From the NCBI GenBank assembly GCA_000708835.1, contig DF236964.1, positions 186,001 through 250,000 on the forward strand: DNA of 64,000 nucleotides, given 5' to 3'. Origin of the DNA: Klebsormidium nitens. Lineage: Eukaryota; Plantae; Klebsormidiophyceae. The notes below the pieces were generated by a model. It saw only the letters and a program-made list of their open reading frames with translations, had not been told where the DNA came from and ran no database searches. Positions 1 through 64,000 of the stretch are shown in pieces; the first letter of the stretch is position 1; the number at the start of each line of letters is the position of its first letter. Both the position numbers and the translations under genes were made by a program.

Positions 1-488
1 ACTAATTAACGTTGCGTAAACGAGCACCGGCTTATGATCCAATGATGGCGCGGCGGCATGCATACCGTCCCAGCACGATCTGCCACGATCGAGACTGTGC
101 GGTGAGATACGGATATAGTTACAGCTACTAGGCTACAATGTCGCATTGACCCTGCAGTGCATCATTTTGTTGGCCTCTAACTGTCCGACGCTTTTAAGGA
201 CCGGACTGTCATCTTCAGTCGCTGTAGCACACGCCCCCGCCATCGCAATCGTGTCCCCTTCGAGTGATTTGTTTACGCTTTGACCTGAATCCAATCGACT
301 AGCTCAAAAAAAATATCAGACCTTTACTGACTTGCTAATTCGACTATACAATTTGTTCCATCTTTTCACATTTGAATTACGACGGTGGGAAAAATATCCC
401 TACTTTTGTAACAACACTGGTTTTGAGGATCAAGACATCAAGCTCCTCAGCTAGAGCCGTGGAGTAATACAGCCGCTCCATGCCTACC

Positions 489-3400
489 CTACGGGCACGT
501 GGTCGTCCTCGCGGCCACCGGCGTGATGTTATAATATGCGTTGCTGGTCTTATTTAGGCTAATAGCGTATGTCGCCAAGGCGTCGACCGCCGGCTGGAAC
601 TGGATCGCAACGCACCCCTTCATGACGACATTGGCGCATACTTGGCACCATTTCCCCTGGGTCGAGATTGCGTTGGGTTGCGCAAACGCCAGAAAGTCGT
701 CGAGGGAGCAGGCACCTTCGCCCGCAAGCTGCTCGGCGGTAGAACCTGCGAGAGACACAAGGCTTACGTTATTTCCGGTCGGTAGGGAGCAGACGTTATT
801 CAGATCTTGGTCTTGAAGGCGCACACTTGGCAGCATTTTTCTGGGGCCGAGATGGCGTTGGGTTGCGCAAACGCCAGAAAATCGTCGAGGGAGCCGGCGC
901 CTTCGCCCGCGAGCTGTTCGGCGATCGAGCCTGCAACTCACAAGATTACAACGTTTGAAGGTTGTAAAGACGAGTGCGTTCGAAGCCCGCACCTACAGGC
1001 GGACACCTGTCACCGTTTTTGGGTCGAGGTTTCGTCGGATTGGACTTCATCGAGGAGCACGGGCCGGCACATGCGAGATGTTCGGCGATTGCGCTTGCAA
1101 CGCGGCCAAAAAGACCGTTTCGTCTCTCCTAAGATTGAAAATGCAAGACTGGTGCGCCCAATTTCGGACGGCTTTGATTCCGGACGGGCAAACCCGAAAT
1201 TCAAGCTTGTACCAGGCCCTTTGTCATTTTGCAATTGCAAGGCGACGTTGGAAGACCTTTTTGACACCATTCGAGCTATCGACAGTATTGCAAGCCTAAC
1301 CCCTGCTCATCGTACGGGAGGGCGAGGGGGGGTTGAGAATCGGTCTTTGCGATCAGTAGAAAACAATGCTCAACTTGGAAAACATCTTGGACTCGTCCTC
1401 GAAATACTAGACCCATATCGAAGTTGACTGTATGGGTCAATTCGCAATCGCGAACGAGATGAGGTGAGTCCAAGAAATTTCGACCTCAAAAGCGGATCAT
1501 TTTCTGCCGCACCTCTCTTTTTACGCTCACCTGCGCTCGTGCACTTGATAGACACGCGCGGAGGGTCCAGTCATGCGGACGGCCTAGTTGTGGAGAGCCT
1601 TTTTTGGAGGGCTTTCACGGTTTGGATATATCGAGAATATAGCTTTTGAGGTTCTGAAGTGCTCACCCATGCACGGGAGACTAATGGGAACGTAAGGAGC
1701 GTCCACTCCGTCTTGCGTCAGCATGCGGACGGCCCACTGCATTTGGGCTTTCTTTAAAAGAGTTTTTTTTTGGGTTTAGAGATTTCAATCTTCAGGGTGT
1801 AGGGTTTAGGGTCTAGGGTCTAGGATTAGGGTTTAGGGTTTTGATGTTTGACTGCTCACCCGCGCACGGGAGACTGATGGGCACGTACGGAGTGTCCACT
1901 CCGTCTTGCGTCAGCATGCGGACGGCCCAGCTGTATCCGGACAGCGGCAGTCCGGGCGGCGACTCGGAGATGGCCGGGGGGCGGTTGCTGTGGAGCTCGA
2001 TTAGGATCTGGGCCGCATAAGTCGGTATCTCTGCGCGCAGAGGAATCTGGACTTTAGGAAAACCGTAGATAGCGAAGGAGGAAAAAGTTTGAAGGACCTA
2101 CTGAAGTGGAGTGAAGTGAATTGAATTGAACTGAAAGCAGACCTGAAGGCCGACCTATGGACCCGTTCGTTGTTTACTCAAGAGAATCGGATTGAAAACC
2201 GTTGCAGCTTGCTTAAGATCTGACGCTTTTCTTCGTTAGGCAGTCGACTGTCTAGCTGGGTCATATAACCGCAATCGATTAGTAGGGGTCTTAATCAAAT
2301 TTTGGTGAGTACCGACATCTTGTCCACGCGCAAACACTCAATCGAATTCACTTGGTATTGGAGAACGTTACCTTGGGCGGCAGACTTAGTGCCGAAAGCT
2401 ATTCCACAACTGTTTTCCTTTCGAAAAGAAGACCGGACGGATAAGGACACACAAAAGGGGACGAGAGACAAAAGACGACCTTAAAATCTGTTCATAAGTA
2501 TCCCGCTCACTCGTGTTGAAGAGTGTTGCGTTCGCTGGCACATCAAATACCAGAACCCGTTCGGTGATAAGAAAAGGGACGACGAGAGACCAGACCGGTA
2601 AGGACACAAATGAGAAGGAACAGAGAATTGACTGTCTGAAACTCGTTCAATAGTGTTTATGATTGCTGGTGCGGAAGAGTCATCTTTTGGCTGGGAGATT
2701 GGGCGCCGGAAGTCGTTCAGTCTTTCGACGAACAGATCAGACTGGTAAAGATAACAGATGAGAAAGACTGGTAATCCATTCCTGAAACCGCGTTCGTTTT
2801 AAATTCAGACACACTGGTGTTGACGAGAGTTGCGTTTGACGGGAGTTTGAGCGCCGGAAGCCGTTCGGTAATAGAAAAAGAAGAGAAGAACCGACCATAA
2901 CGATAGAGATGTCCAGGAGAAGAACCGAGTTATAAGAGTACCAAAAAAATTCTGCAAATCTATCTAGACTCACTGGTATTGAAGAGTGTTGCATTCGCCG
3001 GCAGGTTAAGCGCCGACAGGAAGCTGAGCTGCGTTGGGTAGTGTGCGCTGTACTCGATGATGCGTTCCGCTTCCGGTTGGGAGTTGATCCGCCGGGCTTG
3101 CAGCCGCACCAGAATCTCGTTCAGAAGGGTGCCGCCGAGCAGGTTTCCGGTCAGGCTGCGGCGGTACCGGTTCGCTTCGAGCCAGTTGGCGAGATCAACG
3201 ACCTGGAAGGGGGTACAAGCAGAGTTGAGCAAATTCGAAGAGCTGACACCCTTGCTTTTGAAGGCCTTAAAATACTGAGCTGAGCTCCTAAAAAGATAAG
3301 GTGAAACAACAATACAAGTCCTCGAAAAGGGCCTCTGAGCAGAGTTTCGGTCAGACTGCGGCGGTATCGGTTCGCTTCGAGCCAGTTGGCGAGATCGACG

Positions 3401-6400
3401 ACCTGGGGAGAAGACGACGGTCAAGTAAACCCAGAAAGTTGGAAACACCAGAAACTCGAAAATCCTTTGGAAGGGTGCCTCCGAGCACGTTACCGGTCAG
3501 GCTGCGGCGGTATCGGTTTGGCTCGAGCCAGTTGGCAAGATCGACAACCTGGAAATAGAAGAGAAGGGTTAAGCAAACCCAAAGATAAAGAACGGCCAGA
3601 AAAACACGTTAAAATAACAAAGGGGGCCTCGGAGCAGGTTAACGGTCAGGCTGCGGGCGATAGTGGCTTGCTTCCAGTCATATAACGAGATTGACGACCT
3701 GGGCAAAGGACACAAAAGTCAAGCAAACCCAAAAAGCTGAGACGCATAAAGCCCGTTTAGAGGTGCCTCGAAGCAGGTTTCCGGTCAGGCTGCGGCGTTA
3801 TCGGTTCACTCCGAGCTAGTTAGCAAGATCGACGATTTGGGTAAGGAGACGAGGGTTAAGGGTTAAGCAAACCCAAAGGCTGCAGGCTCAAAGAGTAACA
3901 CTGGAGAAGCTTGATGTTATGGAGAGCGGGTTACCGGTCAGGCTGCGGCGAAACCAATTCGCTTCGAGCCAGTTGGCCAAATCGACAAGTCAGGACAAAA
4001 CGACACCATACGAGAAACGCGTGCCCCCAAGCAGATTACCCTTTCAAGCTGCGGCAGTATCGGGTTCCCTATCGAGCCAGTTAGCAAGATCGACGACTGG
4101 GGAAGGACACGAAGGTTAAGAGCTAAGCAGACCCGAAGGCTGGAGACCCAAAAAGAGAGGTTCAGTCATCCCAAGCGCGGGTTAGCTGTCGGTCAAACCG
4201 GTACTGGGTTCGCTTTGGGCCGATTGGCGAGATTGGCGACCTGGGCACAGGAGACAGAGGTGAAGCTTACGATCCCTCTTTGGCCCCAGACGAGTATGCG
4301 TCTGGAGAAGGCCAAATAGGGACGATTGGGAGCCACGTGTCGGGCTTACCTGCGACCACGTCGGCTCCTGCATCGCTGACGTCAGCGGAACGCTGCTCTG
4401 CCCCGTCAGGATCGCGTCCCGCTGCGTGTTGAGATCGTCGAAGACGTTCCAGAAGTTGTTGAGCTTCGGGACGGAGCCCAGTGACGACTGCAGTGACGTC
4501 AGCAAGGGCTGGGAGGCGTTCTCCTTGGCGGCGAACTCGGCGCTCTGGAACCACTGGTTCATGGTCGCCAGGAAGAGCGGGCAGTTGTCGTAAGCGCGGA
4601 TCAGAAAGTCGTCCGCAATCGGGATGCTGTACACAATTGCAAGTTCATTCTTTTGCACTATTTCAACTGTTTAACGTGGTGGTTTGAAGGTTGAAAGGTC
4701 TGCCATTCAGAAGGTAAAGAGGCGGGGTTCATGGTCGCCAGAAAAAGCGGGCAGTTGTCGTAGGCGCCGATCAGAAAGTCGTCAGCGATCGGCATGCTGC
4801 AGACAATGGGAGCGACAAAAATGTGACTTTTGATGGTGTTTCGAGGTACGAATAAAATCCCAATTCCGACCTTCAAAAGGTGCAATCGACGCTCATAACC
4901 GCTGGTTCATGGTCGCCAAGAAAAGTGGACACTTGTCGTAGGCGCGGATCGAAATGTCGTCCGCAATCGGGATGCTGCACACAATTGCAAGGTCAATATC
5001 CCAACTTTTTGATGTTGCGGTTTGAAGAGTGAAAGGTTTGCCATTTGAAATATCATGAGGCGAGGTTCGTGTTCGCCAGGAAGAGTGGGCGCTTGTCGAA
5101 GGCGCAGATCAGAAAGTCGTCTGCGATCGGGATGCTGCACAAAGATGAAATTGTCAAAAGCTCGACTTTTCAACGTGGTGTTCTAAAGTTGAATGGTCTG
5201 CCATTCCTAAAAGATTATGAAGCGGGGAACACGCTCTGAAACCATTGCTTATGGTCGCCAGGAAGGAGCCAGCAGTTGTCGTAGGCGCGCATCGAAATAG
5301 TACTGCAGTTGGGATGCGGCATAAGAAAATGTGTCAAAATTCTGACCTTTAAGTTGACATTTTTGAAGCTCAAATACCTGCCAGGAAGAATCATGAAAAC
5401 CCCAATAACGAACACCAAGTGGGTAATTCGACGATGTGAGACCACTGATTGCTAGTCGCCAAAGGAAGCGGGCAAACTACGGGGGGCGTGAATCAGCAAG
5501 TCGTCTGCAATTGGGTTGCTGTAGATGCATAACTGTTCTTGTTGACGGCGTTCGAAACCTACCTGCAACTTTTTGAGCCTAATGGAACCCGTTCATTGAA
5601 TGTAAGAGTATCGGCCCTAATCCCGAAATTTTGCAATTCCGGACTGGTAAAGCGAAAACCTTATTTCGGACCTAATAAAGCAGTCTACCGAGCACGTTGG
5701 GACATTCACCAATTCGGATTCCGGATGGTTCGAACGCTATTCCGGACACCGTGTGTCAACTTACCGACTGAATTCTCTTATGTCCGGAATAAGGTTTTCG
5801 CTTTACCCGTCCGGAATTGCAAAATTCCGGAATTGGGGCCGATACTCTTATTGGTGCGGGATCTGGTTTAGTTTCATCGTACGTTCTATTCTCAGACTTT
5901 CACTTTTGCTTATCCCCTTCTGCATATGCCATTGAGCTTATTTTAGAGTTCCACATTCTGTCTCTAGTTTTGAAACCACTTATTCAACTTTCACCTGGCG
6001 CAAAGATGAGATGTCCAAGTTCTATTTCAGACCTCACCTGATTGAGGCTCAGACATTCTATCCGAAAGGACAGCTCAATACGGCAGAGAAAAACATTTTT
6101 CTGTCAGTCCAACGTTCTCTCAAGCCCTGACTCGCAAAAGAATTCAACCTCACCCCCTCCAGCCAAAAACTCGTGACAGCCAAACCGAAGCTCTCACCTA
6201 AAGATCGGAATGGTTTTGGCTGGCAGCGGTGTATCAGTCGCGTTCGCCGGAAAGGCTCCCTGAAGCCATCCGGCGGCGCTCGCTAGCGTCCTGTCAAACC
6301 CGGAGCTAATTGAGCGCACATTCGTCCCATCATACCTTCCCCCCGCCAGGCCGTTCACGCAGGTCTGAGTAACTTGGCATGTGGTTGGGTTAAGGTAGCG

Positions 6401-7228
6401 GTTACGGAAACCCTGCCCAACCCCAAAGGTTTGGTTCTCTCCCTGGGTGGTTAGCAGGGCGCCACCCTCGGCGAGCGTGGTTGCGTTCTTGTAAAGGACA
6501 GTCCTGTACAGTGAGGGAAGAGAGTGTTATTGTTGACGTAAAAAGTTGAAGGTTTGAGTCTCGCAGTCTTGGGCTTCATCTTCCGAGAAAAAGCCCATTT
6601 GTAGAAGGTGCCTCGATTGACTGCCCATAAAAGATGCGAATTTCGTCCTCTACGAAGGTCTCTAAAGGTGAAAGATCCATGAAAAGCGTAATGCAAACCC
6701 AAAGCAGAACTTTGGAAAACGGTGACCTGCATCTCGAGTTGGATGAGAAGTGCAAGAACACCTCAAAGAGGCACATACTTCCTGTGCCACATTTGCACCC
6801 TTTTTCCAATCTGCTCGTGTATGCAAAATACAGAGAACAATGGGGCATGCGGCCAGATCTTCTGACAAAATCTGTGTTTCAACGCCCTTGGATTACCTGC
6901 AACACTTTTGCCCAGCACAGCCAAGCTCTGATGGAATCCAAGAAACAGATCATCAAATGACTATGAGAATCCCAGTGGCAGCAAGATTCTGGCTTCCAAA
7001 AGAAACATTGATCCCAATCCCCCAGCAATCATGAATCCAAATGCAAAGAACGACAGTGTCTCCTCAGAAGCTAGTAAACTGGAATGAAGCTGGTTAACAG
7101 CTCAAAATGTCTTACCTCGCCCCGTGACGGTGGATAGTCATCGCAAGCTCCAAAGTGGCATGGCATTGGGCCGTCATCAAAGCCAGCAGCAGCACACAAA
7201 GAACTCCACAGCGAGCGAGCGCCATCAT
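489..7228 (-). CDS. Secreted histidine acid phosphatase (His_Phos_2 family), 6 exons
   Basis: Phase-consistent GT-AG exons: 7228-7116, 6503-6198, 4626-4350, 3202-2974, 2030-1860, 745-489. The spliced protein has a signal peptide (MALARCGVLCVLLLALMTAQCHA), the RHGAR catalytic motif, LTTQGE..G.GFRNRY, RSISSGFDRTLASA..WLQGAFP, IPI..DDFLIRAYDNCP, YSAHYPT (HD-motif position), IPTYAAQILIELH and CSLDDF..WCQVC. The exact 3' end is uncertain. Confidence 0.9.
640..935 (-). repeat. Duplicate of the acceptor plus first ~115 nt of phosphatase exon 6
   Basis: 822-935 is a close copy of 640-750 (GSIAEQLAGEGAGSLDDFLAFAQPNAIS vs GSTAEQLAGEGACSLDDFLAFAQPNAIS). Confidence 0.9.
1525..1745 (-). repeat. Two degenerate copies of the 3' end plus donor of phosphatase exon 5
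   Basis: 1660-1740 (gctcacccatgcacgggagactaatggg..ccgtcttgcgtcagcatgcggacggccc) and 1525-1590 copy the live junction at 1855-1930. Confidence 0.8.
1795..1842. repeat. Interstitial telomere-like tract (TTTAGGG variants)
   Basis: agggtttagggtctagggtctaggattagggtttagggtttt. Confidence 0.7.
2330..2880 (-). repeat. About 4 degenerate copies of the 3' end plus donor of phosphatase exon 4
   Basis: Variants of cactggtattgaagagtgttgcattcgccggc at ~2812, ~2640, ~2510 and ~2350. Confidence 0.7.
3330..4250 (-). repeat. About 7 degenerate copies of the acceptor plus 5' end of phosphatase exon 4
   Basis: The unit ggtcaggctgcggcggtaccggttcgcttcgagccagttggcgagatcaacgacctgg recurs ending near 3403, 3548, 3700, 3837, 3987, 4095 and 4240. 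Confidence 0.9.
4720..5525 (-). repeat. About 5 degenerate copies of the acceptor plus 5' end of phosphatase exon 3
   Basis: The unit catggtcgccaggaagagcgggcagttgtcgtaagcgcggatcagaaagtcgtccgcaatcgggatgctg recurs ending near 4797, 4976, 5135, 5310 and 5520. Confidence 0.9.
5605..5848. mobile_element. MITE, probably Tc1/mariner-type, in phosphatase intron 2
   Basis: About 68 bp imperfect terminal inverted repeats (AGAGTATCGGCCCTAATCCCGAAATTTTGCAATTCCGGACTGGTAAAGCGAAAACCTTATT... and its reverse complement ending ...GGGGCCGATACTCT), flanked by TA at 5603-5604 and 5849-5850. 244 bp, non-coding. Confidence 0.8.
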
Positions 7229-7939
7229 TACAATTGGAGGGGCAGCCTCCAAAGCAAGCCCTTTGTCAACACGACAGAATTGACATCAGCAGGTTGACCA
7301 GCAAAAAGAAATACTTTGGTGCGCAGAAAGCAAGGAGAAGATAAAGCTGACTGATTTGCTGGAATCTATGTTGCAATGCCGTGCAGTGATTGGCCCCCTG
7401 ACATCAATTGCTTCGAGCATCTCTATGTGGAACCTGCTGTCACCACGAAGAAGCTAAGCCCAACGCACGGCGTTCGAAGGTCCGTTCAGCACCCCTCAAT
7501 CTCACACTGATCATGACAATGTCACGGTCGGCTTGCAATTTGGACTCGAATCCAGCTAGCTTGTGCGGCGCGTGTGCTTGAAGAGCTCCAGGCATAGCGA
7601 TCCTGCCGTTTCTGGCATTGTCAGCGGAAGCAAGAAAACCGGTGTTCGTCACCGGGCAAGTACTTTCATTATATATAATCGCAGAGTACCATACCTAGTA
7701 GCATTAAGGGTCGTCCACCGACCAGAGTTTCGTGGTACCGGCCAATGACAGACTCGCGCGAAGAAAATGATGCCTGCCGTTTCTTTCACACAAGTTCACC
7801 TTGTCGTTGGGTCCCCTAAGATCCTGGCAGGACGCCAGCTTACAGCCGTCGATGCGTCTACTGTTGATTGTGAACGCTCGATTTGACGGTGATCTGTCAC
7901 GTGGAGTCCCAAAAGAGCACGACCCTAATCTGACTCCTC

Positions 7940-7947
7940 AAACCCTA
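7940..7947 (+). promoter_or_regulatory. Possible telo-box (AAACCCTA) upstream of the pseudouridine synthase
   Basis: Exact AAACCCTA in the divergent intergenic region. Telo-boxes are typical of plant translation and RNA-modification gene promoters, but an 8-mer can occur by chance. Confidence 0.3.
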
Positions 7948-8284
7948 GAACCCGACGTTGACCAGGCGCGTGCGCGCGCAGGCAGAAATCAACAGCTGCA
8001 TATATGGAAGGTGAGCTGTAGCTGGATAGGGAGGCGCCATTCCAGAAGCTCATCCGCATTGCCATAGGTAGTTCTCGCATCTGTTGAGGGGATTGTCGAG
8101 TTGAAACGGGAGCGCAGGAAAAGAGGAGCCCTGCTTATCAAATGCAGCGGCGTGCAGCGTGCGGCAAGCAGCAAGTGACTAAATCAATAAGGCCTGCAGC
8201 AGCAACGATGTTTGACGCCAGCGCTACTATACTCTTGATCCATTTTCTTGAACTGCCATAAGAAGTGGTGATCAGAGGCCAAAG

Positions 8285-11200
8285 ATGGCACCTGAGTTCC
8301 CCACCCCAGTCACTCCACCCCCGCCACTTTCGGCTCACTCTATTGAAGTTGAGAGAGCCAGGATCGCTGAAGAAGCAGCTCGACATTCTCCAGCAGTTAC
8401 GCAGTCGTCAATCCTGTATGAAGACGAATGGATCGTTGCTGTGAATAAGCCCGCCGGCAGGTATTGCGAGGACGTTTTGGCAGGGGTGGTGGGGCTGCTG
8501 GCGGGCCTTGGGGGGCTTTCACACCAGTCAGGGTCTGACTCTGGAAAAGCGGTGGTGGAAGCTGGTGTACGTTGTGACAGCATCTATGCAGGACGAGACG
8601 AAAGTCAGCTGACAAGAGGGGGTGTCTCATCAGATGTTGATGCATTGGTGGGGGATATTGGCCGACTGCAGGCCAACGAGGAGGTGGCAAAAGTTTTAGT
8701 TGAGAATCCTGGAGCCTCGGATGGGGATAATGATAGTTCAAGTGGGGCGGCACCGCAATATGGAGGGGCTGAAATTCCTGCGGCACGGGTCCACATCCGC
8801 CCACAAGAAGCGAAGCTGGCCAAGCAAAGCAGGCGGGAAGGGGGGGCGGCAGGAGGCAAGAATGCTGCTGAAGGTGGGCCGCTTTAACCATGAAATGGTG
8901 TCTTCATCTGAGTGGTGAATATAACAGTAAACTACTGATTCTCAGAGAATTCAAAGTCTTGCATCTGAGTAGTGGATATAACAGTAAACTACTGATTCTC
9001 AGAAGAATAAAAGGCGGACCGAAAGGCCTTGACTGGAATTTGGACCATCTGTTTCAGTCTTGTTTTGCAAGCCGGCCGGATCATGTTGCCTTCATCCGGC
9101 AGTGCCGTACCGGCGCTGACGTCAGCAGAACCGCTGAAGAATCACATACTTGACTCAAACCAGTATGTCCGACATTCGATTCGGTGTGCGCCAATCCAAA
9201 AGGGAATTCCTCAGAATCCTGTAGCTTACATTCAAGTAGACACGAAAGCCACACCTACTCGGTAGTGCGCCAAGTTTCTGTGATCAGAGTACCCAAAGTT
9301 TGAGTCAGGGGACGATCGGAGGTAGCTCACTCTGCAGGCCCTTGGGTGCGACAACCTGTGGGTGTCGTCACGAACCGTCAATTGGAGTTGACGTGCTTCG
9401 TGCTGTTTAGCGCGAGGGGGTAAAAGTGGGGAGCAGGAGAAAAGAAAGGCGTTAGACGCCCATTCATTTGTTAGTGAAAACCCGTGTCTCATCTTGGCCC
9501 ATGTAGCAACACTGGTGCAAGTTGATTTAGGCCTGGTTTGAGTTGAGTGTCTGGAGACAAGTCCCACATGCTGACAACTGTGTACACTTAGACATTAGCA
9601 GACGCTCAAAACAGCCTTCCGCATCAACATTGCAGTGCCGGGCCCGGGCATCTCAACCTTTCCCCATGTCGCCGCAGCCATGTAGGGCGGATGCTTTCTT
9701 GCAATTGGTTTCTCCATCGTTCGCATCGCCGTTTTTATGATCGCTTAATGATTTCGTTGTAGCAAGTTATCATCCAGTCAGCGTAAAGCTGATGAAGCAT
9801 CTCACTTGCAAAGGCCACTCGCAAAGGCTTGAGCTGAACGGTGTCGTACGTGAACTTCATTGCAGCTTTGGAAGCTCTTGCTTACATGGTCCACCGGCTG
9901 GATCGTGACACAAGCGGAGTTCAAATCGTGGCGAAGTCGAAGCACGCCGCAGCGGCATTCATGAAGGTAAGGGCTCGGACTGACACAGGAAGGATTTCGT
10001 TCGATGAAGGCTGGTGGACTTTCGATTTGATGCCCTCTCAAATGTAAGAGTCTGGTCACGCCCCATTTTCAATGCTTTTTCAACAAGGATGTCCAGGAAC
10101 AGAACCTCTTCAGTGGATGATTTCAGACACAGTTATTAAGTTCGTTGGTAAAAGCAGTCAGGTGCCCGTTGGAGGATTCGCAGCAGGCTGGATTTACGCG
10201 TCCTGTTTAGATTGCCAGAAGGCTACGTAATGGCAGACTCACTTCCTCCCGGCTTGTGAGCTCTTGGTCGTCCATACTCGACGAATAGAGGAGCAGAAAC
10301 CCCACCGTATGCAGAATGAAGCATCTGACGCGACTTTTATGCTCGGAAATGCAAAAGTGAACTCTTCCGGCTGGTGAGACGATTGTTGTTGTTGCAACCC
10401 TCTCTGGAGCACGACGAACAGCAGTACTCACATTCGTTCAACATCGGCCTTGCACGTCTCCAACTTTCTTGACGGTATCTTTCATAGCTCTTTGCTGACC
10501 GCCAAGTCCGCAAGACCTACCTCGCACTCGGGCATGGCACCCCCCCAGATTGGAGAGATTTCACACTGCGGACCGGACACGGACGCTCCCGCCACGGGAT
10601 GTTCCGCGTGTACGCAGAGGAGGACGTCGGGCGGAGCCTACCGGGGGCAAAAGCTGCCCGGGTGCAGTCAATGGAGACGCGGTTTGAGGTGCTCGGGACG
10701 TTTGCCCCGAGGGATAGTCACGGAAACTTCACGTCAAAATCAGAGGACGGACTGTCTCAACAATGCGTGAACCGGTGTTCAGCGGATGAGGAGGACGGGC
10801 GCAGGCTTTGCGAAGCGCGTGACAGCAAGGAAGGGTTAAGCGAAGGGGTTAGAAAGTCAGAGGAGGTGCTTCGAGGCGGTCTTGGTGAAGTTTGTTTGGA
10901 TGTACGGGAAGCCGAAAGGAGTTGCGAAGAGGCTGGTAGCAGTACAAATGGGGCGGGTCTCGGAAATGATGAGCGTTCGAATCTGGAGCTTGCTGATGAA
11001 AACGGCAGGGTGAGCACCAATTTGCCACTTGGCGAGGGCTCCGACGGGCATGTTAGTCCTCTCAGTGATGACGTCCATGGGCGAAAGTTGAATAACAATC
11101 CCTCCATCTTAAGATGCGAGCTAGGCCAACAGGACGAGACTTGTGAGGATCAGCCAAGCGCGCGACAGTTGGGACCGTCAGATGTTCTTGCGAATACCAC

Positions 11201-11480
11201 AAACCCGTCGATCTTAGCCAGAGAGTTAGAAGAAGCCCGATTCGTTCTCTTGCGGTGCCATCCGCTGACCGGCAGGACGCATCAAATTCGGCTGCACTGT
11301 CTGTTTTTGGGGCTGCCTCTGATAGGGGACGCTCGTTACGGGGGTCTGTTAGAAACGGCCGGCAAAGAGCAAGCGGCTCATTGCCTGCACGCCGAGAGTC
11401 TTGCCTTGGATCATCCGTTTCTAGGAACGCACTTAAGCATCAAAGCGCCCGGCCCATCTTGGGCTTCTGCGGCGACGTAA
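8285..11480 (+). CDS. RluA-family RNA pseudouridine synthase (plant PUS1-like)
   Basis: Exon from 8285 (ILYEDEWIVAVNKPAGRYCE; 3' boundary uncertain, ~8564), exon ~9866-9966 (VHRLDRDTSG with catalytic Asp), exon 10488-11480 (KTYLAL, TGRTHQIRLH, PLIGDARYGG, HCLHAESLALDHP). An upstream transit-peptide exon may be missing. Confidence 0.9.
8900..9010. repeat. ~58 bp tandem duplication in pseudouridine synthase intron
   Basis: catctgagtggtgaatataacagtaaactactgattctcagagaa followed by catctgagtagtggatataacagtaaactactgattctcagaagaa. Confidence 0.85.
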
Positions 11481-12488
11481 CTTGACGTTGATCATTCAAA
11501 AGGACGGTTCTAGTACTCTGGCTTTTGTCGTATTGTGGCAGAGGTTGCAATGACGACTTCGATGTGAATGCTTCGTAAGCTTTGCGCGAGACGGTCAGCA
11601 CAGGTCGAAATGGAATTCGCCAGTCATCGATCTGATTGTGATTGCCATCAGGCTGATCATTGCCCTTCGTTCAGACGTTTCAACAGTACTCGAACGAGAG
11701 GAAAACTTAAATTCGATAGAGTATATACAGCATAAGGTGCATGTCTTTGGCCCTCTCCTCTCCGGTTAGCGATCGGCTCAACGCATGCATGTTGTATAAG
11801 GTGCCAGGCAGTCAAAGTGCTTCTCTTAGTTGCTCGGCGATTGATTGTGCGACATCTCGCATGCCTGATCCGGGTCCACCGCCATGGCACTAGCTAGGCG
11901 CGGCTGAGCTATAACACTACTAGGGCCTGAATGTGCAAATTTATGCGCCACGTGTTTACAGACAGAATAGTTAATTGCAAGGCAGCCCCTTCAATCAGTC
12001 AAAAGCTCATGGCCCGAATATGATATATGATTGCAGATGCCAGTTAAGATGATGCGCACATGGCTGGCAGGATCAAATAGCTTGACGATTGAATGGATCA
12101 CAGCCCGAAATTACTTAACACACATGGTAGTGCTAGTTTGGCAACCGTGCAATGGCCGTCAGACCCACAGCACAATGCTTGAAGCAAACATTGGATCCCG
12201 GCTCAAGATAGGAATCGGCTTAGGGTCTTCGAGGCTTGATGCAGTCACTCCTTTAGGTCACCGGAACCCTGCCAGTCCAAGTTAGACCAAAGCCGCCCGG
12301 AGGGTACACAATGATGTAGTGTGACGCTTGAACAGTGTTGTCTTTATGTCAGCAGGGAAACTGTATGTCAGGCTCGGACCACCTTTCATCTAGAACTCTT
12401 GTACAAATTGGCGCTTTTCATGAGGGGAGCCTTATGCATTCCATCTATATGTACGGTGAACGAACATCTCTCTTTTATGGTTCGGTCC

Positions 12489-14239
12489 TCAGCTTGAGGA
12501 CTTCTTTCTCCACCACTCGACAAATTTGAGGTTTGCATCCATGTTATCGAACTTGTACGTCCCGTATGCCCAGGTCGCGCCTTCGTTGGTGACGAGCCAT
12601 CCTGTGAGAGCGCCAAGAACTCCCGCCAGTACGGCGCCGTGAGGACTTTTGGAGAATCTGCAAGATCGAGGAAGGTTGAACTCCGACTCGATCTCCCACA
12701 AAGTCGGACGGTTTTGGCAGTTGTTCTGAGAACTTGAAAGCGAAGGCTGTTGTTCGACTTGATACCTGTTCTATGACTGGACATGCAACATTGACCTTAT
12801 GACATTATACCTCGTAGACACTGGCCAAATGGTCGGCTTGACTGCTTATATATTCATTACTCGTGCCTCAGAGAAGCACATTTCCAGATCGCCGTCAAGC
12901 CACCCAGTCACTATGAATGCATCAAGCGTCGAAGCAATAAGCGATTGGCCTAAATCAAACAAGGAGTAAGAAGTAGACAGTACCAGGTTGCAAGAACAGC
13001 TGCATCGAAAAAGGGGGAAAAAGGTGGAAGTACAGAGGTCTACAGAAACCAATACAAATGACCGGCCACCATCAGGGGCTCAACGAATTAAAAAAAACAT
13101 GGTGATAGCATACAACATACCTCAATGCAACTCCTGCTGATCCAACCGCGCCGGCCACTGCACCGTAACCGCAGGCCTCCGAGTTCTTTCTCAGCGCCGC
13201 AACCTGGAACAGAACGAGCAGTTCAGTAATGATGCTCAGTAGCCAGTGCGCTCTTGAAAAAGAGGGCTGGCTGCTCTTCCCTTTTGCCCAAACGATTTGG
13301 AGCACCTCTCGAGAAAGAGGTGAGCGCTTCTGAAGCACTTCCCCTTTCATATCCCTTCCCTTGCTGCTGTGGTTTTTAAGTTAAACAAGATAATTGGGAC
13401 AGAAGGGGCAGCAAAGGCAACTATTTAACCAAGACCGGGGCAAAAGGCCAGAAGATCGAGGGGCTGTTCTTGTTCACAGAACTCACGACCACTGGAAAAG
13501 GATCTTTTGGACCACCGAAAAGATGCAATCTGATGCCAGTCTTATCTCCCAAAATGTGACCGACAGCAATATCCAGGGAGCACAGTGAGTTTTCTTCGCG
13601 ATAATTGCCTCTAGTGAGCTTAGCTGCATTGATAGCTGACGACGGGCGTCGGACAGGAAGAAGTCATACAAAAAGTGGAAGACAAAAGACAAATTTGGGC
13701 AAAGAAGATCCTTGTAATGCTGTTTTTGTGGATAGCATTACATCAGATTGCGCGTTTCAGAAAAGCGTTCCATGAAATTGGAAGCACCCTTAAAAACTGG
13801 TGGTACAACATCAAGACAGCAAATCCCTGAAACTTTTATTGACCAAATTCGAAAGTACCTGGTCAGCTTTATTTCTAAGAAAGAGGGGCGGTGCGGCTGC
13901 GCATCGATTTCTTAGTAACGCAGATCTCCAAGCGTTCCTTATTCCTAGGCTGCCAGCTCAACATTGAATTTCATAAATGCATCAATCTTTCCTGTTCAGA
14001 TGATGCAAGAATGAACAACCTTCAAATCATGGCTGACAAACACGCACCTGTGGCCCATACACCGGGTCTTCTTTCGCAAACGCCTCTATGTCCTTCGACG
14101 TCCATGCTGGCAAGGGTTTCTCGTCCTCCTTCATACTAGAATGCAACTTTACAACAGCGCCAAATTTCCGCCTCCATGCTTCCTTGTCGATTGCCCACCA
14201 CGGCAGCTCTTTCTTCTCTTCTTTACTTGCGTCGCTCAT
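12489..14239 (-). CDS. SDH6: Succinate dehydrogenase subunit 6 (plant-specific complex II subunit), 3 exons
   Basis: Phase-consistent exons 14239-14048, 13203-13121, 12657-12489 give ...PLPAWTSKDIEAFAKEDPVYGPQ...RFSKSPHGAVLAGVLGALTGW...YKFDNMDANLKFVEWWRKK. This matches the recalled angiosperm SDH6 pattern (PLPSWS..DVEEF..DP.HGP; SKSPHGA; KFMEWW). Confidence 0.85.
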
Positions 14240-15024
14240 TGTGGCTGCGATGAGATGCTATCTCTTTTGCAGCTATACGATAAGAGAATGCGTTACTTTG
14301 CAAGAGCTTTTTGTACTTTGTAGGTCGGGAGGGCAATCTTGCTGAAAGATTATCAATCAGATCAATGCAGGACTCAAACCACCTCCATCTGAGCAGCGCC
14401 AACAGGTAGAATTTACATGGATGGAAGTCGACTGTCTAAGGAGGAGAAAGTGAACATGCTCCAACGACCTGCATGCACAAAGTCTCCTTCAATTGCCTTC
14501 AAAGCTAGAGCCGAATCAAACCGTGTGCGCCACCTGAGCTCTCGAGTGTTCTGGTTCTGCCCTCTTCAACTTCAAGTTCAACATGGCACAGGCATTGGCA
14601 TTGAGCCCGAGCAGTGGAACTAATATTACGATTTAAAGCATAAATCTCGGAAGCTTTCATCGACTATAAGGCACTGTTGCGAGTCCCCGGTCGATATGCT
14701 GGGTCGATCTTGCTGCAGTCTGGAGATTCTTCACGGGTGAACGTTCATAAGCAGGCTTTCATATGTGCGACTTTGCCTTTCTCTCAGATTAAGTATATAT
14801 TAGATCCCAGACAACACACATGGAGGGGAAGACCTGGGAAGACCAGTGATTTTGATCGAATGCGCTATGCACCTGGGTGTGCACGCGTTCATTAATACGA
14901 AGTGACCATCGAAAGGGTTTGCCAGCGGAAACAAGTGGAAACGCACTGGAAGCGGCATTGGGAGAGAAGGTGCCGCCTTCAGCCTCAGGAGCAGGCTTGG
15001 GCTGCATTCCACTGTGTTTTCACC

Positions 15025-18000
15025 ATGTGGATTCTCAAAGCAAGCAGAATCCGTGGCGTCGGGCTGAGCTGGCTGCCATCTGTTCCACTTTTGTCTGATG
15101 TGCTAGCTGGTGGTTCACAACCTGGGGTGCCTGATCGGCTTTTCTCCAATGGGAAGGCATCCATTAGCAGGTGAGGGTGTATGGACAGTCTAGTTGATTG
15201 CCCTGGCTTTTCACCCAGGACTAACGAGTTTCTTCCCCAAAGCTTGTGATTCAGTATCCTCCTCAGGTTTCGCACACCATCGTTATCACTGCGTCAAGGC
15301 GCAAGAGTGTTCTTCAAAGTTGCACTGAAGTAGTCAAAGTACCCTGAGCTCGCTGCAGTAGACGCTCGTCGAAACTCCTTGGAATTCTCCAACTGATCTT
15401 CTCTGTTCGTTATGCTCAGAAAAAACTAATCGCGCCATTCTAAGATTGAGTGCATAACTTTAAAGACAGATAAAAATTGTCAGCCAGTCTGGAGGTCGAG
15501 TGAAGGTTGTCTTTTTACCAAGTACAAGTTCTCTCTGCTGTTATGCATAAGTATGTTTGATGTCAGTGGTGGTAGTAAGAAGGAAACCGCTCCCACACGG
15601 TGTACGCGTGGGGAGGCTTCTCGATGCTCTTCTTGTTTGATGGGAGCCATGTCACTCAGCAACTGCCTTTGCTTGTATCTCGTGCTTACAGTACTGGACT
15701 TTCTGATGCACTTTTTGTCAGGTCTTTGCATTTGGTTGAATGGTGGTGTCATGTTTTGGCTCGTTTTCTAGGAGGCTGCCCGCGCCTCAACCGCTGAAGG
15801 TCCTTCAAGTGACAAACTATGTCAGTCTATGATTTCTGTGGTTTGCCAAGCAGCAAGAAACTGTACTCAATGATTACTCAGCAACATTTGCCTTGTTGCA
15901 GGTTGTGCACACCTATCAGTCACAGGAGCACCAGCTTCTGGCCAAATTTGACATGGTGTTGCATTCCTTTGCAGTGCCTCAGCTGCATCCAGCCAGACCG
16001 CTGCCATCAAGCAGCTGCGGGAGCGAACGGGTGCGCCCATGCTGGACGTGAAGAAGGTGCTTGCGCAGTGTGCTTGGGATCAAGGTGTGCGTCGTGGCCT
16101 GCATCATTGACTTGGTGATCGAAGCAGGCATGATTGAAAAACAGGTTTTTGAAACACTCAATCTTTTTGACTCTGCTTCCTTGTTCTCTGCTTGCCCTTG
16201 CTCACTGATTACAGCCCCGTTGCATGAACTCACCTTATCTGGTTCCCCTCCTACAATTACATGTGTGCTCCTACAATGAAGATTGTGAAGATTGTTGCTC
16301 ACTGATTCCCCCTAACATGCCGGACTGGTCTCTCACACTTTCTTCTGATCTGCAGATGCCGCCTTCACCGAGCTTCGCAAGAAGGGCCTAGCAGCTGCCA
16401 GCAGAAAGACGTCCCGAACTGCCGCCGAGGGTCTGGTTGGCGTCTCACACGACGCCCACTCAGCAGTGGTCGTCGAGCTGAACAGCGAGACCGACTTTGT
16501 GGCCCGCAACCCGAAGTTCCAGGCCTTGGTGCAATCGATCGCAGAGGCAGCCAAAACGGCGGGAACGAGTGAGGAAGGAGCTGGCGGGGCGGCGAGCGGT
16601 GTTGTTTCTGATTTGGAGGTGGGTGGTTTGTGCGTCCTGTCGAAGTTGCTGATTGAAGGTGGACTCTTGAGGTTATTTTGGGTTGGGAACGTGCTGCCTG
16701 ACACCATAGTTGAACAACTGATCGACAGGCAGGCCCTTTGTCTGGGCCCCTCTCGTTTAAGTTAGACAAGACCAATTCAAATGCTGGGATTTCAACGGGC
16801 GCCCATTCTGTAAAGTGTTATGAAAAGTCAGTAACGGCCAGATTGAACCACTCTTATGCGGCACAAGAGTGGTTCCATATACGCACCAAGCAGTGTTAGA
16901 TTGAATTGCAGGGTCAACATTGAAAGAGAAGGGCGTGGTTCAGGTGGTTCGAAGGACGGGGCTTGGGTTTGCCGATTGCCTAAGAAGACGTACCTGTAAA
17001 TCTTGTGGTGTCCCGCCAGCTGCACTTTCGTTGGCCCGAACTTTTGCACTACCTAGCCACTTATTGCTGAGACACGAAGCAGCGAAGTCTCTCGCTTTTC
17101 CCACTTTTTGCACTCGTTGGCTGCTGATCGCGGCACAGTTGGTCAAGTTTGAGCATCAACTGTCTCCCCAGGCAAGCTAGACGCTCGAAAGGCTGGTTGA
17201 AGCAAAAGCGTTGGTCCATGTGTGTGGTCGCCTGTTCTCTTTCCTGAAGCACTCAAGCCAAGCTGGACGTTGGACACGCTGGTGATACGAACACATTCGT
17301 CTCATCCGACTTTGGACTTTCCTTTAAGCCCGTGCGTATCAAAGGCATGGGCCGAAGTGTGGGTACAGAGAAGTGCGCACATACATGTTCTTACAACACT
17401 TCTCTCGACAATTTCGAATCTAGCAACCGATACGAGACTCCATGTGCACTTTCGACCACGAAACTGCCAACATTCGATTTTCATCTTAAGATGAGGACTA
17501 CATGGTAGGGCGCTTCTGAAGCTTGTGCGTCATTTTTAACGTTTCTGTTTCTAATTGCAGTCAAGTAAGCTAGATGCTCCACCAGCGGGCCTCACTGCTG
17601 CAACAGTCGGCGATGCTGTCAAGGAGCTAGCTGCGACGGTGGGGGAAAACGTGCGGCTTCGACGAGCCTTCCGGCTAGAGTCCCCGTCCGGCATAGTTGC
17701 CTCGTACCTGCATACCAGCCCACAACCAGGTACGATCTTGGAGGTTTGGTGTTTGGTGTTCGCTGTTTGGTGTTCTGTGTTTCGGTGGTCGGTGGTCGAT
17801 GGTCGATGGTCGATGGTCGATGTTTGATTTGTATCGCTTCGGGTTTGTGGTTCGTGGTGTTCGAGTTGTCGATTTAGTTTCAATAAGATCTGCAGTTCGT
17901 CGAGCGCACCTTTGTTCAAGGGGAACCGTCCGCTTCTTCAGTCTGCTTGCTTGATCTGTCTGACCGGCTGCCTTAGCAGCATCTGATGTTCTTCGATTCC

Positions 18001-21000
18001 CGGACATATGTGTTGTCCGTCCCAAATTCGGACCGCATGTGACGCTGCCAACGCTTGCTATCCAGTTTGGCCGCACTGCACCGATCGGAGTTCGTAGGCA
18101 GAGCGAGGAGGAAAAAGTGCTCCAATCAACGCATGTGCCTCTGAGAATCTTCCATGTCCCCCGTGGATGATAGTTCTACCCCGCCTTCTGTCAGCTAGCA
18201 ATGATTGATGGTGATTTGGATTCCTTCTCCTTTTTGCTCAAGCGCAGCCAGTGAAGACAAAGCAGTCCGTATGTCACGGATGTCCTGAACCCTTTGTTTC
18301 TGATGGTCTCGCGCCTTGTGTTCCTCATTATGGACGACGATTCGCGCTCCTCTCGTCGGTTGTAATCTAAAACCCGTGACCTTCTGCACTTGTTTTTCAT
18401 ACCCGTTTCGTCTCAGTGGCTCTCTATGTCTGCTGATCTCAGACCTAGACCCTTTTCTAAAAGCACTACCTTTGCTGCTTTAGCACAGCGTGCCTCACCA
18501 GTGCAGGAGGCTTCGATTTGTTCTTCTTTAGGGACTTAGCAAGAGTGTTTTTAGGGGGTTTAGGGGTTCAGGTTTAGGGTTTAAGGGTTCTAGAGCTGGC
18601 ATCGGTGATGAGATAGTTATCCTTGCGCTTCGACTGGGGCTTCGGCCTCCATGAAGACAAGACATAACACCAGACTGCTAATCCTGGTCCTGAGATGCCC
18701 CAGGTTCCGTCCTCGTGAGACTCGAGGAGGTTGTTCAGCGCTCCATTTCTGTAGATTGTCGTCGGGCATAATCAAAAGGGGGAAAGGAAATGAGCATTGC
18801 AATAGAAACAAGAACCCGGTATCAAGGTGCCGACAAAAACACGTGTCATTGAACCAGCAAGCTTGCTCTTGTCGTAGACACTTCATTTTGGAGTTGCACA
18901 ATATTGTCTCCCCAGCATTCCCGGGTTGTATTATGAAGATACCTGGGCTTAGTAGCTACGGGAGCTCTTGCAAAAGAACCGCCAGGGCCGGATCAGCGTC
19001 GGCATCGTTCTACCTCTCATACTTATATCTAAGCTGTCTGTGTTCCATTCAGCGTTGGGTTCGGGACTGCTTGCGAGGCCGCTCTAGTGAGTGAGTCTCC
19101 CCTGGTCAACTTCTGCTGTTTACGGCGATAAAGACATGATCTACTATGGCCAACTTGGAGTGGACTGGTCAAGGATCGGCGACTGGTGATGCCAGCAGAC
19201 AATCGTTCTTTTTTGCAATAGTTTGCTATACCTGAGAGCCCCGTCTATATGAAGCAGCTTCTCTGCTTCTTGGCAGTGATCGATTTCAGCAACCTGACCA
19301 ACTCAAATCGTCTGGTCAACCGCGCGCATATAAGATGCCAGCTATTTCAGTCCTGCCCTTAGTCGTTTCCACCATCTCGTGCCTCTTGTCTCCGTAACTT
19401 CTCAAGGAAAGTGTCGAGACTGTGCCTTGCTTGGGTCATTCAACTTGGCACAGCAGGTTCGCTATTACTCCTCGTCAGTGTGTCCTACTCTAGTACGATA
19501 AATCACGTTCGGAAGGGACGTTAGGTTCTCGGAACGTCCTTGCTCGCTCTGCCGTCGCTGCCATCTCGTTGGGAAGCGGACTCCCACTCCTTGTCAGTAC
19601 ATCCTACTCCAGTATGAGAATGCACGAGAAGGGACGTTCGCATTTCCGACTGGCCTTGCTTGCTTTGCCATCGCCTCCCCTTTTGTCAAGAAGCCGACTC
19701 CCCGGCTCAACAGTTCTTTGTTGTCGGTCTTGTCGGCCAGCTGGTTTTCGTGTGCAGCGAGACTGAAGGGTTTGGAATTTTCAAAGGCCTCCGATACGAA
19801 TCTTAGCCCAGTGCCCGCTTCTGTTGGGCAATAATCAGTACCGAGGATCTCAGACCGTCTAGCTTGTTCGTTTGTGCATAACAATGAATGCGTCACCCTT
19901 CAACTAGCAATCACGTTCTGGTCGTGATCTATCAGGGGACGGCGTTTGCGCATGCGGTTTTAGACATTGACTCTGCTCCAGCTTTCTGTCGTGCTCGGCT
20001 TCTTTGGTGCATGCTGGTTGGTCGTCGGCTAACTTTTCTCGATTCTTGGAATCCAAAAAAGTTACCGTCTTCTCTGACGCAAGAGCCCAAATTCTAAGTG
20101 CTGCCGGCAATGATGACCCAAGCCAAGACGAGGCCCACGCGGTTTGTTACTGCGGCCATTGTTTGGGGATTTTTTTCTGGTCCGATGCCGGCAGCTAGAG
20201 GCTAAGAAATGCATTTCCTGGGGTCCTTTCACTGTGACCCGCGAGAAACACATGTCAATCTACAGTTACTAGTGCCTGTTGCAATAGGTCCCGTTGCTAG
20301 TGGTCAAAGGCGTGATCAACTCTTCGGTGTGGTATTTTTTGAAAACTTTGCTTGCACGGCCAGGGAGATCTGACGCTGCTCCCAAATGCAACCGAACATT
20401 ATGGCCGCATGGCGTCGTCTTGAATGAGATGAACGATGCTTCAAAGAGTTTTGGTGCCCCAATCTTTGCTAGCTGCTCCAACAGGTGCTGGTGTCCCAAA
20501 CTTGTCGCGGGAGCCCAGATTCCTGGTCTCTTAAATCCTGTTGCTGAAGACCCAAGCTCCGGTCTTCCGCCGAAAGCACGCCTTTCGCTGACGTCGTCAC
20601 AACTTCGTTCGCAGGTCTTGTCGAAGAGCCGTGTGTAAACCGGGAGGTTCTGGCTAAGTCCGTACTTTCCGCTTTCCTGACTATCTCCGTTGAGGTCTAG
20701 CTCCGAACCTCTGCCACGAAAGGCATTTGCCGACCTTTCCGTATTTTGCTTCTCGGGTCTCGGCGGCATAAGCTAGCTCTCGTCGCCCTCCACACCTCCG
20801 AACCCCCGCCTTTAGTTCCTTGAAGTCGTCGCTCAAATCTTACTTTCAGGTGTTTTGAAGTCTTCGCCACAGATCTTCATCCGGAGATGCTGCAAAACAG
20901 CGTTCACGGCTGACCTCTTTCTTCCCCCGTTCTCAGGTCTCGGCCGAATAACAGCCCTCGTCGCCCCCCATACGTTCGAAACCCCAGCTTCTAGTTCCCC

Positions 21001-22912
21001 GAAGTCGTCGTCTTGAGTCCTATCTTTCGCTTTCTCAAAAGCTGTACCAGGGTCGTCAACCGGAGTCCCTCGAAAACCGCGTTCACCGCTGACGTCTTAC
21101 CTACCCCGATTCTCAGGTCTTGGCCGGATAGCAGCCCTCGTCGCCCTCCACAACTCCGAACCCCCGCCTCTAGTTCCCCAAAGTCGTCGCTTAAACCATA
21201 CGTTCAGGTGTTTGGAAGTCTGCGCCAAAGATCTTCAATCGGAGTTGCTTCAAAACCGCTTTCACTGCTAACGTCTTTTCTCCCCCTGTTCTCAGGTCTT
21301 GGCCGAAGAGCAGCCCTCGTCGCCCTCGACACCCCCGAACCTCCCGCCTCTAGTTCCTTGGATTTGTTGCTTGAGTCGTATATTCCAACTTCTTGAGGTC
21401 TTCGCTGAGGCCTTAACTCTGTGCTTCCACAACCGCGCGCCTACCACTGACGTTTCCCTTGTTCCGTTGGCAGGTCTCGGCCAGATAGCAGCAAGTGAAA
21501 CGGGAATTCTGCGGTGCGGCACTTAGTTCCGGTTCTTTCAAAACCTTCGCCGAGGATTTAGCTCCACACATCTACGAAAAGTTCTTCAATTGCTGACTTT
21601 CTCCAACCTTTGTTCCCAGGTCTCGGCCGGATAGCAGCCCTCGTCGCCCTCCACACCTCCGAACCCCCCGCCTCTAGTTCCGCCCTCCAAGACCTCGGCT
21701 CCAAGCTGGCCATGCACATCGTAGCTGCGCGCCCGGTCGCCGTAACGCGAGAGGGCGTCCCCGAGGAAGCATTACAGCGCGAGCGGGAGATCTTGCGGGC
21801 GCAAGCACAGCAGTCCGGGAAGCCCGAGTCGGTGGTTGCCAAGATGATCGAGGGCCGGTTACGGAAATTCTACGAGGACGTGAGTGGCGGTCGCTTTTTC
21901 TGGTGCCCTTTCTAGTTCCTCCTGGATTGCTCTAAGTCTCTCTCGAAAACCGTGCTGCTTCATTGCGTCCCTTCTTGTTGAATCATCTAGTTTCTGGAGT
22001 TGTTGGGGCCTGCTCTGCCCGAAATCTATGCTCTTCTTGCTTGAAACGGGTAACAAACTAATCTACATTTCGTCAACCGCGTAACTGATGACTTCACGGC
22101 TCACGCCCAAACGAGCAATTTTCGATACAAAATCAAGGCCGGAAGTCAGAACTTACTCAGCAGATTGGTCCGTGGGACTTTTGGTCATGAGCGCTGTGAA
22201 ATACACGTACCGGGCACGCTGATGTCGTCCAATCGCAGAGGTGTGTGGTGCTGCATTATAACCTTGTTACGCGCGCGCGCGTCAATTGCGCATCCTCGCG
22301 CTGAGCCGACTTCGTCCTCCTTGTCGTTGGCTGTTGGCTGCGCTCTGCATGTTGGTGTTGCGATGAAGATTCTTGTTGATTTTCAAAGACCTTTGGATTT
22401 TGGGTCAGTCGGGGACCGAACTGGGACTTGACTTCGGATGGCCTTACCAAGGGTTGCGGGTGGGTAAGAACCCAACTTAGGATTGAGCATGTCGCTTTTC
22501 AGAAAAGCATCTGTTTTGGGTCCGAGCGTGACCAACGTCTGACCCAACTATTAAAACCAAGGTCAGGTGCGCGCCGGCGATTCCTTACCCTCACTCTTTT
22601 GCATCAGCGCCGATTCTTGCGTCACCTTTCAGCCTTTCAGTCGACCCTTATTACAATCCTGAGACGGCCAATCTGATTACAACATGATTCCTCAGCACGT
22701 GCCTCGCTCATCTGCAGGTCGTACTGCTCGATCAAAAGCTAGTCATGGATGAGAGTAAAAAGGTCAGCAAGTTGCTTGAGGAGGCCAGTAGAGAAGCGGG
22801 GTCGCAGATTACGGTCACAGGGTTCGTGCGGGTTCAAGTAGGAGAGGGGATTGAGAAAGAGGAGAAAGACTTTGCGAAAGAGGTTGCGGCGCAAGCGAGC
22901 AAGAGCGCATGA
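15025..22912 (+). CDS. tsf: Mitochondrial translation elongation factor Ts, 6 exons
   Basis: Phase-consistent exons 15025-15170 (presequence-like, least certain), 15975-16084 ([17 protein letters not shown]), 16356-16618 ([23 protein letters not shown]), 17561-17729 ([11 protein letters not shown]), 21620-21879 ([20 protein letters not shown]), 22718-22912 ([18 protein letters not shown]). Confidence 0.93.
17745..17830. repeat. Intronic microsatellite (GATGGTC)n with (TTTGGTG)-like units
   Basis: ggtggtcgatggtcgatggtcgatggtcgatg, preceded by ggtttggtgtttggtgtt. Confidence 0.8.
18548..18595. repeat. Interstitial telomere-like tract in EF-Ts intron 4
   Basis: tttttagggggtttaggggttcaggtttagggtttaagggttctag. 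Confidence 0.6.
20575..21500 (+). repeat. 5-6 degenerate ~180 bp copies of the acceptor plus 5' end of EF-Ts exon 5
   Basis: (c/g)ag|gtctcggccggatagcagccctcgtcgccctccacacctccgaacccccgcctctagttcc variants start near 20757, 20936, 21116, 21296 and 21473 (partial). The live exon starts at 21620. Confidence 0.92.
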
Positions 22913-24633
22913 TTAAGGTTTACCAAAGAAGACACTATTACTGGGACTGTTGAGCCTGCTGCGAAACATTGATGTGCTGAATGAGTGACTACGGAACTCG
23001 AGGACCGTTTAAGCAACTCCGACTCGACCATCTTTTGCTTCTTACTGAGCTTAAATAATTGTATGCATTGATGGGTTATGTGATGTATACTAACCAACTA
23101 TGACCCTTTTCTTTCAATCTGAAGTGGCCGTTCGGTCACGCCCATGGGCCCGCGAGCATATACCAAAGGCATGGGGAGCCGTGCAGGGTGATGAGCCATG
23201 GCAATCCTATCAATCAAAAGCCTTCCACACATCGAATACATGCATGCGTTGGCAGTATGATCCAATTAGCTGTAGCTATCGCTTTGCAGTTGCTTACGTA
23301 TTGACTTGATTCTTGTGGCCAGCTCCTACCGCTATTACACCTTTATTTAGCGGGAGCGCCCCCCTGTTCGCCTTTTTGGGGACCCCGGATGGAGTTCCAT
23401 CGTGACGTGCCCGAGCTGTCCGCCGGACCGGTACGGTAAGTTTGCCGGGGATTTTGCGACCCCACGCCGACGGCCAAGTCGCCGACGGCCAAGTCGCCGA
23501 CTCACGACTCAGGAGTCAGGCCCCGGCCGGGCCCGAGGACGAGGCAATTAAGATCGTGAGTGGACGGTTCGGATCAGTCGACTGCACAAGTACGGGGCAT
23601 TGGACGGCTGCGATCAGTTGCGTGCTCAGGTCGTCGGAAGTCTCGAGCGTGTCGGAAATTGTCACATCAAGAGTCGTCCTCGGGAGATCGAGAACGCCAC
23701 TTGATGTCTCCCGGGAGGAGAGCCGCCGGTAGAACGGTTGCGCCCTTTTGAGACCGAAACGGGTATAGCGGTTTAGCGACCATTTCAATTCTCGGCCCGG
23801 AAGCTCGATCCGACCGGCGCGCCAGGTGGTGGGATTAGTTGACAACAAGCAGTAATCAGTGATCACTACGGTAGCTGCAAATTGCCATCAGGATTCAAGT
23901 TCAACGAATCTGGTAAGGTCCAAGTCCATGCACCTTGCATGACCTTGCATTCGATGAGCGGGGACTGCGCACCATAGTAAAGCAGCAGGTTAGTACCGGT
24001 ATTGAAGTAGGTACTACAGGAGGTACTAGGTACCTCGTGAAGACTGTTCAAAATGCCAATTGGCAAATGTGGCCTTGCACTCACTTAGTCACTGCCCCTG
24101 TTCACTTCTTTCCATTTCAAGAGAACTTCGAACGATTGACCTGCCGAAGTGGACCCTTTGAGGCTTCTGAGAGTGGCCGTTGCGGCCCTTGCTACACTGA
24201 TCATTCAGGGGGTTTGTAAGGGTGCGCCGAAATAGCTGAACCTCTGATCACGACCCTGAAATCACACTTCCAATTGAGCATTGTATGTTAGAACGCCAGT
24301 ACTTCTGATTCGTGCGCAGCTGCCCGCATTACCAGTATTGTCTTATACGCTGATCAGGTTGGGGGCTCAAGTGGGAGCTCACTGCATGCTGCTTGTGATC
24401 TTCTGGAGGATGCTCATCTTTTCACAGCGATCCAGTAGAAAGGGTCAGTCGCACTTAGGATCAAGTCCCTAGAGCTGGCACCCACAAGAAAGGGGATACA
24501 AAACCAACACAGAAAGTAGGAGTGCGCTCCGCAATTTCTCAAACCGCCGCTGTCAGACTCAATTGTATCCACAAAGACACCTATAGAAGGAACAAGAACG
24601 CCGCCAGGGAATACTTAACCGTCGCAGAATCCA

Positions 24634-27600
24634 ATGAGCGCGCTCCGCAACCCCCCAGGCCGCCGCTTTGGCTGGGGCCTGCCCCTCGCCGCTCTTGCAT
24701 GCTGTGCGCTTATCGTACAGCTGTTGAGCGGACAGTCATGGGTGCTTCCCGCCGTTTGCTGTAAGGGATGCGTGCGTGACCCCCCGACAGGCTGTAGTCC
24801 AGGGGAACTAGACAGGGCTGATCACTCCGTGTTCCATCTGTCGGAGTCTGACCTGCCCGGAAACGATCTGGTCTTCAAGCTGTTCTCAGAAGAGGTGAAA
24901 AAGGATGGGCCGGGGTTGTTGGCAAGTGGACAAGGACAGCAAGTGCGTACTGATCCGGTTAAGTTTGCAACTAGAGCGGAGAAAGAGGTTCCAAAGTTGT
25001 TCCAGGTTTCTGGGCAGCGGGAGACCGTCGCCTCTGGCAGTGACGAGTCCAGCCCAAAGTCTCAAAACCCAGCAAGTCAAAAGGCAACATTCAACTCCTC
25101 ATCTGATACTCTTCCAGATATCGATCACTCAACGGCAGAGGCCGCCAAGAACAAGGCCTCTCATCCCTTCAGAATTGCACTCTTGAGCTCGTACACCCCC
25201 CAAAGGTGTGGTCTCGCGGAAGCCACGCACGATCTGTACCACAGGGGGTTGGTTTCGGCAGGGCTGCTGACCCCCCGCGTGAGTGTGGGTGTAATTGCGG
25301 TGGACGAAGGGGGGACGGCGGGCAATTACTCGGAGGAGGTTGCCTTTGTGATCAGCAAATGGAACCAGGAGGACTATGTGCGAGCCGCTGACGTCATCAA
25401 CCGCGACTATGACGTCCTCAACGTCCATCATGAGTGAGAAGGCGCTCTTTCTGTGCCTGGCCCTTACGACATTCTGCTTTTCTTTTTTGTCCCTTTCCAT
25501 TCGCTTTCTTCTCAATTTGACACTTCAGCTTCATGCAACATGCGTAGTATGCTAGCAGACCCTCTGTGTCATTGCATTCCGATGGAACATCTGAACCATA
25601 ATAGCAGGGATGCTGGTTCACTCCATTTGCGCCCAATTGCCAGTATTGTGATGCCAATGACATCATGTCTGTTAAGAAAGACTACTCAATTCCCCTTCTG
25701 ACGATGTCCCTTGTCTCGTTTCCTCGACTCTGAATTAGCGGTTCAAGTCTGCCTGCAAAAGTAGGAGGCATCAGAAAGTTGTCCTTAATCAGGTCACGTC
25801 AAAGCACCACTTTGTTTCTGGGTTTTTTCGAATAAGGTACTCCAGATTCGGAAGAGAACTTCTTTCTCCCAACGGGCTCCGCTCTTCTCATATATCCCTT
25901 TCCCTTCTGTCCCCTATAGGTACGGAATCTTTGGGGGTGACAATGGGGAGTTTTTGCTGGCCCTCCTATCCCGCTTAACCGTTCCAGTCGTAACCAACCT
26001 ACACACCGTCCCTACTTCCCTATCTGTCCAAGCCAAAACGGTCGTCGGCAGAATCCTGCACCATTCCGCCCGAGTCCAAGTCTTCCTCCCCTCCTTATGC
26101 GACCGCCTCCGGAATCAGTTCTCCCTCCGTTTCAAATGCTCGTTTTCGCCTCGAGGGGTCCCCTCGCCATCAGCCAAAACTCGCCAGATCCTTTCGGGGG
26201 GGTCAGATGAGGTGGTGATCGTCACCCCCGGACCGCTGGCCCCCGCCCATCGCATCGAACACATGATCGAAGCGATGAAGATAGTGCGGGCCGCGATCCC
26301 CCAAGCAGTGTATCACGTTCAGGGGGATCTCCCGAGAAATGCTGACGTCACCGCTGCCAAAGATTACGTCAGCAGTCTGAGGCGCCTGGCGGAGTCGTTC
26401 GGGGTAGAGGACGCGGTTCGCATCGAGGAGCGGTTTGCTGGTAACGAGGAGCTAACCACGCTGGTTAGCAGGGCGAGTCTCGTGGTTACGCCGTACATTG
26501 ACCGGACCCAGGTGAGAGGTTAATCGCTCTTTGCAGCTTCGAGAGTTTGTGAAGTCAGCATCAGAGCCAAAAGGGGCACGACTCCAGAAGAGTATTGAAG
26601 CTTGACTAGTTCCTGCCAAATTGCGGAGTCTGCCAGGATCCATCCACTTAGTCTCAACAAAGTGTATAAAGAGACGCCTAAGGTGAATGAATTCGACGTT
26701 TCCGTGTGTGTGGGCTCAAGTTTTTAACCTTTCGCTTTGCATGCTCTGAATTAAGCCGATCCATTTTCACAGAAACAATCCAGAAGTTTGTTTTTTATTG
26801 TTTTCGCGAGGACGTCTTTCTGATTTATGACTCGATGACGTTGACCATTATTTAGATGAAGCCGTCGAGATACCCGAAGGGCAAGGAAACGCGGCGAAAC
26901 TTTTGAATCGGGCACCGAGTGGCGCCTAAGTATGGGCATTCGCTTCTGTCCAGACTTTGTGGTCATGAGCTGACATGCAATCAGTCGCCCTCACGGGTTT
27001 CTTTGGAACACGCTCTTCAAACGCTTACCACAAGGAAACCCGATTCATTTCCAGTTCGAGACCGCTGCGAACTGCGCCCTATTAATCACGAACCGTGTTT
27101 GATCTTTCCACAGGCTCCGACATGGAATTTGCTGCTGCGATCGACCTTCGTAACCTCCTCCAATCGTATTCCTTCTCCGTGAACAGCCCACGTGTGAAAT
27201 TGCTTTCTCTAAGTGCTCTCCGGAGTTCTGCCTCTTGGGGTCGCCCCTAAACTCCTTGATTATTTCGGGCATCTGATGTGACACTGACGCCAACTGAAAT
27301 ACTCAGAATTGTTTTCAGATGTACCTAGTCATTTTCAAAAAAGTGGTTATAATAAAACGGGTCAAAAAAGGTTCTAATACTGATAAGAAACCGATTCCTT
27401 CATTCAGGTTTCCTCTGACGTCCTGGCTCTTGCCGTCGGCCTCGAACGCCCCGCGATCGCGAGCCCCTTTGAATCCGCTCTGACGCAGACCAGATTGCTC
27501 AGAACCCTTCTTAGGTTTGGTGACAGCAAAACGGAATATATTTTGAAATACTGATGAAAATTTGGTTCCTTCAGGTTTCCTCTGACGTCCTGGCTCTTGC

Positions 27601-28909
27601 CGTCGCCCTCGAACGCCCCGCGATCGCGACCCCCTTCGAGTACGCTCGATGGCTCTGCAACCGGACCAGTGCCGGCCCCCCCGTTTGCGCGCTTGTCCCC
27701 TTCCAAAACCCCGGCGCGCTAGCGGCGGCCGCGGTGCGCATCCTGCGCCGCCCCGACCTGCCGCGCGTCGCGCCCGCGGCCGCGCACGCGCGCGGCATGC
27801 TCGCATACTGGCCCGAGCTGGCGGCGCGCTGGGTGGCGCTCCTGCGGGACGTCAGCGTGACGTGGCAGAGGGACCGGACGTTCCGCGTCAGGCGGATCCA
27901 GGGGCCGTTTCCTAAGGCTGACGTAAACGATCCGAAGAACGACGAATCTCAAATGAAAACGGACGGCTTAGGGGGGCAATCTCGTTTGACGGCCTCGCAA
28001 ACGGAGCGGGATGAGATTGGCGGGCTTCGATTGAAAACGGGTCCTTTCAGGGGGGTCCATTCGGCCGGTGGAGCGCCCCCCCTCGAGCGGTGCACCGCGC
28101 AGCGGGGCGCTGACGGCTCCTTTTACGCCACCAATAGCTTATTGGCCCTGCACGGCCGCTTTTATAAGGGCGGGGAGCATAGAGTCAAGCATACCCTGCT
28201 CCAAGGCTCGGACCTGGTATTAGGTGCCGCGGGCGTCCGATACGGCGGAGCGTTTCTGTCCGCACGATCGGAGATTGGACAGGTGGAAACGAGGCTCATT
28301 CCAGACGTGGAGAATTTACGACAGGAGGGGAGGGGCGCGGTTCTGGGGTTCGAGTCGCTTGTGTTCGCTTCCGGGGATGAATCTGCGCCGGTTGCGAGAG
28401 TGTCAACGTCGTTCCGACTGCAGCCAAAGTCGACGGCTCTGACACTAGAGTTTCGAGTCGAGGCGATGGGCGGGTGCTTGGCTGACGTGGAAATCATCTC
28501 CGGAATGGATTGCATGTCTAGCACTTTCCCCGGGCTTACTTTCGACACGTTTCGTGCCCGGTCGACCGACGGCAAAGACATCGGTGTCTCAGCTACGAGC
28601 GCGGAAGCGACGTTGTTCGATCGCACCAAAGACGGAGTTTCAGACTGGAGTATTGTCATGAACAGGGCGGGCGATTTCGGTGTCGTCACGGTTCCCCGTA
28701 ACGAGTCTCTGTTGAGCTCCACGTTCAGCGAAGTAAGCGAAGAGGCGGGTGACGTCAGCTTCCATTACGTGGCGAGTCGGTATGCCCTAGGCGAGGTGTG
28801 CAGTGGTTTGCCAAAGTCCATCGTAGAAGAGAAGATTCTGGTATCGAAGATAGATGTAGATAATTGGTCTTTTTTTGACGGAGTCGTTCGAGAGCTTAAT
28901 CCTAACTGA
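24634..28909 (+). CDS. GT4 (Glycos_transf_1) glycosyltransferase of bacterial mannosyltransferase-like type, with N-terminal signal anchor and C-terminal unknown domain (paralog A)
   Basis: Exons 24634-25433, 25920-26511, 27575-28909. Motifs RIALLSSYTPQRCGLA, NVHHE|YGIFGG, VPVVTNLHTV, VTPYIDRTQ|VS..LA.A...PAIATPFEYA, LVPFQNPGALAAAAVRIL. Hydrophobic segment FGWGLPLAALACCALIVQLL follows an Arg-rich N-terminus. Confidence 0.85.
27400..27480 (+). repeat. Near-identical copy of the acceptor plus 5' end of GT4-A exon 3
   Basis: ttcag|gtttcctctgacgtcctggctcttgccgtcggcctcgaacgccccgcgatcgcgagcccc, ~167 bp upstream of the live acceptor at 27574. Confidence 0.9.
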
Positions 28910-29719
28910 ACGGCTTAAAGACTCATCGATTCCCATTTGTCTGAGATTGCCGTGCGAGATCTCAACCGCTTTTGATAAGATACTGACAACGTAATACTAA
29001 TCAACGCATGCCGACCGTTAGTGGATAAGTTCAAAAGACTAGCGCTGTGAAACGAGGCTGGTGGTTGGAAAAGGCGTCCTGAATTCTGGAGCGGCAGAAC
29101 AGTAGAAGAAGCGGATGCTTGCAGCCTGCGAGAGGACAAAAATACTTGCAGATACAACAAGGTCTGTATTTTGGACCGCGGTGAGGTGCCAGCGAAGTAT
29201 GAGGCGGAAATGATTGTCTTGGCGCCGTGCATGGCAGAGGGTGTCTGAACTCGCCTTTCATGAATTCCCCACAGTCGCCGAGCCCTCCGCATCTTTAATC
29301 AATGCATGGTTCAAGTAAAGAGTCTGGACGTCATGCCATCATGCATACTAAGCACCGACGGCTGCAAGTAAAAATCCTATTGCAGGTTTTCATGCCGGTC
29401 CGAGTCGTGCACGATGGAATTCAACTTCGAAACTGAGTGCGTCTTAGTGCCCGTGCCACGTCAGTGATCTCAATGGTGTGATCATTCTAAAGAGCTCGGA
29501 CTGGTTGTCACGGCGGGTCGATCATGACCCGGTGAATGATGTATACTATTCAGATGCTATAGCACTGCATGCAAGTCTAATAGTACGTATAGTTGATATC
29601 CTGAGGAAAGAAAATCAGCGGTATACGTCGCGGTACCTTTACACCATCATGTACGTACTAAGCGGAACCGCAGCTAGGACCGGTGTCCCCGATAAGAGTC
29701 GTCGGAAGTATACGTTTTG

Positions 29720-30187
29720 CTAGGAACAAGGTCTAAACTTGTCAACGGCTGGTATTCGGCGATCGAGGACAGGTGGGTTTGGTATGGTATAAGCCGCGCT
29801 TGAGGGCGCTTTAGTAACCGTTTGACCGTTCACTTTGATCCATTTCATCCGTTCGTTTGCAGCTGCGAGTCGAATCGACTTGGGCGCATCTTTCCATAGA
29901 GTCTGAGAGAACGGACCCGGAGCAAGCAAGTACTTCTTTAGTGTTCTGATTTCGATCCCACAATCAAAGTAATTCTCATAGAACCAGTTGATGACTCCAG
30001 GAATATCGGAGTTCACAATCGCTAGGAACTCAAGGCTCGTGCTCGTTCGAAGTGGTTTACTTGCGCCGTTACTAAGGTCTCTTAGTGATCTGCCAACAAC
30101 TCGTCTGCACAGGCTGCATTGCCGAAAAGGGACCGGGCCTTTTAATTTTCTGAGCTCCGAAGTATAATGACGTACTTCCAGAAGCAT
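29720..30187 (-). CDS. Orphan 155 aa ORF of unknown nature (possibly a mobile-element or pseudogene remnant)
   Basis: Uninterrupted ATG-started ORF with protein-like composition and one CxxC (CSLC). No recognisable family. Confidence 0.25.
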   Translation of the reverse strand: MLLEVRHYTSELRKLKGPVPFRQCSLCRRVVGRSLRDLSNGASKPLRTSTSLEFLAIVNSDIPGVINWFYENYFDCGIEIRTLKKYLLAPGPFSQTLWKDAPKSIRLAAANERMKWIKVNGQTVTKAPSSAAYTIPNPPVLDRRIPAVDKFRPCS

Positions 30188-32224
30188 AATAGTGATATAA
30201 AAAGCAAGATTGTGTGTAAGGGAAAATCCAATTTTTTTGAAACTCCTCGGTTGGGAAGCTTGAAGAGGGCTTGAAGGCGTTGCCGTAGCACGGAAATTTT
30301 GAATTTTAGATCTGAGCCATTGGAATTACTGCGTTGTGCAGCGTTGCAAGGCGATGTTCAACGGCTTTTTACAATGGAATGAAATCTCGCGAGACGATCG
30401 CAGGAGCCCCGGAAAGTTCCGCTGTAAGAACACAGACCTTCGTGAACGTCCCCTCAGGCTGCAGTCCCAGCTGCTGTTTCTTCCGCTGAACCTGCCTTTC
30501 CGAAATCTTGCACGGAATTCCGGCATGTCGTCATTTAGTAACCATTATAATTTAGCCTGTTGGCAAGTTGCCACTTGGCAGTCACCAGTATCAGGCGGAA
30601 ATGACGGTGCGGACTTGTAATTTTGCGCAGACCCTGCAATGATTGCGAAGATGAGAATGCGCCCATACGGGTCCTCGACACAACCCTTCGGGAAGCAACT
30701 TTCGTAATTCACATCTTGGTCACAAACCGAACACGTGAACATGTTTTGCACCCTGTCAGTGTCACCCGGAATCACACCGCACTGCGCATAGTAGTACCTA
30801 GTACATACACGAACACCCATTTCCGCCCTTTGTTTCAGCAAACGTGCCAGGGGTGAGGGAGTTCTCAAGCGAATCAGTCCGAGTTCTCATGAAGAGAGCT
30901 TCCTTGTTTAGGGCACATACCCGCCATGTGCTCTTGGAGAACATTTGCGCGTTGATATGAGACTATGTAATAAGGGGAGGATTGAGAGATTGACGAGGCG
31001 GCACCTTTCGCTGTTGTGGTTCCGAGACAAGCAAGTGTGACCATTGCATATATATACATTTCCGGCGTTGCTGTGCAGGATCAGATGATAACTCATGGTG
31101 AGTGTCAAGTTCCTGCAGGTCCGGGGCAGGCCTTGGATCCTCAAGCTTAGTTAGCAAACCGACTGTCTGTTGCAGCATCTTTGCACCTGCTAGTTCATTA
31201 GCAGACCGTGTATGCAGCTCCAGATTGCTGACATGTATCGCATCATTGCGCCTGATCATTGACAGGCTGGCCGCACATGATGTGTACATCAGATTTCTTC
31301 CTTTCTTACAATCTCGCCTCTGAACAGCGTATTTCCTTCAAAAGCTTTCTGAATGCTTTGACGTTGCTTGGAAGCTCTATGGCCTGGTCCAGTCTGTCTC
31401 AAATGCTGAGCAGCTTCCTGAAAAGAGGTCAATCCAGACTCCCAATTTGAAATTTGTCGTGGCTGTGTGCTTGGCACGAGTCTCCAATCATCATCAAAGG
31501 TCCCCTGCTTGTGGATTCCCATCAGGTTTTGACTATCTGGCCAACAAGGAACTAATTGTTCGCAATGATTAGCAGTTGGTTTAATTGACCCTTTTTCATC
31601 CTGCAGGTTTATTATAAGTGCAGCACTGGCTGAACTGCACATTGGCTTGTCTACTCTCGCTGATCCAATCTGGTTATCATAAGTTCAACACAGTGGATAC
31701 TGAGGCCAGATTTGCAAATTAATCTTGAGGAGACTGGATTGCTGCTGGGACTACTGTTGGTAAGCATCTCTTTGAAATCACCATTCTCTTTTAAAGAGGC
31801 AGTCTCTGGAACAACTCTACTTGATAGCCTGAGAGGTACTACCTTATCTGCCCCCCCAATGTAAGGTGTGGGGTGAGCTCCAGATTACGTCAACAATGGC
31901 TGCTTCCTTTCACTTACGGGCCTAAATCAATGTCCAAGGTTAGTTCTTCACAGCTTATGCAGGCAGGCCGATGAATCATGTGTCGTTGCAAGGCCAAGAG
32001 ACCGAAACGCTTGTTGGGTGCACACGTTGTCGCCGCTGGATGATTTGTGTCCCTAATGTATGAACAGTAAGGGCTGCTGATAAGTTTGCTTATCAAGGCT
32101 GTTTTTCAGTGAGTAGGCAGACTTGTAAAAGTTTGCAGGTACTTTTATTATCATACACATTGCTGTGGGTTCTGAGCATTCCACATCTTGTTGTTTACAG
32201 GCTGTACTACCGCTGACACTCACG

Positions 32225-35050
32225 ATGGCGCTTGTCAACTTTGCGGTGCTACTGCTTCTCGTTGCCACTCTCCCAAGCTGCCACCCTTTTACCATAAGGG
32301 ATTTCGAGGAGCGCCTTGGCTATAGCCTCAACGCCACAACCGCGGTACTGGATATGTCCAACGCAAGCCCTCCGCTACAGGGTCCCATTCCCTTGGAGTT
32401 GGGCAGCTTTGTGAACCTGACAAAGGTGGATCTTTCAGGGAACAACATTACTGGAGGGATCCCCCCGGAGCTTGGCCGGCTGGTCAATGTTACTTCTTTG
32501 ATCCTCGACGATAACCACCTGTCGGAGCCCATTCCGAAAGAGCTAGCTGGGCTGATTAAGCTCAGGAGCCTCTCTCTCAGCAACAACAGCTTGTCGGAGG
32601 GGATTCCAATCGAGCTTGGCTCCCTGTCCAGCCTGAAGAATCTGGATCTTGGTGCAAACCACCTGTCGGGTCCAATTCCAAAGCAGCTTGCTGCCCTAAG
32701 CAACTTGACCTTCCTGTTTCTGAACAATAACAGCTTGTCTGGGGAAATACCCATCGAGTTGGGGGCGCTGCGTAAGTTGTACGCGCTTAACCTGGCTGCA
32801 AACAATCTCACTGGAAACATACCTCCTGAGTTGGGCGACCTTGCGGGCATTTTCCACATAGACCTGAGCTTAAACAAGCTGACGGGTAGCATACCTGGTG
32901 AGCTGGGCAAGCTTCCAGTACAGATACTGGACCTGCAAAATAATAGCCTATCAGGTCAGATACCCCCTCAGCTGGGCAATCTTTCCAGCCTTTTTGCGGT
33001 GGACCTATCATACAACAATCTGGACGGGCCTATTCCCCCAGAGATAGGGGATATGGGCTGGAAAAAAACCAGCCCGTTCGGGATGTCCGTATACTTCCAA
33101 CACAATCGTCTGTCGGGACCGCTGCCCGCGGAATTTCGACGCCTGGTCGGCAGAGTTCTCACTCTCAACCTGGGGAACAACGAGTTCTCCGGGCCTCTGC
33201 CCTTTACTTTCGACGACTTTCCCGCGTGCTTTGCGGGCGTCATCCTCGGAAACAACAACTTCTCGGGGCCGTTTGTGTTGGAGCGCAGCAATTTCAGCTG
33301 CACTACCGGGTTAATCCTCAACAACAACAGCTTCTCCGGACCCATACCCGCAGCCCTCGGGAACAACGCTTCCTCTCTCCGTGGTATCGACCTATCAAAC
33401 AACAGGTTTACTGGGCCCTTACCCCCCGAGCTCGGTAAGCTTAAGTACCTATGGGTATTGGGCGTGAGCAACAACTCCCTATCCGGCCCGATTCCGCCAG
33501 AACTGGGGGCTTTGAGCAAGCTGACAACACTTGCTCTTATCGGCAACAACTTCAGTGGGGAGATACCGCCCAATCTGACGCACCTGGAGGTCTTGGACGT
33601 TAGCCGTAACCCGGGCCTTGTTAACCTGCCCCAAAACCTGACCAACAACGCGGAAAACCTGACTTTCCTGGGCATGTCTGGGCACGTTCCTGCCTGGGTT
33701 TCGGGCCTCAAGAAACTCCGGGGCCTTGTATTGAGGCCGCTCGATGGCCAGCCGTCGGAAGCCGTCCTCGACCTGTCTCACGTTCCAAACGGGACTCAGT
33801 TCGTCGCCGTCAGCGGAAACCAGCGCAACCTCTCGAAGATCGTCTTCTGGGAGGCTTGCAACTACGGCTGCACCATTGACCTCGTTGGGACTGGGGCGCG
33901 CCTTTCGCGCGGCACGAGGAGGGAGATCTGCTTGGGTAAGATCTCGGTCTTCTTATCGGGGGACCGTCCTCTGCGCGACGTCGATGCGCTGACCCTAACG
34001 AACAGCCAGGGCACGGTTTCCCTGCTCGATCCCTTATTCTTAGACAAGATTGATCTAGGCCCAGGCGGTCGTGCTTACACGGGCGTCAGCTTTCCCCGGG
34101 TTCAGGAGGGCAACCTTTGCAGGAACCCAGAGTCCCGCAAGGTGGTCGTGATTATGTTCTCGGTGTTTGCGGGGGCGCTGCTACTGGGCGCGCTTGTTGT
34201 CTCGATCGCCACTGCGCTACGGAGAACCAGAGCCGGGGGAAAACCACGCACGGAGTCAGCCATTGGAGCGACTCGGATGCAAGCGCCCCGTCTGGCCGGA
34301 GCTTATATCTGGGGCCTGATCGGCCCACTTCTCACGTGGGGCGCCCTGTATACGGATATCCGCGTCCTACTGGACGTCCGCGGCGCCTGGCCGCAGTGGG
34401 TCATTCTCGGGAGCATTTTGGCGTCCTATATTTCCGGGGCTCTCCTGGTGACGGAGCTTCTGCCGACGTCCGGCAGTTCTCTGCCGCCGGTGACGTCGCT
34501 GCGCATGCGGTGGATTTGGCCGCCCCCAGAACCAAACGCTGTGGGGGATCTGGGCACGACTGCATATCCTATGAGCCGCGCCAGGTGGGCGCTTCTATTG
34601 GTCGCTTGGCCTCTAGCTGTTCCAGTTGTGCCCCTGCTCGACTTTATGGTCCTCGTTGACCGGGTTGGCTTCCACGTGTCAACGTCGGTCAACACGGTTT
34701 ACAGTATGAGACCCTGGTATCAGACCCGGTCTCTGCTGGAGCTGGCGGTACGTACCGTGCCACAGATTGCTTTCCAGACGACCGTGTATCTGTTGGGCAA
34801 CTCGCGTGCGACGCGCTTCTACGTGGACGAGATTATTTTCGTGTCGTCTATCGGCGTTTCCTTGGTCTCCCTCCTTTTCCAACTCCTGACACTGTTCTGG
34901 GAAGCTGCCGCCGCCCCCGAGTATATTTGGATCACGTTTTGGAGGCACTTTAGGAGCGTGACTGGGCCGTGGACGACGTCAGCCGATGCCTGGTATGATG
35001 ATAACAATCTGAAGGTGGGCAGTGAGAAATTGGTGGAGCTGCCTCAGTGA
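32225..35050 (+). CDS. Intronless LRR receptor-like protein with signal peptide, ~17-19 plant-type LRRs, one TM helix and a multipass XK-like membrane module; no kinase
   Basis: Single ORF; likely start MALVNFAVLLLLVATLPSCHP. Repeats of LxxLxLxxNxLSGxIPxELG run from ~32330 to 33750. TM VVVIMFSVFAGALLLGALVVSI at ~34141-34210, followed by 4-5 further hydrophobic helices including RSLLELAVRTVPQIAFQTTVYLL. Confidence 0.9.
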   Translation: MALVNFAVLLLLVATLPSCHPFTIRDFEERLGYSLNATTAVLDMSNASPPLQGPIPLELGSFVNLTKVDLSGNNITGGIPPELGRLVNVTSLILDDNHLSEPIPKELAGLIKLRSLSLSNNSLSEGIPIELGSLSSLKNLDLGANHLSGPIPKQLAALSNLTFLFLNNNSLSGEIPIELGALRKLYALNLAANNLTGNIPPELGDLAGIFHIDLSLNKLTGSIPGELGKLPVQILDLQNNSLSGQIPPQLGNLSSLFAVDLSYNNLDGPIPPEIGDMGWKKTSPFGMSVYFQHNRLSGPLPAEFRRLVGRVLTLNLGNNEFSGPLPFTFDDFPACFAGVILGNNNFSGPFVLERSNFSCTTGLILNNNSFSGPIPAALGNNASSLRGIDLSNNRFTGPLPPELGKLKYLWVLGVSNNSLSGPIPPELGALSKLTTLALIGNNFSGEIPPNLTHLEVLDVSRNPGLVNLPQNLTNNAENLTFLGMSGHVPAWVSGLKKLRGLVLRPLDGQPSEAVLDLSHVPNGTQFVAVSGNQRNLSKIVFWEACNYGCTIDLVGTGARLSRGTRREICLGKISVFLSGDRPLRDVDALTLTNSQGTVSLLDPLFLDKIDLGPGGRAYTGVSFPRVQEGNLCRNPESRKVVVIMFSVFAGALLLGALVVSIATALRRTRAGGKPRTESAIGATRMQAPRLAGAYIWGLIGPLLTWGALYTDIRVLLDVRGAWPQWVILGSILASYISGALLVTELLPTSGSSLPPVTSLRMRWIWPPPEPNAVGDLGTTAYPMSRARWALLLVAWPLAVPVVPLLDFMVLVDRVGFHVSTSVNTVYSMRPWYQTRSLLELAVRTVPQIAFQTTVYLLGNSRATRFYVDEIIFVSSIGVSLVSLLFQLLTLFWEAAAAPEYIWITFWRHFRSVTGPWTTSADAWYDDNNLKVGSEKLVELPQ

Positions 35051-36693
35051 TCGGGGTATATATGCAGAATATTATTTAACGGTCATTCGTGCTGGAAGCG
35101 ACAATCCATGCGGACCATGCAAGTACAATCACGACAACGTCCCTTTCGGGGATCAGGCAGTACACATTAGGGGTTGCATATCCTAGGGTTTAAGTCGGCG
35201 TCAATTTTATGGGAGGCCGGTGCCGCCTTCTGTACGAACGTAAGGCCATCATTAATGGCCGGAGTTGCTTCTTCTCGACAGTACCACCGCCGTAAAGAAT
35301 GATCGACAGGTCGAGGAAGAATACTCATCATGCCCGTTTGAAACGTGACCTTGATGATAGGACTCCAGTCGAGTCATATTTCTCGCTTGTTCAGTATGCA
35401 ATGAAGCGTCACTTGGAGTCATCCGGTTCAGCTTTTATATCAAATGAAGTCAATGCTGTAGAAGGATGCGTGGTTGATCTGGTTGATCCGCGTGTGTGTG
35501 CGGCAACGGGGCAGATTATGCTAGCTGTGTTTGATGTTTTGGGCATTTGTTAAATGACCACGAGCCCTCTCAGTCTTCTTTTCATTTTAAGGTCCGACCT
35601 AGCTTATCGTACTAGTGGCAATATTCGAGTCCATTCAATGGCAAAGTTCTACAAATCCAATGATTTCCTTGAGTTGGAATCCAGTGCGAAAACGAACGTT
35701 TGCCTTTTAGATATCATGAGCGCTGCGGCGCGCACACTTAGTACCAGTACTTAATTGTTGCGGGCCATGCCAGCAGTGTAACTATAGTATGCTGAACATA
35801 CTGCTTTAGCCGATCGGACGGTACAACCTGATTCGGTATGTGTCGGATCTGTGCATGAGAAGCTCACTCAGTGAGCGCGGCACTGATATATCCAGAATTT
35901 AGGATATGCACGCATAATTGGATCATGGATCGAATGCAACGGTAACTTACTTGTCATACTTGGCACGGCAAGCTTCACGCAATTCGACCATGTACGATGA
36001 TGCGAACAGTGATTAGGATTGCGGCTAACACGGTACGCGAGTTAGTACGTGGGGCCGGTGAATTATTTGCACGCTTTGTATTAGTGACTATTTGTGGGAT
36101 CAAATTGAAACAGGCTTAACGGAAGCACGCGTACTCCTGCAATCGGGCTCAGGGCCTGATATAACGACTCTAGCCATGGCCTTTTGCGCATCATTGTGGT
36201 TTATGTCATGTGCTTACACTGGTTTTCCGGCCAATGTCATGAGGTGCATAGCTCAGTACTATAGATGAAGCCAGTTTTCTACTTTATGGCACCTCAAGCT
36301 GAGCAACAACTGTACCCGCCGTACGCTTGTAAAAAGTGAGCGCGCGCCAGAACACTGTTTTCAGATGATGGGCCGATCGGCCAACGGACATATGTTCAAT
36401 CCTACACGCCCTCTCGGTACAATCAGTTGCTAAAGTATAGCCAGCGAATAAGCCGCCCGATAAGCAAGGATCAAAATGTTTATTTTTGCTGTACAGAAGA
36501 AAATAGAAGTTTCTGTCCAGTATTCTGGACTCCTCGAATCAAGACATTATTAGCTCGCCTCTAAGATACGAGTTAAAGAGCGCGCTGTGTTGTAACAGTG
36601 TTGCATGCGAGGCAGCTGTAGTCGAACGCATGCTGTATAATAAAGCCTACTACCCTACAGGTTAAGGTGATAAGCAGGTCGGATTTCTTCAGT

Positions 36694-39600
36694 TTAGTGA
36701 CTGGTCTCGGCTATTCGATGGTAGTCCTGCGTTCTAAACGCATCCTCCACCAGTTTCGTATCGACAGGCCCGGACAGATCAAACCCTCTAAAGCTGTTGA
36801 CGTTTTGTAGCACGCCATCAAGTGCGGACCAACTTTTCGGGTCTATATTTGACACCAAAAACTTGTCTTCGATTACGGACTTTGGGTAACCTTCGCAGAC
36901 CTGACCCACAAAGTACCGACTCGCCACGTAGTGAAAGTTAGCATCACCATTGTCGCTTTCCCCACTGCTACAGAAAGTAGAGACCAGCAGAGACTGATTC
37001 CTGGGGATGGTGATCACACCGAATTGGCCCTTTTTGTTGGAAACGAGGCTCCAGTCTGGAAGCTCGTCTCTGGTGCGATCGTACAGCATAACTTCACCGC
37101 TCGCAGCAGAGACGCTCCGTGCTTCGCCGTTTGCTAACCGTCCGTAAAAGCTGTCAAAAACTAGCCCGGGAAAGAGACTCGACATGGAATCCATGCCGGA
37201 AACGATCTCGACCTCCCGCAAGCACCCGCCAAACGCTTCGATCCGAAAGTCGAGTGTCAAGCCCGCAAACCCAGGCCGCAGACTGAAGAACGTTGACACC
37301 CGCCCAACTGGTTTCGACTCGGTCTCGGAAACGGATAGAAGCGTTTCGAGTCGCAGAAAGGCGTCACTCCCAGGTCTTCCGCCGCTGATCTCCCACGCGT
37401 CCGGTACGAGCCGCGTTTCCAGCCGTCCGATCTCCGATCGTGCGGACACGAACAGCCCGCCGTACCGGACGCCCGCGGTCCCCAGCACCAAGTCCGAGCC
37501 GTGCAATAGCGTATGCTTGATCATATGGTCCTGGCCCTTATCTACCTGCCCGTGCAATGCAGACACCCCATTCGCAATATGGAAGGTGTCGTCCTTGCCC
37601 CGCTGGGCGACGCACCGCTTGAGGGGGGGCGCCCATCCGGCGAAACGGACCCCCCCGAACGTAAGCCTCCGCAGCCACCTATTGACCTCCTCGCGCCGCT
37701 TCTGCGACGCCGTCGAGAAGAGCTCCCGCGCCAAGTCGTCCGTTCTCACAGCTTCGCCGTCGTTAAATCGACCGACTTCGTTCTTCTCGCGCGCTCCAAT
37801 CTGAGCACTTTCCCGCGCGCCAGATCCGCTCCCATTGCGCCACGTCAGCGTGACGTCGCGCAGGAGCGCCACCCAGCGCGGCGCCAGCTCCGGCCAGTGC
37901 GCGAGCATGCCGCGCGCATGGGCGGCGGAGGGGGCGACGCGCCGCGCGTTCGGGTCGCGCAGGATGTCGATCGCGGCCGCGGCTAGCGCGCGCGCGTCGC
38001 GGAACGGGACCAGCGCGCAAGCGGGGGGTCCGGGTGCGGTGCGGTTGCAGAGCCATTGGGCGTATTCGAAGGGGGTCGCGATGGCGGGGCGTTTGAGGCC
38101 GACCGCGAGTGCCAGAACACCTGACGAAACCTGCGTTTGAAAGGTTGGTTAGAGCTGATTAGAGTTTATTTCAGTGGCATAGATGGAAGAACATTCAGAA
38201 TCGTTTTGTGTATTGCGAAGGGCGTCGCGATGGCGGGGCGATTCAGGCCGGCCGCGAGTGCCCAAACGCCTGACGAAACCTGCGGGTTCAGACATTGGTT
38301 AGAGCTGGTTAGGAGTTGATCTCAGTGATATGGAGGTAAGGACGTACAATATTGTTGGTTGTATTGGAGGGGTGTCGCGATGGCGGGGCGTTTCAATCCG
38401 ACCGCGAGTGCCTAAAATTCTGAGAAACATGCGGATTTATTGCTGGATAGAACCGACTTATACTGGCACAGAAGTGATGGGTGTATTTGAAACGAGCGCG
38501 TTTGGCGGCGGATGATGAATGCTAAAATGCCTAACGAAACCTGCGGGTATGGATATTGGTTAGAGCTGATTAGTCTCGAGTTTCATTGGCCTAGAAGTAC
38601 GGACCGACAGAACTCGGTGCATTTTGAAAGGCATGGCGATGGGAGGGCGGTTTGAGGCCGACCGTAAGTGACAGAATCCCGGAAGAAACCTGCAAGAAGA
38701 TGGGTTAGTCCTCGTTCAGAAGTGGATTTGAGTTGAGTTTAGGGGTCTGGTGCCACTTGGCGTACTCAAAAGTAACGAGCAAACGTCCGGATGGTGGACT
38801 CAAGAGTAGTCGTCCGGACTCCAGAAGAATGAGATGATTCTCGAAGTTTCACAGGCGAAGTAAAGCGGGTTTTGAAGCAAGTTCCACTTGTTCTGAGAAG
38901 AAGGGTTCTCAAACTGATGAGGGATTGCGCTGGTGAAGCCGTTGAAGTCCGCAACCGCAAGTGCTTAGAAGACAAGAAAACCTGTTTTGGAGAAGTTCTG
39001 GCCGGCGTGGGTCACCAAGTGAATTTGATGTACGTGTTTGAGAGAAGAAACTGCGGCCGAGGGAGACTCCTTCATTTGACCGGGCTCTGAAATAATGGGG
39101 GAATAAGAGACGATCTGCAGCTGATTGTTGACTCGGCACGGGGTTCGAAGTAAAGGTTTTAAACTCAATGAGCGTGAACGAAGTGCGTATCGGTCAAGCC
39201 CCACTCCATTTGCCAGCACTTCAGACAAATTTTAAGGGGGAATGAAGGAACCGAGTGAAGGTGAACTCGCCGATTGAGTTTGCGCGTGCTCGGAAGAGTG
39301 GGCTACCAAGGGAGGCAGTGCGTTTGAGTCGGCGCCGCAACTGCCAAAACTCAAACATGAATCCTGGGGTTCCGAAAATAGAGTCTGAGATGGTTCCAAG
39401 ACGAGTTAGAAGATTGCTCCAGAACAACACCGAGTAAAGTTGGAGGTTCCACGAGGATCGGAAGGTTTTCAAGCAAGGTCTCTCAAACAAGTGGGCGTTT
39501 TTGAAATGGGGCTACGAAGGTTCCAGCCCGACTGCGAGTGGCAAAACTTCTCAGAGAACCTGCAGAACAATCAATTAGGCCTAGGATGACAGTTTTAATG

Positions 39601-41852
39601 GATGACAAGCTGGTCTCATCACCTGTTCAGACCGTCAGCCGGAACCCGTTACATTTTGCCGTTGGAAGATTTACGAACGGGCCGGATTGGTTGTATGCGA
39701 CAAACATTTTCCCGCTTCCTTGCCAACCTCCAACTCTGTCGAACGTTCTACCTGGCCATTTTGAACTGTCAGACGTTTGCTGAGGAACGTAGCCGTCCAA
39801 TCGAACAAAGCCGTCGGAATCGGCAAAGCGATGATCCGTTTGACCGGAACGATAAGTGGTTTCGTTTGTGCCCTGCTCATACGCAGAACCTTCGTCGACG
39901 TCTGCTAACTCCAAGCTAGGCCTTGTGCGCAATCGCCTCTCCTTTCTTGGTGGACGAACGCTGATCCAATCGTTTCAGGGACAGATTGAACACCCTTACT
40001 TGCTCCCAACGAATAACTCTGAGTTCTCACAACCATCTATACGCTGTTGGGAAGCTTGCGTTGATTGCACAGTCCATTGAATACAGATAACGGTACAAAA
40101 TAGTGTATCAGAACGCGGTTCTCAGCTGAGTCGGGTCAATATACGGCTTCACCACCAAACTTCACCTGGTAAAACGTTTTGAACTAGATGGGAGTGCAGA
40201 AGAAATAGATAAAATGCGGTTCGCACCTGAGTCGGGTCAATATATGGCGTAATCACCAAGCTCGCCCCGCTGATCTGCCGTATGAGTTCGTCCTTGCTGA
40301 CGAACGTCACCTCGATCCGAACCGCGTCCCCCACCCCGAGCGTCTCCGCGAGTCTCCTCAGCGTTTCCACATAATCTCCCGCGATCTTAGGGGGATCCCC
40401 CTGAATATGGTACACTGCGCGGGGGAGTGCCGCTTTCACTTCTCGCATGGCCTCGATCATCGATTCGATGCTTTTCACTGGGGCCAGCAGTCCGGGAGTA
40501 AAGATCACCAGCTTTTTATTCTTGTCTGGGTCGTCCCTCTGTCTAGCTACCGGTTCGGGCACCCCGTGCGGCCCAAACGTACAGTTGATTTTAACAGAGA
40601 CTTGGGTGCGTAGACGGGCGCATAAGGAGGGCAGGAATACTTGGACTAAAGTTGAGTGACTCAAAATCTGCTGTAGAACCACCTTGGCTTGGGCAGTGAG
40701 TAATAGGGGGACAGTGTGTAACTCAGTCACTACGGGGATGGTTAAACGGGTTAGCAAGGCCAGAACGAGCTCTCCCGACTCTCCTCCGAAGATACCATAC
40801 CTGAGAGAAAACACAGGAGTTTGTCATGGGTTTTATTTCGCTAGCCGCTGGTTTCTAAGGAGTCATAATTTGGGTTGGAGAAGTGGTTAATGGATAATCA
40901 ACTGCCTTCTGATCAACGTAAAAAAGGTCAACTCAGAACGACCCAACAAACAGATTGTATCAGAAATAAACTTCAATCGTTTTGTGTTGAATCTGGTCAA
41001 GGCGTTCTATCTGGTGCAGGGACGAATCAGGCTGCAAATATTCAAAAGAAACTGGCTTTACGTCTGGTATCGCATCGATTCAGAATCTGGAGCAACATTA
41101 TACTTGCGAAGGAGTATCTCTCGTCAATCACAGTTGGACACCAGCTGATGATTGCCTATCTGCAAGTTGCGGAGCTGGCTAGCAGGCATAAGCTTATCAA
41201 GGAACTTTGGATCATTATCCAATCCAAAACATTTCCTGAGTCGGAACTTCAAAAGACTCAGTAAAAGTGAACTGCCCTTAAGGTTGCGTATGAGATTTGG
41301 AAAAAACAACATTTTGTGCCAGACAGTATTGGGGGGAGCAGAGAACTTGGCTCACTCGTGATGGACGTTCAGCACATCAAAGTGACGGTTGATGACGTCA
41401 GCAGCCCGGACGTAGTCCCCCACCTCCCACTTCCTGATCACGAACGAAACCTCATCCCCATAACTGTATGGCGTCCCCTCATCGTCCACTACAACGATGC
41501 CGATACTCAAATGGGGGGTCAAAATGCCAGCTGCCACCACCCCCCTGTGGTACAGATCATAGGTGCCCTCCGCAACGCCGCACTTCTGGGGGGGGTATGA
41601 GCTCAAAATCCCAATCCTTAGGGGAGCAGGGGCTTTGCTGACCTCAGCAGCGGTCAGACCCCCGGAACAAGACCCCGGAGTGCCATCACACACTTTTCGT
41701 GGGCCAAATTGTACCGTCGAGGCCGGTGGACTCCCCCTGGTGGAAAGATGCACCATAAGGACGAGGCCCGCCAGAGCCACAAGCAGCCCCCAGCTGCGGC
41801 GAACTAGAGCGGAGACGAGCAGCCACCGGCGGTGAGCTGTTCGCGCACCCAT
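36694..41852 (-). CDS. GT4 glycosyltransferase paralog B (same architecture as A)
   Basis: Exons 41852-41356, 40800-40227, 38130-36694. Motifs RIGILSSYPPQKCGVA, HHE|YGIFGGESG, PVVTELHTV, TPGLLAPVKSIE, TPYIDPTQ|VSSGVLA. Same two intron positions as paralog A and a clearly homologous C-terminal domain. Confidence 0.85.
38200..39570 (-). repeat. 5 or more degenerate copies of the acceptor plus 5' end of GT4-B exon 3
   Basis: gcgatggcggggcg..ccgaccgcgagtgcc..gaaacctgc variants ending near 38280, 38430, 38540, 38690 and 39560. Confidence 0.85.
40115..40175 (-). repeat. Copy of the 3' end of GT4-B exon 2
   Basis: ctgagtcgggtcaatatacggcttcaccaccaaact duplicates ctgagtcgggtcaatatatggcgtaatcaccaagct at 40227-40262. 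Confidence 0.8.
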
Positions 41853-43182
41853 GCCTGATGAAGCTGCCCTACGCCTATGCTTTTCTGATCATTCTGAGGA
41901 CCACAGCAAACTTGCATAAGCAGCTAGATATAAGGATATAAGAGGAGTGGCACAGCCAAGGGCGGCTAAGCCCGTGAATGTAGTCAATCAGCCCATTTGG
42001 AAACCCCTGCGACCTCACTATGACCGCACGGGCAGAGACCCAGCCTCACCACCCATCAATCTGCACAATTACAGCTGTCACTAAGGAGGCCTCATCATAT
42101 CTTGGCGCTTTCAGGATGGAAACCAGTGAGTACCCAAGTTGGCGTGGTGGCGAGGAATTGTTGCGGACAGCTTTTCTACCCCTGCACGCTTCCAAGTAGA
42201 TACATCAATTCTCTAGGAATGGACGCTAGCTGGAGGAAGGGGACAGATCTTGCACGTTGAGGGCAAACTCGGTGAGGCATCACAACCCAGTATGAAATCC
42301 TGGCGGCATTGTGTGCACTATAGAATGTGGACGTGTGCACCAGAGGCCGGTGAATGCTACTGCAATAGTAAGCGGCAGCACTTACCAAACAGAGGCAAAA
42401 TGCACGACTCGTGCACGTACTGATCGTTCTTCTTTAAGATGCATGCAGGCCTGGATTGATGCTCCCAGTCCTACCCAGCCAACATGTATTTCTATGGAAT
42501 TACAGCACGATTGATAAAAGCCTGCTCTGGACAGTGGAAGGTCCCTGAGCAAAATCGAAGCTCATCCGATCTTTGCAGTGCTTTGCGCCCAGCATGACCA
42601 TCTCAAGCTCTCCATATCATGGCATATGGAATCTCCGTAGGGGGTCAGGGCCGGGTCAGGCCCAGCGTACTTTTCGGTGAGCACGGGTGACGGCCCCTAG
42701 CTACCCACTTCCTTATAGTTACTTCAACTTACGCATATGCCCTTTGCCGGAGCGGGCGGCAAAGCCTGGGGGCGGTCCACTGGCCACAAGACTCAAACGC
42801 GAGACATGACCGTCGATTTAGGGGAGTGAGCCAAACGTAGCCGTTGATCTATTAAAGGTAGTACATTGGAGATAAGTTCGAATGTTGAATCAAGAACGCG
42901 CGCAGCAAGCATAGATGATAGTACCATAATAGGTAGCACGTCTTGAGATTTGGGAGGCACCCACCGCCCGAGTACTGAATGGCTCATTCAGCAGCCATGT
43001 GTATTATGCAAGGATACCTTCATCTTCGCATGAAAACACAGGGAGGTCGTCCAGTAATAGTCAAGCTCAATAACATGGACAACGTATTGTGACGCCGGTG
43101 CTAGAATCGAACTGGCTCTTGGCTGCCGTTCTTTTCTCAGTTTTACCGCATTGCCTGGTCTCTTTAATTTCAAAAGACGTTC

Positions 43183-46100
43183 TCAAGCTCTCTGTGGCTG
43201 TGCCTCTGACCGGACGACGAGCCGCGGTACGTCATTCAGACACTCTAAACACGTGCACTCCTTGGTGCACGGCACACCAGCCTGCGGAGGGATGTAAAGG
43301 GAAGCTCAATCAATGATACGTCTCCGTCCTTCGTCACCATCCGTTCGCCATATATATTGGTGCAACTTTATGGCATCATGATCTTTCCGTAAAGGAGATG
43401 TATAGAAAGATCATCTAGCGTATGAAAATTTCTGGCCCCAGGCTCGATTCGGATAAGGCCCTGACCGGCGAATGAAACAATGATAGCGTGAAAGAGGAAC
43501 GAGACCCGCTCAGAAGCTCGCAGCACTGCCGTTGTTTCAGTAGAAAGCGTGAGTTGCCCGTGATTTCCAAAGTCCACAAGCAGAAGGCATGAGTTCAGGC
43601 ACGAAAGACTACGTTATGAGAAAATAAGAAGGCGGACTAAGGAAGCGAATCGAACCAAATTCTATAAGATGAAAGTGATCAGCAATCTTCCGCGAACGCA
43701 TGTGTACTTTCAATGACTTCAGCAAGAACAAGGAGGGCTCTTCAATGAAGGATGCGAGTCATGCACCCACAAGCTTCTTGAGTGGGACACGTGGCGCTCA
43801 CCTGGAAGCACACGCAGTACTCCTTTTGGCACTGCGACTTGCGGCAGTGGCACCCCCCCCGCACGTGCCTCTGAACCGCTAAGCCCACGCTCCGGTCCTG
43901 CGCAAGGAGGACGACACGTTTCTTAATCAGACTCGTTCGAAGGTCTTTGAAAAGGATGATTACATAGAAGCTGGTCAGCTTCGGCGTTTAAACCGCTGCA
44001 CGTCATCACTGGTTGGTCTCTGCTCGCGGTTGGCGAAAGTATGATCCGTCAAGACTGTGATAGAGGATTAAGACCGGGATGTGCCGGGATTGGAGGCGTT
44101 ATGTCCATAAACTTGCAAATAGCCGGGCAAAATTCGATTTAACGACTGGGCTGATATTGTAGGACCTTCGGAGAGTCGGCCGACGTCAGCCCACACTTGC
44201 TCAGATAGCTGCATCCGGCTTTGAATGCGAAGCAGCTGCAAGAGGAGATTGCAGTCACCGACTTGATGGCTGCGAAAGGGGAGCTAAAGAGACGTTCATT
44301 CTCAACGGGAACCGGCTCTAAGAGCTTATTCCCATAGTATCAGCACGATTGAAAGGACTTGCGGATCTCCCTCTGTGGGCCGCGACGATACCTTCAGCTT
44401 GCGTCATATCTGACTATCTCGCCCCCTCCACATGGCTTGAAAATGGGCCGGTAGAACGGAAGCGCTAAGCACGCAAAGCCTGGGAACGACAACCCGCGCT
44501 GATGATGTCACCCGGCGACAACTGACGTCAGCACGAGGTGCCTACCTGCGAAGTGCTCTCTGACGTCCAAGCGGCGTTCGTCGCGCCTGAGAGTCTGCCG
44601 CCCTTACCGCTGATAAGCAGGCTTGTCGCCAGACGCGTGCACCGAAATGGCAAATCAGTGACGTCAATTTGAATGAAGTGACGTCAGCGTGAGCTCACCT
44701 CGACGATCCGGAAGGCGTTCGGCTCCTTCCGGATGATGGCGGCCTTGCGCTCGTTCACAATCGCCGCGTTCTCCTCCGTGTTCAGGCAGTTGACGCACAG
44801 GCAGCCGGAGCAGTAGACGCCCGCGGCAAAACAGTCGCAGTACCTGCGCAAACATTCAGAACAACTTCTTTGAAGACGAAAGAAGGAGGGACGTGTCTTG
44901 TCAACGAGATTTAAAGTAGCTTCCACATCACTGTCGTGACGGTTTATGCAGAGGCAGCCGGAGCAATAGACGCCCGTAGCACACAGTCGCAGTACCTGCG
45001 GGTTCGTCGAAAGGAGATATCGAAAAATGGCCAGTGGAAATGCTTTACCTCTTGATTTCATGTTAGTGTATCATATATTTCAAGACAGCAGTGTTGAGGC
45101 GCTTGACGCAGAGGCAGCCGGAGCAGTAGACGCCCGCGGCAAAACAGTCGCAGTACCTGGCCGAGCATTGCGATGGGATGTTAGAAGTGGCTCGTCGAAT
45201 TGAATCGGTACACCTGCCGAACAATCAGGGTAGATGCAGACGAAGCAGAGGCATGTAAAGCAATAGAATTCCAAAGCAGAGGAGTCGCAGAACCTGCGCG
45301 AAAGAAAATGTCAAAAGTGGCTTGTCGAACAGTTTGCTTCGTTTTCCCTTAAACAATGCTGATGTAGCAGAGGCAGAGGCTACCAGGGAACTAAACGCCC
45401 GCAGCAGAATTGTCGCAGTATCTGCGTTAAGAACGGTTTCCCTGCTTCAATGAGATACGATCATGGTAGGGTCACCGCGCTGGGACTAATAGGTTTACTT
45501 TTGCACATTGAGGGTGGGTAAAAAAGCGAAGCGAGTTGATCTCCGGGTTGAGGCTTAAGTTTTTATCGAGGATTATGTATATTGTGGTTCATTGTTACGG
45601 TTCTTAAATTAAGCCTCACGGATCTCGCGTACAGCCTATCCAAACTACCAGTGATTAGGCAAACTGAGGCAAAGGCGGTCACAGCACTAGACGCGTTTGT
45701 CGAGGCAGTCACAGTTTATGAAGGATAGTAAACGAGTTCCGAAGAAGAGGCTTCCAAGGCGAAGGCCTTGCTTCTTTTGCCTCGTTTGTGTCGGCGCTGA
45801 AAGAGCTGGCTTCCAAACGAACGAGAGAGACAGAGTCTATGTCCATTTTGAGGTGCTTTGAAGGCCGTGGAGGCACAGACAGCTCAGGCAGCGAAGGAGT
45901 CGGTGTCGTTGATTGTGCGTCCGTATATTGTGAGGGCCAAGGCTAACTGCCGAAATCTGAAATCCGTACAGCAGTAATACAACATACAAAGGACCGTACT
46001 TCACATCTTTAACGGAGAGTGCAAGGTCAACTCTCTGACATTCTATCTAGCGTGTCACTGCTTAAGTCGCTCAGAACCCTGTTTGAAATCGGTCAGTGAC

Positions 46101-49100
46101 CCAGGACAAACCTGCCACGCTGGCAAGATGAACGCCCCAGTCTTTCCGGTCGACGCGGACTCGTTTCTGTAGGCAGAGAAACTCCACCAAAAGGAGACTT
46201 CGAAAAGACGGAATCATATGCAGCCCATTAGATAAATCTCACAGTTTGAGGCACTTGGACTTCTTGCACTTGCACCGCAGGCACTTTGCCGCGTCCTTCT
46301 CCTTCTTCCCCGCCGGGCAACTGTGCCCGTCACTCTTTGCGACGCTGCCGACGCTGCCTCGGTCGTTCTCTGCTAGCAACCTGCAGGAAGAAGCACAAAA
46401 AAACCGCTCTTAGTTTCTCACAAATTCGTTTTGCTGACACCTTTGCTGGTCGTTTTTGGCTAACAATCTGCATCGAAGTAACACAAATTGACCGCTTTCA
46501 GACACCTCCCATTGTGCTAGTGACAATTCCTGGTCGTTCTCTGCTAACCAATTGCACGAAAACAACACAAAACCACCGCCTTCAGACTTCTCCAAGTTCG
46601 TGTCATCCAGACTTCCCTGGCGTTCTCTGCTAGCAGCCTGCATAAAAGAAGCACGAAACGACCCACGCTACTCTTCCCCAAGCACCGCCGAGAATACTTC
46701 TCCGTACGTACTAGTCCGCATCATACGAGGAACAAAAGTGACCGGTACTACGCTCCTACGCTCCTATTAAAGACGAGCGGAAACAACACAAGAAGCCTCC
46801 TAGAGATGATGGGAGCTCTGTATGCATCTTTCAGCGCGGGTGTTCGTCCGGTGAACCATGCAATGGACAGGATGTTATCTCACTTGGTCACCATATATTG
46901 ACCTTGGGCTTCATTATCAAGACTAAGGCAATTGACTGCTCAACGGCGCAATGGTTTCGTGACCAGAAACAGTTCACAAGGTCTAAGAAGTCCAATTGCG
47001 CGTCTAACGAACGGATGTCATAATCCTCGGAACTTGCATGGTCCCACCAAAAGGCGTCCTGACGTTAAGCCCCACGGAAGTGCGCCGCTCCACAGAGAAT
47101 GCACACATTTTCCAGAATTGGCGATTCAAACCATCCGATTCTGCAGTGGTGGGCAAAAGAGGCAGGAAGCACGGTTTCTCACCGCATGTTCTTTGCCAAC
47201 ACCTCCTGCCGCCGCCAAAACTGCACCATCTGAGGATTCGGCGCCGCATCCGGCCCTCCCCCATCTTGCGCGCTGAATGAGCCCCCCGGCCTCTGCGCCA
47301 CCAGCCGAGAAAAGTCTTCCAGCCCCTTCCGCATAAGCCCCGACGCACTCTTCGTTCCCCCCGGAGCGCTCGCGGGCGGCTGGACGTCCGGAAACGCAGT
47401 CGGACGCATCCGGTTGGGCTGCCCGCTGGCAAACGCCCGAAAGGCGCCTGACGTGCTGCTGACGTCAGGCCCCCTGTAGCGAGCCTCGGGGGGGCGATGG
47501 AGCGCCACGGCGCTCCGGATTTTGGGCGTCCCCGTTTCGGGGGGGTGGAAGCCCGCAGGTTGGGAGGGCTTGGGCGCCCCCCCGCTTTGGCTGCCCGCCG
47601 TCCCAAGCGCTGGCTGCTGTTTTTCAGGGGGGACTTCTCTGGGCTGCTTTTGGGGCAAAGCGCCGTTCCGTTTCGCCTCTTCCACTGAAATTACCATCTT
47701 CTCAGCGGAGGCTTTTGCAGAGTCAGCGATCTCCGGCACGTGGCCGTTCCCCCCCGGTCTCTGCACGAGTCTGTGCGGCAGATTGTGGCTCGCGCCCGGA
47801 CCCGCTCTTCCGACCACGTTCATGCTCGGAACCCCCACGTTAGCCCAATCCGTCCTGCGGGTTAACTCCCCCGGTTTGCTAACCCCGGGCTTCGCCCCTA
47901 ACAGCTGGGTCTTCCCACAAGACCAATGACTGTCCCCAGGCTCTGACCAACGCTTTACCGCTGGGTTTGGTGTAAGCGGGTTCCCCACCCCTGGCTGGTT
48001 TGGGAGGGTTTTGCCCGCGGTTAACTTCGCCCGGTTGCTCGCCCCGGGCCGTTCCGAGAGGCCGGCGCTCCGGATCAGAGACGGCCCCGTCGGCAGTTTG
48101 GTAAACCCGCTCAAACCCGTGCTTAACCGCCGGGGAACCTCAGGTACCCGGAGCTTCGGACCGGCCCCCTGACCGCACACCCCCGCAGGGGCGTTTTTGG
48201 GCACCGAAACGGACGACGCCACGTGGCGCTCCCTCTGCTTGCCACGTGTCACCTCCCCGCCCTTGCCGGTCCGTCCCATTTTCGAGATTGGAAGCTCGTC
48301 ACCAGACCCGCTGCTGCCCTCTCCCCCGGTTTCCGCCTCCTCCCGAGCCCTCTTTGCCGTTTCAACCGCAGTCCCCCCCCCAGCTTCTGGGCTCGCGAGA
48401 CCCCCCCTTTCCACGAGCGCGGCCGCCTTCGCGAGCGCGTCCATCGAGAGCTTGCTGGCCGTCCGATCGAGGTTGGACGGCAGCGTATGCAGCGCCGGTT
48501 TGGCGAGAGGCGCAGAGGGATCCCCCAATCTGCCTCGGTCGCCCAGCCGCTGAGAACCAGAGTTGGAGGACTTTGGGGAGACGTGAAGGAAAGCGCTGGC
48601 GGCAGTGCGCGCCTTCTTCCTGACTCCGGACAGCGGGCGCTTGGTTCGCTTTCTGCGGACGATCGGAAGATCGGACGGCTGGCGTGCGTCCGATTCGCGC
48701 GTGAAGCGCTCATGGCCCTTCTCAGAAAGGGGCTCCAAGTCGGCCTCCAAGGCGCTTCCTGGGTGTGACGGCTGTGCGGTAGTGTCCTCCCCTAACGCTG
48801 TTTTGGAGGCTTTGAAAGATCTGGTAAGGGAGTCGGACGGTGATTCCTGGGCGTCTGCATTTGGAACGAGCCTGCAGGGATGGCGGTCATGATTCGGCGA
48901 TAGGTGCACAACCTTACGAGTTGCAATACGAATAACCTTTGATTTGGAGTCTTGACTTTGATTGCAGGGCTTTCCTTCAACCTCTTCCGTCTGTCCTCAA
49001 TGGAGATGATGTATGGAAGTAATTCTCCATAGCAGAGAGCGCACACCCTGAAAGCCAAGCACTGGCTTTCAAATCTCTTTAAGACACGGGGGATGCAAGA

Positions 49101-52066
49101 AAAGTGCAATTTGCAGGCAAGCGCGGATCTGGTTAAATCAAGGCCTCTGCTTTGGCAAGCACTTCTCCAACCACGTAACATAAAGCGGTTAGCACTCAGC
49201 GCAGACTCCCTTTTCAAAGAGAGTTTTGTTGAGTCCTTTTTCTGTTCGCAAACCGAACGAAAAGGAGCTCGCTTACCCGGAAACGGATGTAACGACAGGC
49301 TCTTGGCTGGGGGCGAAGATCGCGCAGAAGCTTTCTGTCACCTGCACAGAGGGCCAAAGTACTCGGTCCTTTCGTCGGCGACGTCAATGGAAAAGCCGGC
49401 AGGGTGCCAAGGGTGCTTGGGATGCGATAAGCGACATAACACAAGTTACGTCGCATGGAATTGCGATGTCTTTCTGCATTTGCCGTCACTCAGCTCGTTT
49501 TGCAAGACCAGATGGTCGCCCCACTAATAGGTCTACTTCAACGCTCGTGGGAGCCGAACAACGTCGCACTTGGCATTCTCAAAGATATTTGTGCCTCACC
49601 GTAACGCCCAAGATTTGCGAACTAAACACCATAGACCAAAGCCACTGGAAGGAAGTATGAAGAAGCCTATACAAGAATCCGCATAAGATCGGATTCCAGG
49701 CGTGTAAAAATCTGAAAGCAGTGCGGTTCGACCCACCTGAGCTACGACAGCCGATTCCTTGCAAATCGCTTGCGACCCTCCTTCGGCTTCGTCTTTCCAA
49801 GTCTCGAGGACAGGATTCGAAACTTGCTCTGCGTCGTGGTCCAAAAGCTGCGCAAAAGTGACGGATCAGAACCCCAAATGGTCATTTTCAATCAAAGTCT
49901 CCAATAAGATGCGGACCGTGCCATGTTGTCTGCATAAGCGCCATCATTTTGGAGAAGTGAGCATTACATTACACAATTACTGAAAAGTGCCTTGCTACAC
50001 AGCAGTGCATCATTCTTGGGGGCTCTTCTAAAGCATAGCAGCCAGGCCCTTAAGCCTCGAGCGCCTCAGAACACGCAAGCCGCGAAAGCGGCCAGATGAA
50101 ATCAACGACTGCACATTTCTAGACGGCTAGCAGTCACTGTAACAAAGGGCTTCAGCAAAAGGTTGGAGCTTGGATCGTTCCAAACCCCGACAGGCTTTTC
50201 GGGTTGCAGGAACGGACTCTGCTGGAATGTCTTGTATGCAGACAATGTGGAGCCTCACCTTTGCTTCACGCTCTGCATCGTCCCCCTTCTCCTGCCCAGG
50301 AGCCTTCTCCGGCTCGGCTGACAACGCTCCCTCTGCGGCGCCCCCAGCGGAGTCCTCCGGCGCGCCTCTTGTTCTCTGCCGCCCCGCTCCAAGCTCCTCG
50401 TGTTCGCCACTCCTTCCATTCTTCACATCACAAACTTCGTGGGCCCAATCACTACTCCCTTGCTCCATGGCCGCAGCTCGCTTCTCCTCACCCCCTATCT
50501 TCTCCTCTCTGTCTTCGGTGTTCTTCCTTCCACTGTCCAGAGCCTTTCCCTGTTCTCCAGTCTCCTCCGTAATCCTTGTTCTCAATTCTCCGCCCTGACC
50601 CTCCTTCTCCCGCCCCTCCCAAGCTCGAGGAACTTTTTCTGCGTCGGCAGTCTCCTTCTCACCACCCCTAGTTGTCTGGCCTGCGCCCTTGTTCCCTCTC
50701 CTGTCGCCTCCACTTTCTTCGTTTCTGCCTCTTGTCGCCTGGAGCAGCCCCTCCTTCCCCAAAGGACTCAAAATCGCCTGCCCCCCCTCAGCCAGCTGCA
50801 TCATTGCAAACACCATGTCGGGCGCGATGCCGCTGCTCCTGCGGCCCGAAGACGGGGCAAGTCTGCCTGCTAGCATAGAATCAGCATCTACTGAACCCAG
50901 AAGGCTCCCTGGTGGGACGCTTCCCGCGTTCCCCTGCGGCTCTGCAACGGAAGCCACTGGGTCCTCCGTTGACTCAGCGGGGTTGCTCTGCTTTGCCCCA
51001 GCCACAGGGCTTGACTCTGTTCCGGGGGGGTGCTTTTCAGATGCTGGACACAGGCTCGGTTCACCCCCTTCCAGATCCGCACCCTTGCTACTAGCCCCTA
51101 TGACACTGGGCGTCTGCTGAGGCAAGCTGACCTCTGCTTGACAGTCTTTGCTGCAGCCCGACTCACTGCAAACTTTTCCCACCGCCCCTTCTACGACCAC
51201 ACTGCGTCGCAGCACCCCTCTTTCTGCTGACGCTCCCATCTCACCCTGTTCAAGCTTCCCCTGTTCACTGCATTCTGACAGCTTCTCCGGTGGCTTGATT
51301 GCACCCGCCTCGCATCCCCGCCCTGCCATTCCAACCCAGTGGCGCCTTTCTGGTGCCCGTGATTCGCTGCTCTTCCACACAATTGCCGGAGAGGTTCTCT
51401 CCAGCGGTACTGGGCTGAGTTTGAAGGGCTCGTCATACCTAACAAGCCCCTGCTCTTGCAACCTGATCAAACCGCTTTCCGGCCCCTTCTGCTGCACATT
51501 TCCGCCTGCCTTCTGCATCCGTCTCTCCGCGCTCTCGAGCATCCCCCGCACTGAGCCCTGGCCCTCCCTTCCCGTTTCTCCCCAGTGGAGGCGCGTCTCC
51601 TTAACTGTCCCTGGAGGGGGGTCCAGCGACAGGTTTGGAAGTACCCCCGTGAGGATCTGCCGCAGGCGCCAGAGCTCGCGCCCCTGGACCTTGCACAGCT
51701 GGTCGCGCACCTGTGCGTCCCGCAGTAGCTCTGCATTTAATGCCAGCAGCCGCCTCCGCTCCTCGTCAGACGTGCACAGCTCCCGCTGAAGCGTGTGAAC
51801 GCACTCTTGGAGGGTGTGAACGCGCCCCTCGAGCCAGGCCCCGAGGGACGCCTGCGTTTGCAGCAGGGAGTCCTTGCTCTGGGGGCTCAACTCGGTGACC
51901 GGGGCGCATACTGGGGGAGGGGGATAGGCTCTGCTGCTGCTGGGGGATCTGGTAAGACTAGGGAGTCTGCTCTTTGGAGGAAGGACCTTCTGAGGCTCTG
52001 ATTGAATCGACGGTCCATCCATTGGTGGGGGTTCAACAGCTTTGATGAAAATGGTCGTTGTGTTGG
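43183..52066 (-). CDS. Tesmin/TSO1-like CRC (two CXC) domain protein, LIN54/CPP family; 5' end not resolved
   Basis: Phase-consistent exons 52066-50259, 49847-49737, 49341-49277, 48871-47183, 46380-46243, 44843-44699, 43897-43802, 43281-43183. CXC1 is CKCKKSKCLKL|YCDCFAAGVYCSGCLCVNC, the linker is RKEPNAF, and CXC2 is GCHCRKSQCQKEYCVCFQ|AGVPCTKECTCLECLN. A long low-complexity N-terminal region includes a coiled-coil-like stretch. Confidence 0.88.
44940..45430 (-). repeat. 4 degenerate ~150 bp-spaced copies of the acceptor plus CXC exon start
   Basis: gaggcagccggagcagtagacgcccgcggcaaaacagtcgcagtacctg variants ending near 44998, 45148, 45297 and 45423. Confidence 0.9.
46430..46645 (-). repeat. 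3 short (~85-90 bp spaced) copies of the acceptor plus start of the CRC exon at 46380
   Basis: ggtcgttctctgctagcaacctgc variants at ~46445, ~46530 and ~46618. Confidence 0.75.
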
Positions 52067-54782
52067 CTGCAGAAAAGATTTGCACCTTTCAGCATCCCAA
52101 CCTCCAGATCAGCTTTGAATGAGGGTTTACAATAATTGCAAGGTGCACTTTGTATGCTGATTTGCTGCATCATTTGCATCATTAACGTACCCATACCTTC
52201 AATACCTAGAAGTCCTGACGTCCAAACCTCGTGAACTAAGTTTGGAAGCCTGCGCTCAAGTCTTTTCTTTCCACGGTAGTTGATTGGCAGCTCACATTTT
52301 TCCAACTACGAACCGTACACGGGCTGTGCCCCTCAGAACTGGCTCTTGCACAGCCTATGACGCAGAGCACCATCCCCAGTAAGTTGTTGGGGATTCCAAA
52401 GTTGGAACACTTCTTCTTCTGAGCTCAGGCTTTGTCTCACCTGCAAGCCTATGCTCATATTCGAGGTTGGCACACCATCATGCAGCTTTGAGCATCTGCA
52501 GACACAGTGACACTGCCTCAGTTCTGTGGCCTTGCAGATCCAAGTGCATCCAAGAAGGTTGCTGGATGCTGTTAAAAGCTAATAGGGAAGCAGAGCAGTC
52601 TAATGCTTCTACATACCGGAGTAATGAGCTATGGTACATACAAATTGCCTTGCTATCATTGAAAGTAGACACAAGATGAGCATCTTTGAAACAGAGCAAG
52701 TGGAATCAAAGTCAGCCAAGTATATGAGGGGAGCTGGGGAGTGAACTACTTCCAGCGAAACTCAGCTCAAGCGTCAGAATTTCTTGGACTAAAAACACAC
52801 TGCAGCATCTTTATCATAATGAAGTAGCAGATGCACATTTGGTCAATTGCAAAGCACATGCGGTGGTGACTTGGCATAATCGGTACTCCTACTGGGGAGA
52901 TGATACATATTGTGACACATGAACTCCTCCATAGGGCCTACTTGCCGAAAGCTTTGCTAATTGAGTGATCCTCCGGACTCCTTTAACCAACTTTTCGTGG
53001 TTCAGAGCAATGAAAATCGAAGGAACGCAGAGAGACGCAAAGAGAACAACCTGCAGAGTTTTCGCTTCTTGCTGCATTCCTTGGTCGATGTGCCACGCTC
53101 CAGCTGGCTCAAGAAGTGGTCAAAAGCTCCTATAGGACCACGTTTGCTAGGGGCTAGCGCACAGCCAATACCGGTATAGGGTACCTGTGCAACTCGTGTG
53201 ATCTGGTTGAAGCACCTTAATCCGATCGAAGCACCCCAATCACGTACCTTTCAAATGCCGGCTCAGACACAAGTGCTTAGCACCAGGGCAACCTGAAAAG
53301 CAAAGAAACGGAACCGCTGCCGACTACATACCTGATCTGCTAGTTTTTACACCTCAGTGCAGCATCCCTACCGACCCAATCCGTCTTTGCTAGTACTACA
53401 GTACTCTGCTTTATGGCGTCTGCATTTCAGTGGTTTGTCCATTGTTCTCAATTCTGAATCTCATCACCATCACTGGCATCAGCTGGCTGGTTGATATTTT
53501 ACACGCACCGGTGCCAGGTGGTTCGTATCGCCGACCGGTCTGGCGCAGCTGCTGCGGTAAAATCTCTTTGGTCCGGTGTATTCCAAATTTTGAATTTGAA
53601 TCTGAACCTTCAAACCCCGGAGATTTGAAACTTGAAAGTACCGGTTGAGAATCGAAACAGTAATGCCCCAGGCGCCGGCGAAGCAATTTCGACGACGGGG
53701 TGTCCTCTGGTGTGTCAGCATGACCACGTGGTACCTAACGACCGTGCCAGTCGCCGAGCAGCTAGCACACACGGAAGCGCGGGCGCGCCGGTCGGCCCGG
53801 CCGGCTTGGGGCGGCCGCGCAAAAGGCGACGGTCGATCCGTACCTATTATAGGCGCACTGCCAGCATGAAGGGCTGAGCGTGCTCATGCACTGATGCCAT
53901 GCATGAGCAGTATACCTACGTGCACTACCGTAGTTCTGTGGCTCATATCGGCCGGTATACCGGTATGCAGCTGCGCGACAAGCTCGGACCGGAGTGGCGC
54001 CGATCGGGCCCGAGCTGGGCCCGCCGGCAGCCGCGGCGCTTAAATTATGAAGCGCCACATGTGATGATGCGTACCGAGCCGGCGGCTCGCGATCTTGGAC
54101 GCTTTAAGTTTGAGGCTTTATGCGCTGAGCGGCCATGCACATGACTCTCAGGCATACAATTTCGCCAAATACGGTCGGATGCCATTGACTCAGCATGTGC
54201 TAGTCACTGACTACGTTGTCGTGTCGGTTGAGTCGAATGGTCATGCTGGATCCACACACGGACGCATGCCATCGAGCCGCCGCCACCGCGTGCCACACGT
54301 CGGCCGTGGGAAAATGATCGTGCACGTATACTATGTAATGATGCGTGCAACCGGCGGCAATTACGCAGATTGTACGCGGCGTCTGCACATATGAAGCGCA
54401 GCGTCATGGCTGCAGTGCCGCTGCGCGGCGGCCTGCCGCGCAATTTATTGCACTGTGGCATGCATGTGAGTATTTCACTGGTTCTGTACAGTCAGAGCAA
54501 ACATCGCTAGCTTGCACGAGCTGCTGGCGCCTGCCGCCGTAGCCGACTCTGACGCACGAGGGTCTTTTCAAGGCGCAGACCGCCAGCGCCACATCATTGA
54601 GAGAGCAGGCTTGCTTTCTGAGAAAAATGCTAACTCTGCAAGAGACTTGAAAGCCGACTCTTAGGTTATCGTCATTGACAATAATCTGGTCCACATCCGG
54701 TACCCTCTGCCATGGTGAAGGACGCTTCCTAACAAGGTTCGGAGATACTTTTTGGGTTTACTATATCCAGAGTTGGCAGGTC

Positions 54783-57700
54783 TCATCCTCCCGGCCTCTG
54801 ATCGGTCGTGACAGTTGGTATCGCTTCCGGGCGTCCCGTTGCTGATAAGTAGGGTCCTCTTCGTGCAGCAGCATCCAACTACAAACACGGCATCGAGGTC
54901 AGGTTGAATGCAACAACAAGATCGAGGAACACAGACAGTGTGTTTACATTGATTGGCGCTTACCTGCAAGAGGCAACAGGCTACTATAAACAGCGCAAAA
55001 ACGTCAGAAGAACTCGACGAAGGAGAACCGTTTACAACGTTCGCCATTCTTTTCCTCCAAACTGTAGCAAGTTTTGTCTCATACGGGGACCCTGTTGATT
55101 CAGCAGTTCAGAGAAATTTGCCAAGATGAACATTGTCTAGCTTCTGCACGAGTCTCCAGCCTGCCATCTCCGGTCCAGGTACAACCAACATCCTCTAGCT
55201 GAAACGTGGATGCTTCGAGCACTTGCCAATCCGCGTGGTCTTAGAAGCCTTCTTGATAGTTCGAAGGGTCACAGACGTGCACTTACACAAGGGTCGACAT
55301 GACTTCAGGGAACAGGACCTTTCGAGGAACAGAACTCCGAGGGCCAGCCAGCCGATCGTACCTTGTTTACTGCTTCTGAAGATAGTGAGACCTCTCCGGT
55401 GGACGCGAAGCGCTGTGCTGCTGAGGCTGCCGCGACGCAGGCCGAGTGCCGCCACTCCATAGCTACGCGAGCGATTGTGACAAGCTTTTGATAAGCTCAC
55501 GCGACGCTGGTTTACGGCAATCAGCCTTGCTATACCTATGCCGATCTGAATGAAGCATAGGTTTCCAATGTGCGAGTACAGATCTGATACGGGGCTGACG
55601 ATATACGAGAGGCTATCGAATGCCATCGCCCTGCGAGGTGGCTCAGACTTTAGCAGCCCCCCATATTGGATACGTTGCTAAGAAACTACCTCAGCTCTCC
55701 TTAGGAGGTGATGATCTTCACCATCGCCTCAAGGTCAGAATGCTTTAATTGGCAATGATTTATCAAGGGTGGCGCACTCAACGGCAGACTTAGATGGCTC
55801 TCTCTCTGGCAAGCTAAACGTGCGCTGCTGGGAAATAGCAGGTCCCCTGTGAACGAACACGTGGACCGAACACGTGCGCATTCGAAAACCGCTGATACAG
55901 CACAAATGGTCCCACTCCGTCATTACGAAAATTACGGATGTCCACTCGTATAGACCTACCTTGCTTGCTCCGCTCGCTGGCCGGGTCCGACAGGAAACTG
56001 ACCAGTTGCTCGTGGGCGCACACCTCGGATATGCCCCAGTGACGAGCCACCACGACAGTGATCAACCGATACGTCTGCAAGATTAACCGGGTTACGTTTG
56101 AAAAAACATCGGCGAGACAGCTTAGTACAACGGTGATGAACAGGTAGAATCGTACAAGGAGATCGTTCTCTACAAGAATGATCATGGCGAGCCACAAAGT
56201 AAGACAGCAGATTATCTGCCTTGGGAGAGCCCGGTCGGGGATCGAGTGAAGAACAATGGGTTAAGAACCAAATATCAAAAAGACCTTGATCAAACAGTAC
56301 GTCTCCAATGTGACGCATCTTGCGGACGGCTCATACAGACGAGAGCCTCCGGAATCAAACAGAATACCCTTGCAAAAAGTAGGTGATGACGTTTGAGAAA
56401 CAACCTGGACTCTGCAAGCATCCCGCGGGTAATGCAAGTCAACATGTTCTGCTGCTCCGTCTTGGCAAGCTGATCGGGAGAGGCTGGCTCAAGGTCACGA
56501 GAGCAAAAGCACGATATATTACCAGGCTTTAACATCAATGGTATGAGGCTCCTTCCAACAACCGCGACAAATACTGCCTTTAATCGCTCAGCTAGAAGCG
56601 AGGGTCAAGCACTCACAGCCACCCGGGTCTCGTCGGATTGTTGCAGCAGGTGCCATAGAACCGCCTGCGGAGCAGCAAGGGATAATCTAATCAGGGGCGA
56701 GCAGAGCCGCGTGCCGCTCGAAAACCCACGACGTGCAGAATGAGCAGAGATGAGTGCCAACCCGTACAAGTCTTCGCTTAGCTCCTCGTCAAATCCACAT
56801 AGTGCTGTACAATGAAACGCAGGAGGTTCAGAAAGCATATGCAGCGCAATTAGACGCATAACCAAAAGCAAACCCTTTGACACGACGTGCAATTCGGCAC
56901 AGCTGGGCCCGGCAGCATACCCCGGGCGTATGGTACGAGGTTCCGGCTGCTAGCCCGTACACCAGGTTCTTCAGTGAGTCTTCCCCCGAGGTACTGAGAA
57001 TGGGCGACGGTTCGTGACGCTCCGCACCAGCGATGGAGGCGAGGGCATGAATAGCTGCCTGCAAGGACATGGCCAGCTCAACTTTAAGGTTGCAAGTACG
57101 CCGGTTATAGAGAGCACGCATCAGTCCTTTCGACTATCGCTCAAGCCAGGGCACCGACGTCTGCGACTCGCATCTTGAAGACGACTCTGACATCCTTGCA
57201 AGTCCAGTAGCAAGACGAATAGAGTCAGTATCGCTTTTCAAAGGACAGTCCAGCACTGTTTAACATCTGAAAGTCGACAACAAATTTCGTGACCAGACTC
57301 GCAAGTTCTGAGAAAAGCTTGAACATTACTTTAGCAACGGCTTGATGGAAGCTTTGAATACAATCCCCGACAGCAGAACTTTACACCTTGTTCAGGGGCA
57401 GTCCGGAGTCAACGAGTACAAAAACACGGAGTGTCACCTGAAATGGAGTCGCAGATTTCAATTTTGGTGTCAGCTCAAGATACCACGGCCATATTTAGAA
57501 AGATCAGAAAAGATTAGCACGCTTCTACGTGCCAGCGCCTTAGTAGATCAAGAAGGCGTCGTCACTGGAACCATTCAAAATACAAGTCCACCTCGAGTAG
57601 CTCAACGTGAAGGATAGTCGTGCTGATCCAACACCACGACTTCCACAGTTGCACACATAAAGCATTCCTACTATCCCGTCTAATCTGCGCTCACCAACTG

Positions 57701-60700
57701 TTGGCTGCTCTTCATGCGGGTGAATACAGCACGGGCCACGTGTCGGGCAGCTGGATGCGCCACGTCCGGTTCCCGTAGAAGCAGCTCCGCCCCGCTCGCA
57801 CTAGTTCCCATCTGCCCGAGCGCGTCGATTGCCGAGTCCTCCAGGTCGTCGACCCCTTCCAGGTCTTCGTCGTCCTCTGCCCGCACGATTATATCGTTGA
57901 AGGCGCGTACCAGCGCCGACGCCTCTGCAGAGATTCGATGGGGTCGCTTCAGAAGCTCACACCAGTGTATGACGACTCGGCGCAGATCGACGAGCCCGTT
58001 CAAATCTGACCGTACCTGTCCAGATGATAAGTACAACCGCCTTCTTCGTCAGCGCACTACCATCTCGTCAAAAGCAGGGCGCTGCCTTCAGTACGAGCTC
58101 AATCAGAACAGCTCAGTATCAAGAGTCTCGCTTCGGGCTTCACTGAAATTTCAATGTATTCTCAGCAGAATCAGAAACTGGGCTCTCAAGGTCTTGCTCA
58201 CCATCGGCATGCACAACGAGCGTTGCCGTCTTTATTTTGACTGGATCCTCTTATACCTCTTGTTTCTTAGCACTCTAGTTCCCATTACTATCATACTCCT
58301 GTTTGTGACTACAAGTCCCGCCGAAAAACCCGCATATTAAAAGAAAACTCAGAAGCACGCCTGCTATAAGGCATGTTCAAATTTCACTGATCGAGCCAAT
58401 CAATATAAACCCTCCCTTCGACGTCGAAGAAAACTAAATAAAGGCTGTGATTGCGCGAGCATCGACCCACCTTGCTCGTCAAGCGGCGACGGCCGGCCCC
58501 CCTCCGGCGACACCAGCCTCGCGGCGACCATCATCGCCCGTGACCGCACAAATCCGTCCGTTGTGTCGCCCGCAATCAGCTTCTCCAGCTGACGTGGCAG
58601 CTGGCCCTCGACGACGAAGCTCGCGCCGTGCGGGCTCTTCGCGATCTCCCCCAGAAGCTCCAGGGCGTTGATGCTCGAGAGAACGTCGGTGGACTGGCTC
58701 AGATCGTCGACGAGCGGGCGCAGGAGGCCGGCGGTGCGGACGGCGGCAAGGGCATCCGGGGAGGACGCGGCGATGTCGGCGGCCAGCTGGAACGCGCGCA
58801 TTTGGACCTGGGGCGAGACGGGAAACCTTTTAGTGGGGCCAAATGCTGAGGAAACCGACATTTGGACCCGAGGGAGATGGGGGAAAGTCTAGTGGGGCCA
58901 AGTGCTGAGGAGATCAACTGCAATCACCCCACGAAAAGTGGGGTTCTGCGAAGGTGCATCAGATCCAAGTACGCGACAGAAGAGCCTGAGTTTTCTTGTC
59001 TCCTGTTAAACCGGCATCAATATCCAACCAGATAGGGATTAGCACCGTGTGGAGATCCAGTGTCCACTCGCTTCTGAGCGGAAGAAGAGTTTAGATTGTT
59101 AGCAATAGAACGTACGGCTTCGTCCATCATGATTCCGACTGCATCGCACGGCCACTATGCAAAAATAGTGGCATGCCCTACTTAACGGGCCAGGCTTTCT
59201 TGGCGGCCAGCTGATATGACGGTCTTTCACGGTCTGAAAGGTTTACTCAAGATTCAAGACACATGGTCGGTGTACGTGTTTCGAAGTCAGCTCACCGTTG
59301 ATGAAGCGGTCACTGTCAGGTCCTTCAACCGCCTCTCGCACTTCCGGAAGAAGAAAGCCTGCATTGCAGACAATCCAGCTTTTTAAATATTCCGGTTTCC
59401 CACAAATCTACCGCTTTTGTCAAAAAGCATCAACGAAAGTGCACGTGATCTTTTACTTGAACAATCGAACCAGTCGACCGCCAACGTCATCAACGAGAGT
59501 TCAGAGCAAACCTGAATATATTTCATCGGTAAATGCGGAGCAGACCAACAGAGAACAGACAAAGGGTGACCGACCAATTACATGTAAACTGTTGATGCGT
59601 TTAGAAGCTTACAAGGCCGTCAGAATGGGACGCCAAGCTTTGAAGAGCGGCTGATGCGGTTTTTGCGACCCCCTCATCACTGCACACGGAAGAGCGGATG
59701 ACGATTTCGTCGCATCCAGAGCTGGCAATTTCTTCTAAAAATATCGTTCAAGCTCTCAAGCAACGAACCTCCTTCCTGTCAGAAGGTGCTTTCGTTAAGC
59801 TAGATCACATGGGGGCTTGTGTCCACAAACGCGAAGTCAGTGGTTCAAGAGAATTTTGAAGAACGACTGGAGGAGTACGACTCCCGTTAATATGTCAATG
59901 AATGCAGCAACTCAAGTACGTGACTCCCATGCATGAGAAGAAGAGGACCTACAAATGACTAGAATTGGGATAGTTCGACACTAGAGAAGGAGCTGTTGCA
60001 AGAGTCGAGCTATGGATAGCTTCTTTAAGTCCATAACAAAGAGAAAGCTGACCTGTCGGCAAGAGTCTCCAGGAGAGGCTCTATGAGATGTGCGTCATCA
60101 ATGCTCCTGACCGCTGACACGCTCGCAGCATTGTTGTGGTCCAAGAGGCGCAGAATCTGAAAGCACACAATCTTTTAGTCAGTGCGCGACTGGACTGTGT
60201 GGTGATTCCCCTCACCCTTCAGGCAGGGCGTTTTGGCAGCTCATTCGTACTCGCAGACTGCCTTGTAGGCATAAGAACAAATCTGAAAGTAGGGTACTAG
60301 AATGCACCTCGGTGACTTCTGAATTCAGCTTTACCTCTCAATTGCGTTGCAACGAGTAGAGCATAACCAGGTTCGACAAGAAGTTTGTTGAACAACTTTG
60401 GCTGAACCACCTTTGTCGAACAACTTTGGCTGAACCACTATTGATGCCCTGATTGCCAATCCATGTTTTAAGATCACATGCTCTTCTACACACATCGTCA
60501 AGCGGTCTTTGTGATATGCAGACGTGGACAAGACGAGGTCACCACTGCTTGAGCAGACAAAATCTATTTACACCGGTGAAAAAATCATAGAGCATACCTG
60601 AGTACAAGCCAACTTCCGAATGCGCGGCTGACTGGCCTGCAGGCCTGCTGCAGCTGCCGGCTGTATTGAAGTCAACGACAGGTTTGCAATCAATGTCAAG

Positions 60701-61854
60701 ATAGTATCAGGCCAATTCGTCCTCCGCACCCCTTCCTCAGAAAGGAGGAGTTCACTACGAATTGCCTGATGTGTACATGTTGCTTGCAGTTCTGACTTGG
60801 TCAATTGCAGAGTTTCGGCATGGATTGGCCAATTTTGTGATGCCCTGCTCTTCATACTATGTCAACTTGTCCTTTTTTGGAATGTTGTGCCAAATAGGAA
60901 GCCTTTTCTACGCAACCTTCTCACTGCGCCTCTCCTTCATGTCTGAAAGAACGTTGGCAGCACACAACAAGGAGGCAGAGTGTCAAGAGCTACTAGAACC
61001 AGTGTTAGTGGACAGGACAGCTTTACGGAAGATTTTACTTTCAAGGGAACTCACCACCACCAGTGGGAGAAGCGACCGGCCATATGGGGACAAGAAGACC
61101 TTGTCCAGAGCATTGCAGATGGTTTCCACAGATTGAGGGTCGTCTGCCTCCTGCTGAAGCAGTCTGCAAACCCGCTTTGCAAAGAGCATTCAGCAGGACC
61201 ACCTTGATGTCCAGGGGGGTGCATGTAATGCTAAGAATCTCCAAAAATGCATGTGCAATCTTCTATCATAACTTCAACCAAACCTCATTACAATCAAAGT
61301 CACTGACATTCCTCGACAAACAGGAAGCTGGTGGATCAAATGACATCTTTTGAATTGACGTGAGTGGACATTGGCTATCCAACAACAATCCACCGAACAT
61401 TGGATCGACTAGACTAGCTCAAGGTTTTGTTTTCTTGAAGCTTGAAACATGCTTGCTTGTCCAGTGTATCACCTGAACACCATGGGAAGGGGATACTCCG
61501 CCAAAAAGCTCCTGATCACATCGTCGGAAGGCACTCCTGCACCAGTTTATACATTGTCTGTAAGACTACACAAGACTTAGGGAAGATTATCCAGGAGCAA
61601 GGAACAAGTTTCTTATAAAAGAAGGCAAAAGCTGTACTGATGGGGGAGTGGTGTACTCACAGAAGAATGCTGTCAGGCCTTTGCAGAATTTCAATGGTGG
61701 CACAACCAATTCTGCAGTTGCATTAGAAACGTGGAGAATCAGACAAGCACTAGTCAATGCACTCACCGAGAACAAGAGAAAGATCATGTGCAGCATTCAG
61801 GAACTTTGCAGTGTCCATGTCTCCTTCGCCGTCAACGTCCATTGCTTGCGCCAT
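54783..61854 (-). CDS. PSMD5: 26S proteasome non-ATPase regulatory subunit 5 (S5b/Hsm3-like HEAT-repeat assembly chaperone), ~14 exons
   Basis: Exons 61854-61767 (MAQAMDVD..FLNAAHD), 61536-61473 (FLAEYPLPMVF), ~61163-61055 (LDKVFLSPYGRSLLP), ~60660-60600 (GLQA..RKLAC), ~60150-60055, ~59700-59630 (DEGVAKTASAALQSLA), ~59380-59295, from 58807 (DVLSSINALELL..RAMMVAARL), ~58020-57700 (AIDALGQMGTS), ~57065-56930 (AAIHALASIAG), small exons ~56600-55340 (LLQQSDE, YRLITVVVARHWG, MEWRH), and last exon 54878-54783 (RRGPYL). This follows the recalled plant PSMD5 ARM-repeat ortholog. Confidence 0.82.
58801..58920 (-). repeat. 60 bp tandem duplication spanning a PSMD5 acceptor
   Basis: tttggacctggggcgagacgggaaaccttttagtggggccaaatgctgagga followed by tttggacccgagggagatgggggaaagtctagtggggccaagtgctgagga. 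Confidence 0.75.
60375..60440. repeat. 30 bp intronic tandem duplication
   Basis: gaacaactttggctgaaccac occurs twice. Confidence 0.8.
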
Positions 61855-62467
61855 GCTAGATGATTGAAAGGGGAAAAAGCAACGATTAGGAGCTTCGATT
61901 GCGCAAGCTTCAAATTGATATCTTCAAATTCCCTTTCGCCACCATTCAAGTCTTCTGGAAGTTCCTACATAGGACAAAAGTCAGCCAGCATTTTTCTCAG
62001 GAGCTCAGCTCCTGAAAAGTGGGTCAAAGTTTCAACCTGAGACCACAAGAGGAATGTTGTCCGTGAAATTCTTGAGTTCCCAAAAGGCACGTTTAGGTCT
62101 CGAGCGCAAAGCGAAGTACTCGCCCTAAAAAGCTCTTTAAGCTTTCGATGCCCAGATGGATACAAGCAGGAGAAAGTGAAGAACTTTCAAGATGCTGGTG
62201 ACAGTGAAGAAAGGTTGCCTGATCGACGAGGTCGTCGAGGAAGACGGCAGCTAGGGAAGACTTGGAACTTGGAAGGCTAGAACGCCATTGAGCATTCTGT
62301 TCCAGCTAGTCCTGCAGCCCATTCGTTGAAGGAGAGAGTCAGCTAGTTGACGGCAGACGGAGTTGGTCGTTGATAGGAAATAAAGAGGTCAGACTCTATC
62401 AGCAGGGATTATGTTCGAAAAGGATGAGTAGCTCCCCCCCTCATTGGTATTCTGACTGGTCGCCAAA

Positions 62468-63204
62468 ATGTCCGCCGCAGCTTGTGCCCTGCAAGCGCCC
62501 TGCTGCGGGGCGCCACATGCAGCATCCTCACTGAGCGCATCTTCTATTTCCTCATTGCCATCATTTGCCTCACCCCCGTACAGCCATTCTCTATGTCCAA
62601 GTGCTGGTGCTTCAGCATGCCGGCTCGCATCACCGCTCACATCAGCATTCGGTAGCATTCACCACGATCGGGTCCCTCGCCACTATTTATCGCATGGCCC
62701 TGCCAGGGCAGGACGCAGCACAGCAGTCCACGCCCTGCATGAGCTCCCAATCAGGCGCTGCCAGCTGGCGTCAGAGTTTTGGGGAGGCAGCCTCAGCAGG
62801 CGGAATGCATTCGCGCCAGCTCCAATGGCAGGGCGGCGGAGGCAGCGGGGAACCAGCATTCAGGCGGCTAAGAAGAAGGTGGTGAAGCGGGTCAGGAAGG
62901 TTGTGGAGGTCCAGGAGGTCCGTGGCGCTTCACTTGTCTCTGCTTTTCTATCCTCTTAGCTCCTCCTTATTCTTTGGGATTGTGCATGGTGGAAGTCTAC
63001 CTGGCGTAGTGATGCTGGTAATGGTGGCATTGTAATGAGGGTTGGTGGCCGCACGTTGATCATCAAGCCCGGAATTGAGCAACATTTCGGTGCAACGCCA
63101 GCGGATGAGAGGAGCTTCAGGCAGGCTCCTTGGCTAGCTGCCGCCAGCTGTAATTGCGGCAGTTTCCGTCAGGAGAACGAGACCGCTTATTTGGAAGTAT
63201 GCTG
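62468..63204 (+). CDS. 5' part of a probable plastid-targeted protein of unknown function (incomplete)
   Basis: ATG 62468 opens a long Ser/Ala/Arg-rich, acid-poor transit-peptide-like region ending ..IQAAKKKVVKRVRKVVEVQE (donor near 62920). A possible micro-exon ENETAYLE lies at ~63172-63204, between AG and GTATG. Downstream exons are unresolved. Confidence 0.5.
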
Positions 63205-63338
63205 GAATCTCTTAATCCTGATGAGCTTCTCGCGCTTTTCATTTTTGTGCTGCACCGTGTACTGAAGTTGCTTTCTGGTCAAATGGTTCCGGCACAAGCA
63301 AGTGTCATGACTGGCATCGGACAGTACGAGGAGACACA

Positions 63339-63586
63339 CGTGCAGCTCCAGGGTGCCATCTCCTTCGTAATGAGCATCAAAGGCTGAACTCATTTGTAAG
63401 AAGGGCAAATTACAATGAAATGTGGAGACATCCAGCATGGTGAATACTGAGGGATGGTCCAGCGTGCAGCTCCAGGGTGCCATCTCCTTCGTAATGAGTA
63501 TCAAAAGCCGAACTCATTCGTAAGAAGGGCAAATTACGAAATATTGCGGAGACATCCAGCATGGTGAATACAGAGGGATGGTCCAG
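63339..63586 (+). repeat. 124 bp tandem duplication containing candidate acceptor and donor
   Basis: cgtgcagctccagggtgccatctccttcgtaatgag..ctcatt(t/c)gtaagaagggcaaattac..gggatggtccag occurs twice, at 63339 and 63463. Confidence 0.9.
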
Positions 63587-64000
63587 CCAACTTGAAGCAG
63601 ACAGCCACTTGACTGCAATTGTTCTGTGATAGCCTGCTCTTTTTCCAAGCAAAGTTCCAGGAGTCTAAGAACCCAGCTTAGAGATTACGAGCGATGCAGT
63701 CAGCTCGTGTGGATGCCAAATGATGTGCACCACCTTCAAGGTGCCACTGGACCAGAATGCTGCAGTTTGCGAAATCTCATGCCCAACTATGTCAAGGCCC
63801 GACAGGGGCAATCTGTGGGCTTTGCTGGTCGCTCCTCAATGAGGCCAAAATCTGTTACTTTGAGTATTCATTTCATCTGTGATCAGTGTTCGATTCATCA
63901 GTGGTCAGCGGAAGCGGAGTGCCAAAAGTGCACACAAACATATGTTGGACTCTTCGCTAGACTCTTACTTGCCATCTAACACTCGTTCCGATCTCGCATC

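Follow-up and report, generated by a model that had tools for sequence, protein, structure and literature searches.

A kinase-less LRR receptor gene of Klebsormidium nitens carries a single-copy multipass module likely to be a remote homologue of the first XK repeat

The gene at 32225-35050 (+) of the window (the whole stretch of 64,000 nucleotides analysed here, from the Klebsormidium nitens assembly GCA_000708835.1) is a single unbroken CDS of 941 codons. The best explanation, which is considered likely when taken together with the mechanism proposed below, is that of an intact LRR receptor gene whose single-copy membrane module is a remote, single-repeat homologue of the first repeat (ND) of XK-related proteins. 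The narrower proposition, that the module has the XK ND fold and is homologous to the XK ND, is held with good confidence. Homology is nevertheless likely rather than proven, because the window protein matches no XK profile and the HMMER searches returned no XK protein.

The gene is intact and transcribed in K. nitens. The open reading frame extends over 32165..35050 (+) and its first ATG, at 32225, gives a 941-aa product identical to that of the public gene call on the contig; this start is fixed by an in-frame stop that the spliced mRNA carries 41 codons 5' of the ATG. The whole CDS is covered by spliced contigs from four studies, which are 100% identical to the window and reach 32200-35278 or further, and given that the UTR introns have been spliced out of them, these contigs derive from RNA. 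The transcript is composed as follows:

30800..31096, plus strand: 5' UTR exon 1, from spliced contigs of runs X1, X5, X9 and X13; the 5' end is approximate, as the contigs begin at or before 30800-30847
31097..31605, plus strand: 5' UTR intron 1, GT..AG, boundaries read, joint 31096>31606 in four runs of four studies
31606..31758, plus strand: 5' UTR exon 2, from spliced contigs
31759..32199, plus strand: 5' UTR intron 2, GT..AG, joint 31758>32200 in four runs
32200..35418, plus strand: exon 3, the entire CDS and approximately 370 nt of 3' UTR, from spliced contigs; single contigs run from 32200 to 35278-35418 with zero differences from the window
32225..35050, plus strand: CDS, 941 aa and stop codon, from the ORF, the public gene call and the upstream in-frame stop

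The encoded protein is well supported as a type-I surface protein, with an LRR ectodomain and a two-Cys juxtamembrane domain outside, a membrane-crossing helix (TM0) and then the single-copy module, followed by a 44-aa tail. Its parts, in order, are:

32225..32299, plus strand: signal peptide, residues 1-25 (approximate), a hydrophobic N-terminal segment with a hydropathy maximum of 2.18
32345..33724, plus strand: plant-type extracellular LRR array, residues ~41-500, 17-19 units of 24 aa, from Pfam LRR_1/4/8/14 and regex periodicity
33842..34129, plus strand: juxtamembrane Cys domain, residues ~540-635, from Cys conservation among relatives
34133..34231, plus strand: TM0, membrane-spanning helix, residues 637-669, with a basic loop after it, from hydropathy (636-668) and a model helix (8-40, pLDDT 93-98)
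34283..34375, plus strand: module TM1, residues 687-717, with A707, T710, D711 and D717, from model helices and conservation
34388..34468, plus strand: module TM2, residues 722-748, from model helices
34577..34666, plus strand: hairpin of two short helices, residues 785-814, at the IH1/IH2 position of Xkr proteins, from the models (PMC8298096, PMC12334663)
34709..34795, plus strand: module TM3, residues 829-857, with R835, E839, R843, P846-Q847, Q851 and Y855, from models and conservation
34829..34912, plus strand: module TM4, residues 869-896, with F872, S875 and S879, from models and conservation
34916..35047, plus strand: cytosolic tail, residues 898-941, with two predicted helices and no known domain, from Pfam and the model

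Only LRR families are matched in Pfam (LRR_1 at 8e-42, LRR_4, LRR_8 and LRR_14), all of them within the N-terminal ~500 residues, which leaves the final 316 aa unmatched. A strict regex finds 14 LRRs with a 24-residue period and irregular units interspersed, which is consistent with the count of 17-19 that the initial annotation had given. Beyond the LRRs, C569 is kept in 37 of 38 and C632 in all 38 relatives with long ectodomains, and C632 is invariant in 50 of 50 sequences. Hydropathy places further hydrophobic segments at 690-708, 723-749, 786-819 and 865-898; the four helix strings quoted in the annotation all occur in the protein, within residues 702-718, 835-859 and 872-885. In the predicted topology TM0 enters from outside, which puts the start of TM1 and the hairpin both on the cytosolic face, the arrangement seen in XKR9. 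No kinase family is matched by the 941-aa protein in Pfam at E<=1, nor is there a TIR domain; the ORF, Pfam and hydropathy thus bear out the architecture first proposed, an LRR ectodomain joined to a multipass membrane module.

The ectodomain is that of a plant LRR-RLP or LRR-RLK: the signal peptide, the 24-residue LRRs with the signature L-x-G-x-I-P, the N-glycosylation sites (22 N-x-S/T in the LRR array) and a juxtamembrane region followed by a TM helix are all shared. The protein is not an RLK, given that LRR-RLKs carry a kinase domain and it does not, and it is not a classical RLP either, since these have a single TM helix and a short tail whereas five membrane-spanning helices and a hairpin are found here. 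To our knowledge, the known LRR receptors of the plant lineage signal via a kinase domain or a kinase co-receptor.

The evidence for an XK fold is principally structural. AlphaFold models were obtained for the C-terminal part (312 aa; pLDDT 86.2, pTM 0.83) and for the module alone (213 aa; pLDDT 88.3, pTM 0.82), and both were compared exhaustively by VIA-align with 48,161 PDB chains. For both models XKR9, Xkr4 and XKR8, the three solved XK-family proteins, occupied ranks 1, 2 and 3, and all were aligned on their first repeat only. The Z scores were 10.8, 9.6 and 8.8 respectively for the 312-aa model (next chain 7.4) and 13.4, 11.4 and 10.0 for the module model (next chain 9.8), values to be read in the light of the fact that a VIA Z below ~13 for helical bundles may mean merely a common arrangement; the XKR8 score of 10.0 is hardly above that of generic four-helix bundles, 9.8. 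The module model superposes on XKR9 with an rmsd of 3.5 A over 152 residues and 171 residues are aligned with XKR8, the XK proteins giving the longest aligned lengths among the structural matches. The aligned span, model residues 2-211 to chain residues 2-190, covers the ND only, and the model matches the ND fold, in which TM1 and TM2 are splayed around a cytosolic re-entrant hairpin and are followed by a parallel TM3-TM4 pair. The structure prediction and Foldseek comparison that the initial annotation had proposed came out in its favour, with XKR8 the best match to the module at a probability of 0.97 and a TMq of 0.51 (other families at most 0.29), though the Foldseek E-values, 0.26-0.6, are not significant. 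The ESM Atlas was less informative: the whole-protein model (pTM 0.59) had no useful structural neighbours there, a shape search with a trimmed model gave noise only, and a feature search gave weak leads (0.81-0.82), with one cluster in which 40% of the members were labelled XK-related. The single-repeat module was also seen structurally in a eukaryotic cluster of 194-aa proteins, for which Bacillariophyta was the commonest named phylum, the phylum being known for only two of 97 members.

At the level of sequence the link to XK is weak and is carried by the relatives. The window protein does not match PF09815 (XK-related; 337 positions, gathering threshold 24.8 bits) even at E<=10. Three relatives match the first half of the profile below threshold, with E-values from 2.8e-4 to 0.03: P0027 at 20.4 bits (E 2.8e-4; colinear over positions 3-174), P0004 at 17.1 bits (colinear over positions 4-190) and P0003 at 13.8 bits (positions 114-188 only). 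P0027 and the P0003/P0004 pair represent two divergent lineages that share 24-30% identity with the window module, and among the families matched below threshold PF09815, at 2.8e-4, was the best by far. A Pfam check of the membrane part, proposed at the outset, therefore failed for the window protein itself and succeeded only in this sub-threshold form, over profile positions 3-190, for its relatives. In HMMER searches of PDB sequences with profiles A1, A2, A3 and the P0004 piece no Xkr chain was found at E<=10, and no canonical XK protein was among the 101 matches in 1.84 billion representative proteins. Word-index searching gave nothing in the 170-545 aa range for the C-terminal 312 aa, and three extra family members but no XK protein for a 50-sequence profile. 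A match to MntH in the PDB profile search (E 0.0027) disappeared with a deeper profile and was rejected as hydrophobic noise. No family matched better than XK among those considered (GPCR, MLO, connexin, pannexin). The initial annotation had held that the absence of any XK likeness, or a better family, would tell against it, and neither was found: its assignment to the first XK repeat stands on the structural ranks and on the weak profile similarity of the relatives, although not on any profile match of the protein itself.

Further support comes from the motifs, the family having polar residues where, by motif register, the XK ND has them. The ND of Xkr8 and Xkr4 holds buried acidic residues, the 'stairway', on which lipid scrambling or membrane thinning depends; in Xkr8 it comprises D26, D30, E137 and E141 of TM1 and TM3, together with R134 and R183. 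The family motif of TM1 is Y-D-x-x-T-D, with the Asp spacing of four seen for Xkr8 D26/D30 (PMC8500837, PMC12334663). A D..D pair in TM1 had been proposed and an Asp pair is indeed seen, at D711 and D717; the conserved pair of the family, however, lies at 707 and 711, where Asp is found in 60% and 70% of members respectively, and the window copy has Ala at the first of these. In TM3 the family motif is R-x3-E-x6-P-Q, with the Pro in 96% of members; TM3 of Xkr4 is kinked at P316, three residues past E313 (the equivalent of Xkr8 E141) (PMC8500837, PMC12334663). Position 839 is E or D in 58% (E839 here), and position 843 is N, Q, R or E in 42 of 50 members (R843 here), being placed at the equivalent of Xkr8 E141 by motif register, as are all residue equivalences to Xkr8 given here, rather than by residue-level structural alignment. 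In the hairpin, P796 is kept in 96% and the position of D806 is D or E in 96%.

It is possible that this resemblance is one of shape only. The module would then be a four-helix membrane bundle that came by its shape through convergence, with no relation to XK, and its role would be limited to anchoring, to scaffolding of oligomers or to the docking of a co-receptor or cytosolic partner, which would make the protein an unusual multipass RLP in function. The sequence links to XK are sub-threshold or absent, generic helical bundles reach Z 9-10 against the same model and the Foldseek E-values are at least 0.26, all of which would be expected on this account. However, it is improbable for three reasons: first, all three solved XK proteins take ranks 1-3 of 48,161 twice, with the longest alignments and always on the first repeat. 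Second, PF09815 is the best sub-threshold family (2.8e-4), over positions 3-190 and in two divergent lineages. Third, both families have the D-x3-D and E...P-Q motifs, along with a helix-breaking Pro that is conserved.

A second alternative is that several copies of the module assemble into a pore for ions or solutes, so that the protein would be a ligand-gated channel receptor resembling the four-TM subunits of LRRC8, pannexin or connexin. LRRC8/VRAC is among the few known proteins in which a four-TM module is likewise joined to LRRs, and chains of pannexin, connexin and LRRC8A are found among the structural matches (Z 7.7-9.6; LRRC8A itself a weak match to the module model at 7.9), as would suit a pore, as do the buried polar residues in the TM helices. 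LRRC8 carries its LRRs at the C-terminus, in the cytosol, and its four-TM part has the pannexin fold, forming a hexameric anion channel, whereas the LRRs of the K. nitens protein are N-terminal and extracellular and its fold is closer to the XK ND. Given, in addition, that the rmsds of the channel matches, 4.5-6.7 A, are higher and their ranks lower than those of the XK proteins, that pannexin, connexin and LRRC8A have no cytosolic re-entrant hairpin and that no channel family is matched in Pfam at E<0.1 (IRK at E 0.2), a pore is very unlikely. That an LRR gene and a membrane-protein gene have been read as one, or that the locus is a pseudogene, is refuted by the single stop-free frame of 941 codons, by single spliced RNA-derived contigs that run from UTR to UTR in several studies with no differences and by the occurrence of the same fusion in a K. 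subtile transcript, in K. nitens paralogues, in Trebouxia and in Botryococcus, and has next to no probability left.

The preferred reading, a remote single-repeat homologue of the XK ND, implies both likeness to and departure from the XK-related proteins (Xkr8, Xkr9, Xkr4, XK, CED-8; PF09815). The ND helix order of TM1-TM2, cytosolic re-entrant hairpin and TM3-TM4 is shared, as are the predicted topology, the acidic TM1 residues and the polar, Pro-kinked TM3. XK-related proteins nevertheless have two repeats (ND and CD) and eight TM helices where the module has one repeat and four, while in the K. nitens protein a large LRR ectodomain and a further TM helix precede the module; in the window copy one TM1 Asp is missing and the E141-like position is occupied by Arg. 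In Xkr8/9 the second repeat is required for the C1/C2 cavities and for the regulatory C-terminal plug, and the K. nitens protein has one repeat only. The pairing of Xkr8 with basigin or neuroplastin is likewise an association of a single-pass, large-ectodomain protein with an XK-type membrane domain, although there the chains are separate and the ectodomain is of the Ig type, in contrast to the one polypeptide and LRR ectodomain found here. The suggestion that the protein carries its own basigin-like partner is weakened by the contact of the basigin helix with alpha9 of Xkr8, in the second repeat (PMC8500837): given the absence of that repeat, TM0 cannot sit at the equivalent site.

The module belongs to a conserved family that is expressed and is found in both streptophyte and chlorophyte algae. 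An exhaustive HMMER search gave 101 clusters at E<=1e-3, mostly of LRRs with the module, and each of these matches has one module copy per protein; most of the 20 clusters scanned have LRRs and in each the single copy is C-terminal. Where a source is named, it is Klebsormidium, Trebouxia or Botryococcus. In K. subtile, transcript P0002 runs colinear up to the same stop with 88-89% identity, and the LRR-module fusion is also present in other K. nitens paralogues, some of which have been automatically named 'FLS2-like'. No second module copy was found in the six frames of the 64-kb window. A scan of bacterial and archaeal genomes, a collection that cannot hold algal genes, gave 19 pattern matches, none of them confirmed. 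The LRR-module protein occurs in green algae, whereas XK proteins have been described from nematodes to humans (PMC12334663). We know of no XK-type scramblase described from outside animals, or with other than two repeats, and no description was found in the literature of an LRR receptor with an XK-type module or of XK-related proteins in Klebsormidium or green algae.

Given that the XK ND carries the 'stairway' and that the corresponding motif positions of the family remain polar, a mechanism that involves lipids is proposed. Binding of a ligand by the LRRs would alter the packing or the oligomeric state of the module, and two half-modules may pair into an XK-like whole; the changed state could then perturb or scramble membrane lipids locally, or recruit a cytosolic partner. 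That lipid scrambling or thinning is the actual output is doubtful, and ligand-gated scrambling or channel activity is something that we can only infer. A broader and still less likely proposal is that of a receptor class with direct output, in which a ligand bound by the LRRs would pair two modules into a two-repeat, XK-like assembly and so cause scrambling or thinning of the plasma membrane, the lipid asymmetry itself would be the signal and the single-repeat module may be a pre-duplication form of the animal XK fold.

The combination of a kinase-less LRR ectodomain with a single XK-like repeat suggests an unexplored receptor output, in which membrane lipids would be controlled or a lipid-transfer partner would be docked. 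As a natural 'half' protein, it could serve as a probe of which part of an XK protein suffices for scrambling and of how the internal duplication arose. Should the module be inert, the protein would still add a new, multipass class to the LRR receptor-like proteins, in a lineage that is sister to the land plants.

The single stop-free frame at 32165..35050 (+) encodes, from its first ATG at 32225, a 941-aa protein identical to the product of the public gene call on DF236964.1 (GCA_000708835.1). The layout described in the initial annotation is borne out by the ORF listing, Pfam, a strict regular expression and hydropathy: a signal peptide (residues 1-25), leucine-rich repeats (LRRs), a strong membrane-spanning helix at 636-668 (TM0), a basic loop and four further hydrophobic segments, with no kinase or TIR domain found by Pfam. 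The only Pfam matches are LRR families (LRR_1 at 8e-42, LRR_4, LRR_8 and LRR_14), roughly over residues 1-500, and the last 316 residues match no family even at E<=1. The regular expression identifies 14 LRRs with a 24-residue period and the plant L-x-G-x-I-P signature which, with the irregular units in between, fits the earlier count of 17-19. The protein has 22 N-x-S/T sites.

Contigs from four runs in four studies match 30800-36500 without differences. The two GT..AG joints that they carry (31096>31606 and 31758>32200) show an origin in spliced RNA, and in each run one contig spans 32200 to about 35278-35418. The spliced transcript has an in-frame stop 41 codons upstream of the ATG at 32225, so both introns lie in the 5' UTR and the entire CDS in the last exon. 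A K. subtile transcript (P0002) is 88-89% identical to the protein and colinear to the same C-terminus, with identity of about 90% in each region but for the short loop between TM0 and TM1 (78%). Given these contigs and this orthologue, readings of the gene as an artefact or a pseudogene were rejected. The 5' UTR (window 30800-32224) is long, about 470 nt when spliced, and contains, besides its two introns, six upstream ATGs. The ORFs of two of these, 27 and 9 codons long, share the frame of the main CDS and end ahead of it. This arrangement suggests that uORF-mediated translational control is possible. Unspliced contigs through intron 2 (window 31731-32188) in runs X1 and X5, at a depth of 3-4 where the spliced form reaches 19-55, indicate some intron retention or pre-mRNA. 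Antisense ORFs of 196 and 247 aa opposite the LRR array, at window 32320-33711 (-), look like by-products of repetitive LRR coding sequence and not genes, and the RNA-derived contigs are accounted for by the + strand gene. No second copy of the gene was found in the 64,000-nt window, and its neighbours are as follows.

Neighbouring genes
About 26225-28909, + strand: upstream, a 908-aa protein without a Pfam family
36694-37908 and beyond, - strand: downstream, a multi-exon glycosyltransferase (PF00534/PF13692, 835 aa)

A word-index search with residues 630-941 retrieved the K. subtile orthologue and two K. nitens LRR proteins, 29-30% identical across the whole C-terminal part. When a profile of this part was run exhaustively with HMMER against 1.84 billion representatives, 101 clusters were identified at E<=1e-3, of which 46 reach 1e-10 or better; the profile matches each member once, colinearly and near the C-terminus, and LRR domains lie upstream in 14 of the 20 clusters scanned. 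The named sources, listed below, span streptophyte and chlorophyte green algae, and the remaining members are metagenome or read assemblies.

Named sources of the family
K. nitens (several paralogues)
K. subtile
Trebouxia spp.
Botryococcus braunii

The conserved unit extends beyond the module helices to include part of TM0 and two cysteines. C632, directly before TM0, is invariant (50/50 members); among the 38 members with long ectodomains it is present in all, C569 in 37 and C545/C549 in 17. These cysteines mark a domain that accompanies TM0 and the module and is probably a stalk stabilised by disulfides. One K. nitens paralogue (P0003, 1140 aa) bears the name 'adenylate cyclase' in NCBI and UniRef, and other paralogues are called 'FLS2'; the domains seen, LRRs and the module, support neither name.

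Juxtamembrane feature
33842-34129, + strand: extracellular domain with conserved Cys, residues about 540-635, no Pfam match

The AlphaFold2 models of residues 630-941 (50-sequence alignment; pLDDT 86.2, pTM 0.83) and of the module alone, residues 687-899 (pLDDT 88.3, pTM 0.82), are both confident and place the helices as follows.

Predicted helices after TM0
TM1: residues 688-717
TM2: residues 722-748
Hairpin of two short helices: residues 785-798 and 801-814
TM3: residues 829-857
TM4: residues 869-896
Two tail helices: within residues 898-941

XKR9 and Xkr4 are built from two repeats, ND and CD; in the ND, TM1-TM2 are splayed around an inner-leaflet re-entrant helical hairpin and are followed by a parallel TM3-TM4 pair (PMC8298096, PMC12334663). 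The predicted module shares these ND elements and, given that TM0 carries the chain to the cytosol, TM1 would begin inside and the hairpin would be cytosolic, as in XK proteins. In a VIA-align comparison with 48,161 PDB representatives, which is independent of Foldseek, the three solved XK-family proteins rank first to third for both models. The longer model gives XKR9 (7p16_A) Z 10.8, Xkr4 (9boj_B) Z 9.6 and XKR8 (8xej_X) Z 8.8, with the next chain at 7.4, and the module alone gives XKR9 Z 13.4 (rmsd 3.5 A, 152 aa), Xkr4 Z 11.4 and XKR8 Z 10.0 (171 aa), with the next chain at 9.8; these values are to be read with caution, as arrangement alone often takes helical bundles to Z about 13, and the XKR8 score for the module is barely above generic bundles. 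The module aligns with the first repeat only of XKR9 (2-190) and XKR8 (7-190), and with Xkr4 106-364, covering its TM1 and TM3 sites, D125 to P316. Foldseek likewise places XKR8 first for the module (probability 0.97, TMq 0.51), no other family scoring above 0.29, albeit at an E-value of 0.26. A 194-aa eukaryotic cluster of the ESM Atlas, without a Pfam family, also matches the module in shape (TM 0.69, 175 aa aligned, rmsd 3.7 A); its commonest named phylum is Bacillariophyta, the phylum being known for only 2 of 97 members, and it may stand for XK-like proteins that consist of a single repeat and occur outside green algae.

At the level of sequence the evidence for XK likeness is weak. The protein itself has no match to the XK-related family (PF09815), and three relatives match it below the Pfam cut-off of 24.8 bits: P0027 at 20.4 bits (E 2.8e-4, positions 3-174 of 337), P0004 at 17.1 bits (E 0.0028, positions 4-190) and P0003 at 13.8 bits (positions 114-188 only). 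PF09815 has by far the best E-value among sub-threshold families, and the P0027 and P0004 matches are each colinear across the first half of the model; CcmH is the sole family matched by more members (4/50), but at E no better than 0.097. HMMER searches of PDB sequences with profiles of the family gave no Xkr chain at E<=10, and no canonical XK protein is among the 101 clusters.

Six residues, all in the ND, are essential for Xkr8 scrambling: D26 and D30 on alpha1, K/R134, E137 and E141 on alpha4, and R183 on alpha5 (PMC8500837). The equivalent of E141 in Xkr4, E313, lies three residues before P316, at which TM3 kinks (PMC12334663). The algal TM1 carries Y-D-x-x-T-D, in which the two Asp positions are spaced by four residues, 60% of members having D707 and 70% D711. 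The TM3 motif is R-x3-E-x6-P-Q: P846 is present in 96% of members, position 839 is acidic (E or D) in 58%, and position 843 is polar (N, Q, R or E) in 42/50. G858-N859 and, in TM4, F-x2-S-x3-S are also conserved. By motif register, the counterparts of Xkr8 E137 and E141 would be E839 and position 843, respectively. The window's copy has A707, D711, E839 and R843, and hence retains only part of the acidic set. Judged on the models, the structural evidence is the stronger, and the assignment to a first XK repeat, made initially from motifs, is accepted as likely because the same family is reached by shape twice, in the same half, which is also the half matched by Pfam in the relatives, and the motifs agree.

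What such a repeat would do on a receptor is less certain. In Xkr proteins the determinants of scrambling or thinning lie in the ND and, given that Xkr4 activity goes along with a loosened contact between ND and CD (PMC12334663), an ectodomain-regulated, lipid-perturbing output is plausible; that this is the actual role, possibly through pairing of two half-modules, is a tentative suggestion with the odds against it. A scaffold or docking role is rather improbable if the fold is convergent, and gains ground if the module is homologous but inert, while a pore is very improbable. The further proposal, that the ectodomain is a built-in counterpart of basigin, is weak: the basigin helix contacts alpha9, in the CD of Xkr8 (PMC8500837), whereas the algal protein has no CD.

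The full-text literature searched, the coverage of which is incomplete, yielded no paper that treats the combination of LRRs with XK, or XK-related proteins of green algae, Klebsormidium included. In summary, this gene is expressed and encodes an LRR receptor-like protein with a single XK-ND-like repeat as its membrane part; the protein is a member of a sizeable green-algal family. Both parent kinds, the plant-type LRR receptor and the XK-type repeat, are known; here a single copy of the latter is joined to the former.
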